The notes beneath the pieces were generated by a model, which saw only the letters and a list, made by a program, of their open reading frames with translations, was not told the origin of the DNA and did not search any database. A DNA stretch of 64,000 bases. It comes from Octopus vulgaris. Lineage: Eukaryota. Of the stretch, positions 1 to 64,000 are shown one piece after another (the stretch's first letter is position 1; each line of letters starts with the position of its first letter). Where the stretch lies: assembly GCA_951406725.2 (NCBI GenBank), contig OX597821.1:40920001-40984000 (forward strand), written 5' to 3'. Made by a program: the position numbers and the translations under genes.

Positions 1-143
1 GGTTGACTTTGCCTTTCATCCTTTCGGGGTCGATTAAATAAGTACCAGTTATGCACTGGGGTCGATATAATTGACTTAATCCGTTTGTCTGTCTTTGTTT
101 GTCCCCTCTGTGTTTAGCCCCTTGTGGGTAGTAAAGAAATAGG
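1..143 (+). mobile_element. SINE family B, 3' part (runs off the window start)
   Basis: Body gactttgcctttcatcctttcggggtcgat..aagtaccag (resembles the Meta/MESC SINE domain, from memory) and tail ccccttgtgggtagtaaagaaatag, shared with about 8 other copies in the window. Confidence 0.9.
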
Positions 144-312
144 AATCTCGTCTGCTGCTATGTTCTGAGTTCAAATTCCTCCAAGGTCAACTTTTCCTTT
201 TGTGCTCTCAAGTTCGATATATTAAATACCAGTTGTGTACTGGGGTCGATTTAATTGACTCCCCCTCCCCCTAAAAAAATTTTAGGCCTTGTGCCTATAG
301 TAGAAAGGATTA
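144..312 (+). mobile_element. SINE family B' (variant tail), starting mid-head
   Basis: B-box gagttcaaattcc, same body as family B, alternative tail ggccttgtgcc..agaaaggatt as at 29437 and 59624. Confidence 0.8.
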
Positions 313-1406
313 AGAGAAATATAGTTTTTTTCTGAATATGAAATTATGGATAGAATGAAAGGAATTGGTTTTGATCCTCCTGACCAATGTCATTGTTTGT
401 GGCACCGGTGATATATAATTGACATTTTCTTTTATAATTCCTCATTAAAATTGGTGTAGATGAATTGTAATCAAGAATTATTTTTAAAGATGATGCCACG
501 TTATATTTCATTGAGTTTTTCAGTGAGTAGAAATTCTTTTAATGATTCTAGGTGTTGTTGTAAGCTAATGGTTTGCAGACAGTGCCTAGAGATGTTTAAA
601 GATTCTAAAAGTTATATCATTAACCAATGGTAAATAGTAACATTGATAAGACACATTTTAGCAAACCTTTAAAGAGAATATTTATTCTTTGCAGTAAAAT
701 CTGTCTTGGCATTGTTTGTTTTTTTATTTTGCTTGTTTCTGTCTTCACAAAAAAGAACCTTCCTTGCTGTGAAATAGGTTTTTCAATGCATAGAAATTAA
801 ATTAATCATCTTGTTATTTATTTTCCAACTTTTATAAAAGCATGAATTTAAATCACCAACTTTGCTCATGATAAGAAGTGAAGAAATTTGTGCATACTTC
901 ATACGACAAATTTTCAAAAGACTTTCTAGAAGAGATGTATTTTTTTATTAACGGTTTCCTGGATTGTCAATGCATTTTCTTTTCATAATACTTAAACAAT
1001 AATTGTAACATACTGAGAGACTGACATGATAGAATATATGATTTTGCTGCAATTCTGATGCTCTGAAGAAAACTTCAGGTGATTTCTATAGGACATTTCC
1101 CAGACAATGTGGTGCTAAAACTATATAAACAGAAATATTGAATTAACACCAAGAACTTGGTAAGTTACTGGCAGATGACAAGTGCTCAGCTAAATCTCTT
1201 CATCTTGGAAATTATCTTTCTTCATATTAAACATGATAAGTTGCAATTTAAAACCGAAAAGCACATCATGATCACAGATGACTTACACACTACAACCACA
1301 AATCTATCTCGTGCTGGCCAATCACATTTCCAATTACATTGCAGAGTAAATGTCTACCATTCCGTCTCCTTAAATTATGTTTTATAAATAATTTTTTTTA
1401 CATTTA

Positions 1407-1798
1407 TACTCTCTTTTACTCTTTTACTTGTTTCAGTCATTTGACTGTGGCCATGCTGGAGCACCGCTTTTAGTCAAGCAAATCGACCCCAGGACTTACT
1501 CTTTGTATGCCTAGTACTTATTCTATCGGTCTCTTTTGCCGAACCACTAGGTTACAGAGATGTAAACACACCAGCATTGGTTGTCAAGCGATGCTGGGGG
1601 GGGGGGGGGGGCACACAGACACACAAACACACACATACGTATATATATATATATATATATATATACGACGGGCTTCTTTCAGTTTCCATCTAACAAATAT
1701 ATTCACAAGGCTTTGGTCGGTCAGAGGCTATAGTAGAAAACACTTGCCCAAGGTGCCACACAGTGAGACTGAGCCCAGAACCATGTGGTTCGTAAGCG
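1407..1798 (-). mobile_element. SINE family A (tRNA-derived, CORE-like ccttgggcaagtg, internal TA/TG microsatellite, (GTAAAAGA)n tail)
   Basis: Reverse complement of the ~400-bp unit present about 20 times in the window; extreme 5' head missing. Confidence 0.9.
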
Positions 1799-2935
1799 AG
1801 CCAGTACCTAAAGTTACAATGTTTCATATATGAATACGTCTATGTAAACATTATGATCGAAGACAGAAAAATTGTGATGGGTGTATATGCATGTTTCAGG
1901 AGTTCTTGGACTTTCTTCAGTTCCACATCCAACCCGTTTACCATCCACAAATGCTTGGTAGTGTATTATTATGGTTGCAAAACGAAATACTGTCTCCCTG
2001 CCAGCAATTAATATAAATAATATAACTAATATAATTAATATAATTAATATAAATAAACTATTTCTAGCATTTCACTTCTAGTATTTTATCTCTATAAGAT
2101 AATCTATCAACCAAGTGATGATAACAGGTAAGGGATTCTGATAATGTAGAATATATAGCAAGGTGTTCCATCTTGGTTCAATGTTATCTTACCATATTAC
2201 TTGATCAGTAAAATTAATGTTCTTAGAGATTAGTAAAAATATGGTTTATCAAAACAAAAAGAAGCAGCGTAGGATATTGCCATGTGTTTCTACAACAAAG
2301 GTTAGACGATGTCATTGGTATCAGAATATTGTCATGATATTCAAAACTATGATTGATTGAAAACTCATCAATAACAAACCAGTCTAAGGAAGAAAAGAAA
2401 AATAATTGAAATAGAAGATTCTGGTAATCTAAATTAAAAGCAAAACGAAATGTCTTGTGAGGAATTAGGTCAGAATAATAACAACTATCTCGCCAAGTTG
2501 CAAACAAAAAGCTTTCGCAATTTAACATGTCTTATCAGAGAAAGAGTTGTGATTATTTTTCTCTATGTTTGTGAAAATATAAAAAAATAAGGTGTAAGTG
2601 AGAAAGAGATAGGAGGAAGAGTTATAAATATTTGAGGCAAAAAAACAGCAATATTTATTAGATATTTTATTCCATAGCAAAAGGATTCAACAAGCACAAC
2701 AAGCTATGAAAAACTAGATTAATAAAACAAATTGGTTTGTTTTATTAATTCCAATTATTTCTTATTGAATTATTTTCCTAAGTACAACACGTAAATATCT
2801 CATAGCTTTCCATTTCTAAACTGAAGGCTATCAATAGACACTGAAAATGTGGAAGAAAAGTGTATGACAGGAACCACTGCAGGAAAAAAACCACTGTTTG
2901 CTGCACAAACCTGCTCAAGATGCATTGAATAATCA

Positions 2936-3147
2936 ACCCCTTTGTATTTACACTGGCCGTATCTGGTCAAAATATTCCATCTGTGTTATATTCAAATTGG
3001 CTTGATCCGACCTCTCACACCTATCCCACAATGTCTTTCTTGAAATAAACAATCACATCATCAGAATCTCAAAGCTACAAGATAGTGCATGAAACAATGT
3101 AAATAAATGAGCAATACATTTGACTGCATAATCTGAATGCTAAAGAC
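2936..3147. mobile_element. Degenerate piggyBac-like MITE
   Basis: Imperfect terminal inverted repeats ccctttgtattta / tgaatgctaaagac, TTAA at the right end and TCAA at the left. Confidence 0.45.
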
Positions 3148-3170
3148 TTAATTCAAGCCCTTCTTAAAAC

Positions 3171-3526
3171 ATGGTCACACTGGGCAGTGTCCCAGGAGTT
3201 TTATGAGTCTAGGGATCTAATCCCAATCTATGGTCATGCTGGGCAGTGTCCCAGGAGCATTATGGGTCTAGGGACCTAATCTCAATCTATGGTCATGCTG
3301 GGCAGTGTCCCAGGAGCATTATGAGTCTAGGGACCCAATTCCAGCCTATGGTCATTCTGAGCAGTGTCCCAGGAGCCTTGTGGGTCTAGGGACCTAATCC
3401 CAATCTATGGTCATGTTGGGCAGTGTCCCAGGAGCCTTATGGGTCTAGGGACCCAATTCCAATCTATGGTCATGCTGGGCAGTGTCCTAGGAACCTTATG
3501 GGTCTAGGGACCCAATTCCAATCTAT
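3171..3526. repeat. Minisatellite, 59-bp unit x6
   Basis: tgggcagtgtcccaggagc..tatgggtctagggacc.aat.ccaatctatggtcatgc recurs at 3181, 3240, 3299, 3358, 3417, 3476. Confidence 0.97.
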
Positions 3527-3673
3527 GTATGCTGTAGCTTGCTCTTCATAAATAATTACTATAGGAGTTAGTGAATTGGTTTACACTGGGGCCTATAATT
3601 CTAATTTTCTTTCAAAACTATAGGTAGTTTTGTTTCAGACCCTATATCAAAAACGCTGCACCCATGACCTTAA

Positions 3674-4045
3674 GCAGGTATGGCTGTGTGCTAAGAAGTT
3701 TGCTTTCCAACAACATGGTTTGTGGTTCAGTTCCACTGCTTGACACCTTTGGCAAGTGTCTTCTACTGTAGCCTTGGACTGACCAAAGCCTTGTGAGTGG
3801 ATTTAGCAGATGGAAACTGAAAGAAGCCCATTGTGCGTGTGTGTGTGTGTCCACTACCTCCAATTAACAACCAGTCTCAATGTGTTTACATCACAGTAAC
3901 TTAGCAGTGAAGCAAAAGAGACTGGTGGAACAAGTTCCAGGCTTTAAAGAAATGTCCTGGGGTAAATTCATTTGACTAAAGTTCCTCAAAGTGGTACACC
4001 AGCATGGCCACAGTCTAATGATTGAAACAATAAAAAAACAAAAGG
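3674..4045 (+). mobile_element. SINE family A, older diverged copy
   Basis: A-box tggctgtgtgctaag, B-box ggttcagttcc, 3' ccagcatggccacagtc..gaaac. Confidence 0.85.
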
Positions 4046-4307
4046 TAAAGCATATGACTACCTTTATCGTTCATAAAATGCTCCTCCAAGCTACATTATC
4101 CAATGTATCCATTTTTTTACCTTTTGTAAATATAGGTGCAGGAGTGGCTGTGCTAAGTAGCTTGCTTACCAACCACATGGTTCTGGGTTCAGTCCCACTG
4201 CATGGCACCTTGGGCAAGTGTCTTCTACTATAGCCTTGGGCTAACCAAAGCATTGTGAGTGGATTTGGTAAACAGAAACTGAAAGAATCCCATTGTATAT
4301 GTATGTA

Positions 4308-5623
4308 TTGTGTTGGCAACTAAGTTCCCACCGTTTTTTTTTTAAATTTAAATTTTCTAAAAGGTTTAATGAAAAATGACAACTAATTAATCAATAATGT
4401 ATTCACCCTTGTTATTTATAACTTCTTCTCAACGTTCAACAAGATTTTCAATACCTCTTTGGTAGAAATCACCCGATTTTGACTTGAAAAATTGATCCAG
4501 TCAAGCTCTCAATTCTGCATCATTATTGAATGAAACTCCATGCATTGCATTTGAAAGAGATCTAAAGAGGTGGAAATGCATTGGTGCCAAATCAGGAGAT
4601 TATGGTGGGTGTGGCAGCACTTCCCAGCCATGCATTTGAATGGCTTACTTGGTCATATTGGCGATATGAGGGCGGGTGTTGTCATGCAGCAGAAGAACTC
4701 CATGCTGCCAATTAGGTCTTTTCTCTTGAATAGCCATGTTGAGTTGTTCCATCTGTTGAACATACAGTTCCATATTGACCGTTTGGTTCCATTCAAGCAA
4801 TTTATAATGGATAATCTCTTCTCAGTCCCACCATATGCACAACATCGTTTTACGCAGATAAAGATCTTGTTTCATGTGCAGTGTCACTTGTTTACCGGGA
4901 CTAAGCCATTCCTTATGCTGCTTCTTATTCGTGTACAGGCACCATTTTCCATCACCAGTAATGATTCGGTAAAGAAATTGCTGCATGTGTCCATGAGTTA
5001 AGCGGTGAGGAGAAAGCAAATCAGCAGAGATTGTGGATCATTGATTTTTGTTGTTGTCACTTAAAGCATGCAGAACCCATGCTCCATACTTCTGAATCTT
5101 TCCTCTTGAGTGAAGATGCTTCTCTATAGCAGTATGGGAGCATTCCATTTTCTCTGCCAGTTCCCTTGTCGATTGACCAGAATTTTCATGCAAAAGTTGG
5201 TTTAATCACTCTTCATCAAACTCAACTGGACGGCCAGAATGAGATGTGTCTTTGAGGTCAAAATTTCCATTTTTCACTTGGCATACCAATCATGAGCAGT
5301 TCTTTCAGCTATGGCACCCTCTCCATACACAGCACAAATGTTGCGAACAGCTTTTGCAGCCTTAGAACCTTGATTAAAAGCAAAAGGAAGGAGGTGTCGA
5401 AAATGCTCATTTTTCTTAACTTGACATTCCATTTTAATGATCTGAAACTAAACAAAAATTAACTATAAAATTAACTAGGAAAAAAACAAAATAGATTCCA
5501 ATATGATTCAAAAATAGAATTCTAAAAAAAAACAGATTCAAAAATTTAAAAACACAATAAATTCCACAACTAAGTTCCTGCCATTTTCTTAAATTGTGGA
5601 ATTTATTGCGTTTTTAAATTTGA
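4308..5623 (-). mobile_element. Mariner (DD34D type) DNA transposon, near full length, decayed
   Basis: TA followed by TIR ttgtgttggcaactaagttccc at 4306-4330; about 1.3 kb; transposase remnants on the minus strand; right end rearranged. Confidence 0.93.
4387..5432 (-). pseudogene. Mariner transposase pseudogene (several stops)
   Basis: MECQVKKNEHFRHLL.., AWVLHAL (WVPHEL), RIITGDGKWCLY, LLLHDN, PHPP*SPDLAP..HLF, ..NKGEYIID*. Confidence 0.92.
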
Positions 5624-6369
5624 GTGTGTGTGTTTTTGTGTCTGTGTTTATCCCCACCATCACTTGACAATCGATGTTGGTGTGTTTATGTCCCCATAAC
5701 TTAGTGGTTCAGCAAAAGAGACCAATAGAATAAGTACTAGGCTTACAAAGAATAAGTCCCGGGTTTGACTCGTTCGACTACAGTCGGTGCTCCAGCATGG
5801 CCGCAATCAAAATGGCTGAAACAAATAAAAGAAAAAGAGAAAAGAATAAAAGAATAGCAAAGAGGTATTTGAAGTAGATTTGATGGGATTAAAGGCAGAT
5901 TTTGCTGCTTAATCTAATTGCTGCGTTTGTCTATACATGGAATATCAACCCCTAACACCTTGCTTAATTTCAGCAAGAATAATTCCCAGTTACTTCAGCT
6001 TCAATACTTTATTTCCTTATAATTCAAAGTCCCCTTCTGTCTGTACTGCTCCCTAAACCCCTTCCAATCATTATCAGCCATTCGAATATCTCTCATCTTG
6101 TATTGAACACCTCTAACTCGGTTCAGTTCTCTGAAAGGAAACTTCAATGCAACCGTCTTTTCTTAGATCTTGCCTGCTAGCCACCCCACCCCACCCCCGC
6201 CACCACCACCATCGTCATCACTGCCGCACCAACACTGCCATCATCATCATCATCATCATCTTAAAGCTGGTTGTCTCTGTTGCTGTCTTTGCCAAACACA
6301 GAAAGAATAAAAGTAGTGAGATACTGTGAGAGCCATCCAAACCAAACCAGCATAAAACAACAAATGTAT

Positions 6370-6379
6370 TATGATGATA

Positions 6380-6428
<49 letters not shown>

Positions 6429-6800
6429 CGATGATGATAATTGTGTCGACAATGATGACAACGATGGTGATGATAATGATGATGATAATGATGACGACAA
6501 TGACAACAACGATGGTGAAGATAATGATGATGATGACAACGATGATGATGATAATGATGACAATGATGATGATTATGACGACAATGATGACAACGATGGT
6601 GATAATGATGATGATGATGATGATGATGATCGTGATAATGATGACAATGATGATGATGATGGTGAGGATGATGATGATGATGACGCCGATGACAACAAGG
6701 ATGGCAACAATGGCGATGATAATGATGACAATGATGACGATGATAATGATGACAATGTTGATGATGACAAAAACGACAATGATGATGATGATGATGATGC
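6370..6800. repeat. (GAT/GAC/AAT)n trinucleotide tract
   Basis: About 430 bp of degenerate GAT repeats; source of the poly-D/M/S ORFs. Confidence 0.97.
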
Positions 6801-7883
6801 CTTTTAGTTAGATCTGTCTTTGCTAAGCTGTCATGTTACCTGCTCTTTTAGTTTGTGTGACAGGTTTCATCAAGAAGGCAGCCACACCTACTCTTCATGT
6901 CTTTAAAATGACAGACAGGCAGCTTCCACAAATTCAAACGACACCAAATATCAACTATCAGGAGATTTGTAATAAGGTTGGGCAATTACAGCTGAAAACA
7001 AACATGATACTAACAAATTTTTGTCATGTTTCTGATATTTTTCTTCATAAATATACAAATGTCAGTTATTTTCTTTTTTTATTTTTTTTTTTTATTTTAT
7101 TTGAAAGAACAAGGTGAACTGGTAGACATGATATGAGGAAATGAAGACTGTGTGTGTCCACAAGAAGGTCATTGAAAGTAGTAAGTTCAATATAGACAGG
7201 AAGATTTAAGGTCAAGACCAAAATTAATTTTCGATAACATCATCATGGCTTTGTTGAAATCAATGCAAATCTACTTGTTGGAAAACCTCTCTGACATTCA
7301 ACACAACGGCTGTCCTTTCAGGAAATCATCTGAAGATAAAATAATCTGTTGATGTCAAGCACTAAGGTATTTCCGCAAACCTGAATAGGTGACAGGAAAA
7401 CAAAAGTGAAAGTACTTTGCTTTTTCTAGTTTGGTCTTCGTATCAACACAGATAAGTGAATCGAAGTTTTCTTTTATGAAATCATTTTCATTCATTAGAA
7501 AATGTCCCAAAGATACCTTCTGTAAAGGATCTATAGATAAATATCACAGAGTAGTCGAAGCAGGGGCAGCTGAAGAAGGGATATATTCCTTGTGTTGTAT
7601 GTCTTGTACTCTGTTTTTTCGTTGTTTGAAAAATGTCCATTTCCATGGTTTTGTTTTTATATTTTTATGTTTTCATTTCTCATTGTGTTCTACATTTTTT
7701 TGGTGTCCTATACCGATATATGCATGTATATATACATATAGATGTAGGTATGTACATATATGTATGTATATATGCATATGTTTTATTTATTATTTTGTTA
7801 TTAGCATACTTAATACTGAAAACAAATTGAATTATATGATATTTTATCTGACACTGATGAAAAAAAATACCAGTGTTTATGAA

Positions 7884-8141
7884 TCTTTCGTTTTTGGATT
7901 TGGTTTGCAAGATTCTTTTTATGAGTTCGTGTGTTGAAGCATATTCTGTTGTGTCTGGGGAGAGTAATTTTCTTTTTGTGCCTTATTATGTAACACACAC
8001 ACCAGTCAAAACTATTGAAAAGGTTGCAAGACACAACAAAAATTTTAGGACAATAAAAATATGAAAAAAGTGGAAATTTTACCGGTGAGTATGTTAAATT
8101 ATAAGGCACAAGAAGAAAATGACTCTCCCCAGACACAACAG
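7884..8141. mobile_element. Fold-back retro-insertion (family F, probably Penelope-related) with 12-bp TSD
   Basis: agtgtttatgaa at 7872-7883 and 8142-8153; inverted arms 7945-8011 and 8077-8142; homologous copy at 37688. Confidence 0.75.
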
Positions 8142-8494
8142 AGTGTTTATGAAAATTCTCTTAAATGGGACAAGGGAGAGAACCTTGAAATGTCAATGAA
8201 AAAAAATAATAATAAAGGGAGATAATCAAGCAGCTTTAGAGATTGTGATGAAAGAAAACCTACTTGAAGCTGAAATTTCCATTGAAGTTTGAAAGTCTAA
8301 AAGATGAAAAGAATCCTTCATTATGTATCCTGAGCTGTGTGTTGACATGTATTTCTAGCATTGTTTGGGTTCCTGAATCAAATCTGCATCAATTTCAGCA
8401 GTTGATTATTTGATTCTAAGCCTGATCAATATCATTGTTAGTTCCACTCTTATCAGTGAAACCATCTCCAACAACACCAAAACCACCCTACTAT

Positions 8495-9000
8495 ACCCCC
8501 ACCCACCCCTCAACCACCACCACTACCACCACCATTATCATCATCATCATCATCATCACCATGTCACCTACAACAATATACTTCATCACCAATTTCATTA
8601 TTAGATCCTGACAGCAACATCCTAATCACAAGCAGTACCACCATCACCACTACCATCACCATCATTGTCACCACCACCACTACCACTATCACCACCACCA
8701 ACCACTACCATCATCACCATTGCTGCCACCACTGCCACCATCGCTATTGCCACCACCACCACCACCATCACCATTGCTGCTACCTCTGCCACCTTTGCTA
8801 TTGCTACCATCAATACCACCACCATCACCTCCACCACCACCACCACCACCACCACCACCACCACCACCACCATCACCATTGCTGCCACCACTGCCACCAT
8901 CACCACCACAACCACAACCACCACCACCACCTCTATCATCACCACTACAACTACCACCACCACCATCACCACCACCAACATCATCATCACCACCATCTCA
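8495..9000. repeat. (CAC/CAT)n trinucleotide tracts
   Basis: Degenerate CAC repeats at 8495-8562 and 8635-9000; source of the poly-T/P/V ORFs. Confidence 0.95.
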
Positions 9001-9275
9001 ACACAGCATTAACGCCATGACTTTCTCTGCTGCTATTCCTTCTAATCTAAAAACCATTTCTTTTCGCTCCAATAATATTGATTGTGTTGATTATGAGGAA
9101 TGACAGTTCCGTATTTACATTGCTGGACACACACAACCAAAATTCTGATACGGAATCCTACACCAGGACACTTTAATATGAACACGTAAGTTTATTTGCA
9201 AGACAAATAGAAGAATTTAGTGTTCCATTTCATTATGGAATTGTCATTTAGTTCTTCTGTAAACTCAGCTCAAGC

Positions 9276-9804
9276 AGATCTATGATCAAAGCATTCCATT
9301 TATGACCATCCCACCTTATTTTTCAGTTTATATAAGTGGAGATATATTATATGCACTTTTACGGTCACCATCCAGGTGGCAGAATTTTGACCTCTGTGGG
9401 GGAGGTCAGTTTCTTGCTTGTGGATGAGGGATTGAACGATGTGAAGGTAGAGACCTATGATCAAAGCATTCCATTTATGACCATCCCACCTTCTTTTTCA
9501 GTTTATATAAGTGGAGATATATTATATGCACTTTTGAAGTCACCATCCAGGTGGCAGAATTTTGACCTCTGTGGGGGAGGTCAGTTTCTTGCTTGTGGAT
9601 GAGGGATTGAACGATGTGAAGGTGGAGACCTATGATCAAGGCATTCCATTTATGACCATCCCACCTTCTTTTTCAGTTTATATAAGTGGAGATATATTAT
9701 ATGCACTTTTGAAGTCACCATCCGGTTGGCAGAATTTTGACCCCTGTGGGGGAGGTCAGCTCCTTGCTTGTGGGTGAGGGATTGAACGATGTGAAGGTGG
9801 AGAC
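9276..9804. repeat. Tandem triplication, 175-bp unit x3
   Basis: tatgatcaa.gcattccatttatgacc starts at 9281, 9456 and 9631; units nearly identical. Confidence 0.97.
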
Positions 9805-10399
9805 AGGCAGGTGAAGAGGACCTAAATGGCAACTCATATCTATTGGGTGGAGGGGAAAGAAAGAGAAAAGGAGCTGTAAGAGATAGACAATGGCCATGAG
9901 GTGCTTAGGTGACCCCACGAGGCACAAGATAAGTTGAAGAATCAGTTTGCATGATTGTATGGGAAGGAGAAGGAGGGGATGGTGGATAGGGGTGAGAAGT
10001 AGACTGCTGGAAGGTGTAGGATTGAAGGGTGGATGAACAAGGTGTCAGTGGGGAGATAGAAAGATGAGAGTAGGGGTGAGAAGTAGGAAGACTGAAGATA
10101 GTACAGTTATTGGAGGGGAAGGACAAGGGTGAGGGATGACACAGATGGTATTCTGCAAGTGCCAGGGGTGTGGGGACAAGGAGAAGAAGCAGGCCTAATG
10201 CATGGGAGAGGGGGATGAGTCATTTAGCAACCGGCACTCCTTTATACCGCTGTCCTCATCCACGTGCATCACATGTCCATACCAGTGCAGTTTTTTATCT
10301 TGCATGCAGCATCTGGTTCCTCTTCTCCCCAGTTTTTCACTCAGCTCTTTTCTACTAATTCCTTCCTGCACACTCAAATTGCACATCCAACACAGCATG

Positions 10400-10616
10400 G
10401 AAATGTTAGCACGTCGGGTGAAATGCTTAGCGGTATTTCGTCTGCGTTACGTTGTGAGTTTGAATTCCGCCGAGGTCGACTTTGCCTTTCATCCTTTCGG
10501 GGTCGATAAATTAAGTACCAGTTACGCAATGGGGTCGATGTAATCGACTTAATACCTATGTCTGTCCTTGTTTGTCCCCTCTGTGTTTAGCCCCTTGTGG
10601 GTAATAAAGAAATAGG
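10400..10616 (+). mobile_element. SINE family B inside the RTE
   Basis: Head gaaatgttagcacg, body and gtaataaagaaatagg tail. Confidence 0.92.
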
Positions 10617-11328
10617 TACTATGCTATACTTTCAGAGCAGCCATCTCCCTTACTAATTATAGATCCTAGGTGACAAAACCCTATCAACAACTTCTAATGA
10701 GCCATCTGGACATTTAAGACACTCTATTTCCAGTGTGTTCCTAGAAACTGCTTCAGTGCCTCTACTGCAAATGAAGTTTATACTTCCTGATAATCTGCCA
10801 GTGATCCCATTATATCTGCTGTGATGTGTTCATAGCTTACATGAGTACAGCATATGGAATTTATACCTGTTTCTTTTCTGCATATCAAAGAAGGCATTTC
10901 TCAGAAGATACCAGGGTCCTGTCTTATTTCCTACTGACTAAAACCCTTGTCTTTGCTAAGTTTACCTTAAGGCCTCTCAATTTCAGGTTTAACCTCTAAT
11001 TCTGGAATTTCTTCTCTAATGCCCCAATAGTCATCTATGAGAACTAGATCATCAGCTTACAAGAGTTCCTGTTGACAGCCAGTCTTAAGCTTCTCTGTAA
11101 TGGATTGTAGGACCAAGAGTGAATAGGAGAGGACTGAGGACTGAAACTTGATTGACTCCTGCCTTCATGTTAAATTCTTCACTAAAGTCATTGCCATCTC
11201 TCACTTTACTTACAACTTTCTTGTACATAGCTTGAACTGCCTGCATAAGCCATTCATCTGTTTCTAGATTAAACAGAGCCACCAAATTACTGAACATGGT
11301 ACCCTGTCAAATGCTTTCGCCAAATCAA

Positions 11329-11695
11329 AAGATGCTTGCGTAGTATACTTAAAATTAGATGGCCTGAACACATAAGCAATATAAAACTTTGGCAAAGAAC
11401 AAATCAAGTTTTGATTAGGGAGTAAATATTGAAGAAAAAGTGGAAGTGGATTGGTAGCACAATTAGAAAAAACACATCAAATGTAGCGAAAAGTGCTTTA
11501 CAGTGGATTCTAGATGGATATAGGAAGAAAGGTAGGCCTAAGAACTCATGGCAGAGATCAACACAAAAGGAACTAGAGAAAGGGAGACATTCATGGTAGA
11601 GTATAGGTGCAGAAGTGAAAAGTTATGCGACATGGAATTCAACTATAAGTGGCCCATAATCCACGTTGGAGGGTTAAAGGCAGAAGAAGAAGAAG
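11329..11695 (+). mobile_element. Second RTE-clade LINE 3' end with (GAA)n tail and TSD aaatcaa
   Basis: LRSILKIRWPEHISN..KWKWIG..RKKGRPKNSW; TSD at 11322-11328 and 11696-11702. Confidence 0.88.
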
Positions 11696-12639
11696 AAATC
11701 AACAAATACCAGGTATAACAGTTTACTCTTAGCTAAGTATTTCTCTTACAGCTGCCTCAGAAGGAATATTACATCAATGGTACCTCTTCCAGGAACAAAA
11801 CCAAATTGCACCTCATATTCAACTACTGTATATCATATGTCCAAAGACTTATAATATTCTGTTCAATTAATGTATATTACATGATGGTAAATAATGGATC
11901 TCCATCAGCTGCAATGATGAGCATTCAGTTATTTAATAATCAACTTAATTACCAGCTCATGTAAATGGCTGAATATTCCATAGATATGTGTGCAATTAAC
12001 GTAATCTTCATGTAAAATCATCATAACATACCGAGTTACAATCTGTTACAATCTGTCTGAAAGGCTTCCATACAGTTTCTATCTAACTTCACTCACAATG
12101 CTTGGGTCAAACTGAACAACGATGCCAGCCAAATGCTAAGACCAAACTTGAGACCCCATGATTGTGAAGTGAATGCCTCAAACATTCAGCTCTGTTGCAT
12201 CCACTACATTCAACATACATACTAGTAGTATACTGACGAAGCCAACGCGTATCACTGGTATTTGTATTATTGATTCCGGAAGGATAAATAGCAAAGTTGG
12301 TTGCCATAAAGTTTAAATTCAGAATATAAGAGTAGAAGAAAACGAAATAGTGTGTGGCATTAAGTCAGCTGACTCAATTCTGTCATTCTTGTCCTATAAT
12401 CATTACTAAATGGTTACTGCTTGTTTTACATTAACTTGAAAGCTTTCCTTAAAAGTATTTGGTAATTGAAGCCATAAGAACTGTCAAAATGATGCCAGTC
12501 ATATGTAGACCGTTCTTGCTATTTTACAGTTTCATGAAAGCTGATAAACAGTCAAGGAAACTAAATTGAAGCTGATTACAATTGGTTAAGAATGTATTTC
12601 GGTCTCTCTCTATATGGGAATATCTGTGCATGTGAGTAT

Positions 12640-13400
<761 letters not shown>

Positions 13401-14263
13401 GAACGCATGTGCATTCATCTGCTATCAAGCTGATAGAATTGGAAAGAGGTTCTGGATGAGAAGTGAATGAAAAAGATTTTCTTTTGAAAATTTCTGAATG
13501 AGCAGACAAATTGTATGGTTGACATGTTCTTCAAATGGAAAAGACTGCAAAGAAAAGGCTGAAAAGAATTGGAATAACTAGATTTTCTTTTATTTTCATT
13601 CTGTTGTTGCTGCCACTGTTGTCATTGTTGTTATTGCTGTTGTTGTTGTTGTTGTTGTTGGGGGTGGTTAATTTCAAGGAATGTTGTTATGATATGATGT
13701 TAGTCTTAATACTTGTTACAAAGCTCCCTGTCACTTAATGAAATAAAAGTATGGTAGCAGAGGTTGGTCAATATGAGATTTATAAATGTGATAAAGCAAA
13801 TTCTGCTCTAAGGAAGGGCAGTAGATGTTAATAAAGATACTGTTTACGTGCAAGGGGAGAGTGATATCATGACAGTTTAAATCCTCCATTGATGCCAAGT
13901 CAAATCAAACCGTTCACACTAGACAAGTGTTCTGAACTAAAATACAGGCAACATTTTCTTCAACTTTATTTTTAAAAATTTTAGATGTATTCTTTCACTT
14001 CAGGGTTAAATAGGGAAAAATTCTAAAAGCTGAGTCTCAAATTCCTGATTAAATTGTAATACAGATAATCAAGTGTTTCAGAGTCACAGCTTTGCAAATC
14101 AATAAGGGTTCAATCTATTGACCAAGAACGAAAGAATCCTATTCTATATTCTACCAAGTTACTGACTGTCACCTGGGGAAATGGGGAATAACCCATGGCC
14201 TTTGCACACCACCTTCACCATTTGATGAGGCTGTTGTAGTTATTGTTATTGTTTAAACCCAGA

Positions 14264-14483
14264 TGAGCTGGCAGAAACGTTAGCATGCAAAATGCGTAGC
14301 CATATTTTGTCTGCCGTTACGTTTTGAGTTCAAATTCCACTGAGGTCAACTTTGCCTTTCATCCTTTCGGGGTCAATAAATAAGTATCAGTTACACACTG
14401 GGGTCGATGTAATCGACTTAATCCATTTGTCTGTCTTTGTTTGTCCCCTCTGTGTTTAGCCCCTTGTGGGTAGTGAAGAAATA
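14264..14483 (+). mobile_element. SINE family B with ~15-bp TSD
   Basis: Full unit; flanks attgtttaaacccag and attgtttaaccccag. Confidence 0.92.
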
Positions 14484-16967
14484 TATTGTTTAACCCCAGT
14501 TCATCCCTAATTAAGTAGACCTATGATCAAAGTCATTACAGCTTTGACCATCCTGTCAGAGTGTATGAACAGCATGGTGCTTCTAGGATTTCATGAGAGC
14601 AAATGGCCTAGCAATTATAGATATCATATGTGGTTTTTCTTATCAAATATCTTCACCATCCCTGTTCTATAGGGTGATTGGTTTTTGGCATAAAAGTAAA
14701 TGTTTAGGATTAGCTGAGATGAGAAAAGAAGGAACAAAAGAATCAGGTGAGCTTATAAATGTGTGGTACAAAATCTCTGGATGTGGTACACAGCCTGTGG
14801 ATATGTGATGCACAGCCAGCTAGGTGCTATAGCCATTCTAGTCACCATAGTAAAAGTTCAAATGGTGGTAAGACCTTATTGTTGTGCAGATTTGTACTGA
14901 ATTGTGGTGCATTAATAATGGAAGGTTCATCAATGAACTCAACTATTTTTGATGCTGTCTAAAATGGTTGTACTGAGCTCTGCTCACAGCTCAGCTCAGA
15001 GCTTTCTGTGAGTGTAACTCTAAAAGGGAAAAGGGGAGGGTACTTTGTCAGGCTAAACCATACAGACACATAGACACATGCAATAGTAGACATTTCAATA
15101 ATGTCCCAAGTGTTGTATATTCTACAAAGCACAATATCAATTTTTGGTGGTACTTGATAACATATGGAGTTATGTTGTAATAAAATTGTACAGTTATTAA
15201 GATATACAAACAGAAGTCTTCAGAGAGAAAGAGTGCAAGATATATTCAGCTTATTTTTCTCATTCTCAATCTTGCAGAATCTTCAGTCTATGAAAATGAC
15301 CCACATCTAATGAGCATACAAAAAAAAAAAAAATAATAATAATAATAATAATAATAAGCACATTTTCTCTAGAAATACTTCAACATAATACTTTTTGGGT
15401 TAAGTTCACAGAAATAATTTTATAAAAAAAAAACAATAAATTTCTTCTGTGTTATTTCACAAGTGTTTTATAAAAACACAGTCATTTTCAAGTCAACTCC
15501 TTTATTTGTAACACACACTGTGGTTAAGCACACTAGTGGTGCTTTCAGACTCCACTCTCTCTGTCCTTCCTGTTTCATTTGGTTTTGTGTCTATAACTTC
15601 ATCATCAAATGTGTTTCCTTTATTTTTTTTAAATGATAAGTTTTAATAAAAGGGAGATTTGGTTCTATTTCTAGCTACATAGAGGCTTCTGTTTGGTGGT
15701 TCAATATCCACGAAATATATACTGTCTGTTGTGGTATGTTTATAACTAGAAGTTTATTATATCATTATTGTAAGAAATACACAATACTTAGACTGTAGCA
15801 TTTCCAATTTGAAACACAGCAAAATTTTATGGCATCATTACAAGGATTCGTTGAAGTAATGATGTTATAAATAAGTTGACATTCCTAGACAATGTAGAAG
15901 TTATTCCTGACAGCTGGGGTGAACTGAAGCATGTAATATTAAGGCTCTTTCTCATTCTGACAACTGTATACTGGCAATGAATTTGAACTTTAGACACATG
16001 ACAAGCTATTATGATGATAGCCATTTAGCTGTTTTCCTTGTTATTCTCTTTAATCTCTCTCTTCCTCCATTCTCTCGCTCTCTCTCTCACTCTCTCCCCT
16101 TCTCTCTCTTTATCAATACCTACTTTTCTGGACTTTTCTGGTTACTTCACAAACTTGCAATCAGCTGTCAGGGAGTGATGCGGAATCTGCAACCACAGCA
16201 ATGACAGCTCATCTATGAGTTCCTGGCCCTCTAAATTGCAACCCGTATCAAAGAAGATATTCTGAAACCAGTAAGTGATGCTGGTTCTTGTCATTTGTAT
16301 ATAGTGGTAGGCATGGTTTAACGTCACAACCTGGCCTTTGGATGTCCCTCTAACAAGAGTCATTCAGTTGCAAACATGTGGATCATACCTTTAGTTAGAG
16401 GATAACATAGGTTCTTAATGCTGCAATGTTCCTTTCATTGCATATTGTAACTGCTTGCCAGAGAATGCAGGTGGAAAAGATTTCCTAGTGGATGCATGTT
16501 ACCAAGCAGGAACTCAACCTGAATTGTACACCATGCAAAAAATGGCTGTTCTGTGTCTATTTCTTATCCTGTTCCTTACAGCACATAAAACAGAGCCAAG
16601 CAAGCATGGATTTCAAGATCAACAGAAGCCACTGATTCACATATGAATTAATTACAAGGATAATGTGGGGTAGAGAAATAATATACGATTAGGACTTACC
16701 CCTTTGCTTCCGCCATCAGAACAGCTTAAAATTTAAGCAATTAAATCGAATAAAAAAAACGACCGAGTTACTGGACAATTCTAGATCCAGTACACCCACA
16801 TTGTTTGATGAATAGCTTGGAACTCATCCATCTTCTCCAAGTTACCCATAAAACACTCATGGGCCAATAAAGAAGTTTCTACTACTTGGAAAAAAAAACC
16901 AATCAAATTATATATTTAGTAAAGGAGAGACATATGAAAAGATAACAAACAGGTTGATCATGGCATA

Positions 16968-17371
16968 TACTCTCTTTACTTGTTTCAGTCATTTGACTGC
17001 AGCCATGCTGGAGCACCGCCTTTAGTCGAGCAAATCGACCCTGGGTCTTATTCTTTGTAAGCCCAGTACTTATTCTATCGGTCTCTTTTGCCGAACCGCT
17101 AAGTGATGGGGACGTAAACACCAGCATCGGTTGTCAAGCAATGCTAGGGGGACAAACACAGACACACAAACACACACACACATACATACATATATATACA
17201 CATATATACGACAGGCTTCTTTCAGTTTCCGTCTACCAAATCCACTCACAAGGCATTGGTCGGCCCGAGGCTATAGCAGAAGACACTTGCCCAAGATGCC
17301 ACGCAGTGGGACTGAACCCGGAACCATGTGGTTGGTTAGCAAGCTACTTACCACACAGCCACTCCTGCGCC
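16968..17371 (-). mobile_element. SINE family A, full length, young
   Basis: Complete head ggcgcaggagtggctgtgtggtaag through to the tail; CpGs retained. Confidence 0.95.
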
Positions 17372-17771
17372 TATGAAAATATTTGATCAAAAGTTCAAAT
17401 CTGAGCTGATTTCAAGTGAAATAACAATATAGACGTAACATGTCTAAAACACAAATTCCCCATCATTTATCTTGATACCATCTCCATTGTTCAAACCACA
17501 TTTTTTATTCAAACATAATTTTGTAAAGGATGTTTGTAAGTATGAAGAACCAAATTATTCTGTGACTAATCTCATTCTCTTGGGTTTTAGGATCACTGAC
17601 TTTGGGTATTCCTTTAGCTAAGTTCATTCTATTACAAGTATTTGGGTCACTGATCAAAGAAGCTTATGATTACAGGTATTCCATTCATGCACCACCCACC
17701 CTACCACACGCCCTTATTTTCAAGTATAGTGTCACGAAGACAAATTTGTCAAAATGGTTTTTCTATTTTAA

Positions 17772-18001
17772 CCTTTTCGATATCAACACTCCTGGAATCA
17801 TCCTTGATTCTTCAATCCAAACTCTTCATGTTTTAAAGTAATCTAAATTAAAACTTACACTCAAAATTTCTCGTTAATTTAAGTTGCAAGCACCAGCTTA
17901 ATTATGACAAAGTTATTTTACTAAATTCTTCAGTGTTTTTCAAAAGAATTTTAAATTTAAACAAAGACATTATATTCAAACAGAAATTGGTAACCAAGGG
18001 T
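17772..18001. mobile_element. piggyBac-like MITE (TTAA-flanked)
   Basis: ttaa-ccttttcgatatc ... ggtaaccaaggg-t-ttaa; internal aagttattttactaaattctt shared with 30370-30530. Confidence 0.55.
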
Positions 18002-18594
18002 TTAAAACAGTAGAGTGTGATGAGGGAGATCTGGCTGCTATTTATAGCAGATAAGATGACCACATATAAGCTTCTCTCTTGTCTTCTAGGTGAATAAGTT
18101 CATAGGGGGAGGAACCAGTCAAGTAGACGAGAGGTTGAGAGTTGACACCATTATTTTATCGCATGCTGGCCCAGAACATTTACTTGGCTCATTCTACTCA
18201 GTCATAAAAGGCTACCACAGGATGGAAAGGACTTGTTATGGCAAACAGTGGCAACACTATAACAATAAGAGATGATCTTTAACATGAAGGGTTATGTGTG
18301 GGACCAAGAAAGAAATTTGTTTTCTACCAGTCTCGTCTAGAAGCCAACAGACTGATCACCGACTGATTGAGATCTTTGATCATAACAAGTCAAATAGTTG
18401 AGATGTCATGACAAGAGAAGTAATTCACTTAATCATACAACAAAAGACGTCTGTCTGTTATATTAGACACATCAGGATACCAAGATGAAAGCAGGCTTTT
18501 TGCACATGAAATTATATTTTAAAACATGGCTGTGCAGTTAAAATGAAGAACGGGTTTGGTTATTAGTCTAGCTATTGAAATGCACTTAGCTACC

Positions 18595-18940
18595 ACACAC
18601 ACAAACATACACACACACCAACACACAAGTGTTGGTGCACACGCACATGCATACGCACGCACATCATAAACATATATATCATTTTGAGGGTGTATATATA
18701 AATATATATGAATATATATATATGTATTTTATATATATATGTGTGTGTATGTATTATATATATATATATGTGTGTGCGTGTGTATGTGTGTGTGTGTGTA
18801 TGTATTTTATATATATATATGTATGTATTTATATGTACTTACACATAAATATTTGTTGATGTGTGTGTATACATATGTATATGTATTGGAAAGTGCATAC
18901 ATATATATATATAAATGTACACACACATACACATCTATGA

Positions 18941-18982
<42 letters not shown>

Positions 18983-19000
18983 GTGTGTGTGTGTGTACAT
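18595..19000. repeat. Compound (CA)/(TA)/(TG) microsatellite
   Basis: Direct reading. Confidence 0.95.
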
Positions 19001-20109
19001 GCACTTCTTTCAAGCTATTGCTACGGCATTTTCCAAAAAGCTGGAAATTTTCACATGTTAATGGTGAAGCTTTAAAAATAATAAATTTTGTTTTTTGAAA
19101 GATTCTAATATTTTATAGATATGAAAATTGTAGAAATGAATAATGACATTTCTGAAACTTCTGCTTTCGTAAATAAAAAATAAATTAAAGTCCCAGAAAA
19201 AATGTTTTTTAGTATATTTGCTTCTGCATTCTGTTTTATTATTTCTTTCTCGTTTGCCTGTTTACAGGTGACATTTCTAACATTGGTTTTTTCCTTTTAA
19301 ATGCAAGCAAAACCGTTTGCCTGCAAATAAATTCTACTTTAGCCAAATTTCAATAAAACACTTATTTTACAAGCAAACAGAACCAAAGTAGCCATACCCT
19401 CAAGTGTAATTAATATGAAACTGTTCTTTATGGAAATCAAAGTAACTGGTTGATTTTTTTTTTTTCAGAGGAGTTGGCTGTTTCACTATATTTCAAACAG
19501 TCTGGGCATTTCTACCAAATTTATGTCACTTCATGACAGGAATGGGAATAGCCATTGTGAAGAGTGTAAACATTAACCTAGTGCTGTTTCTTCTACTAAT
19601 TAATCATTTGAGATTATCAAAGTGTGTATTACAAAACTACCGAATAGATTTTTTTTTCGTTTTCTATTTTTTTTTTTTTTTTTTGTGAACAGTGATCTAA
19701 TCAAAATGGTTATGATTGGAAAGGAAGTGAGAGCAAAAGAAATTAATAAACATAAATTTGATAGAATCACACATATTCGTACAATTCTTCACATAACAAG
19801 AGCTTTATGGGAAAACCGAAAATATTATCTAAACATGAATAAAATAAACTAAAATATGAAAGTAAAAGGTACATTGGAATTATACCAAGAACATTGTGAG
19901 ATAATTAAATTATATACAGTGGAATAAAGTATTTGACTGTAAATGCATGACAAAAGACTTTGGTAGTTAATAATAAATAATACTGTTACAAAATGAGACT
20001 GAAGCGAATAAAACACTGTGTGTGTGTTTTAGAATGGCTATCAGTACTCCATCACGATGCAATAAATATAATGGGCATATTAAGAGGCGAAATTCACAAA
20101 CACTATAGG

Positions 20110-20113
20110 TGTG

Positions 20114-20154
<41 letters not shown>

Positions 20155-20342
20155 TATGTGTGTATGTGTGTATGTGTGTGTATTTGTGTGTGTATGTGTG
20201 TATATGCGTGCATGTGTGTGTGAGTGTGTGTATTGTGTGAATGTGTGTGTGCGTGCATGTGTGTGAGTGTGTGTGTATGTGTGTGTGGGTGTGGGTGTGT
20301 ATGTGTGCATGTGTGTGTATGTGTGTGTGGGTGTGTGTGTGT
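20110..20342. repeat. (TG)n microsatellite
   Basis: Direct reading. Confidence 0.95.
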
Positions 20343-20723
20343 TATTCATGTTACCACCTCAAAGTCTTTATTAAGCAACTGAATTTCATACTGAATTGTT
20401 TTGTTTCTTTATTGTTTTTGCAATCATTTCATCAGAGAAGAGGAAGGACGGGAGGAGGGGAGGAGGGGGTGGCTAATGAATTTTGTAGACAGGTGAGATA
20501 GGTGAGGGCGATACGTTTTATAGCCAGTTTGGCCATTTCCGTTTTGGTGCTGTAGGTAAAAATTTGGTGAAAGGAGTGGTAGCAGGGGGTGGGGGTGGGG
20601 GAGAAGCAAATTACTGAATCATTTGGGTTTAGGTAAAGGCTGTACGCTACTTCAGTTACATGTATAGGTATATACATGTGTGTATGTACATATGTGCATA
20701 TATATATGTATTGCATATAAATA

Positions 20724-20756
<33 letters not shown>

Positions 20757-20757
20757 G

Positions 20758-20797
<40 letters not shown>

Positions 20798-20954
20798 GGC
20801 GCAGGAGCGGCTGTGTGGTAAGTAGCTTGTTTACCAGCCACATGGTTCCAGGTTCAGTCCCACTGCGTGGCACCTTGGGCAAGTGTCTTCTACTATAGCC
20901 TCAGGCCAACCAAAGCCTTGTGAGTGAATTTGGTAAGAAAAGAAGCCCGTCGTA

Positions 20955-21004
<50 letters not shown>

Positions 21005-21233
21005 TGTGTGTGTTTGTGTGTCTCTGTTTGTCCCCCTAGCATTGCTTGACAACCGATGCTGGTGTGTTTATGTCCCCGTTACTTAGCGGTTCGGCAAAAG
21101 AGACCTATAGAATAAGTACTGGGCTTACAAAACAATAAGTCTCGGGGTCGAGTTGCTCGATTAAAGGCGGTGCTCCAGCATGGCTGCAGTCAAATGACTG
21201 AAACAAGTAAAAGAGTAAAAGAGTAAAAGAGTA
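20798..21233 (+). mobile_element. SINE family A, full length
   Basis: A-box, B-box ggttcagtccc, internal (TA)n(TG)n, (gtaaaaga)n tail. Confidence 0.95.
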
Positions 21234-21882
21234 TATATATATGTATGTATATGTATATATATATATGTATATATATATGTATATCAATATGGCTGAGCAT
21301 TCCAACGGACTTTACTGCAATTTTTTAACCTCAAGAGGATATCTCCTCTAGCTGGTTAATGATGGACAGCTGTATCTGAAATAGTGCAAGCAGGGGAGAG
21401 AACCCCTACCACCTTCTAGCAATGGGACCAGCATATAAATATGTATGTGTATGTATATGTATATTCATTTGTCTATCTGTGTGTGCATGTGTGTGTGTGT
21501 GTGTGTGTATGTGTGTATGTGTCTGTGTATGTATGTATGTATGTATGTATGTATATAACACACATCATCATTGTTTTAATGTCAACTTTTCTCTGCTTCC
21601 ACAGGTTAGACATACTTTCAAGGGATAGATGCTGGATGCTCTTCCTGTTGCCAACCATTGGCTGTTTCCCCATGATGAGACAAGATTGGAAATGACTGAT
21701 ACTGCTTGTATGACAGTGACACTCATTTATGACAATCAGACAATGTCAAATCATGGGGACACAAAAACACACATACACACATATGTATATATTTATGACA
21801 AGACTTTTTTCAAATTCTGCCAACCAAATTTAGTCATAAGGCTTTGGTCAGCCCAGGGCTATAGAAAAAGACATATTTAAAA

Positions 21883-22114
21883 GGCGTCGAGCTGACAGAA
21901 TCGTTAGCACACTGGGCGAAATGCTTTGCGGTATTTCGTCTGCCATTACGTTCTGAGTTCAAATTCCGCCGAGGTCGACTTTGCCTTTCATCCTTTCAGG
22001 GTCAATAAATTAAGTACCAGTTACGCACTGCGATCGATATAATCGACTTAATCCATTTATCTGTCCTTGTTTGTCCTCTCTGTGTTTAGCCCCTTGTGGG
22101 TAGTAAAGAAATAG
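21883..22114 (+). mobile_element. SINE family B inserted into a degenerate minus-strand SINE A (~21800-22180)
   Basis: Full B unit; SINE A sequence resumes at caaggtgccatg. Confidence 0.9.
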
Positions 22115-22598
22115 AAAAAAACACATTTTTCAAGGTGCCATGTTGTGGGATTGAACCCAGGACTATATGGCTGGGAAGCAAATGTCTTGGCCTCACATGC
22201 ATAATGAATGTGTGTGTGTATGTGAATGTGTGTGTGTGTCTATGTGTGTGTGTCCATGTGCGTGTGTGTGTGTGTGCGTGTGTGTGTGAGTATGTGTGTG
22301 TTTAATGTTTGTTATGGAGTGACAGTTGTCTCATATTATTGTAATATTTACGGTGTGATTTCAGGCCTTGTCCCTAGAGCAGAAAAGAATATTTACAGTG
22401 TGATTTTAATGTAGAATAATGAGTTCTTGCGATCATAAAGTTCTTCTGTAGAAAAGTCTAAAACAGTATTGAGCTTAGAGTGAACCAGAATGTGGATGAA
22501 AATTTATGTATCAAGTCAACGATCTATTCTCATATTCAACCATTTTTTCATCTTAACTGGGTTTTTTTGTATCTTGATTATTTCTTTTTTTTTCCAAG

Positions 22599-22631
22599 AA
22601 ACTCTATGTTTCTGTCCATCACAGTGGAATG
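22599..22631 (+). other. Candidate 33-nt micro-exon
   Basis: ttatttctttttttttccaag acceptor, G|gtaagt donor, no stop in any frame; no partner exon identified. Confidence 0.3.
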
Positions 22632-23091
22632 GTAAGTAGATAACCTAAATAATGGTACCGAATGTACACGTAGGCACTTACCATTTGTTATGATTTAGTT
22701 GAATAGTGTCCATTCATAGAACATGATTGGTCAATCAGCATATCATGGAAGCCGGAGCATTGTTGAGTTGCTAAGTCTTTGGGATCAGTTTTTTGAAGGC
22801 GGAAATTGATTCAATTCCAAACCGAAAGAATGCTGACTTTAACGTATCTGAACACGTTGTCAGATTTTATCCCAATTATACTTTGTATTCTGCATCACAC
22901 TCTGCTTGAAATATGCAGGAATAAATGAAATGAAAATAATGCATTCTTAAACATGCTATACCTGGAAAAAGGTTGATTTTCTTTGTGGATTTGGTAACAA
23001 AAGAAGACATGTTTTGTAAACAATACAGAAAAAAGAAGCACACACTGTACATCTAAATATATGTATATATGTGTATGTGTGTATTTACATC

Positions 23092-23129
<38 letters not shown>

Positions 23130-23272
23130 AGAGAAGAATTGTCAAGCCAAGTGAAATCGTAGTTATTGCTTATGCTGGGTTCATATAAGTGGCCCCCCAT
23201 GCTGGTGGCATGTAAAAAGTACTTTTCAAAGGTTGGGTTTCATGGAAGCAAAGTGACTGATGCCAATGGCTT

Positions 23273-24200
23273 TATCATCATTTAACATCCGTTGTCCATG
23301 CTGGCATGGGCTGGACAGTTTGACCAGGACTGGCAAGCTGAAAGGCTGTACCAGATTCCAGTCTGATTTGGCATGGTTTCTATGGGTGAATGTCCTTCCT
23401 AATGCCAACCACTCTGAAAGTGTAATGGGTGCTTTTACATGCCACCGTCACAGGTGCTATTTGCATGACACCAGTGTCTGCCATGACTGTAATTTTACTT
23501 GGCTTCATGGGTTTTCTTCTCAAGCTCAACATAATGTTAAATGTTCCAGTCGTTGCCTCCATGAGGCTCAACACTCAAAACAAACTCAGCCACTTAGCCT
23601 CTGTGAGGCCCAGTGCTTGAAAGGAACTTAGCCACTTGGCCTCCATGAAGGTGCTCTTTAAGTGCTACTAGCATGGGTACCTATTACATGACACCAGCAT
23701 CAGTCATGACTACGATTTCACTTGGCTTGGCCAGTCCTCACAAGCAAAGTATATCAACAAAGGTCTCGGTCACCAGTCATTGCCTCTGTGAGACTCAAAG
23801 TTCGAAGATCATGCTTCACCACCTCATCCCATGTCATCCGGGGCCTACCTCTACCACAGGTTCCCTCAACAGTTAGAGATCAGCACATCTTTACACAGCT
23901 GTACTTGTCTATACATATCACATGATTATTTCAGCACAGTTGTCTCTCTTGCACACCACATCTGATGCCTCTTATGCCCAACTTTTCTCTCAAGAAGCTC
24001 ACACTCTGTCAAACATGCACACTGACATTGCACATCCAGTGAAGCATACTGGCTTCATTTCTTTCAAGCCTACACATGTCCTCAGCTGTCAAAGCCCATG
24101 TTTCACTACCATGTAGCATAGCTGCTTGCACACAGACAACATACAATTTGCCTTTCACTCTGAGAGAAAGAGACGCTTTGTTGCCAGCAGAGGTAGGAAG
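23273..24200 (-). mobile_element. RTE LINE 3' end (ORF C-terminus, 3' UTR, (GAT)n tail)
   Basis: EGTCGRGRPRMTWDEVVKHDLR..; UTR ending ccatgccagcatggacaacggatgttaaatgatga; an opposite-orientation UTR piece lies at 23141-23270. Confidence 0.88.
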
Positions 24201-24266
24201 AAATCAATCACTATCATGAACAGAATTGGTGACACATGCACACAAACGCACGCATGTGTGTGTGTA

Positions 24267-24519
24267 CAGGGTTAGCCAAAATTCACCTGATAGTAAATCA
24301 AAACTGGTTAATTCCAAGATTAAAACAAAACATTTTAAAATTATTTTATATGAGACTTCACTAATGAATAGGCAAATGTTTCAAAAAAAAAAAAAAACCG
24401 TGATTTTAACTCGTAGCAGCCAATTATTAAACATTCATAATTGGAGTGAATAAATAAAATTCAATATTAAGTATTTATGGAATTTTGATTTACTGTCGGC
24501 TAACTTTTGGCCAACCCTC
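24267..24519. mobile_element. Tc1/mariner-type MITE, ~253 bp
   Basis: TA followed by cagggttagccaaaattcacctgatagtaaatcaaaa, versus ttttgatttactgtcggctaacttttggccaaccctc: ~37-bp imperfect TIR. Confidence 0.85.
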
Positions 24520-24532
24520 AATATATATATAT

Positions 24533-24962
24533 ATTCTTTTATTCTTTTACTTGTTTCGGTCATTTAATGGCAGCCATTCTGGAGCACTTCCTTTAGTCAA
24601 GCAAATCAAATCCTGGATTTATTCTTTGTAAGCCTGGTACTTATTCTTTTGTTCTCTTTTGCTGAACCGCTAAGTTACAGGGGCGTAAATACACCAACAT
24701 CGGTTGTCAAGCAGCAGTGGGGGAACAAACACAGGCACACAAACATATATGTACATACATACATACATACATACATGCATGCATATATATATATATGATG
24801 GGCTCCTTTCAGTTTCTGCCTACCAAATCCACTCGCAAGGCTTTGGTTGGCCTGAGCTATAATGGATGAGATGACACTTGCCCAAGGTGCCACGCAGTGG
24901 GGCTGAACCCAGAACCATGAGGTTGAGAAGCAAGCTTCTTACAACACAGCCATGCCTACACC
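24533..24962 (-). mobile_element. SINE family A
   Basis: Full unit, moderately diverged. Confidence 0.92.
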
Positions 24963-24981
24963 TATATATATGTATATATAT

Positions 24982-25125
24982 ATTCTTTTAGTTTTTTATT
25001 TGTTTCAGTCATTTGACTGTGGCCATGCTGCAGCACCACCTTTAGTCGAACAAATTGACCCCAGGACTTATTCTTTGTAAGCCTAGTACTTATTCTATTG
25101 GTCTCTTTTGCCAAACAGATAAGTT
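24982..25125 (-). mobile_element. SINE family A, 3' fragment
   Basis: Tail to ctcttttgcc only. Confidence 0.88.
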
Positions 25126-25324
25126 ACTATGTGACTGCATGGTTGATGGATTAGCTTCACAGACATATGGTTTGGATTCCAGTCCTACTTCATTTTCTAC
25201 TAAAGTATGTATATTACACATAAAGATATATATGTATGTGTATATATAAATATATATTTTTTATTTAATTTGCAGATGTTACAAAGTATGTTACAAAAGA
25301 GTTTTGTGTGTTAGCAGTATATAT

Positions 25325-25705
25325 GTGGCTGTGTGGTAAGGAGCTAGTTTACCAACCACATGGTTCCGGGTTCAGTCCCACTGCATGGCACCTTGGGCAA
25401 GTGTCTTCTACTATAGCCTCGGGCCGACCAATGCCTTGTGAGTGGATTTGGTAGACGGAAACTGAAAGAAGCCCATCGTATATATGTATATATATGCGTG
25501 TGTGTGTGTTTGTCCCCCTAGCATTGCTTGACAACCGATGCTGGTATGTTATGTCCCCGTTACTTAGCGGTTCAGCAAAAGAGACCAATAGAATAAGTAC
25601 TGGGCTTACAAAAGAATAAGTCCTAGGGTCGAGTTGCTCGATTAAATGCGGTGCTCCAGCATGGCCACAGTCAAATGACTGAAACAAGTAAAAGAGTAAA
25701 GAGTA
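25325..25705 (+). mobile_element. SINE family A
   Basis: Near-full unit. Confidence 0.93.
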
Positions 25706-25953
25706 TATGTATATATACATATATAAATATACGAAATATGGTGCTTTAGTTCGCAGGTGATCTAAATGATTAGGTACGTTAGGTAATTGCTGTAATGGAT
25801 TACTATGGCTCCAAGGTTATAGCCAAGATGGTAGTAATGGAGCCATTGCATATTTAGATATAGCAGATATAGAATTGTTAAAGAGGACAACAAACATTAA
25901 GGCAAGGCAAACATCTCAAGTCTTATACATTATTATTATTGGAAAAATCCAAA

Positions 25954-26009
25954 GTCTTACAGCTGTTTCTGAGATATCCCTGAGTATGGGATACTCCATC
26001 ATCAGAGAC
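25954..26009 (-). ncRNA. Minimal type-I hammerhead ribozyme (predicted)
   Basis: Minus strand: gucu CUGAUGA uggaguauccc-auacuca-gggauaucuca GAAA cagcug UA agac; full core, stem I 4 bp, palindromic stem III. Confidence 0.8.
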
Positions 26010-26222
26010 AAATAGGGAAAATCAGAAGGGTATACATTAATGAAATGATGACATAGAGGACAGGAGTAAAAGAATAAGGAGATGAAGAAAGAGAAGAAAA
26101 AAGAAGCATGTATATTATATATATGCTACAGCATGGCCTCAGCCCCAGGCTGAAACCCATAAAAGATAAAAGGTATACACAGTTGCCCAGACACTTAAAC
26201 ACACACACACATATTACATCTA

Positions 26223-26592
26223 TAATAATAATATTATTAAGAATAATAATAATAATAATGAAATTATTGTATACAGTGCTCAGGTGCACCACAACTTGTC
26301 AGACAGTGCATATAAAGCACATGCAGTAATGTACAAATGTCTGGAAAGCGAACAATGCATGAGTCAGATACATGCTTTTGTGTGTATGGAGGGGAGAAAA
26401 TCAGGTGTAGTGTGGGCGAATCTCAGAAAGCATGGAAGTTTTGAAGGATGCAGTGCTCCGACAATTAACAACTGATGCCGGCAGTTTGTTCCATGCTTCA
26501 GCAACTCTCAGCGTGAAAAAATGTTTCCTAAAATCATGGGAGCTGTGCTGTTTTCTGACTTTGTAAATATGTCCATGGGTGTTAGATGGGTA
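26223..26592 (-). mobile_element. CR1-type LINE 3' end with (TTA)n tail
   Basis: NTHGHIYKVRKQHSSHDFRKHFFTLRVAEAWNKLPASVV..SFK, typical CR1 ORF2 C-terminus. Confidence 0.88.
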
Positions 26593-27816
26593 AGGCACAA
26601 GACTTGAAATTTGTGTGGAAGAGGACAGACACTTACTTTGCCCCCAGTTCTCAGTGGGTACTAATTTTAATGACAGCAAAAGGAGGAAAGCAAAGTTGAC
26701 CTCAGCAGAATTTCAATTCAGACCATAATGGCTCTATGCCTTTTGTCTAGCAAGTGTATGATTTTTACTGCTTGCTGCCTTGTATATATTTGTAATAATA
26801 AATGACAATAAACAAACTTCCTGTCTTGTACCAAATATAATGAAGACATTTTATACAAATAGAACAAATATTTAGAATTCTTAGATAAACTAAAACTTTA
26901 ATACAAGTCAACAAAGTAAAATCTTTGGAGAAAAAAAAAACAAGTAAAAAATATTAATTAGATTCTAACATACCTTAATCCATAGTTTTAGATGTAGAAG
27001 CTGCAGTAAAAATATGCATTTATATCTGTGAATATTGTATAAATACAGAATTGGTAAACAACTTAATTTCTTAATTTTTTTTTTCTTCTATTGAATGGTA
27101 AATTGATGCCAATCTAGTTACTTCTTGCTTGACCTGGCACACAGGCTGGTGAATAAACCTATCAAACCCAGGCATGCGTGACCTGTTGCAAATTTCATTT
27201 TTTAATTAATTGATATATAATTACATACACACATGCATACATATATCTATATGTTTATATGTATGTATGCATGAATGTATGGATGGATGGAAGGATGCGT
27301 GCATGAAGGGTGTATGTGTGTGTACATGCGCACGCATAAATATGCACAAGTGCATTCTCACAGAAATGTATATATTAAGCTGTTATATTTGCTTCTGTTA
27401 TTTATATTATATAACAAATACACCATTTACTGGAAACACGATTCATTCATTCCATTTTCAATATAGGTCATAAAACTGCCATAATATGCCATTAATTATA
27501 GAAATTAATTAGCTACTGTTGTTATTTTTCTCCTTCTTTGGAACAAGTTTAAAATTTAATTCAAATATAATCAATTTTATATTATCAATATTTTATTAAT
27601 GAAAAAATCTAAATGAATTAAGTAACAAACATGCTCAACGTCTCATATTGGAAGAAGCAACAATATGAGGCAGAAGTAACAAACCCACTGACTTAGATTG
27701 GTGGTGTTTAGAAATGTCTGATTAAACGTGATTTACGTTTCTGCTATGTATGCTCTTTACTGAGGTTGCCTTTATTGGGCTAATGCTCTGTTGATTGACT
27801 GGGTCAGAAATATATC

Positions 27817-27931
27817 TTCATCATCGTCATCATCGTCGGTATCATCATCATCATCATCGTCGTCGTCATCATCATCCTCATCATCATCATCATCGTCGTC
27901 GTCGTCATCATCATCATCATCATCATCATCA
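27817..27931. repeat. (CAT/CGT)n microsatellite
   Basis: Direct reading; source of the poly-S ORF. Confidence 0.95.
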
Positions 27932-28028
27932 TTGTCACTATCGTTAATATTCAGCTTCTTTGCTGCAAGGGGTTATATTCACTCATACATGCATACATAC
28001 ACACACACACACACACATATATATATGC

Positions 28029-28078
<50 letters not shown>

Positions 28079-28234
28079 GTATGTGAGGAATCAGAGGAAT
28101 AAGTACGCTGAGTAAGTGCTATAGTTGGTCTCCCATTAGGCTCCAAGTTCACAGCTGAAACTGGATCTAGGGATCCATATTAGGGTTCCATTATAACAGT
28201 TATATATAATATTATAGATGTATATATGCATGTA

Positions 28235-28268
<34 letters not shown>

Positions 28269-28570
28269 CGTAATAAATAAAATATAAGGATAAAATCTAT
28301 ATAAGAACTTATCAAGATGCCAGTGTGAAAAACCAGTTCAGGTAAAAATTAATACAAAGTATATAATTTTTTCTTTAAATATAAAATACATTAACTATAT
28401 TAAGGGTTAATTACTATAAGTAAATGCCTCACACTTTATGGGACTCTAAAGTCAAACTACTTCAATAAATATACACAGGCACCAAAATCGAGGGAATGGA
28501 ACATGGAAGTTACCTTTTCTAAAAGGTAACAGCATGAGGCATTTGCTTAAAGTAATAGCCCTTAATATAT

Positions 28571-28800
28571 ATTTCTTTACTACCCACAAGGGGCTAAAAA
28601 CAGAGGAGACAAACAAGGACAGACAAAGGGACTAAGTCGATTACATCGACCCCAGTGCGTAACTGGTACTTAATTTATCGACCCCGGAAGGATGAAAGGC
28701 AAAGTCGACCTCGGCGGAATTTGAACTGGGAACGTAACGGCAGACGAAATACGGCAACATATTTCGCCCGGCGTGCTAACGTTTCTGCCAGCTCACCACC
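28571..28800 (-). mobile_element. SINE family B, full length
   Basis: Complete unit; ttaatata on both sides. Confidence 0.93.
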
Positions 28801-28850
28801 TTAATATAGCCCTTAATATAATTAATTTATGTATATATGTGTGTGTATAC

Positions 28851-28885
<35 letters not shown>

Positions 28886-29095
28886 CATCGTCATCATCAT
28901 CATCACATCATTATTTAATGTCCACCTGTTTTCCATGCTGGCCTGGGTTGAACAGCTGATAGGAGATTTGAGGCAGAGGGCTGTACCGGGTTCCATATTC
29001 CATTTCAGCTTCGTTTCTATGGCTAGATGTCCTTCCTAACACCAACCACTCTACAGAGTGTACTGGGTGCTTTTTACATGGCACCAGTACCCTTA
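28886..29095 (-). mobile_element. RTE 3' UTR fragment with (GAT)n tail
   Basis: Homologous to 23273-23450, 38480-38668 and 51375-51566. Confidence 0.8.
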
Positions 29096-29436
29096 CCACT
29101 ACAATTTACATGACACTTTGGTTTTAGGATCTCAGTTTTGTTGTGGTTGGCAGGTGTTCTTGAGTGCAGCAATGCACCATATATGTTGATCCTCTCTGTT
29201 CTCCTTTGTAAGGCTCAGCTAAATCAGACTGGTGTCTGGTACAGCTCCTCAGCTTTCTAGCACTGGTCAAAAAGGAGGCATCATATATATGTTTTACGTC
29301 TCCTTGTTTTTTCAGGAACTGCTATACATATAGGTGAACAGTCAACAGTGTTGGAGAACATAAAGACTAATTTTGCATTTGAGAAAAAGTTAGCAGCTGG
29401 CATGGAGGACTGGAAGCCATTTAAATATTAGTTTCG

Positions 29437-29831
29437 AGTTTTGGCACAAGCCCAGCAACTTTGGGGGAGCAGGTAAGTCGACCACATCAGCCTCCAGTGC
29501 ACAACTGGTTCTAATTTTATCAACCTTGGAAGGATGAAAGGCAAAGTCAAGCTTGGTGGAATTTGAACTCAGAACATAATGGCAGACGAAATACCTATTT
29601 CTATTTCTTTACTACCCACAAGGGGCTAAACACAGAGAGGACAAACAAAGACCGACAAACGGATTAAATCGATTATATCGACCAGGTGCATAATTGGTAC
29701 TTATTTAATCGACCCCGAAAGGATGAAAGGTAAAGTCGACCTCGGCGGAATTTGAACTCAAAGCGTAGTGGCAGACTAAATGCCGCTAAGCATTTCACCC
29801 GGCAAGCTAACAATTCTGCCAGCTCACTGCC
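29437..29831 (-). mobile_element. SINE B (29596-29831) joined to a SINE B' remainder (29437-29595)
   Basis: Minus-strand junction agaaatag|gtatttcgtctgcc. Confidence 0.88.
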
Positions 29832-29833
29832 TT

Positions 29834-30060
29834 AAGCCATCTGAATATTGGGAAAGATTTACTTGTGTCATGAGGATTCATGTTGAGTGTCAAAATGATG
29901 ACATCATGTCTGCTGCTGCTCAATGCTCCCTGAACACTGTAAAAGCTGTAAGACATGACAGGGACAGCGGAACTGGAGTCTATGGAACTGCAGCCAGCAG
30001 AAAGAGACACAACAGGTGTTCTGACTACCTCTGCATGCTAGAATTAATCCAACAACCTTT
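29834..30060 (+). pseudogene. Probable Tc1/mariner-superfamily transposase N-terminal fragment
   Basis: PSEYWERF..AQCSLNTVKAVRH..ASRKRHNRCSD resembles the HTH region of Tc1-like transposases; recognition by eye only. Confidence 0.45.
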
Positions 30061-30369
30061 ACACTTTATTGTTCCTCAAACATTGTGCATTGAGAAAGCA
30101 AATATTTTTTCCACAGGTACAAAGATTTTTATTGGTTTAAACTCTACCTGTGCTAATGGGATTGGAATTAGATACCTCCTCTATATCTTTATCGAAAGAT
30201 CTACCAGTGTTTACATTTAGTCATACTTTTGAGTTTGTATGTTAGTCTCTTCAAAGGTCATCACATTTGGTTAACCAAAGTTTAGTACTGTATCAGTTGC
30301 CTCCCTTCCACTGCCCGCCTCCAGTATTCTATTCATTTCCCTTGCATTGTCAGCAAATGTCTTGTCTTC

Positions 30370-30530
30370 ATAAGTTTTGAATTAAAATCTTCCACCAAAT
30401 CTTAGTCCCAATTTATGTTCCTAACACTAGCTGAATGATAACTAAGTTATTTTACTAAATTCTTTGTTATATTTAAAGTAATTGAAAGAAACACAGAGCA
30501 TCTCAAAATAAATACAGTAACGAAAGGGTT
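30370..30530. mobile_element. piggyBac-like MITE fragment (same family as 17772)
   Basis: Shared core and end cagtaacgaaagggtt. Confidence 0.55.
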
Positions 30531-30624
30531 CAAATCCCCCCAGATTGACTTCTTACCTGTTCAACTCGACGTTTAAAGTGGTTATCATTATGATCATTAT
30601 TTTTATTATCTATTTCATTAAAGT

Positions 30625-30870
30625 TTATATGAAATTTAGATATGCACCTAATATTAAGCATTGCGATAATTTGCACAAAGAAGTTGTGTGCTGGTTGAAG
30701 AACCAATTGTAATTATTTGATTCAGGAAAATGCCCATCCAGAGCAGCACAATCATTTGTGGGAGTGTTAGTATCCATTTGCTTACCAAATACAACATTAT
30801 ACCCCAGCATAGTCTTTGATTTATTTATTCTTTTGTGGAGGTCATTAGTATCATTGGATGTTGACTTAAT
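30625..30870 (-). pseudogene. Penelope-like element fragment (linker between RT and endonuclease)
   Basis: YNVVFGKQMDTN..ALDGHFPESNNYNWFFNQHT resembles the Penelope motif W(F/Y)NPPF..V.TN..LDKHFP..IFNR.T. Confidence 0.6.
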
Positions 30871-30879
30871 TTTATGAAA

Positions 30880-31320
30880 ACAATCCATATTCTTAAAGGG
30901 TTTATTTTTAAAGTCGTTATAATACTTGTAATAGGGAGTAAGAAATGCTGTTTATGCCTGGAAGAAATATTCCGCATTTTCATGTCTAAATACCTATTTC
31001 TTTACTACCCACAAGGGGCTAAACACAGAGGGGACAAACAAGGACAGACAAATGGATTAAGCCGATTATATCGACCCCAGTGTGTAACTGGTACTTATTT
31101 AATCGACCCCGAAAGGATGAAAGGTAAAGTCGAACTTGGCGGAATTTGAACTCAGAACGTAGCAGCAGACGAAATACCGCTTAGCATTTTGCCCGGCGTG
31201 CTAACGTTTTTGCCAGCATGCCGCCTTTCATGTCTAAATACCAGTTATTAAACAGTAATAAGGAATCTGCCCTAAAATGTGCACACATCCACAGAAAATC
31301 ATTCAAAATATTTTCTTAAA
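30880..31320 (+). pseudogene. Penelope-like GIY-YIG endonuclease C-terminus, split by SINE B
   Basis: With the SINE and one TSD copy removed: GSKKCCLCLEEIFRIFMSKYQLLNSNKESALKCAHIHRKSF (CxLC.E..LLN..E..C.H). Confidence 0.7.
30995..31225 (-). mobile_element. SINE family B with a perfect 17-bp TSD
   Basis: tttcatgtctaaatacc at 30978-30994 and 31226-31242. Confidence 0.96.
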
Positions 31321-31802
31321 AAAGACTTTTGATTAAGTAAATACCACAAACATCAGTGGTGCTAGAATTTGCATGGTAAATATTAGAGCAATATTTAGTT
31401 TGTCTTTATCCTTGTAGTAATCCTTCTCCAAGTATTCTTCATATGTAAAACTTTACATATGAAATAATTCTTTGTTTTATATTCTATATCTTGGAGGATG
31501 GTTTTCTGAACTAAAATTCCATTTCATTTTGTGACCCTTAATTGTACACAGCTGTCTGTAATATTTTCCTTTTTACTTCCATTAAGGCCAGTGGACAAAA
31601 TATACTGTGACCCAGTGTAGAGTCTAGTATTCATGATTTGAATTTCAAACCTTAGGGTCATCCTGATAACCCTTTTTATAGCTGCATCAGGATTCTAAAT
31701 ATTGCTCTTTAATTCTTTGCACTCAAACAGTACTGTTCCCTACCAAATATGATACCACTTGAACCAACATATTTTAAGTTCAAACTACAATAGTGTGCAT
31801 CA

Positions 31803-31962
31803 CTTTGAATAAAGCTGCATAGACTCATCTTTGAATAAAGCTGCATAGACTCAGCTTTAAATAAAGCTGCATAGACTCAGCTTTGAATAAAGCTGCATAC
31901 ACTCATCTTTGAATAAAGCTGTATAGACTTGACTTTGAATAATGCTGCATACACTCATCTTT
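31803..31962. repeat. Minisatellite, 26-bp unit x6
   Basis: ctttgaataaagctgcatagactca(t/g). Confidence 0.96.
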
Positions 31963-32305
31963 AACCAGATGAACTGGATGCAAATGAAGGCCACATTGTA
32001 AGATATCATCCATGCAGCAGAAAAATGTTTAGGACAGATTGAAAGTAAATACACTGTATAATCGACGGTAATAATAAATAACGTGTTGATGTATTTTTCT
32101 CCTTTTTCATTATATATATATATATATATATAATATAAACAAGACTCAGTTGAATAAGGTAGTTATAATTAAGGCACCTAGTTAGGTCAGAATGAACTGC
32201 ACACGGAACAATTTTCTTATTTATGTGAATACCAACCTTGGTAGAATGATATTTGGGTGATGTATGCAGACCACTTAACCTGACTGAGTACATAATCTGC
32301 AATTC

Positions 32306-32850
32306 CACTGACATTACACATCCAGCGGATCATGCTGGCTTCATTTCTTTCAGGCTTACGCATGTCTTCAGCAGTCACGGCCCATGTTTCACTGCCATGA
32401 AGCACAGCAGTTCATACACATGCATCGTACAATCTACCTTGCACTCTGAGCGATAGACTCTTTGTTACCTGTAGGATTAGAAGCTTTCTGAACTTTGTCC
32501 AGGTTATTCTTATTCTATTGGTAACACTCTCTGAGTATCCACCCCCACAACAGACTTGGTCACCTAGGTAACAGAAGTTATCAACTACTTCTAGTTTCTC
32601 CCACTGGCATGTGATGGAATCTGTTTTCTGAGCATCTGTGGTGTTTATTGTCCCTGTGCATCTGCCGCACATGAAAGCTACCTTCCTGGTTAATCTTCCT
32701 TTGATGTTGCTTCACCTCTTATGTGTCCATAGCTTACACTGGATACATCTTATGGAGTTTCTACCTACACCTTTTCTACAGATCGAGCAGGGCCATCTAC
32801 CCGAAGACGTTTGTGTTTGCCTTCCTACTTACTAGAACTTTAGACTTTGT
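32306..32850 (-). pseudogene. RTE LINE ORF fragment (post-YADD region) containing a PHD-type finger
   Basis: KSKVLV..CSIC..CIQCKLWTHKR*..CGRC..LEVVDNFCYLG..RLYDACV..MLHGSETW..MIRWMCNVS. Confidence 0.9.
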
Positions 32851-32882
32851 AACATATATATATATATATATATATGTATGTG

Positions 32883-32945
32883 GAGGCGCAATGGCCCAGT
32901 GGTTAGGGCAGCGGACTCGCGGTCGTAGGATCGTGGTTTCGATTC
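32883..32945 (+). mobile_element. tRNA-derived SINE head (family D), truncated
   Basis: A-box tggcccagtgg, B-box ggtttcgattc; related to the minus-strand head near 57625-57690. Confidence 0.75.
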
Positions 32946-32964
32946 ATATATATATATATATATA

Positions 32965-34226
32965 CGAGGGGCGTTCAATAAGTAATGCCCCTGACCCACT
33001 TCCCATAGCAGTAGAGCAACGAAACTTAGCACAGTTATTAGTCTTTCTCTACATAGGAACCACCCAGAGTTATGCATTTCTCCCACCGTTTGATGCAGCT
33101 CTGGAGACCGTTTTTGTAGAAGACCCCAGCTTGGTCCTCCAACCACGACGTGACTTCAGAAATCAAGGCTGCATCATCTGGGAAACGCTTTCCTTTCAAA
33201 AGCAACTTCATGGCTGGGAAGAGGTGAAAATCAGTGGGTGCAAGGTCAGGAGAGTAGGGAGATGGGGGAGGAGTTCATAGCTGCATGCCTGTGCTTCTGA
33301 TCTGGCGACACGCGAGTTGTAGACCGGAGCGTTGTCCTGCAGGAGGAGGATGCCTTTGCTGATCTTGCTCCGCCTCTTGATTTTGATAGCTTCTCTTAAT
33401 TTCCTCAAAAGTGAAGCATAATAGGCTCTTGTAATTGTGGTACCCTTTGCCAGGAAATCTGTCATTACTACTCCGTCCTGGTCCCAGAAGACTGTGAGCA
33501 TGACCTTGCCAGCGGAGGGCTGCACCCTTGCCTTCTTTAGAGGAGGTGAGTCACGGTGATTCCACTGCATTGACTGGGCTTTGGTCTCTGGATCATAGCG
33601 ATGGACCCAGGTTTTATCCTGTATAATCAGTCTTTTGAAAAATTTTGACTCATCTTCTTGGCACATCTCCAAACTCATCCTCGAGCACTCGACGCGTTCT
33701 TGCTTCAGGAAAGGTGTGAGCAACCTTGGAATCCAACTGGCAGACACCTTTTGCATATGCAAATGGTCATGAATGATAGTTTCCACAGACCCGGTACTAA
33801 TCTTGACCTCATGGGCTATTTGGCGAATAGTTATGCGTCGATCTTCCAAAATGGCAGCCTCAACTTGACGGACAGATGCCTCATCAATGGCAGAAGGGGG
33901 CGACCAGATTTGGCAGCTGTTTCCACAGAGTTCCGACTATGTTTGAATTCACAATGCCAGCGTTTTACAAGGTCATATGATGGGGCATCATCACCATAAG
34001 TTACTTTCATTTCATCAAAACTCTCCCGTGGTGTGCGTCCTTTCAAATACAAAAACCAGATCACTGCTCGACACTCAACAGGCTCCATTTCACACTTGAC
34101 TCGGTTCAAACAACTGTAAATCAGAAACCACAATTAATTCAGAGCTGTAATTTGCCACTTACTCTATAGAAATATAAATAATTGCACATGCAAAATTTCA
34201 ACTAGATCAAACAAATGCAAGTGGGT
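32965..34226 (-). mobile_element. Mariner (DD34D, irritans-like TIR), near intact; right TIR truncated
   Basis: TA followed by cgaggggcgttcaataagtaatgcccctgacccactt; only aagtgggt of the right TIR remains before (TA)n. Confidence 0.95.
33038..34088 (-). pseudogene. Mariner transposase with two frameshifts
   Basis: MEPVECRAVI.., WIPRLL, IIQDKTW, LLQDNAP then 34 residues to (YSPDLAP)TD after frameshift repair, ends ..GGSYVEKD*. Confidence 0.95.
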
Positions 34227-34307
34227 ATATATATATATGTATATATATATACGTTTAAATATTTGTTGTGCAAGATTTTTTATGTGAAGTCGTGTGTTGA
34301 AACAGAT

Positions 34308-34384
34308 ATTGTTATATTTCGGAATGGTCATATTGCCAATTTATTGGCTAAACTGGCAATATGACCATTCCGAAATATAACAAT
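34308..34384. repeat. Perfect 31-bp inverted repeat (fold-back), related to family F
   Basis: attgttatatttcggaatggtcatattgcca / tggcaatatgaccattccgaaatataacaat, 15-nt spacer. Confidence 0.95.
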
Positions 34385-34386
34385 TA

Positions 34387-34552
34387 TGTGGTTGGCGTTA
34401 GGAAGGGCATCCAGCCGTAGAAACACTGCCAGATTTGACTGGGCCTGATGAAGCGTTCTGGCTTCACGGCTTCACAGACCCCAGTAGAACCGTCCAACCC
34501 ATGCTAGCATGGAAAACGGACGCTAAACGATGATGATGATGATGATGATGAT
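34387..34552 (+). mobile_element. RTE 3' UTR fragment with (GAT)n tail
   Basis: gtggttggcgttaggaagggcatccagc..catggaaaacggacgctaaacgatgatgat. Confidence 0.85.
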
Positions 34553-34571
34553 ATATATATATATATATATA

Positions 34572-34733
34572 GGCGCAGGAGTGGCTGTGTGGTAAGTAGC
34601 TTGTTAACCAACCACATGGTTCTGGGTTCATTCCCACTGCGTGGCATCTTCGGCAAGTGTCTTCTGCTATAGCCCCGGGCCGACCAATGCCTTGTGAGTG
34701 GATTTGGTAGACAGAAACTGAAAGAAGCCTGTC

Positions 34734-34775
<42 letters not shown>

Positions 34776-34996
34776 GTGTGTGTGTTTGTGTGTCTGTGTT
34801 TGTTCCCCTAGCATTGCTTGACAACCGATGCTGGTGTGTTTACGTCCCCATCAGCTAGCGGTTCGGCAAAAGAGACTGATAGAATAAGTACTGGGCTTAC
34901 AAAGAATAAGTCCCGGGGTCGATTTGCTCGACTAAAGGCGGTGCTCCAGCATGGCCGCAGTCAAATGACTGAAACAAGTAAAAGAGTAAAAGAGTA
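34572..34996 (+). mobile_element. SINE family A, full length
   Basis: Complete unit. Confidence 0.95.
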
Positions 34997-35019
34997 TATA
35001 TATATATATATATAGATAT

Positions 35020-35091
<72 letters not shown>

Positions 35092-35330
35092 ATAGTTGGA
35101 ATTTACAGAAAAATAGACAAAGAGAGGTGTATAAACAAGAAACATGTGCGTATACGTGAGTGTGTGTGTGTATGTGTGTGTGTGTATGTGTGTCTGTGTC
35201 TGTATATGTATGTATGTATGTGTCTGTGTATGTATGTATGTATGTGTGTGTATGTATGTATGTATGTATGTATGTGTGTATGTATGTACGTATGTATGTA
35301 TGTATGTATGTATGTGTGTATGTATGTATA
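34997..35330. repeat. (TA)n(GATA)n and (TG/TATG)n microsatellites
   Basis: Direct reading; a short family-E fragment lies at about 35093-35147. Confidence 0.9.
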
Positions 35331-36364
35331 TTTAATGTCTGCATGGTTTCCATCTTACAAATTTACCCAGAAGCATTTGTGAACTTAGGGCCAACGTAGA
35401 AGACCCTTGACTGAGTGGGACTGAACTTAAAACCTTATGACTGTGAAGCAAACTCCATAACACTGCAACCAGGGCCTAGAATCAAAGAAAACCATTCCTC
35501 ACAAACTTTTTTTCATTAGAACTCCCCGCCACCCGCTATTATTTTGCTATTAATAAGATGTTCTAAATCACTGCATTTCATAATAATTAGAGATTTTCAC
35601 ACAAGTTTACTTCAACAGTTGAGTTGTAACCAAGAATTTGGTATCAGCAAACAAGCACTCCAATGTGTGCCGTCTACCTTGTCAGGTAAATATTCTAATA
35701 TTCATATCACGTTGCATTTGTAAGTTTTATCTCTTGAATTAACTAAAAATGTTTATATATTATATTGAAACAGTTACCACAGTTCCCAGCAGTCTTGTAC
35801 GTCTTCTCTTAGCCACTTATCACAGAGAAAAGGAGAGAGGGAGTGAGAGAGAGAGAGAGAGAGAGAGGGAATAACTTCTGTTGATGTCTAGTATCATAAG
35901 ATATCTCTTCTTTATTCACTGAATGGATTACATTTAATTCCAAAAAATATAAATAGATTATTAGTAGATAGTATTTTTTAATATATAAACAATACATTTG
36001 TAATCACTAATTCGAGATTGCAAGACTAACACTTGACAAGAATTCAACAACATATCTGTTAACTTCAAGAGTTAAATAAGTTACCAATTACACAATTCTG
36101 AATTTATAAATAGTCTTTTTCAAATTAGAAACAAATGTTTATCTCTTATAGAATAAAAGTATTATCTCAGAACTGTCTTTGATTATCTCATAGGAGTTTT
36201 CTTAGCATCTCTTAACTGCAGTGTTTTGTTTTCAAGAATTGTCTAGCTTGAAGCCTTTTAATGTTGAAGACAAAACACCTTTTTATATTACCTGATTAAA
36301 TATTAGCCTCTGTGGAATTTCATAGACGGTTCTTTGAGCTGTATGAACAAGTGTCAGACCTTCT

Positions 36365-36655
36365 CCAATCTACACACTGGTACTCCCTCAGTTACAATGA
36401 TGAGGTTCCAGTGGATCCAATCAAGAGAACAGCCAGCTTTTGAAATTAACGCGCAAGTGGCTGAGTACTCCACAGACAAGCATACTCTGAATGGAAAATA
36501 TTCAACATGACAAGGAATGTGACAAGGCTGGCCCCTTTGAAGTCCAGTTACTACTCCCTTTTGCCTGCTGGCTGGACTGAAGCAACATGGAGTGAAGTGT
36601 CTTACTCAAGGACACAACACACTGTTGGGAATCAAACTCATGATTTTACATAGTG
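36365..36655 (-). mobile_element. Diverged SINE (family D-like)
   Basis: Minus strand: B-box gagtttgattccc followed by gtgttgtgtccttgagtaagacacttc. Confidence 0.65.
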
Positions 36656-37175
36656 TGTTTTTATGTGTGTGTATGTTTGTTTTTGTGTGTTTGTTTGTGT
36701 GTGTATTGTGATCTGAATACCTTATATGTGTAGGTGTGTGTGTTTGTGTGTGTGAAAGCTATTGTGTTGTGTGTGTGTGCATGTGTGTTTTTATGTGTGT
36801 GTATGTTTGTTTTTGTGTGTTTGTTTGTGTGTGTATTTTTGTGTGTGTGTGTGTGTGTGCTTGTGTGTGTGTCTTTGTGTGAGTGTGTGTGTGCATGTGT
36901 GTGTTTATGCATGTGTGTGTCTTTGTGTGTGTGTGTGGTTTTTGAGTGTCTGTGTTTTTGTGTGTGTTTTTTGTGTGTGTTTTTGTTTTGTGTGTGTGTG
37001 TGTTTATCTGTGTGTCTTTGTGAGTGTGATTGTGTGTGCATGTGTGTTTTTATGTGTGTGTGTGTGTCTTTGTGTGTGCCTTTGTGTGTGTGTGCATGTG
37101 TATTTTTATGTGTGTGTGTGTGTGTTTGTGTGTGTGTGTCTTTGTGTGAGTGTATGTGTGTGTGTGTGTCTGTGT
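36656..37175. repeat. Degenerate (TG)n tract leading into a SINE A 3' half (37165-37385)
   Basis: Direct reading. Confidence 0.9.
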
Positions 37176-37499
37176 TTGTCCCCCACCACCACTTGACAAC
37201 CCCTGTTGGTGTTTACATCCCTCTAGCTTAATGGTTTGACAAAAAGAAGCTGATAGAGTAATTGCCACATTTAAAACATACTCCTGGGGCCAGCTCATTC
37301 GATTAAAAGTTTTTCAAGGCAGTGCTACAGCATGGCCACAGTCCAAAGACTGAAACAAGTGAAAGGTAAAAGTTAAATGATAAAAGACATATATACATAC
37401 CTCTACATATACACATTCACACACATATATACATATATATACACATATATGTCTATATATATATATTTATGATTGACCTCTAGATCCAAAAGTTTTTTT

Positions 37500-37655
37500 A
37501 TTCGCACACTCTTTATTTCCTCATGTTCCTTTCTGATGAAGAGCATAGGCTTGAAACACAAAAGACTTTCTCACCTTCTCAAGCATCAAACTAATACACC
37601 TGTTTGTTGTTTATACACCTGTCTTCATCTTTTGTTTTACTGTAAATTTCAACGA
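37500..37655 (+). mobile_element. Family E short element with hammerhead motif (37528-37565)
   Basis: ccttt CTGATGA a gagc atag gctt GAAA ca ca aaaga; downstream ctaatac..acacctgtcttc..ttttgttt shared with the other E copies. Confidence 0.75.
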
Positions 37656-37687
37656 TATATATATATATATGTGTGTATGTATGTATA

Positions 37688-37973
37688 TTTCGTTTTGGGA
37701 TTTGGTTTGCAAGATTCTTTATGTGAATTCATGTGCTGAAGCATACTCTGTTATGTCTGTGGAGAGTCATTCTCTTTTACCGCTTTATAATTTAACACAC
37801 TCACTAGTTAAATTTCCACTTATTTCTTTTTTTATTTTTCTAAAATTTTTGTTGCATCAATTGAAAAGGTTGCAAGACACAATGAAAATTTTAGGAAAAT
37901 AAAAAAGAAATGAGTAGAAATGTTCCCAGTGAATGTGTTAAATTATAAGGCAGTAAAAGAGATACAACAGAAT
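37688..37973. mobile_element. Fold-back element, family F (second copy)
   Basis: Same head as 7884; inverted segment restarts at ttgaaaaggttgcaagac (about 37861). Confidence 0.8.
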
Positions 37974-38342
37974 ATATACAACAGAATGGAAGCTGCATGT
38001 ATAATGCATAACTTAGAAGCAGCACTCAGATGTACCAACACACACAAGATTGAAACATAGCCGACCTCATGCACTTCTCATGAGGAATTCCTGAAGGAGC
38101 TTCGTGTGACCAATGCTGAGATGCTTCCGAAAAAAGAAAAGCCATTGGGAAGCCAATCATAGCAGCGACTCCATCTAAGAATATCTGAAGAAGGAATTGT
38201 ATTCTGAAATATTATCAGACTATGGATAACTAAATTACAACAGGTATATAGTCCATTTTTTGTATTATAGTGCATTGTTGTACCATTCAAAACTTTTTAT
38301 TCTTCACAAACAATACACAGTGCTTCAAGCGAACTACAATAC

Positions 38343-38377
<35 letters not shown>

Positions 38378-38378
<1 letters not shown>

Positions 38379-38668
38379 TTGAGCGTGATCATTGCCAGTG
38401 CAACCAGACTGGCTCCTGTGCAAGTAGCATGTAAAAAACACCTTTTGAGCATGGTCGTTGCCAGAATTGCCTGACTGGTGCTCATGCCAGTGGCACGTAA
38501 AGGCACCTACTACACTCTTGGAGTGGTCGGCATTATGAAGGGCATCTAGCTGTAGAAACTTTGCCAGATCAGATTGGAGCCTGGTGCAGCCATTTGGTTT
38601 GCTAGTCCGCAGTCAAACCGTCCAACCCATGCCAGCATGGAAAGCGGATGTTAAATGAAGATGATGAT
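38378..38668 (+). mobile_element. RTE 3' UTR fragment with (GAT)n tail
   Basis: Internal UTR repeats; ends catggaaagcggatgttaaatgaagatgatgat. Confidence 0.85.
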
Positions 38669-38685
38669 ACACACATATATATATA

Positions 38686-39573
38686 TGAGGTGGTATCAAA
38701 AAGTTCCCAGACTAGTTCTGTAGCATGCCAACAGATGGCAGCACACAGTTGTGTGCTCAGTAATAGTTAGCATTGATCTTGATGAGGCACTGTGACAAGT
38801 GGGATTGCTATGTTTACTTTGCAGGTTGTGAAATTTGTGCTTTTGTAATCAGATGTATGCTGTAGTCTGTGATTTTGTCATGAACAGGAACAAAGAGCCA
38901 ACATGAAATCTTGCATTAAACTTGAGAAGTCTTCTACAGAGACATTAAGCTTATGATGACAAGGCAATTGGTCATACACAATGTTCTGAGTGGCACAGAC
39001 ACTTCAAAAGTGGAAGAACATCTCTAAAAGATGATGAGCAATCTGAAAGACCTGCCTCAAGTGCCACCCCTGGAAGTGTGGTATTGTGCATTGAGAATCC
39101 ATCCCCCAGGGCCAGACCATCAATCGAGAGTTCTACTGTGATGTTTTGATCCATTTGAGGGAAGACACTTGGCAAAAGTGACCAGATTTGTGGTGTATGA
39201 AGAATTGGATTCTTTACCAAGTTCTCTTCATTCATGAGTTTCTCACCAAAAACAACATGGCATCGCTTCTACTCCCAGCCTATTCACCAGATTTAGCACC
39301 CATGAGCTTCCATATTTTCTCCAAGATGAAAAGGCAGCTCAAAGGTCGCTGTTTTAACACCATTGTCAAGATCAAGAGTGAATCACAGAAGGTCCATGAC
39401 TCGCTTACAGAAATTGAGTTCCAAGCCAGGAATGCCAAGATGTGGCAGGAATACATGGAGTGGTGTATCATTGTGCAAGGTGATTATTTCAAGGGAGAAG
39501 ATGTTAAAACTTGGGCAAATAAGTTATTTTTTATTAAACATAACTAGTACTGGAACCGTTTGATACCACCTCA
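38686..39573 (+). mobile_element. Internally deleted mariner (~890 bp) with both TIRs
   Basis: tgaggtggtatcaaaaagttcc..actagt / actagt..ggaaccgtttgataccacctca; EQRANMK..FKSGRTSLKDDEQS joined to PGQTINREFYC..YSPDLAP..QGDYFKG; WVPHEL and first-D region missing. Confidence 0.93.
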
Positions 39574-39814
39574 TGTGCATATATATGCATATAAACATAT
39601 ATATATATAAATAATGGATGAATGAATTATCCTTTGTTTACTGTTAACATGGAAAATTCAATAAACAGCTACAAGAGTAGCAAAATTCATGCAAGTAACA
39701 AGGATGTAGTGACCTATTCAAAGGTAGAAACTCCGAGTTAATGTGCAGTAATTTGTAGTATAAGTAAATAAATTATTTACTTATATATAAATATATATAT
39801 ATATACATATATAT

Positions 39815-39985
39815 AGGGAAAGTTTACGAAAAAAACAAAAGACGAAGACAGGTGGTGTACAAAATAAACAGATGTATTAGTATAACGCTCAGGAATAGAA
39901 AAAGTCTTTTACGTTTCGAGCCTACGCTCTTCTACAGAAAGGGACACAGAAAATGTGTGTAGTGGCTAACGATCTATCATGGCAA
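39815..39985 (-). mobile_element. Family E short element with hammerhead motif (39905-39942)
   Basis: Minus strand: ccttt CTGTAGA a gagc gtag gctc GAAA cg TA aaaga; flanked by (TA)n. Confidence 0.8.
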
Positions 39986-40029
39986 CTATATATATCTATA
40001 TATATATATATATATATAAATATACACTT

Positions 40030-40072
<43 letters not shown>

Positions 40073-40394
40073 TACAAATACACTGTTTTGTACATGAATA
40101 TATCTTATTTAACTAATGCCAAGCTGCCAAAAGCACTGATATTCTAATTAGTCTGTCCCCTACGGTGCTAGCTAAATTTTTCTTCTTTACATAGCTTCTG
40201 AATATACAAGACTTTTTGGTGGGAAAAAAAGTGGAGCACGTCTTCACTGACAATTGGTCAACAGACTCTGAAAACGTGTCCAGTGGGAGTTAGCTCCCCC
40301 TTTTTTTTTTACTGTAGATTGATGGCAAAACACAAATGTGTTGACGTTCTTAGAATTTGCTTTTACAGTGAAAGACTTTCAAATATTTACATAC

Positions 40395-40830
40395 TATGTA
40401 TGTGTGTGGGTGTAAATGAGCATGTAAGAGCAAGTGAATGTGTAATGTGTGTGTGTGCGTGTGTGTGTGTGTATGTGTTTGTGCGCATGCGTAAATGAGC
40501 ACGTGAGCGTGAGTGAATGTGAGTGTATGTGTATATGTGAGTGTATATGTGTGTGTGTATGTGTATATGAGTGTGTGTGTGTGTGTACATACATATGTAA
40601 ATGTGTGTATGTATGTGTATGTGTGTGTGCGTAAATGAGCATATGTGAATGCGCATGTAAGTGTGAGTGAATGTGAGTGTATGCGTATGTGTATATGTGT
40701 GCATGTGTGTGTGTGTGTGTATAAGTTTGCGTGTGTGTGTGTATGTGTGTGTATGTGTGTGTTTGTGTTTGTGTGTGTTTGCGTGCGCGTGTGCATGCGT
40801 GTGTATCTATGTGTGTGTGTGTATATGTGT

Positions 40831-40899
<69 letters not shown>
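40395..40899. repeat. (TG)n-rich compound microsatellite
   Basis: Direct reading. Confidence 0.95.
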
Positions 40900-40901
<2 letters not shown>

Positions 40902-41271
40902 CAGTGAGAGTTTTCGCATTACCATGTTTACATTTCAATTTCTAGTCAGGCAATGCAAAAGTAAAAAAAAAAAATTAAGCATTTATAATTGTTTTTTTTG
41001 TTATTATTTTTTTTTTTTTGCTATTTTCCAATGTTTCTTTGCCATCTAATTATTTTTTTTTTTCATTATTATCTTTCAGAAAATTATTAAATTTCTGTTT
41101 AATTAATTGGAAACACAACTATAACAACTAAGTCTCTCTTAGACAAATGTACACATGCCATTACACATTTCTCAGTCAAACTTTTCCTAAAGTAACATTT
41201 TTAAGTGACCATGTTTACCTACCAGTTCATGTGACAGGGAATGGCACAAAACAAAAAAAATATATATATTA

Positions 41272-41694
41272 GGCGCAGGAGTGGCTGTGTGGTAAGTAGC
41301 TTGCTAACCAGTCACATGGTTCCGGGTTCAGTCCCACTGCGTGGCATCTTGGGCAAGTGTCTTCTGTTATAGCTCCGGGCCGACCAATGCCTTGTGAGTG
41401 GATTTGGTAGACGGAAACTGAAAGAAGCCTGTCGTATATATGTATATATATATATATATATGTATGTATGTGTGTGTGTTTGGGTATCTGTGTTTGTCCC
41501 CCTAGCATTGCTTGACAACCGATGCTGGTGTGTTTACGTTCCCATCACTTAGCGGTTCGGCAAAAAGAGACCGATAGAATAAGTACTAGGCTTACAAAGA
41601 ATAAGTCCTGGGGTCGATTTGCTTGACTAAAGGCGGTGCTCCAGCATGGCCGCAGTCAAATGACTGAAACAAGTAAATGAAAAATGAAATGAAT
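41272..41694 (+). mobile_element. SINE family A, full length
   Basis: Complete unit. Confidence 0.95.
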
Positions 41695-41773
41695 ATTATT
41701 CTGAGTTTTGTTTGTTTTGTTTTTGTCTTACCTTTCTTCCCTCCTAATATTTTCCTCATTATCTTTCTACAAC

Positions 41774-42726
41774 ATGGCTGTGTGGAAAGCACCGGTATGG
41801 CAATGTGGTAAGAAGCTTGCTTCGCAACCACATGACTCTGGGTTCAGACCCACTGTGCAGCATCTTGGGCAAGTGTCTTCTACTACAGCCTTGGGTTGAA
41901 CAAAGCCTTGTGAGTGGATTTGGTAGACAGAAACTGAAAGAAGCCTGTCATGTGTGTGTGTGTATGTCTGTATGTGTGTATATATGTATGTACATATGTA
42001 TGTGTGTCATTGTTCAGTTTTATTTCAAGATTTGTTGCCAATAAAGAAAGAGCTGGTTTCTAACCTAGATTCAAGGCTCCTTCATTAGAATTTCAACATC
42101 AACAACACAGTAATTTTGTTGTATGTATGTATGTATGTATGTATGTATGTATGTATGTATGTATGCATGTATGCATGTTTGTATGTATGCATGTATGTAT
42201 GTATGTATGCATGTATGTATGTATGTATGCATGCATGCATGTATGTATATATGTATGTATGTGCAGATGTGTATGTTTTATGTATGTATTCTCATGCATG
42301 TAGTCGCATATCTCAACATGCTCATATATATTTAAATGATAAACTTCTGGAAAGTTTTACAGATTTTTACAGTTCCAGTGATGGATTGGATCTGTAGCCT
42401 TCGAATCAGCTTTCTCCTTTCTGGTTTTGAGAAGCCTAATTTCTCAAGATTGTTATTTAGGCAGTGTGTTACATATCCCAGGGCCCCAATAATTACAGGT
42501 ATAAACTGTATGCATGGATATCTATATTTGTCCCCTACTACTGCTTGACAACCAGTGTTAGTGTATTTATGTCCCTGTAACTTAGTGGTTCAGGAAAAGA
42601 GAATGATAGAATAAGTGCCAGCCTTAAAAAATACTAAGTACTGCAGTCAGTTCATTCAGCTGAAACCCTTGATGGTGGTGCTCCAGCATGACCACAGTTT
42701 AATGACTGAAACAAGTAAAAAATAAA
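41774..42726 (+). mobile_element. Older SINE A split by an R4/Dong-like LINE (halves 41774-41950 and 42527-42726)
   Basis: Halves rejoin across the internal microsatellite. Confidence 0.8.
42008..42507 (-). mobile_element. RLE-type (R4/Dong-like) LINE 3' end
   Basis: FIPVIIGALGYVTHCLNNNLEKLGFSKPERRKLIRRLQIQSITGTVKICKTFQKFII* (42506-42332); PVIIGALG is typical of restriction-like endonuclease LINEs; (TATG)n in the 3' UTR. Confidence 0.8.
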
Positions 42727-43130
42727 ATCATTAAATTTTCTTCTTTTAATCAATTTAATCAATTTAATCAATTGCAATCAAGACTACGTCCCCTATGTTC
42801 TTACACAAATATGCAAATGATATTTCCTTATCCCCTTAATCTACTTTGTAATATGTGACCTCTGGATTACAATGTTTGGCATGTTCCAGCATTGATAAAA
42901 ATATGTGGCCTTCATCAACTAGAGCAGTATTCTGAGCTGGGCCGTGTATATGATAATAATGTATACATACATACAAGCATACATGCATACATACATACAT
43001 ACATGCATACATACAAGCATACATGCATACATACATACATACATGCATGCATGCATGCATACATACATACATATATACATACATACATACATTCTTACAT
43101 GCATACATACATACATACACACATACATAT

Positions 43131-43366
43131 AAATCCTTAAATCCTTAAAAATGTTTTAGCCCGAAGGCCGCGGCCATGCTGGGGCACCACCGCTGAATGA
43201 GCTACACTAGTTTGTGAATCCACCTCTGATACGTGGCACTTGATCAACAAGGGAGTTCGATGCTGCTGCCCGCATCCGCGTCTCCTGTCGTGAGGTAGGT
43301 TCATCTGGGACTCCCAACAAGAAGAGATCCAGTTTAGTTTTAAAGAAACCCACATCCACACCATGT
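43131..43366 (-). mobile_element. CR1-type LINE 3' end with a short tandem (AAGGATTT-like) tail
   Basis: HGVDVGFFKTKLDLFLLGVPDEP..AASNSLVDQ; 3' UTR matches the SINE A 3' end. Confidence 0.88.
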
Positions 43367-43371
43367 AATAT

Positions 43372-43744
43372 ATGCATACATACATACATTCATTCATACA
43401 TACATACATACATACATATATACATACATACGTACATACATACATACATACATACATTCATTCATACATACATACATACATACATACATACATACACACA
43501 TACATATATACATACATACATACATACATACATACATACATACGTACATACATATATACATACATACGTACATACATACATACATACACACATACATATA
43601 TACATACACACATACATATATACATACATACATACATACATACATGCATACATACATACATACGTACATACATACATACATACATACATACGTACATACA
43701 TACATACATACACACATACATATATACATACATACATACATATA

Positions 43745-43778
<34 letters not shown>

Positions 43779-43885
43779 CATACATACATACATACATATA
43801 TACATACATACATACATACATACATACATACATACATACATACATACATACATACATACATACATGCATACATACATACGTAAAT
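43372..43885. repeat. (TACA)n microsatellite, ~510 bp
   Basis: Direct reading. Confidence 0.98.
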
Positions 43886-44122
43886 ACATACAGGAGCTCA
43901 AGCATTAAAGTTACCTGGACCCTCATTGAGAACAAGACTCAACTAAATGAATTTATCATAATGTGTAAACATGGCTTTCAGGGTCTCTGTATTAGAGTTT
44001 TGTATGGGTCTATGTACTTAAAGGGTCCCTAACTTGTAAGAACAAAACTGAAACCAATTGTTAGGAAAAAGTTTGCACTAAACGATACAAACCTTCCCAA
44101 ATGGCTGAATCTTTAATCCCTG

Positions 44123-44541
44123 TCTTTTACAAGTTTCTGTCATTACACTGCGGCCATGCTGGAGTACTGCTTTGAAGGATTTTAGTCAAAGAAATCAACC
44201 CCAGTATTCATTATTTGTTAAAGCCTCCTACTTATTCTAGTCTTTTTAACTGAACCATTAAGTAATAGGGACATAAACACACCAGCATCGGTTGTCAAGC
44301 CATGTTGGGGGGACAAACACACACAAACATACACACACGCACATATACATATGTATATATACATATATACAATGGGCTTTTTTCAGTTTTCGTCTACCAA
44401 ATCCACTCACAAGCCTTTGGTTGCGCTCAGGCTATAGTAGAAGACACTTGCCCAAGATGCATGGCATCTTGGGCAAGTGGGACTGAACCCGGAACCATGT
44501 GGTTGGTAAACAAGCTACTTACCACACAGCCACTCCTATGC

Positions 44542-44542
<1 letters not shown>
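44123..44542 (-). mobile_element. SINE family A
   Basis: Full unit with a small local inversion (cttgcccaagatgc / gcatcttgggcaag). Confidence 0.9.
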
Positions 44543-44576
<34 letters not shown>

Positions 44577-44609
44577 CAACAATTTTATATAATGTAATAT
44601 TTTGAATTT

Positions 44610-44656
<47 letters not shown>

Positions 44657-44795
44657 GGGAAGCTTTATGAAAATAAACAAAAGACGAAGGCAGGTGGAAA
44701 ACAAACGAACAATTGTATTAGTATGGCGCTCAGGAAATATAAATAAAACAAGTCTTTAACGTTTCGAGCCTACGCTCTTCAACAGAAAGATACAC

Positions 44796-44797
<2 letters not shown>
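44657..44797 (-). mobile_element. Family E short element with hammerhead motif (44753-44790)
   Basis: Minus strand: tcttt CTGTTGA a gagc gtag gctc GAAA cg TT aaaga; inside (TA)n. Confidence 0.8.
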
Positions 44798-44840
<43 letters not shown>

Positions 44841-45050
44841 TATAGGGTGGCGAATATTCGTTATAAATATCACCACCAGTGGCCTAGCATGTATAAATAG
44901 TCAATAGTCAATAAATAACAAGGTAAAAGTTTTTATTTTTATTTTACTTCGAAATTTGATATTAAATTGTGGTTTTGGCCGTGTTAGCTGCTATTTCTAG
45001 CATGTAAAAATTACCAGTTAAATGGTAATTTTCTTTTTTAATATATATAT

Positions 45051-45199
45051 ATGACAGACTTCTTTCAGTTTACATCTTCCAAATCCACTCCCAGGTCTTT
45101 GGTTAGTTTGAAGTTATAACAGAAGATACTTGCTCAAGGTACCACACAGTAGTGCTGAACCCAGAACCATGTGGTTGGATAGCAAGCTTCTTATCACAC
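45051..45199 (-). mobile_element. SINE family A, 5' half, diverged
   Basis: Homology to the family. Confidence 0.8.
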
Positions 45200-45813
45200 C
45201 TTGCCAAACCATGAAATCCTGAAATTTTTCATGAGTTACATTCACTACCTGAGGGTTGATGATAAATCAAACAAAATGTTTATGCCACAGCTGTGAATTT
45301 TCAGGGCTACAGAACATACAAACACAAAAAGGGACTTATCAAAAATAACTCAGAAATATCTGAGCTTCAAGCGTTAATTATACCAGAAATTGCCCTAATT
45401 CTAATTTGCTAAAAGAAAAGCAAAAGCCTTGGTCTTTAGACAGCCTATGTGGCAATTATTTTCGTTATATGCTGAAAGATTTCATTTAAATGACAAATGT
45501 ATATCACCATCATCACCACCACCACCCCATCACTACCACCACCACCACCACCATTGCAAGAATGATGGACAGTTCAGAATAATAAGATATAAGAAATTCA
45601 CAACTGAGCATATCATATGTGCATTCCCATCATCAGCTGTCTAAACGGATATCACTATAGTTTTGGCACCTAGGCAATACCATTCAATTTAGCATAGGTA
45701 AATTGGTAGAATAATTAGAAAATCAATGAAATAGTTTGTGGTGTATATCTGGATCTCTCTTGTTTGTGACATCCAACATAATTGAGGTCAACTTGGCTTT
45801 TTATATGTGTGTG

Positions 45814-45847
<34 letters not shown>

Positions 45848-45938
45848 TATATATATATAGTTAATATATATATATATATATAGTTAATAAAAACACTTAT
45901 ATCAGAAAGAAGTATACTCTAAAAAATAGAGCAGTAAT

Positions 45939-46044
45939 TATTACAACAAAATTTTATAGAGTTACCAAAGGTTTCACACCCACAAATCCAAAGCCCTGTG
46001 GGTACAAAACCTTGGGTAACTCTATATAAAATTTTGTTGTAATA
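45939..46044. repeat. ~46-bp-arm inverted repeat
   Basis: tattacaacaaaattttatagagttaccaaaggtttcacacccaca / tgtgggtacaaaaccttgggtaactctatataaaattttgttgtaata. Confidence 0.9.
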
Positions 46045-46081
46045 TATATGTATATATACATATATATACATGCATACATAC

Positions 46082-46129
<48 letters not shown>

Positions 46130-46304
46130 ATGTATGTATGCATGTATGTATGTATGTATGTATGTATGTATGTATCTATATATATATGTATATATACATG
46201 TATATACATACATACATACATACATATATATATATACATTTATATGCATTCATATATATATATATATATATTTATCAAAATAAAAACATGATGCAAAGGA
46301 TTTA

Positions 46305-46392
46305 GCGGTACATATCTTTCTGGCTTTTATTAGACGGTTTATATCAATGCATAATTGATGTAATTTGTATGTCAATAGCCTTCTCCAGCCGC
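46305..46392 (-). ncRNA. Degenerate type-I hammerhead with long stem II
   Basis: Minus strand: gcgg CUGGAGA aggcu...agcca GAAA gauaug UA ccgc. Confidence 0.55.
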
Positions 46393-46414
46393 ATACAATT
46401 ACTACTCCAAGGAG

Positions 46415-46458
<44 letters not shown>

Positions 46459-46751
46459 TACTACAGCAATGTAACAACACACATGCCATTGGCAATTTTT
46501 GTTCCTGCTTTGAAATTTTCCCTTTCTCCTCTCCAATGAAGAGCCAGGCTTAAAACATCAAACTCTTTTCTTTCACCAAGCATCAAGCTAATACATTTCT
46601 TGTGCGCATACTCATGTTGTCTGTTTTTATTTGCTTATTTGAATTGACTATATATGTATATGTGTGTGTATATATATATATATATATATCATCATCATCA
46701 TCATCATCATCATCGTTTAGCATCCGTTTTCCATGCTAGCATGGGTTGGAC

Positions 46752-46838
<87 letters not shown>

Positions 46839-46976
46839 TCATGTATGTATACATATGTGCATGTATGTGCACACTCATGCATGTGTGCACATATATGCAC
46901 ACACACATACAAAAATAACACGTTGACTTAATATCACATTACATATAGTCAAGCTTATACACAGACACATAAATAT

Positions 46977-47022
<46 letters not shown>

Positions 47023-47172
47023 TTAAAACAGCTCCTCTAGACTTAACATTTTATAAGCAAAAAATGTGCCCAGCTTCTGAGATATATGAAGTTAAAATGA
47101 AGGAAATTATATAGAAATTTAGAACCCAATAACTAGGTGACAATATTAAAGCCATCGTTGGCCAGTTCAGGA

Positions 47173-47541
47173 ACTCTTTACTCTTACTCTTTTACTTGTT
47201 TCAGTCATTTGACTGCGGCCATGCTGGAGCACCGCCTTTAGTCGAGCAAATCGACCCCGGGACTTATTCTTTGTAAGCCCAGTACTTATTCTATCGGTCT
47301 TTTGCTGAACTGCTAAGTGATGGGGACGTAAACACACCAGCATCGGTTGTCAAGCAATGCTACAGGGACAAACATATACATATATACGACAGGCTTCTTT
47401 CAGTTTCCATCTACCAAATCCACTCACAAGGCATTGGTCGGCCCAAGGCTATAGCAGAAGACACTTGCCCAAGGTGCCACGCAGTGGGACTGAACCCGGA
47501 ACCATGTGGTTCGTAAGCAAGCTACTTACCACACAGCCACT
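47173..47541 (-). mobile_element. SINE family A
   Basis: Near-full unit. Confidence 0.93.
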
Positions 47542-48229
47542 GTGGACTATTTGGCAATGGGAGCAGCTGGTTCCATTTTATACACCACATACTAGAAGAG
47601 ACAGTATATTGGCACCAGGCAGATGATATTCTGTAAGATTCGAGATTTCAATGACAATAGTTACTGACATAGTAGCTGGTATGGTACCCAGTTTGCTGGT
47701 GTCAGGTTAGATACCTGTTTATGTGTGAAACATGGCTGGATGGTTTAATCATGGATGAGTAATAACAAATCATGGGGATAACAACAAGAAGGGAAAATAT
47801 ACACTCACCAAATGCAAACAGGGATTATATTACCAGCAGTTGCATTTGGGACAACTACAGTGGCCAATAGTTTGAAGTTCACTAACGTAGTGTATCTTAG
47901 TTACCTCACTAGGATAGACTGGTTTCCCAGTTGATGGGTACTGCTGGCTTTTGTAATATATACTGTTTCTCAACAGAGCAGAGTGAGCAACAATATGCTC
48001 CAAGTGAAACAGGAGTCAGTAATTCATTGAGTATACAGCTGCAAATGTATGTCTTTCAAGTAATCTTCAACAACAAAATCATTCTTTCAAGTGCTTGATC
48101 ATGTTAGCAGGAGTCGGACAGGTTTTTTTCAGCTCAAAATCACACAACATACATACATTCATTGTAAATATATGTATAAATGTATGTATGAATGTGTTTG
48201 TGTGCAAATATAAACATAAATGTATATGT

Positions 48230-48591
48230 AAGTAGGTATGTATGTATGCAGAGAGAGAGAGAGAGAGAGAGAGAAAGATAAAGTTATATATATATATATT
48301 TATATATATTTGTGTATTGATATGTATCTGTACACACACACACATACATTTATACATACACATTGGTAGCTGCATATATATATATATATCTACATATCTA
48401 TCTATCCATCTATCTATCTATATATATGTATATTTATATGTATATATATACATATATATATGCATGCATATATATATATATACATATATACATATATACT
48501 TATATATATATGTGTATATATATATGCATATATATGTATATATCTGTATCTATCTATCTATCTATATATACATATGTATATATATATATAT

Positions 48592-48641
<50 letters not shown>

Positions 48642-48987
48642 ACATATATGAACATACCTTAACTAATGAGATTACTAAGTGCAGGAGGCAGAAAGTTTAT
48701 CTCTCACATCACATTCATTTCTGGAACTAATAAACGAGGAGTTCAATAAGTACAATACAGTTAGCTGTTATATTTATCTTGACTGTAATTGATCATTTGA
48801 TCAAAATGAAATTGTTTTGTTTGCTAAGAAATTTGTATCATTTCAGATAATTGCTCCAATGAAGTCTGAGACGTGAGTGTTAAGAATCTTATTATTCATT
48901 AACACATGTTCGTTCCTTGAAGTGCTGACTCTAACCTCAATACTTGTAGACATTCTCTGTGAGTGTGTGTGTGAGAGAGAGAGAGAT

Positions 48988-49021
<34 letters not shown>

Positions 49022-49171
49022 TGTGTGTGTGGGTGTGCATAAGGGTGTGTGTGCATATGTAGATGTTTGTATAGAACTCTCCTCATATAAGTATACATGC
49101 GTATATACATATGTGTGTGTAGGTATGAAAATAAGTCTATGCATTTGTATTGACATGTGCACATGTTTGTT

Positions 49172-49215
<44 letters not shown>

Positions 49216-49233
49216 CACATATATATATATACA

Positions 49234-49289
<56 letters not shown>

Positions 49290-49700
49290 CATGTATATTT
49301 GTATGTATAATCTATACATAGTCACACACACAGATACACACATGTGTTTGTGTGTATGTGCATCTTATGTGTGCATTGCATGTGTGCAACCATTCATACA
49401 GATGCATGTGTTTGTGAATGTATGTGCACACATTCATCCACAACTTCAAGACACTTCTCTCATCAGCTCTCAACTGGAGATTGCAAAGATTTCAATGTCT
49501 TCTGATAGCATCACCCGGCTCTCCCCTCCCACTGTCTGCATATGTGTGTGAGTTTGGTAGAAAGAAAATGCTTGTGGTGTCTATACAAGTACAAAACTTG
49601 GGGACTTCATATATATATATATGCATGCATATTTATATGTACACAGACACACACGCACGCACACACATATACACACACACATATATATACATACATATAA
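48230..49700. repeat. Extended compound microsatellite region (TA, GA, TG, CA)
   Basis: Several tracts separated by short unique spacers. Confidence 0.9.
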
Positions 49701-51108
49701 TTCTTTTTTAAAAGATCTGATGAAACAATATTCTGATCTTATAGAATCGCCTGAATGGACTAAACGAAATGTTCTGATTTTGAGATGAAAGTATCTTTGG
49801 AAAGCAATATGGAATCAGAAATATGGAAGGAGGATTTGAAAGGAAGATACTAAAACATGGAGAACTTCAGGTGCAATGAATAGTGCTACATGTTGAGATG
49901 GGTTATTGCGAGTTTGTGGACAGAACCAAACCTGACTTTCAATGGAATTATAAAAGACAGCAGAGAAGAAATTCATGAACTGGAGCCGAAAAGCATTCTG
50001 ATTTCTTTTGGCCCTCATTCTAGCATGCATTTACCCCTCAGTTATTTATGAAACCATCAAAAACAAACCGATTGCAGCTATAACTACTAAAAACATGTAG
50101 CTGTTATTTTGTTTTACTATTTCTTGTGAATCAGACATTTTCTCTTATCTTTTGTCTTTCTCTTCTACATGTCGCCCACACCAATGATGGAATATTTTCC
50201 ATTCTTATTTCCATTCCATGAATCTGCCATCTTTCGTAAATTCAAGTACATTAGATCCTTCAGCATGGCTCCAGTCACAATCCATGATAATCCATGCCTA
50301 CAAGAAGTACCATACATTGCTCCATTTGTTTCTCAGGATCCCTTAATTCCTTCATGTCTTATACTCTACCTTTCATAACCTCCTTCTATATTCAATTCCT
50401 ACTGCATCCCCCACTCAAGAACATTTTTAGGGGTTAGCTCACACCCTGCTATAGAATCATGATTTCCATCCATTCTTTCATAAGATCATCCAAAGATTTA
50501 TCTTTTCAGAAAATAATTATATACATTTATTTATAAAATCATGTATAAATGCTCTCTTTTTTTCTCCCTGACTCATTCACACACACACACACACTCTCTC
50601 AATCTATCTCTCACACACATGTACATGTATGTGTGTGTATAAATATATATATATACTTATGTATGTCTGTATGTATGTATGTATGTATGTATATATGTGT
50701 GTGCATGTGTGTGTGTGTGTCCCTGTGTCTATGTGTGCATGTGTGTGTGTGTGTGTGTGTGTGTAAGCATACATTAATGCTGAACGGTGAGAATGAGTGT
50801 TCCCTATTACATTGGTGAATAAGTATTCTTTATTTGTAAGTTGACAAGGCAACCTATGGTTTCATGTAAAGAAGAAACTTCACAATTTTTCAAGCATGCC
50901 AGATGTTGCTATTTGTTTCCATTTGGGATGAGAATACACAAGGTTACACAAGACTGAATGAGATTTTGAAATAAGTGTACATATCATGTACATATAACTT
51001 ATAAGAATATTTCAATTGCTATCTCCCTTACATTAAACTAGATTAATGAATTCCATAATTACCTTATGCAAAAATTCTCATACACACCCATATTTATAAA
51101 TATATTCA

Positions 51109-51566
51109 GGTGATGAAGGTCATGGAGATGGTCATAGTCCAACTAATTAGGAAGTGAGTCTGCTTAGATCAGACATTGTTCGGCTTTGTGCCAGGTAGAA
51201 GGACCACTGATGCTATATTCCTAATTCGGCAACTGCAAGGGAAATACCTATATTTGGCTTTTGTGAACTTGGAGAAAGCCCTCCCCACCCCACCCCAACT
51301 GGCTCCTGTGCTGGTAGCACATAAAAAGCACCATCCGAATGTGGCCAATACCAGTGTGGCCTGACTGGCTCGTGTGCTGGTGGCACGTAAAAAGCACCCA
51401 CTATACTCTCGGAATGGTTGGTGTGAGGAATGGCATCAAGATGTAGAAACCTTGCCAGATAAGACTGGTGCCTGGTGCAGCCTCCTGGCTTGCCAGTCTT
51501 CAGTCACACCATCCAACTCATGCCAACATGGAAAGCGGACATTAAACGATGATGATGATGATGATA
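51109..51566 (+). mobile_element. Internally deleted RTE: RT N-terminal part fused to the 3' UTR
   Basis: VMKVMEMVI..FGFVPGRRTTDAIFLIRQLQGKYLYLAFVNLEKA, then UTR and (GAT)n tail. Confidence 0.85.
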
Positions 51567-51569
51567 TGT

Positions 51570-51760
51570 TGGATCGTTAGCCCCTACACGCAATTTTTTT
51601 TTCTCTCCTTGTTTCTTTTCTGAGTATCTTTCCGTCGAAGAGCGTAGGCTCAAAACGTAAAAGACTTGTTTTATTTCTATTCCTGAGCACCATACTAATA
51701 CATTGTTTGTTTGTACTCCACCTGCCTTCGTCTTTTGTTTATTTTCGTAAACCTTCCCGA
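51570..51760 (+). mobile_element. Family E short element with degenerate hammerhead (51627-51664)
   Basis: tcttt CCGTCGA a gagc gtag gctc AAAA cg TA aaaga; reverse complement of the 39815 copy. Confidence 0.8.
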
Positions 51761-51788
51761 TATATATGTATCTATCTATCTATCTATC

Positions 51789-51825
<37 letters not shown>

Positions 51826-51990
51826 ATATATATAAGAGATAATAATGGTGTCATTGAGACCCAAAGGTGTTAGGTAATGCTGAATAGGTGCTATAGACAG
51901 ACCATAGTTAAGTTCCAGATTCGGTAATATTGTGAATAAAGGGTTCAACGTTGGTTCTATGTCAGCATGCGTATATAGGAATTTTTTGGG

Positions 51991-52084
51991 GTAATGGGAT
52001 AAATAACCAAGGCTGTATCAATACTAGATCATTTATAGATAGATGCTCTAATATCTATACAGCCTTGGTTTTTTATCTCATTAC
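51991..52084. repeat. ~46-bp-arm inverted repeat
   Basis: gtaatgggataaataaccaaggctgtat.. / ..atacagccttggttttttatctcattac. Confidence 0.9.
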
Positions 52085-52132
52085 GCAAAAATATTCATAT
52101 ACATATATACATATATATGAACACATACAGAT

Positions 52133-52612
<480 letters not shown>

Positions 52613-53045
52613 GTCTTCCATCGATGTCTATGTATTTGGTATGACATACAGATGGCGATTTTAATTCAATGCTGTTTCCCTTATGTATACTGAATTTTTG
52701 TACAACTCAGCAAGCTTCTGGATTGCTAGTGAATGCAGTATTCCTTATTTCCTCTATATTGAAGCATGAATCTCATTGAGGCAGGTGACAATCGAGTGCA
52801 GAGTATTGATAAAGCTCAGTAAAGGCAAAAAGGCATTTGTTGTTCTTGTGAGTGATTGCAATGATGTTGCTCATTTCACTCCAACATGTATAGTGTTTTT
52901 TTAACCCAACGAATCTATGGAAATATATTATTTCCGACAATTCCACTGCTTCATGACTTTTAATGGTATGTGTGTACGTAGTATGGTGCACAGATGGCGA
53001 TATATCAGTATCCATCCATCCATCTGTCGATCTATCTATCAAACC

Positions 53046-53125
<80 letters not shown>

Positions 53126-53138
53126 CATCAACATCATA

Positions 53139-53180
<42 letters not shown>

Positions 53181-53295
53181 TTGTACTTTATTTAGTTCTA
53201 GATAAATGTTTTATCATATGTTTAATTTTTTGCTACATGTTATGATTTAATTATATCATTGTTGAATTGCTACATGATGGTTCTTCTCTAATTTA

Positions 53296-53331
<36 letters not shown>

Positions 53332-53443
53332 TATACATACATACATACAGAAGCAGGCAGACAGATATATATATGCGTGTGTGTGTGTGTGTGTGTATAT
53401 ATATGTATATATACATACAGACAGGCCGACAGACAGACAAACA

Positions 53444-53485
<42 letters not shown>

Positions 53486-54053
53486 CATACAGCACATATA
53501 TATATATACTTATATATATGTAAATTTTATGATGTGTGTGTGTGTGTGTATGTATGTAAAATTCATGATGTTTGTGTGTGGTGTGGAGTAAGTGTCTATG
53601 TGAACCTATTGTGTGTGGTAGGATGCATCGTATATACTCATATATAAGTCACATCTCTTCTGTAGTTTTAATATTTTGGCATCAGTCATTGATGCTTACA
53701 TAAATCACAAGTTGCTATTTGTAAACACTCTTTGCATCTTTGCTGTTGCATGTGCATTTAAATGAATAAATAATCACTTAGCTGAAATGATGCCAATCAT
53801 GGGCAATAGAGTCTAGCAAAGTCCTGGCACCGTAGATATAGCAATGTGGTTTTATGGTCTACACACGGAACAAACAGATTAACTGGTGCTTTCAAATCAC
53901 CACTCCTTGTTGACTGACAATGTAGTATGGAGTAGCTAATGGGCATTAAGATTACAACAGGCCAACAGAGAATTGCATATATAGGTTTTGTTCATGTGGT
54001 ACACACACTCACACACAAACATACATACACACACACATAAATATATACATATA

Positions 54054-54456
54054 GGCGCAGGAGTGGCTGTGTGGTAAGTAGCTTGTTTACCAACCACATG
54101 GTTCTGGGTTCAGTCCCACTGCATGGCACCTTGGGCAAGTGTCTTCTACTATGGCCTCGGGCCGACCAAAGCCTTGTGAGTGGATTTGGTAGATGGAAAC
54201 TGAAAGAAGCCCGTCGTATATATGTATATATATATGTGTGTGTGTTTGTGTGTCTGTGTTTGTCCCCCTAGCATTGCTTGACAACTGATGCTGGTGTGTT
54301 TATGTCCCCGTTACTTAGCGGTTTGGCAAAAGAGACTGATAGAATAAGTACTAGGCTTACAAAGAATAAGTCCCGGGGTCGAGTTGCTCGATTAAAGGCA
54401 GTGCTCCAGCATGGCCGCAGTCAAATGACTGAAACAAGTAAAAAAGTAAAAGAGTA
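54054..54456 (+). mobile_element. SINE family A, full length
   Basis: Complete unit. Confidence 0.95.
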
Positions 54457-54767
54457 ATGTTAGCTATATATTTACGCATGTATATATCATATTAAATAAA
54501 ATATTGCAATACAAATGTATTGCTTTCCAGTAAAATAAAGCACCATACAAGTAGAAGCATAAATATATTGGTGCCTTCTTGTACTACTTCTGTATATTTA
54601 TACTTCTACCTTTACGGTGCTTTATTTTACTGGACAGTAATACATTTGTATTGCAATATTTTAGTTTTCATTGAAAACCTTTTCACTGTTCTTGGTCTGT
54701 TAGTGGCTAAGCATTCAGGTGAGTCTACTGGCATTCATGTAGCAACATTTGAAATATTATCCAGGTA

Positions 54768-54842
54768 AATCCAGCTGATGAAGACTAATCAATTTTACGT
54801 TGACAAATGTATTTGAAGAGTCCAAAACCTAGGTACTAGATT
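54768..54842 (+). ncRNA. Degenerate type-I hammerhead
   Basis: aatccag CTGATGA agact...agtcc AAAA cctagg TA ctagatt; GAAA changed to AAAA at a former CpG. Confidence 0.6.
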
Positions 54843-55036
54843 ATCTGATTCTGGGTTATCCATTTATCTAATGTTTTTCCTAGAGGTAAGACAAAATTTT
54901 TCATGCTTGTTGCACTCACACATCTTTGCCAGTATATACGCAGTGAAGCTTTACTATAGTGTCGTAAATGTACCGGCAGCTATTTCCAGTAAATAATGGT
55001 GCCTTGTTGTACCACTACTCTATATTTATATAATAT

Positions 55037-55089
<53 letters not shown>

Positions 55090-55169
55090 ATCATATTTAT
55101 CTTTTACTCTTTTATATAAATATATATATACATATATTAAACGATGATGATGATATATATATCTATATA

Positions 55170-55345
55170 TCATCATCATTATCATTTGCTATCTTTCTTC
55201 ATGCTGAGGTAGGTTGGATGGGTTGACAGAAGCTGTCAACCCAAAGGAATGCTCCACTGTCTGTTCTGGCATGACTTCTATGGATGGATGCCCTTCCTAA
55301 TATGAACCACTTTACAGAGTGAACTGGATGCTTTTTATGTGTCAC
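55170..55345 (-). mobile_element. RTE 3' UTR fragment, diverged
   Basis: ggatgcccttcctaa..aaccac..gctttttatgtg. Confidence 0.7.
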
Positions 55346-55734
55346 CAGGCCTGATATGTGTGTGTGCATGTATGTATGGGTGTGTGATTTTTATCTATCT
55401 ATCCATCCATCCATCCATCCATCCATCCATCCATCCATCTATCTATCTATCTATCCATCCATTCATCCATCGATCCGTCCGTCCGTCAGCACTGCATGTG
55501 TGAAGTGATTGAGATTAATGATTACATTGGACAGTTGGGAACAGCTGCCATTGCTTTTACACAATCCCACCTTGGACAGACAAAAACAATTATCCGTGGA
55601 AGTAATTTTAGTCATATCTCTATTTCATCAGCAACTGAGTAGCCCTCTCTCTCTATATATATATGTGTGTGTATGTGTGTACATACAAACATACACATAT
55701 ACATATATACATATGCATACACACATGCATACAT

Positions 55735-55843
55735 ACATACATAGATAACTACATACATACATACATACATACATACATACATACACACACATGCATGCAT
55801 ACATACATACATACATACATACATACATACATACATACATACA

Positions 55844-55872
<29 letters not shown>
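55735..55872. repeat. (TACA)n microsatellite
   Basis: Direct reading. Confidence 0.97.
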
Positions 55873-55874
<2 letters not shown>

Positions 55875-56723
55875 CCACAGTCAAACTGAATATAAGCAGA
55901 CAAGTCATTTAAAATTGCCCAGTGTCTTTACCTCATTTCATTTAATCAAGTTTGTTTTTTTCCTCAAGTTTAACAAGTCAGAAGTGACAAATTTTGAGTA
56001 CGTACTCAGTAAGGACAAATTACTCGGTACTTTACTTAGTGAAAAAGTTTATTTCTTTAGCAAATCCAAAATGTTGCTCAAAGGCATGCCTTATGTAGAA
56101 ACTAAAGTCTGAATCGTTCAGCACTTTCCAACCATTTCGTGGCTGAATGTTCAAGGTGACATTCTCTTTTTCACAATAATGACCAATCGATTTGAAAGTT
56201 CAGCATTTAGTTATAAACCAAGTTTGACGATCAGTTTGGAATTGTGTTTTTGTGACTTTTTTTGACTGTTAGAATCAATAGCACTAACATACAAGAGAAA
56301 GTTCACCTTTTAGAGTAAGGAACATTCCTGATAGTGAAATCATTTTGTGAGGAATATGAAACTATGAAACTATTTCTGTGAGACAACCTGCAGCTTATCA
56401 GTAATCTAATCCAGTTAAAGCACTTCGTTTGATGAAGACTTCCTTTGAAGAAGACTTCACAGGAACCCTGACAGAGGTTCAGACCGTGTCTTTGGGAAGC
56501 AACATAATTAAGCACACTCTAAGTTCAGAAATGCTGTTTATCATAAGTGCCAAAAGAAGGATCACATTGCCAAGTTTGTCTCTCAATGTTTCTAAATGGT
56601 TCAACAGACAATAAAAGTAAATCATTATTAAATTCAGTGCCACATTCATCACATATTTAACAATTCTTCAAATAAGTTCCAGGCAATGCTCCTACATTCA
56701 TTATGGACATCGGTAATACCAAA

Positions 56724-57116
56724 TCTCTCTGTATATAAAGCTGAAGTTGTCTGTGTATGGCAGGTTTGGTAGCCTTCAACTAACACTATCTCCTCCGAGA
56801 CCCTGTGATGCAAGTTGACCAAAATTGAGAGTATGATAGAAGAAGGCTTGTTCTTCCTTCTATAGAAGATAAAATTCAAATCAAACTATGTTAACACCAA
56901 AAATTATTTACATCAAAAAGGTGCTTTTTTTCTATGAAAATCCCTATTTTTATATGATTTTTTTACTGCTGTGTCCCCATTTTTCGGTGTATTTCAACCA
57001 TAAAAATGTTGACTTAAAGAGAATAACAAGCTACATAATGCAAAATTATTACTTTTCAAAAATTCCAATTCTAAAGGGTTGAAACAAACTTGAGCAATGC
57101 CGGGTAATACTGCTAG
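56724..57116 (+). mobile_element. Non-autonomous Helitron-like element (~390 bp)
   Basis: 5' TC (a|tctctctgtatataaag), 3' CTAG|t, decayed subterminal GC hairpin acttgagcaatgccgggt, A^T target, no TSD. Confidence 0.75.
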
Positions 57117-57374
57117 TCAATGATAAATTCACAGCAACAGAAATTTTACCCAAAGATTAAAATTATGCTGACAAACGTTTTGATACAGATATTTTTTTCT
57201 TTCACCAAATTCTAGGACAAAACTAGTTCCTTGAATGCTTCATGTCATTTGAAATGGAATATCAATATTGAGTTTCAAAGACTCAAACACTTCAAATGTG
57301 TCAATGTCTTTTGTTATGAAGGAATATTCCTTATTTGAGTAGATCCCTAATCTGAAATCAGAACGTCACTCAAA

Positions 57375-57690
57375 TGGGATGTATATTCCTTGGTTATGTC
57401 TCATGGTTCTGGGTGATCTGATAAAGCTAACCCTCTGGGCACTGTTGTCTTGAGCCCATGAACCAAAATGGCTGGTCACCTAGTTTCCCTGGCATATAAG
57501 TGACTGAGATCATAGCAGTTCTTTGAAAAGTACCCCAGTCTAACGCAGGATGAAACTCGTTTATAGGAGAGCCGATTGGGAAAAAAAAGTGGCATGTTAT
57601 GTTTTACTCAATGCACTGCCAGGTCTGAGAATCGAAACCATGATCTTGTGACTGTGAGTGCAACACCCTACCACTAGGCTATGTGTTGCC
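57375..57690 (-). mobile_element. Diverged tRNA-SINE (family D)
   Basis: Minus-strand head tagcctagtggtagggtg..atggtttcgattctc. Confidence 0.65.
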
Positions 57691-57831
57691 ACCTTTCGGC
57701 TTTCTGATTTATAATCATTTCGTTCAAGAAGACATTGACCCCTGTTGAATCATCAAAACAGGTAACTCTGATTAGTCACAGCCTCAAAAGAGTTGGGATT
57801 ATTATTCTGTGAATCTCAAACAACTTTTGTA

Positions 57832-58210
57832 CAGGTATGGCTGTGTGGTAAAAAGCTTGCTTCCCAACTACATGGTTCTGGGTTCAGTCCCACTGCATGG
57901 TATCTTAGGCAAGAATCTTCTACTATAACCTCAGGCTGACCAAAAGCTTGTGAGGGGATTTGGTAGACAGAGACTGAAAGAAGTTTGTCATATATATGGA
58001 CATATATATTGTTGTGTGTATCTTTGTGTGTTTGTCCCCACCACCATCACTTGATAATTGGTGTTGATGTGTTCATGTGCCCATAACTTAGCAGTTCGGC
58101 AAAGGAGATAAATCGAATAAGTGCCAAACTTACAAAGAATAAGTTCTGGGGTCAATTTCTTTGACTAAAAGGCAGTGCTCCAGTATGGCTGCAGTCAAAT
58201 GACTGAAACA
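57832..58210 (+). mobile_element. SINE family A, diverged
   Basis: Near-full unit. Confidence 0.9.
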
Positions 58211-58901
58211 GAATTACAGAATATTAAGTAAGATGTTTACCCTCAATATAGGTGTATTATCGAGAAACCCAAGAATATTCTAAGCTGAATAATTCCACAC
58301 GCTTCTTACAGATTAATATACAGAATATTGTCCAACAAATTTCATCAGTTGAGGAATCTAGTTCCATATGTATCAATATTTATACACCACTGAAATTGTC
58401 TAACTTCTTCGATAATGTTTCACTACTAATATCCCTATCTACCATCGATTTCATTTTTGGTCAATTGCCTGATGTGGCTGCTTATCAAAATGCTATAATT
58501 ATTCCTGCAATTAATAAGCCAGCACATGATTAATATTTACTGCAATTTCTACAAATGCTGGTCAAATGCAATATTAAAATTAATGTTTCCAAGTATTTGC
58601 ATTATATTGCCTATATTATATTGTCATTTCCAATGGAACCAAACCGGATCCCAATCAACTTTCAGCTGTAAGGAATTCTTCATCTTTTACTGAATTTGAC
58701 AGCTTACATTCTATGTTAGGTGCTAATACAGTACAGTTCAACATATATTCCAAATTCCACTGCAGCTAGCAACAGACTCGTTTTCCAAATTATAATCTGA
58801 AATGAAATCCAGGGGGCCAATTCACTTCAAGCTCAACTGAAATCCATTTCAACTGGTGTTCTTTACCATATTTATTCCCTGCAAAAGAAATTAATTTTAA
58901 T

Positions 58902-58957
58902 TACTCTTTTACTCTTTTACTCTTTTACTTGGGGGACAAACACAGACACAAACACAT

Positions 58958-58990
<33 letters not shown>

Positions 58991-59432
58991 CGACAGGCTT
59001 CTTTCAGTTTCCGTCTACCAAATCTTTTACTCTTTTACTCTTTTACTTGTTTCAGTCATTTGACTGCGGCCATGCTGGAGCACCGCCTTTAGTCGAGCAA
59101 ATCGACCCCGAGACTTATTCTTTGTAAGCTCAGTACTTATTCTATCGGTCTCTTTTGCCGAACTGCTAAGTGATGGGACGTAAACACACCAGCATCGGTT
59201 GTCAAGCAATGCTAGGGGGACAAACACAGACACACAAATGCACACACATACATATATATATATATACATATATACGACGGGCTTCTTTCAGTTTTCCGTC
59301 TACCAAATCCACTCACAAGGCATTGGTCGGCCTGGGGCTATAGCAGAAGACACTTGCCTAAGATGCCACGCAGCGGGACTGAACCCAGAACCATGTGGTT
59401 GGTTAGCAAGCTACTTACTACACAGCCACTCC
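58902..59432 (-). mobile_element. SINE family A (59023-59432) plus an adjacent internally deleted partial copy (58902-59022)
   Basis: Tail joined directly to gggggacaaacacagac at 58931. Confidence 0.9.
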
Positions 59433-59623
59433 AATGCTTTCTATCTTGCACTTGATGTATTTCTAGGAACATGCTGGTTATCTTGTGGAACGTTAGATGC
59501 TTGTCTCAAGCAAAATAAGATTATTCACAGACTGTCTTAGAACCTTTAGCCACTTGTTGGGCAGTTAAACTTTTATACAAGTATCTCTTCAATAGTTATT
59601 TCAATATTGTGATGTGTCATAAA

Positions 59624-59830
59624 GGCAGTAATCTGGCAGAACGGTTAGCATGCCAGACAAAATGCTCAGTGGCATTTCATCCATCTTTATGCTCTGAGTT
59701 CAAATTCTGTCAAGATCGATCTTGCCTGGTGGGGGGGTCAATAAAATATTAGCTGAACAGTGGAGTCAATGTAATTAGTTTGATCCCTCCCTAAAACTGC
59801 TGGCCTTGTGCCAAAATTTGAAACCAATAT
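59624..59830 (+). mobile_element. SINE family B'
   Basis: Head ggcagtaatctggcagaacggttagc, tail ggccttgtgccaaaatttgaaacc. Confidence 0.85.
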
Positions 59831-60730
59831 TGTGACAAGTGATAATGCAGTTCAATTCATCTATAGTCTTAATAAATTCCTTCTCAAATGGTTCTTCTGC
59901 AATGGCTCCAATGCTGGAGTTATTGATAATAATGGTTATTTCCACAACATTGAATGCCATAAAGCAAAAACATGCCAGATGTAGACTTTCTTTCTTGTTA
60001 GCCTGACATGAAGCTTCCAAATTCAACAAAAGATTGCTTGTTTAGTCAACCCCTGTCTCTCAGTAGGAGCAATTTTCTATTTGATACTTGATGTTACTGC
60101 AGAGACATCATTTGACACTTCAGGTAGCACTGGCAGAGATCATCCAAAACAAAAATATATTTCTATGCAAGAATACATTTAATTTAATTCTGATTATCGT
60201 GATTGCAATGAAGTTCCTTCTATTCTAAGGAAAGCTATTATATAAGATCTGCATTCATCTCACAATGACATCAAAAAGACAAACCCATTAACGTGCTTAT
60301 CTCTTTCATAGCCTCGACTTATTTCTGGTGTAATTCAATTTACCATAGTTTGTGTTCAGTTTGCTAAAAAAAAATTCCCAATCTTGCTTCGAAATGGACT
60401 CCTTGACTGGAATTCTTTGATGCTTGGTAACATGTGCATGTAGACTGCTGCTGTCTGTTTCTTGGTAAATATTTCAGATAAATCCTAATTGGTTCATTCC
60501 AAGAGTGACCAGAGGTAGTTTTGACAATTTCACTGGCACCTGATTTCATTGTTAAGGTCCTTCAATGAAAGCTTAGTTAAATAATATTTTTATGATCCTA
60601 GAAGCAGTCAATGGAACTCTTTTTACTGTTTCTTTCATTGTTAGTTCTTTAACTTCCCGTAAAATACAGAAAAGATTGCACCAGTAAACCAATTCTGAAA
60701 CCTATGAAATCACAGGAGTCATGTTAACCA

Positions 60731-60832
60731 CTGCAGCACCGGCAGCAGCAGTGGCAGCAGCGGAAGCGGTGGCAGCAGCAGCAAGAGTGGTGTTGGTGGT
60801 GGTGGTGGTGGCAGCAGAAATAGCAGTGGTAG
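60731..60832. repeat. (GCA/GGT)n trinucleotide tract
   Basis: Direct reading. Confidence 0.9.
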
Positions 60833-62204
60833 TTTAATCTCTCTTCAAGCATGATGCAATCTTATGAGGAGTCAATGAGATTTGTGTCTCTGACAGAACC
60901 CAGATCAATTGCTGGTTAATTACTCAAACAGTCTCTTTCATATTTCATTGAGGAAAATAGATTTACCTTTACCAAAAGAAGAATTACATTCTCTGTATTA
61001 CGTGCATTTATCTGAAACAACATAATTTTGCTTCTTCTGCTTATCTGATCAGTTAACACTTTAAATATATTTTATATTAATAAACTTGATAAATTACTTA
61101 ACACACCACTTGCATGTGTTGGCAAACACTCACACACACACATACACGCACACACACTTACACACACACATGCACACAACACATACACACATACATGTAT
61201 ATAATTTAAGTGAAAGCAATTTTAGATAACAGCTGTTTTAACCCAATAATTATTGTTAAATAGACTTTCCAATCTTAAATATGTTTAATATTTGAGGATA
61301 TTTTAAGGTGAAACTCCTTCAAATTAAGGTGAAACTCTTTTAAATTAAATCTTCTTTAGTATACACTTTGTTTAATGAAGCAACCTGTTATCAACTTAAT
61401 ATACGAGTTGTTTGTCATTCTGTAGTTCTCCATTATATTGTGATTCTAAATATTATCGGAATTTTCTAGAATATTTCCTTCCAATCCTCTAGCACTGCTA
61501 TGTCGAGGGCAATAAATTTTCAAGTCACATAATAGAGTTTCTCCAAGTGCTTGCATTCTGTAACTAAGAAACGCTCAGTGCTGTTGTTGTAATGAGTAAG
61601 CAGCTACCGGTAGCAATATATTTGTCATATATCATCTTTATAATTGTTTGTCAAGCTTGGTTAATAAAGAATAAAGATGAAAGGAATGCCAACCAGCAGA
61701 ATAAACATATTCTGTAATGGAATAAATCTCTATGGACATTAGATTTTGGTGGACATTGTTGTGCAAGAAGCCACTGAGCTAAAGTGGGATATATGATTTA
61801 ATAAAACCTGTGGAGCTTTCACGAATCCTTGATAAAAATTAAAGGCAAATAAATAAAGATTTCTCTGTAATGAAATATTCAATTTGGACCCCAGAATGGC
61901 TTTTGTGAAAAGAAAAAAATCCCTCTGAAATGGTTATGGATAATATATATTAATCTTTATCCCGTTTTGTGTCAGGAATTCAGATATTTCTTTCCAAAAG
62001 ATCAATAATGTCTGGCAGAAGGTTTTTATCTTTTCTAGTTTTTCTTTCTTTTCTTCTTTTTCCTTACTATAGATGGAAATGTTCTCGTATTTTTTATATT
62101 CCGGTAAATACAGGAATTCTATATGACCTGCAAGGAACACCAACTGAATTTCGTTTATGAGTAAATAATAACAAATGTTGTATGTATAGAAGATTACCCT
62201 CCCA

Positions 62205-62239
62205 AGTACATACATGCATGCATACATACATACATTCAT

Positions 62240-62284
<45 letters not shown>

Positions 62285-62462
62285 CTTATATATATATATA
62301 TATATATATATAAGTATATATATGTATGTATACATTTATATATAGGTATATGTATATATGTGAGTGTGTGTGTGTATATATATACATATATATATATATA
62401 TGCATACATATATACACATATCTATATGCATACATATACATATATATATGTGTGTGTGTATG

Positions 62463-62500
<38 letters not shown>

Positions 62501-62542
62501 AAGACGTATATACTGCATGTTTGTGTGCATGTGTGTGTGTGC

Positions 62543-62587
<45 letters not shown>

Positions 62588-62602
62588 TGTGCATGTGTGT
62601 GT
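62205..62602. repeat. Compound (CA)/(TA)/(TG) microsatellite
   Basis: Direct reading. Confidence 0.95.
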
Positions 62603-63432
62603 GAAAGAAAAAGCAAGAGAAACAAGGTCTATCTGGTAGCAGCAGCAACTCACAACCTGCCTAAATCAAAACACGAAGCTAATGCTTTACTGAAAAACCA
62701 TTGAAAATTTACTCCGACACTCCAAAACCCTTCAAAACAGTTGACCGACATTCAAATACTTCGCCCTATGAACCACCTCTCTCTACCTGTCATCTCACCT
62801 ATTCCCACAATTCTCTTCTACCTGCAAAATAACAGAATCAGAAATACATCATCTTTATCCTTGTAATGTCATCAGGTACCAGAAAAAGTGAACACTTAGA
62901 AATTACTTAACTTTTTTTCTTCTTTTTGCTGCCATCTCTTCTCAACTTCTTTATATTTTGTTTATGGCAGCGACTTGATATGTATTTATTTACCCCATTA
63001 TAGGGTTTCCCATTTAAGCTTACACTCCCAGTACGTTTCATTATGTACCCCTATATTTATATAGGTGTATGTATACTTTAGTTAGTTCACCCTTCAACCT
63101 ACAGCCACCATTTTCTTTCTACTTTCTCAAACACCATTTCTCATATTCATCATTTTTCTCTGTCACTTACCTTCTGTTTTCTTCTTTCTTCATATCCTTT
63201 TTGTATTTATATGCACATGTAAACATTACATGTTTCTATGAGTGTGAGAGAGTGTGTGTATATATATATATAAACGCTACACCAAGAGCAAACACTGAAT
63301 CAGATCTACCTATCTACATGCCTGCAATACACTACCAACTCATAATATCTCATGGTTGTTCTACCTCACTTTGGACCCTATGTTGTGGTACCTAGCCAAT
63401 TCTGATGTCTTGCATGTTGATCTGCCTAGATT

Positions 63433-64000
63433 CTTGCTAACTACATGGTTCTGGGTTCAGTCCGGCTGTGTGGCACCTAGGGCAAGTGTCTTCTACTATA
63501 GCCTCGGGCCAACCAAAGCCTTGTGAATGGATTTGGTAGACGGAAACTGAAAGAAACCCATTGTATATATATATGTATGTATACAATGGGTTTCTTTCAG
63601 TTTCTGTCTAAAAGGCGGCGAGCTGGCAGAAACGTTAGCACGCCGGGCAAAATGCGTAACCGTATTTCGTCTGCCGTTACGTTCTAGGTTCAAATTCCGC
63701 TGAGGTCGACTTTGCCTTTCATCCTTTCGGGGTCGATAGATTAAGTACCAGTTATGCACTGGGGTCGATGTAATCGATTTAATCCATTTGTGTGTCCTTG
63801 TTTGTCCCCTCTGTGTTTAGGCCTTTGTGGGTAGTAAAGAAATATATATATATGTATGTATGTATATAGTGCTTGCGTGTGTGTGTGTGTGTGTGTGTCT
63901 GTGTGTGTCTCTGTGTGTCTGTGTGTGTGTGTTTGTTTGTGTCTGTGTTTGCCCCACCATCACTACTGATGCTGCTGTGTTTACGTCCCCACAACTTAGC
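63433..64000 (+). mobile_element. SINE family A interrupted by a fold-back and a SINE B; runs off the window end
   Basis: 5' half 63433-63567, inverted copy 63580-63610, 3' half from about 63930. Confidence 0.85.
63614..63844 (+). mobile_element. SINE family B, full length
   Basis: ggcggcgagctggcagaaacgttagc to gtagtaaagaaata. Confidence 0.95.

Follow-up and report, generated by a model that had tools for sequence, protein, structure and literature searches.

The window analysed here is a 64,000-nucleotide stretch of Octopus vulgaris DNA (contig OX597821.1, positions 40,920,001 to 40,984,000). It contains short repeats, family E, with a motif resembling a minimal hammerhead ribozyme, mostly with U at the normally invariant core position 6. 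The questions raised by this locus are which element these repeats come from and what such a core means for that element. The four motifs of the first-pass annotation were found at 37528-37565 (+), 39905-39942 (-), 44753-44790 (-) and 51627-51664 (+), on the positions and strands it had given, and the four copies were parts of one common repeat of 140-195 bp with its 3' end fixed at (TA)n. The following features were identified in the window:

35091..35148, minus strand: extreme 3'-end fragment of about 60 bp that lacks the motif and has a simple repeat after it; a sixth copy, found by self-BLAST
37490..37653, plus strand: decayed, and similar to an old subfamily; its motif spans 37528-37565, with A6 at 37536
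39816..39983, minus strand: fragment of a 3' pLTR from the U6-A7 subfamily, with its motif at 39942-39905 and a CUGUAGA core
44657..44798, minus strand: 5'-truncated 3' pLTR of the youngest intact-ORF subfamily, with (TA)n on both sides
44790-44753, minus strand: motif in the 44657..44798 copy; core CUGUUGA, U6 at 44782, H17 at 44758
46484..46648, plus strand: heavily decayed pLTR of family E or its sister group, with scores of 23 bits (family E) and 27 bits (sister family)
51566..51759, plus strand: 3' pLTR fragment; motif 51627-51664, 136 bits against the family E profile

The shared core that had been described was recognised in all four copies, except that the 51627 copy, with U6 at 51635, has lost G12 (G12A at 51652, giving AAAA for GAAA) and carries U4C (51633); the core is therefore otherwise intact only in the 39905 and 44753 copies. 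The predicted cut of the 44753 copy lies between 44758 and 44757, and the 39905 copy has U6 at 39934 and A as H17 at 39910. The 37528 copy, which had been read as keeping A6, is the most decayed of the four and has lost the CG and U16.1. The decayed fifth copy is a pLTR of this group whose close scores fit family E and the sister family about equally. Scanning of the motif alone on Rfam gave no match at E up to 10; for the whole window, the best 150 of 380 matches were all microsatellite-driven.

Genome-wide comparison identified the family E copies as pLTRs, the 3' ends left after 5' truncation of an autonomous Penelope-like retrotransposon. This parent element is very abundant and recently active. 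The parent unit is about 4.5 kb and encodes RT, a Cys-linker and GIY-YIG, with the motif about 750 nt upstream of the ATG. A total of 20 long open frames were fetched (1,024-1,202 codons, median identity 99%). All 20 contained YIDD as well as a CX2-5CxxC linker joining RT to EN; DKG was present in 19, and the C-terminal GIY-YIG pattern IYC-x8-10-YIG in 18. The pattern was also read in the translation. Pfam matched RVT_1 to the element ORF (E 1.4e-7) and gave no GIY-YIG match at E 0.001, so the endonuclease is assigned from its sequence motif. The suspected linkage to a Penelope RT/GIY-YIG ORF was confirmed, as the motif flanks the ORF on both sides in 15 of the 20 loci. The 44753 copy shared 149 of 150 bases with the pLTR of one long-ORF element (L161), the best 40 genomic matches of the 39905 copy (its own included) were 97-100% identical, and two copies of the U6-A7 subfamily (L016 and L029) continue into the ORF. 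Traits of EN+ Penelope-like elements were present, namely pLTRs from partial tandems, 5' truncation and a fixed 3' end, here about 95-105 nt beyond the predicted cut. Targeting of (TA)n, also proposed earlier, was upheld by (TA)3 at the 3' end of 23 of 30 copies, compared with 14% of random windows.

The first-pass annotation had offered a solo pLTR or a non-autonomous retroelement; the former stands, and the latter gave way because the short copies align collinearly with pLTRs from intact elements, at up to 99% identity. A retrozyme or SINE that was non-autonomous, independent and had a master of its own would agree with the predominance of short copies, their soft 5' limit near -85, and two small tandem arrays of this family outside the window, where such arrays are rare. 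It is nevertheless very improbable, given this collinearity, the ragged 5' ends, and the window copies, all of which are dispersed monomers and not the non-coding tandem units typical of non-LTR retrozymes. On that reading, the short copies with their soft limit would mean that solo pLTRs may undergo transcription and copying in their own right.

Exact genomic matches to the 26-nt motif numbered 15,954 for U6 and 184 for A6; the reversed motif used as control had 0 matches, placing the count far beyond chance. All 37 same-strand motifs at the 20 long-ORF loci had U6, as did 76 of the 82 flank-found copies having a motif and all 44 upstream pLTRs reaching it. U6 had been taken for a subfamily variant beside a retained A6. 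It is instead the state of the whole lineage, since it occurs in all sampled subfamilies and in the intact masters, and A6 makes up about 1% and is scattered. On a tree of 30 + 30 copies, A6 required 21 changes against 20.3 after shuffling, with no clustering, so the A at position 6 of the 37528 copy is probably a back-mutation; non-U6 copies of its subfamily had C (9), A (5) or G (3). Minimal hammerheads in Penelope pLTRs are already known, and their CUGANGA core with A6 is what family E lacks. No family-wide A6U or CUGUNGA hammerhead was found in the literature, in a search whose coverage left out Lunse et al. 2017.

The remainder of the motif agreed with the proposed minimal type-I hammerhead of the Penelope kind, with ribozyme activity as a prediction: stem I of 4-5 bp, stem II with G10.1-C11.1, an extra nucleotide after A9, and a palindromic 15.2-16.2 as in Penelope-like minimal hammerheads. 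C3, U4, G5, G8, A9, G12-A14 and U16.1 were fixed while N7 and H17 varied. Polymorphism in 23 incidental flank-found copies was confined to N7 and H17, with H17 never G, and four runs labelled as four other organisms listed motif variants (threshold 3%) at these two positions only. The pLTR flanks differed by 8-40% between seven subfamilies; from the motif-picked copies only these flank divergences were used, as their motif conservation is circular. Because variation is confined to the two free positions of a hammerhead, the motif looks constrained, although the 36-nt invariance could equally reflect a protein-binding or promoter role. Between sister lineages a C-G of stem I was swapped for G-C, and 2 of 10 pairs were altered on both sides among 12 hand-picked motifs from three lineages, a cross-lineage signal that is essentially one inherited change. 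No compensatory stem changes were found within family E, where the stems are invariant and thus show no covariation.

Folding predicted an off-helix in which U4-G5-U6 pairs with A15.1-C-G. The probability of the G5:C pair was 0.53-0.98 in three of four U6 types compared with 0-0.23 in four natural A6 copies; the U6-G7 type was not predicted to form the off-helix (P 0.13), and canonical cores with C7 likewise misfold in silico. Dimer folding in silico gave no useful signal. The sister lineage, with 69% protein identity to the family E element, carries the core change U4C in 8,393 copies, and strengthening of the same off-helix by U4C was ruled out (P about 0.01). A comparison of U4 and C4 copies of the sister family gave no consistent order of age: decay was 2/100 against about 12/100 at N7, but 12/60 against 13/66 at flank CpGs.

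The motif could be a catalytically dead relic, kept as a hairpin for binding of the element protein or as part of a pLTR promoter or RNA-processing signal. The rod-like off-fold predicted for U6 agrees with this, as do the abundant U4C copies of the sister lineage, whose youngest sampled type combines a mismatched stem I with a neighbouring open RT-EN stretch of 634 residues, the cut-site ends that were not seen, the spread of Naiads without canonical hammerheads (PMC8557442), and insertion for which cleavage is dispensable (PMC11167929). We regard a dead relic as rather unlikely, as fixed core positions with free N7 and H17, the latter never G, form the pattern expected of hammerhead catalysis.

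Cut-site ends were sought in 100 listed family E truncations, of which 10 began at two cut-site positions out of about 22 scored (the first 30 were rechecked by script), and no pile-up of 5' ends at the cut was seen. None of 48 upstream pLTRs started at the cut, and copies running continuously through it were seen. A control family with a mostly canonical core had no clear step either (4 of about 23 usable matches, after about 7 of 30 were set aside as indel-shifted or internal deletions), so this truncation test says nothing on activity. The 5' ends of 75 of 111 copies lay 40-87 nt upstream of the core and just 1 lay in the next 53 nt, a gap gauged against two subfamily references and the sole basis for placing a start site. 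As a separate candidate, a spliced intron ending in the motif found no support, with the predicted join in 0 of 12 genomic deletion matches and absent from the contigs, though Penelope-like copies keep introns.

If U6 were fully competent, cleavage and ligation would turn tandem transcripts into circles, and partial tandems would result from rolling reverse transcription. This would accommodate 148 exact, seamless pLTR/5'UTR junctions, upstream pLTR copies of any length up to 1.36 kb, and one array of five motifs in near-identical 492-493 bp units; a circular template would also give no 5' end at the cut. Full competence is improbable, however, as A6 changes reduce activity in tested hammerheads (PMC3088659, PMC7151607; A6C, not A6U), and the 5'-end distribution fits a linear read-through RNA better.

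We favour, with moderate confidence, truncated 3' ends of an autonomous Penelope-like element whose lineage-wide A6U hammerhead is likely folded but slow, and which likely inserts from uncut RNA. The motif itself is best read as a retained but damped, possibly protein-assisted hammerhead with predicted cleavage. Natural A6C variants cleave slowly (PMC3088659, PMC7151607), and for the anole element in vitro insertion was unaffected by ribozyme mutants and cleavage required protein (PMC11167929). U6 likely weakens self-cutting without stopping the spread of the element, and with a motif that is likely folded but slow, insertion would likely proceed from uncut RNA. The RT-GIY-YIG protein would nick (TA)n and prime at the TA tract of the pLTR end, and most short copies would arise from RNA starting about 85 nt upstream of the core, probably at a pLTR promoter. 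U6 may damp cleavage in two ways, through disturbance of the core and through a favoured helix in which the ACGU dimer palindrome is hidden. The motif may be retained because tandem transcripts are processed slowly by it, probably with help from protein or in dimer form.

Hammerheads are nearly universal in Penelope-like elements yet are poor cleavers, and in the sole in vitro system they were dispensable for insertion. Here a recently active lineage kept, in all of its subfamilies, a base change where the hammerhead core is normally invariant, with the other motif positions retained. Natural A6, U6 and C4 versions occur in one genome, with intact coding elements for U6, which allows a direct test of whether catalysis or shape accounts for retention of the motif. 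In this genome, searches that require CUGANGA overlook at least 24,000 motifs of this kind. It is a doubtful, more speculative idea that successful Penelope-like lineages repeatedly fix core changes that lower hammerhead activity (A6U, sister U4C), making the hammerhead a switch operated solely by the protein of the element; if true, CUGUNGA would be a widespread natural class of hammerhead overlooked by standard descriptors.

Among known systems, the minimal hammerheads of metazoan Penelope-like elements (Cervera and de la Pena 2014, PMC4209133) are likewise type I with a short stem I, an extra nucleotide between 9 and 10.1, G10.1-C11.1 and a palindromic CG replacing stem III, and occur once per pLTR, mainly in solo truncated copies. 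A6 is present in all 56 of their Fig. S3 representatives, in contrast to CUGUNGA in family E; their descriptor demanded the conserved core, and their core variant was U3-A8. Neptune/Nematis-type EN+ elements (Craig et al. 2021, PMC8557442) share the single ORF with RT, CX2-5CxxC linker and C-terminal GIY-YIG, as well as partial tandems, inverted 5' pieces and a microsatellite bias; they differ by the core altered in family E, and the likeness is by description and not by tree. For non-LTR retrozymes (Li et al. 2026 preprint, 10.64898/2026.07.22.740005), the proposed origin from pLTRs fits the two short arrays, whereas the window copies are dispersed monomers of an autonomous element. The Poseidon element PAc of the green anole (Frangieh et al. 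2024, PMC11167929) is alike in that its targets are AT-rich, reverse transcription begins at a fixed internal site, cut-site ends were not seen and, as is likely for family E, the template is mainly uncut RNA. Its ribozyme, unlike the predicted one here, has demonstrated protein-dependent cleavage and overlaps the start of the ORF, whereas that of family E has U6 and lies about 750 nt upstream of the ATG. The natural A6C hammerhead of phage Bcep176 (PMC3088659, PMC7151607) is also substituted at position 6 with the other core kept, but it is one phage case, has C, and is slow with Mg2+ and favoured by Mn2+, while family E has U at this position in about 16,000 genomic copies.

All four hammerhead motifs proposed in the first-pass annotation were found, each within a 140-195 bp repeat (family E) with a fixed end point about 95-105 nt beyond the predicted cut, followed by (TA)n. 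The core was otherwise intact only in the copies named 39905 and 44753 after their motif starts. A fifth, decayed copy had also been claimed; a repeat was indeed present there, but it was too decayed for assignment to family E (23 bits, against 27 bits for the sister family). The features were as follows.

37528-37565 (+), motif with the CG palindrome and U16.1 lost
39905-39942 (-), motif
44753-44790 (-), motif
46484-46648 (+), decayed repeat
51627-51664 (+), motif with G12 lost as well and C4 present
1399-1801, 16968-17382, 34561-34988, 41260-41680 and 59028-59432, examples of an abundant repeat family of about 400 bp, probably SINE-like
10400-10635, 28546-28802 and 63609-63850, second abundant repeat family of about 230 bp, probably SINE-like
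7945-8142, 37771-37962, 51974-52101 and 54494-54666, palindromes (long inverted repeats) of 130-200 bp; a similar one lies at locus L028
38674-39587, about 910 bp with inverted ends of roughly 50 bp, the interior of which we take to resemble a decayed mariner-type transposase

A search of the 2.8 Gb genome with the 39905 copy returned 1,763 candidates (best 40 at 97-100% identity), and 2 of 30 fetched copies extended upstream through a long C/T-rich region to a same-strand ORF. Many copies with open frames of more than 1,000 codons were returned by the protein search, and 20 loci among the longest were examined. YIDD and a CX2-5CxxC linker were present in all 20 ORFs, DKG in 19, a GIY-YIG pattern in 18 and the start MPDPRSY in 11, with a median identity of 99% in the RT-EN region and a Pfam match to RVT_1. 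The ORF was bracketed by the motif on both sides in 15 of the 20 loci, with motifs about 4.5 kb apart. The 44753 copy was identical at 149 of 150 bases to the terminal repeat (pLTR) of one such long-ORF element, and 148 exact pLTR/5'UTR junctions of the 44753-type subfamily were found in the genome. Family E thus consists of 5'-truncated 3' ends of a Penelope-like element (PLE) that has been active recently and is of probable Neptune/Nematis type, with which it shares an RT-EN linker of the kind described in PMC8557442. The suspected linkage to a Penelope RT/GIY-YIG ORF was thus borne out; of the proposal of a non-autonomous retroelement or solo pLTR, the pLTR part stood, while the copies proved to be truncated ends of the ORF-bearing PLE and not a separate element. 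Seven matches in an evenly spaced 600 kb genome sample suggest roughly 30,000 copies. Family E ends occurred as inverted pairs at L008, L158 and L208/L209, the 5'-inversion structure known from Penelope-like insertions, and more distant Penelope-like ORF fragments (about 29% identical to the protein of family E) at L084:5052-6328 and L267:2126-3025.

Genome-wide exact counts, which covered U6 and A6 motifs, were 15,954 for U6 and 184 for A6, and U6 was carried by all 37 same-strand motifs of the 20 long-ORF loci. The downstream flank recovered 82 motif-bearing copies (U6 76, A6 3, C6 3) and 4 further incidental matches lacking the motif. An unrooted tree was built, with the motif left out, from 30 copies of each type (A6 and U6); on it A6 required 21 changes (20.3 with shuffled labels), and the 17 non-U6 copies in the subfamily resembled by 37528 (C 9, A 5, G 3) show an ordinary mutation spectrum. 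Given this scatter and spectrum, the A6 copies are most simply back-mutations, and the earlier picture of a U6 subfamily beside retained A6 was not sustained. Since related families of the same genome retain A6 (96 of 100 among the matches listed), U6 is probably the derived state, as judged by sequence comparison. Canonical A6 cores also occurred in other minimal hammerhead families, which differ in stem II, at L068, L077 and L161 (- strand near 9549).

A related sister pLTR family, differing in the stem II loop (examples at L294, L310 and L321), had 3,556 canonical C3-U4-G5 copies versus 8,393 exact U4C copies. One C4 copy, of the youngest sister type sampled and with a stem I mismatch, lies behind an RT-EN frame that is open for 634 residues and shares 69% identity with family E. 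Altered cores have thus spread widely in two lineages (U6 and U4C), which favours damped or dispensable cleavage over a fully active ribozyme.

N7 and H17 are the two free positions in hammerheads. Majority flanks differed by 8-40% among seven subfamilies, and among 23 copies that the flank recovered incidentally, polymorphism was confined to N7 (U 10, A 5, C 5, G 3) and H17 (A 16, U 6, C 1), the remaining motif differences occurring in 1-3 copies each, mostly at CpG sites. Four runs carrying the labels of four other organisms gave contigs whose listed variants within the motif fell only at N7 and H17 (3% threshold). Stem pairs were invariant within family E, and 12 hand-picked rows weakly indicate a C-G to G-C swap in stem I between lineages.

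By its sequence the motif resembles a PLE minimal hammerhead in its working and is a candidate ribozyme. Folding indicated that U6 permits pairing of U4-G5-U6 with A15.1-C-G, which is predicted to hide the dimer palindrome; the four N7 types of U6 motif gave predicted P(G5:C) values of 0.98, 0.86, 0.53 and 0.13, and A6 copies gave 0-0.23. Natural A6C hammerheads are slow, according to PMC3088659 and PMC7151607. Of 130 copies truncated inside the motif, the 100 listed were scored by eye (a script agreed for the first 30). The two positions at the cut site accounted for 10 of these starts, roughly the fraction to be expected over 22 positions. No start at the cut was seen among 48 upstream pLTRs, and a control family whose cores are mostly canonical gave no clear step there (4 out of about 23 usable matches, 30 taken). 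Because this control also lacked a clear step, the 5'-end test says no more than that the templates inserted were mostly uncut or circular. The pattern agrees with an anole PLE for which PMC11167929 reports insertion unaffected by ribozyme mutants, the protein required for cleavage, and RNA ends at the cut not found.

Upstream reach from C3 in 111 copies, approximate because measured against two references, was below 40 nt in 14, 40-87 nt in 75, 88-140 nt in 1 and further in 21. At the 3' end, (TA)3 was present in 23 of 30 copies versus 14% of random windows. We infer that short copies would arise from RNA whose start lies some 85 nt upstream of the core, with reverse transcription beginning at the TA tract of the pLTR end and running straight through the motif. 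Tandem mini-arrays of the pLTR plus part of the U6-element 5'UTR at L381 (G000:C8:18,597,001-18,607,000) and L376, with five motifs spaced 492-493 bp and another unit of 468 bp, look like retrozymes in the making. At L061:3082-4153, three type-I hammerheads of canonical form, with A6 cores and a longer, palindromic stem III, are spaced 353 and 718 bp apart and likely make up a tandem retrozyme.

An octopus repeat annotation, in the sections seen of PMC13282606, lists recently active Penelope-like families without the word hammerhead. In the literature searched, Lunse et al. 2017 (text and supplements) apart, no report of family-wide A6U was found. Minimal hammerheads with an extra nucleotide and a palindrome are already known in PLE pLTRs from PMC4209133, whose search demanded the conserved core and whose Fig. 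S3 has A6 in 56 of 56 representatives, whereas family E has U6. Family E belongs to this known kind of element, and its whole active lineage departs from the A6 criterion.
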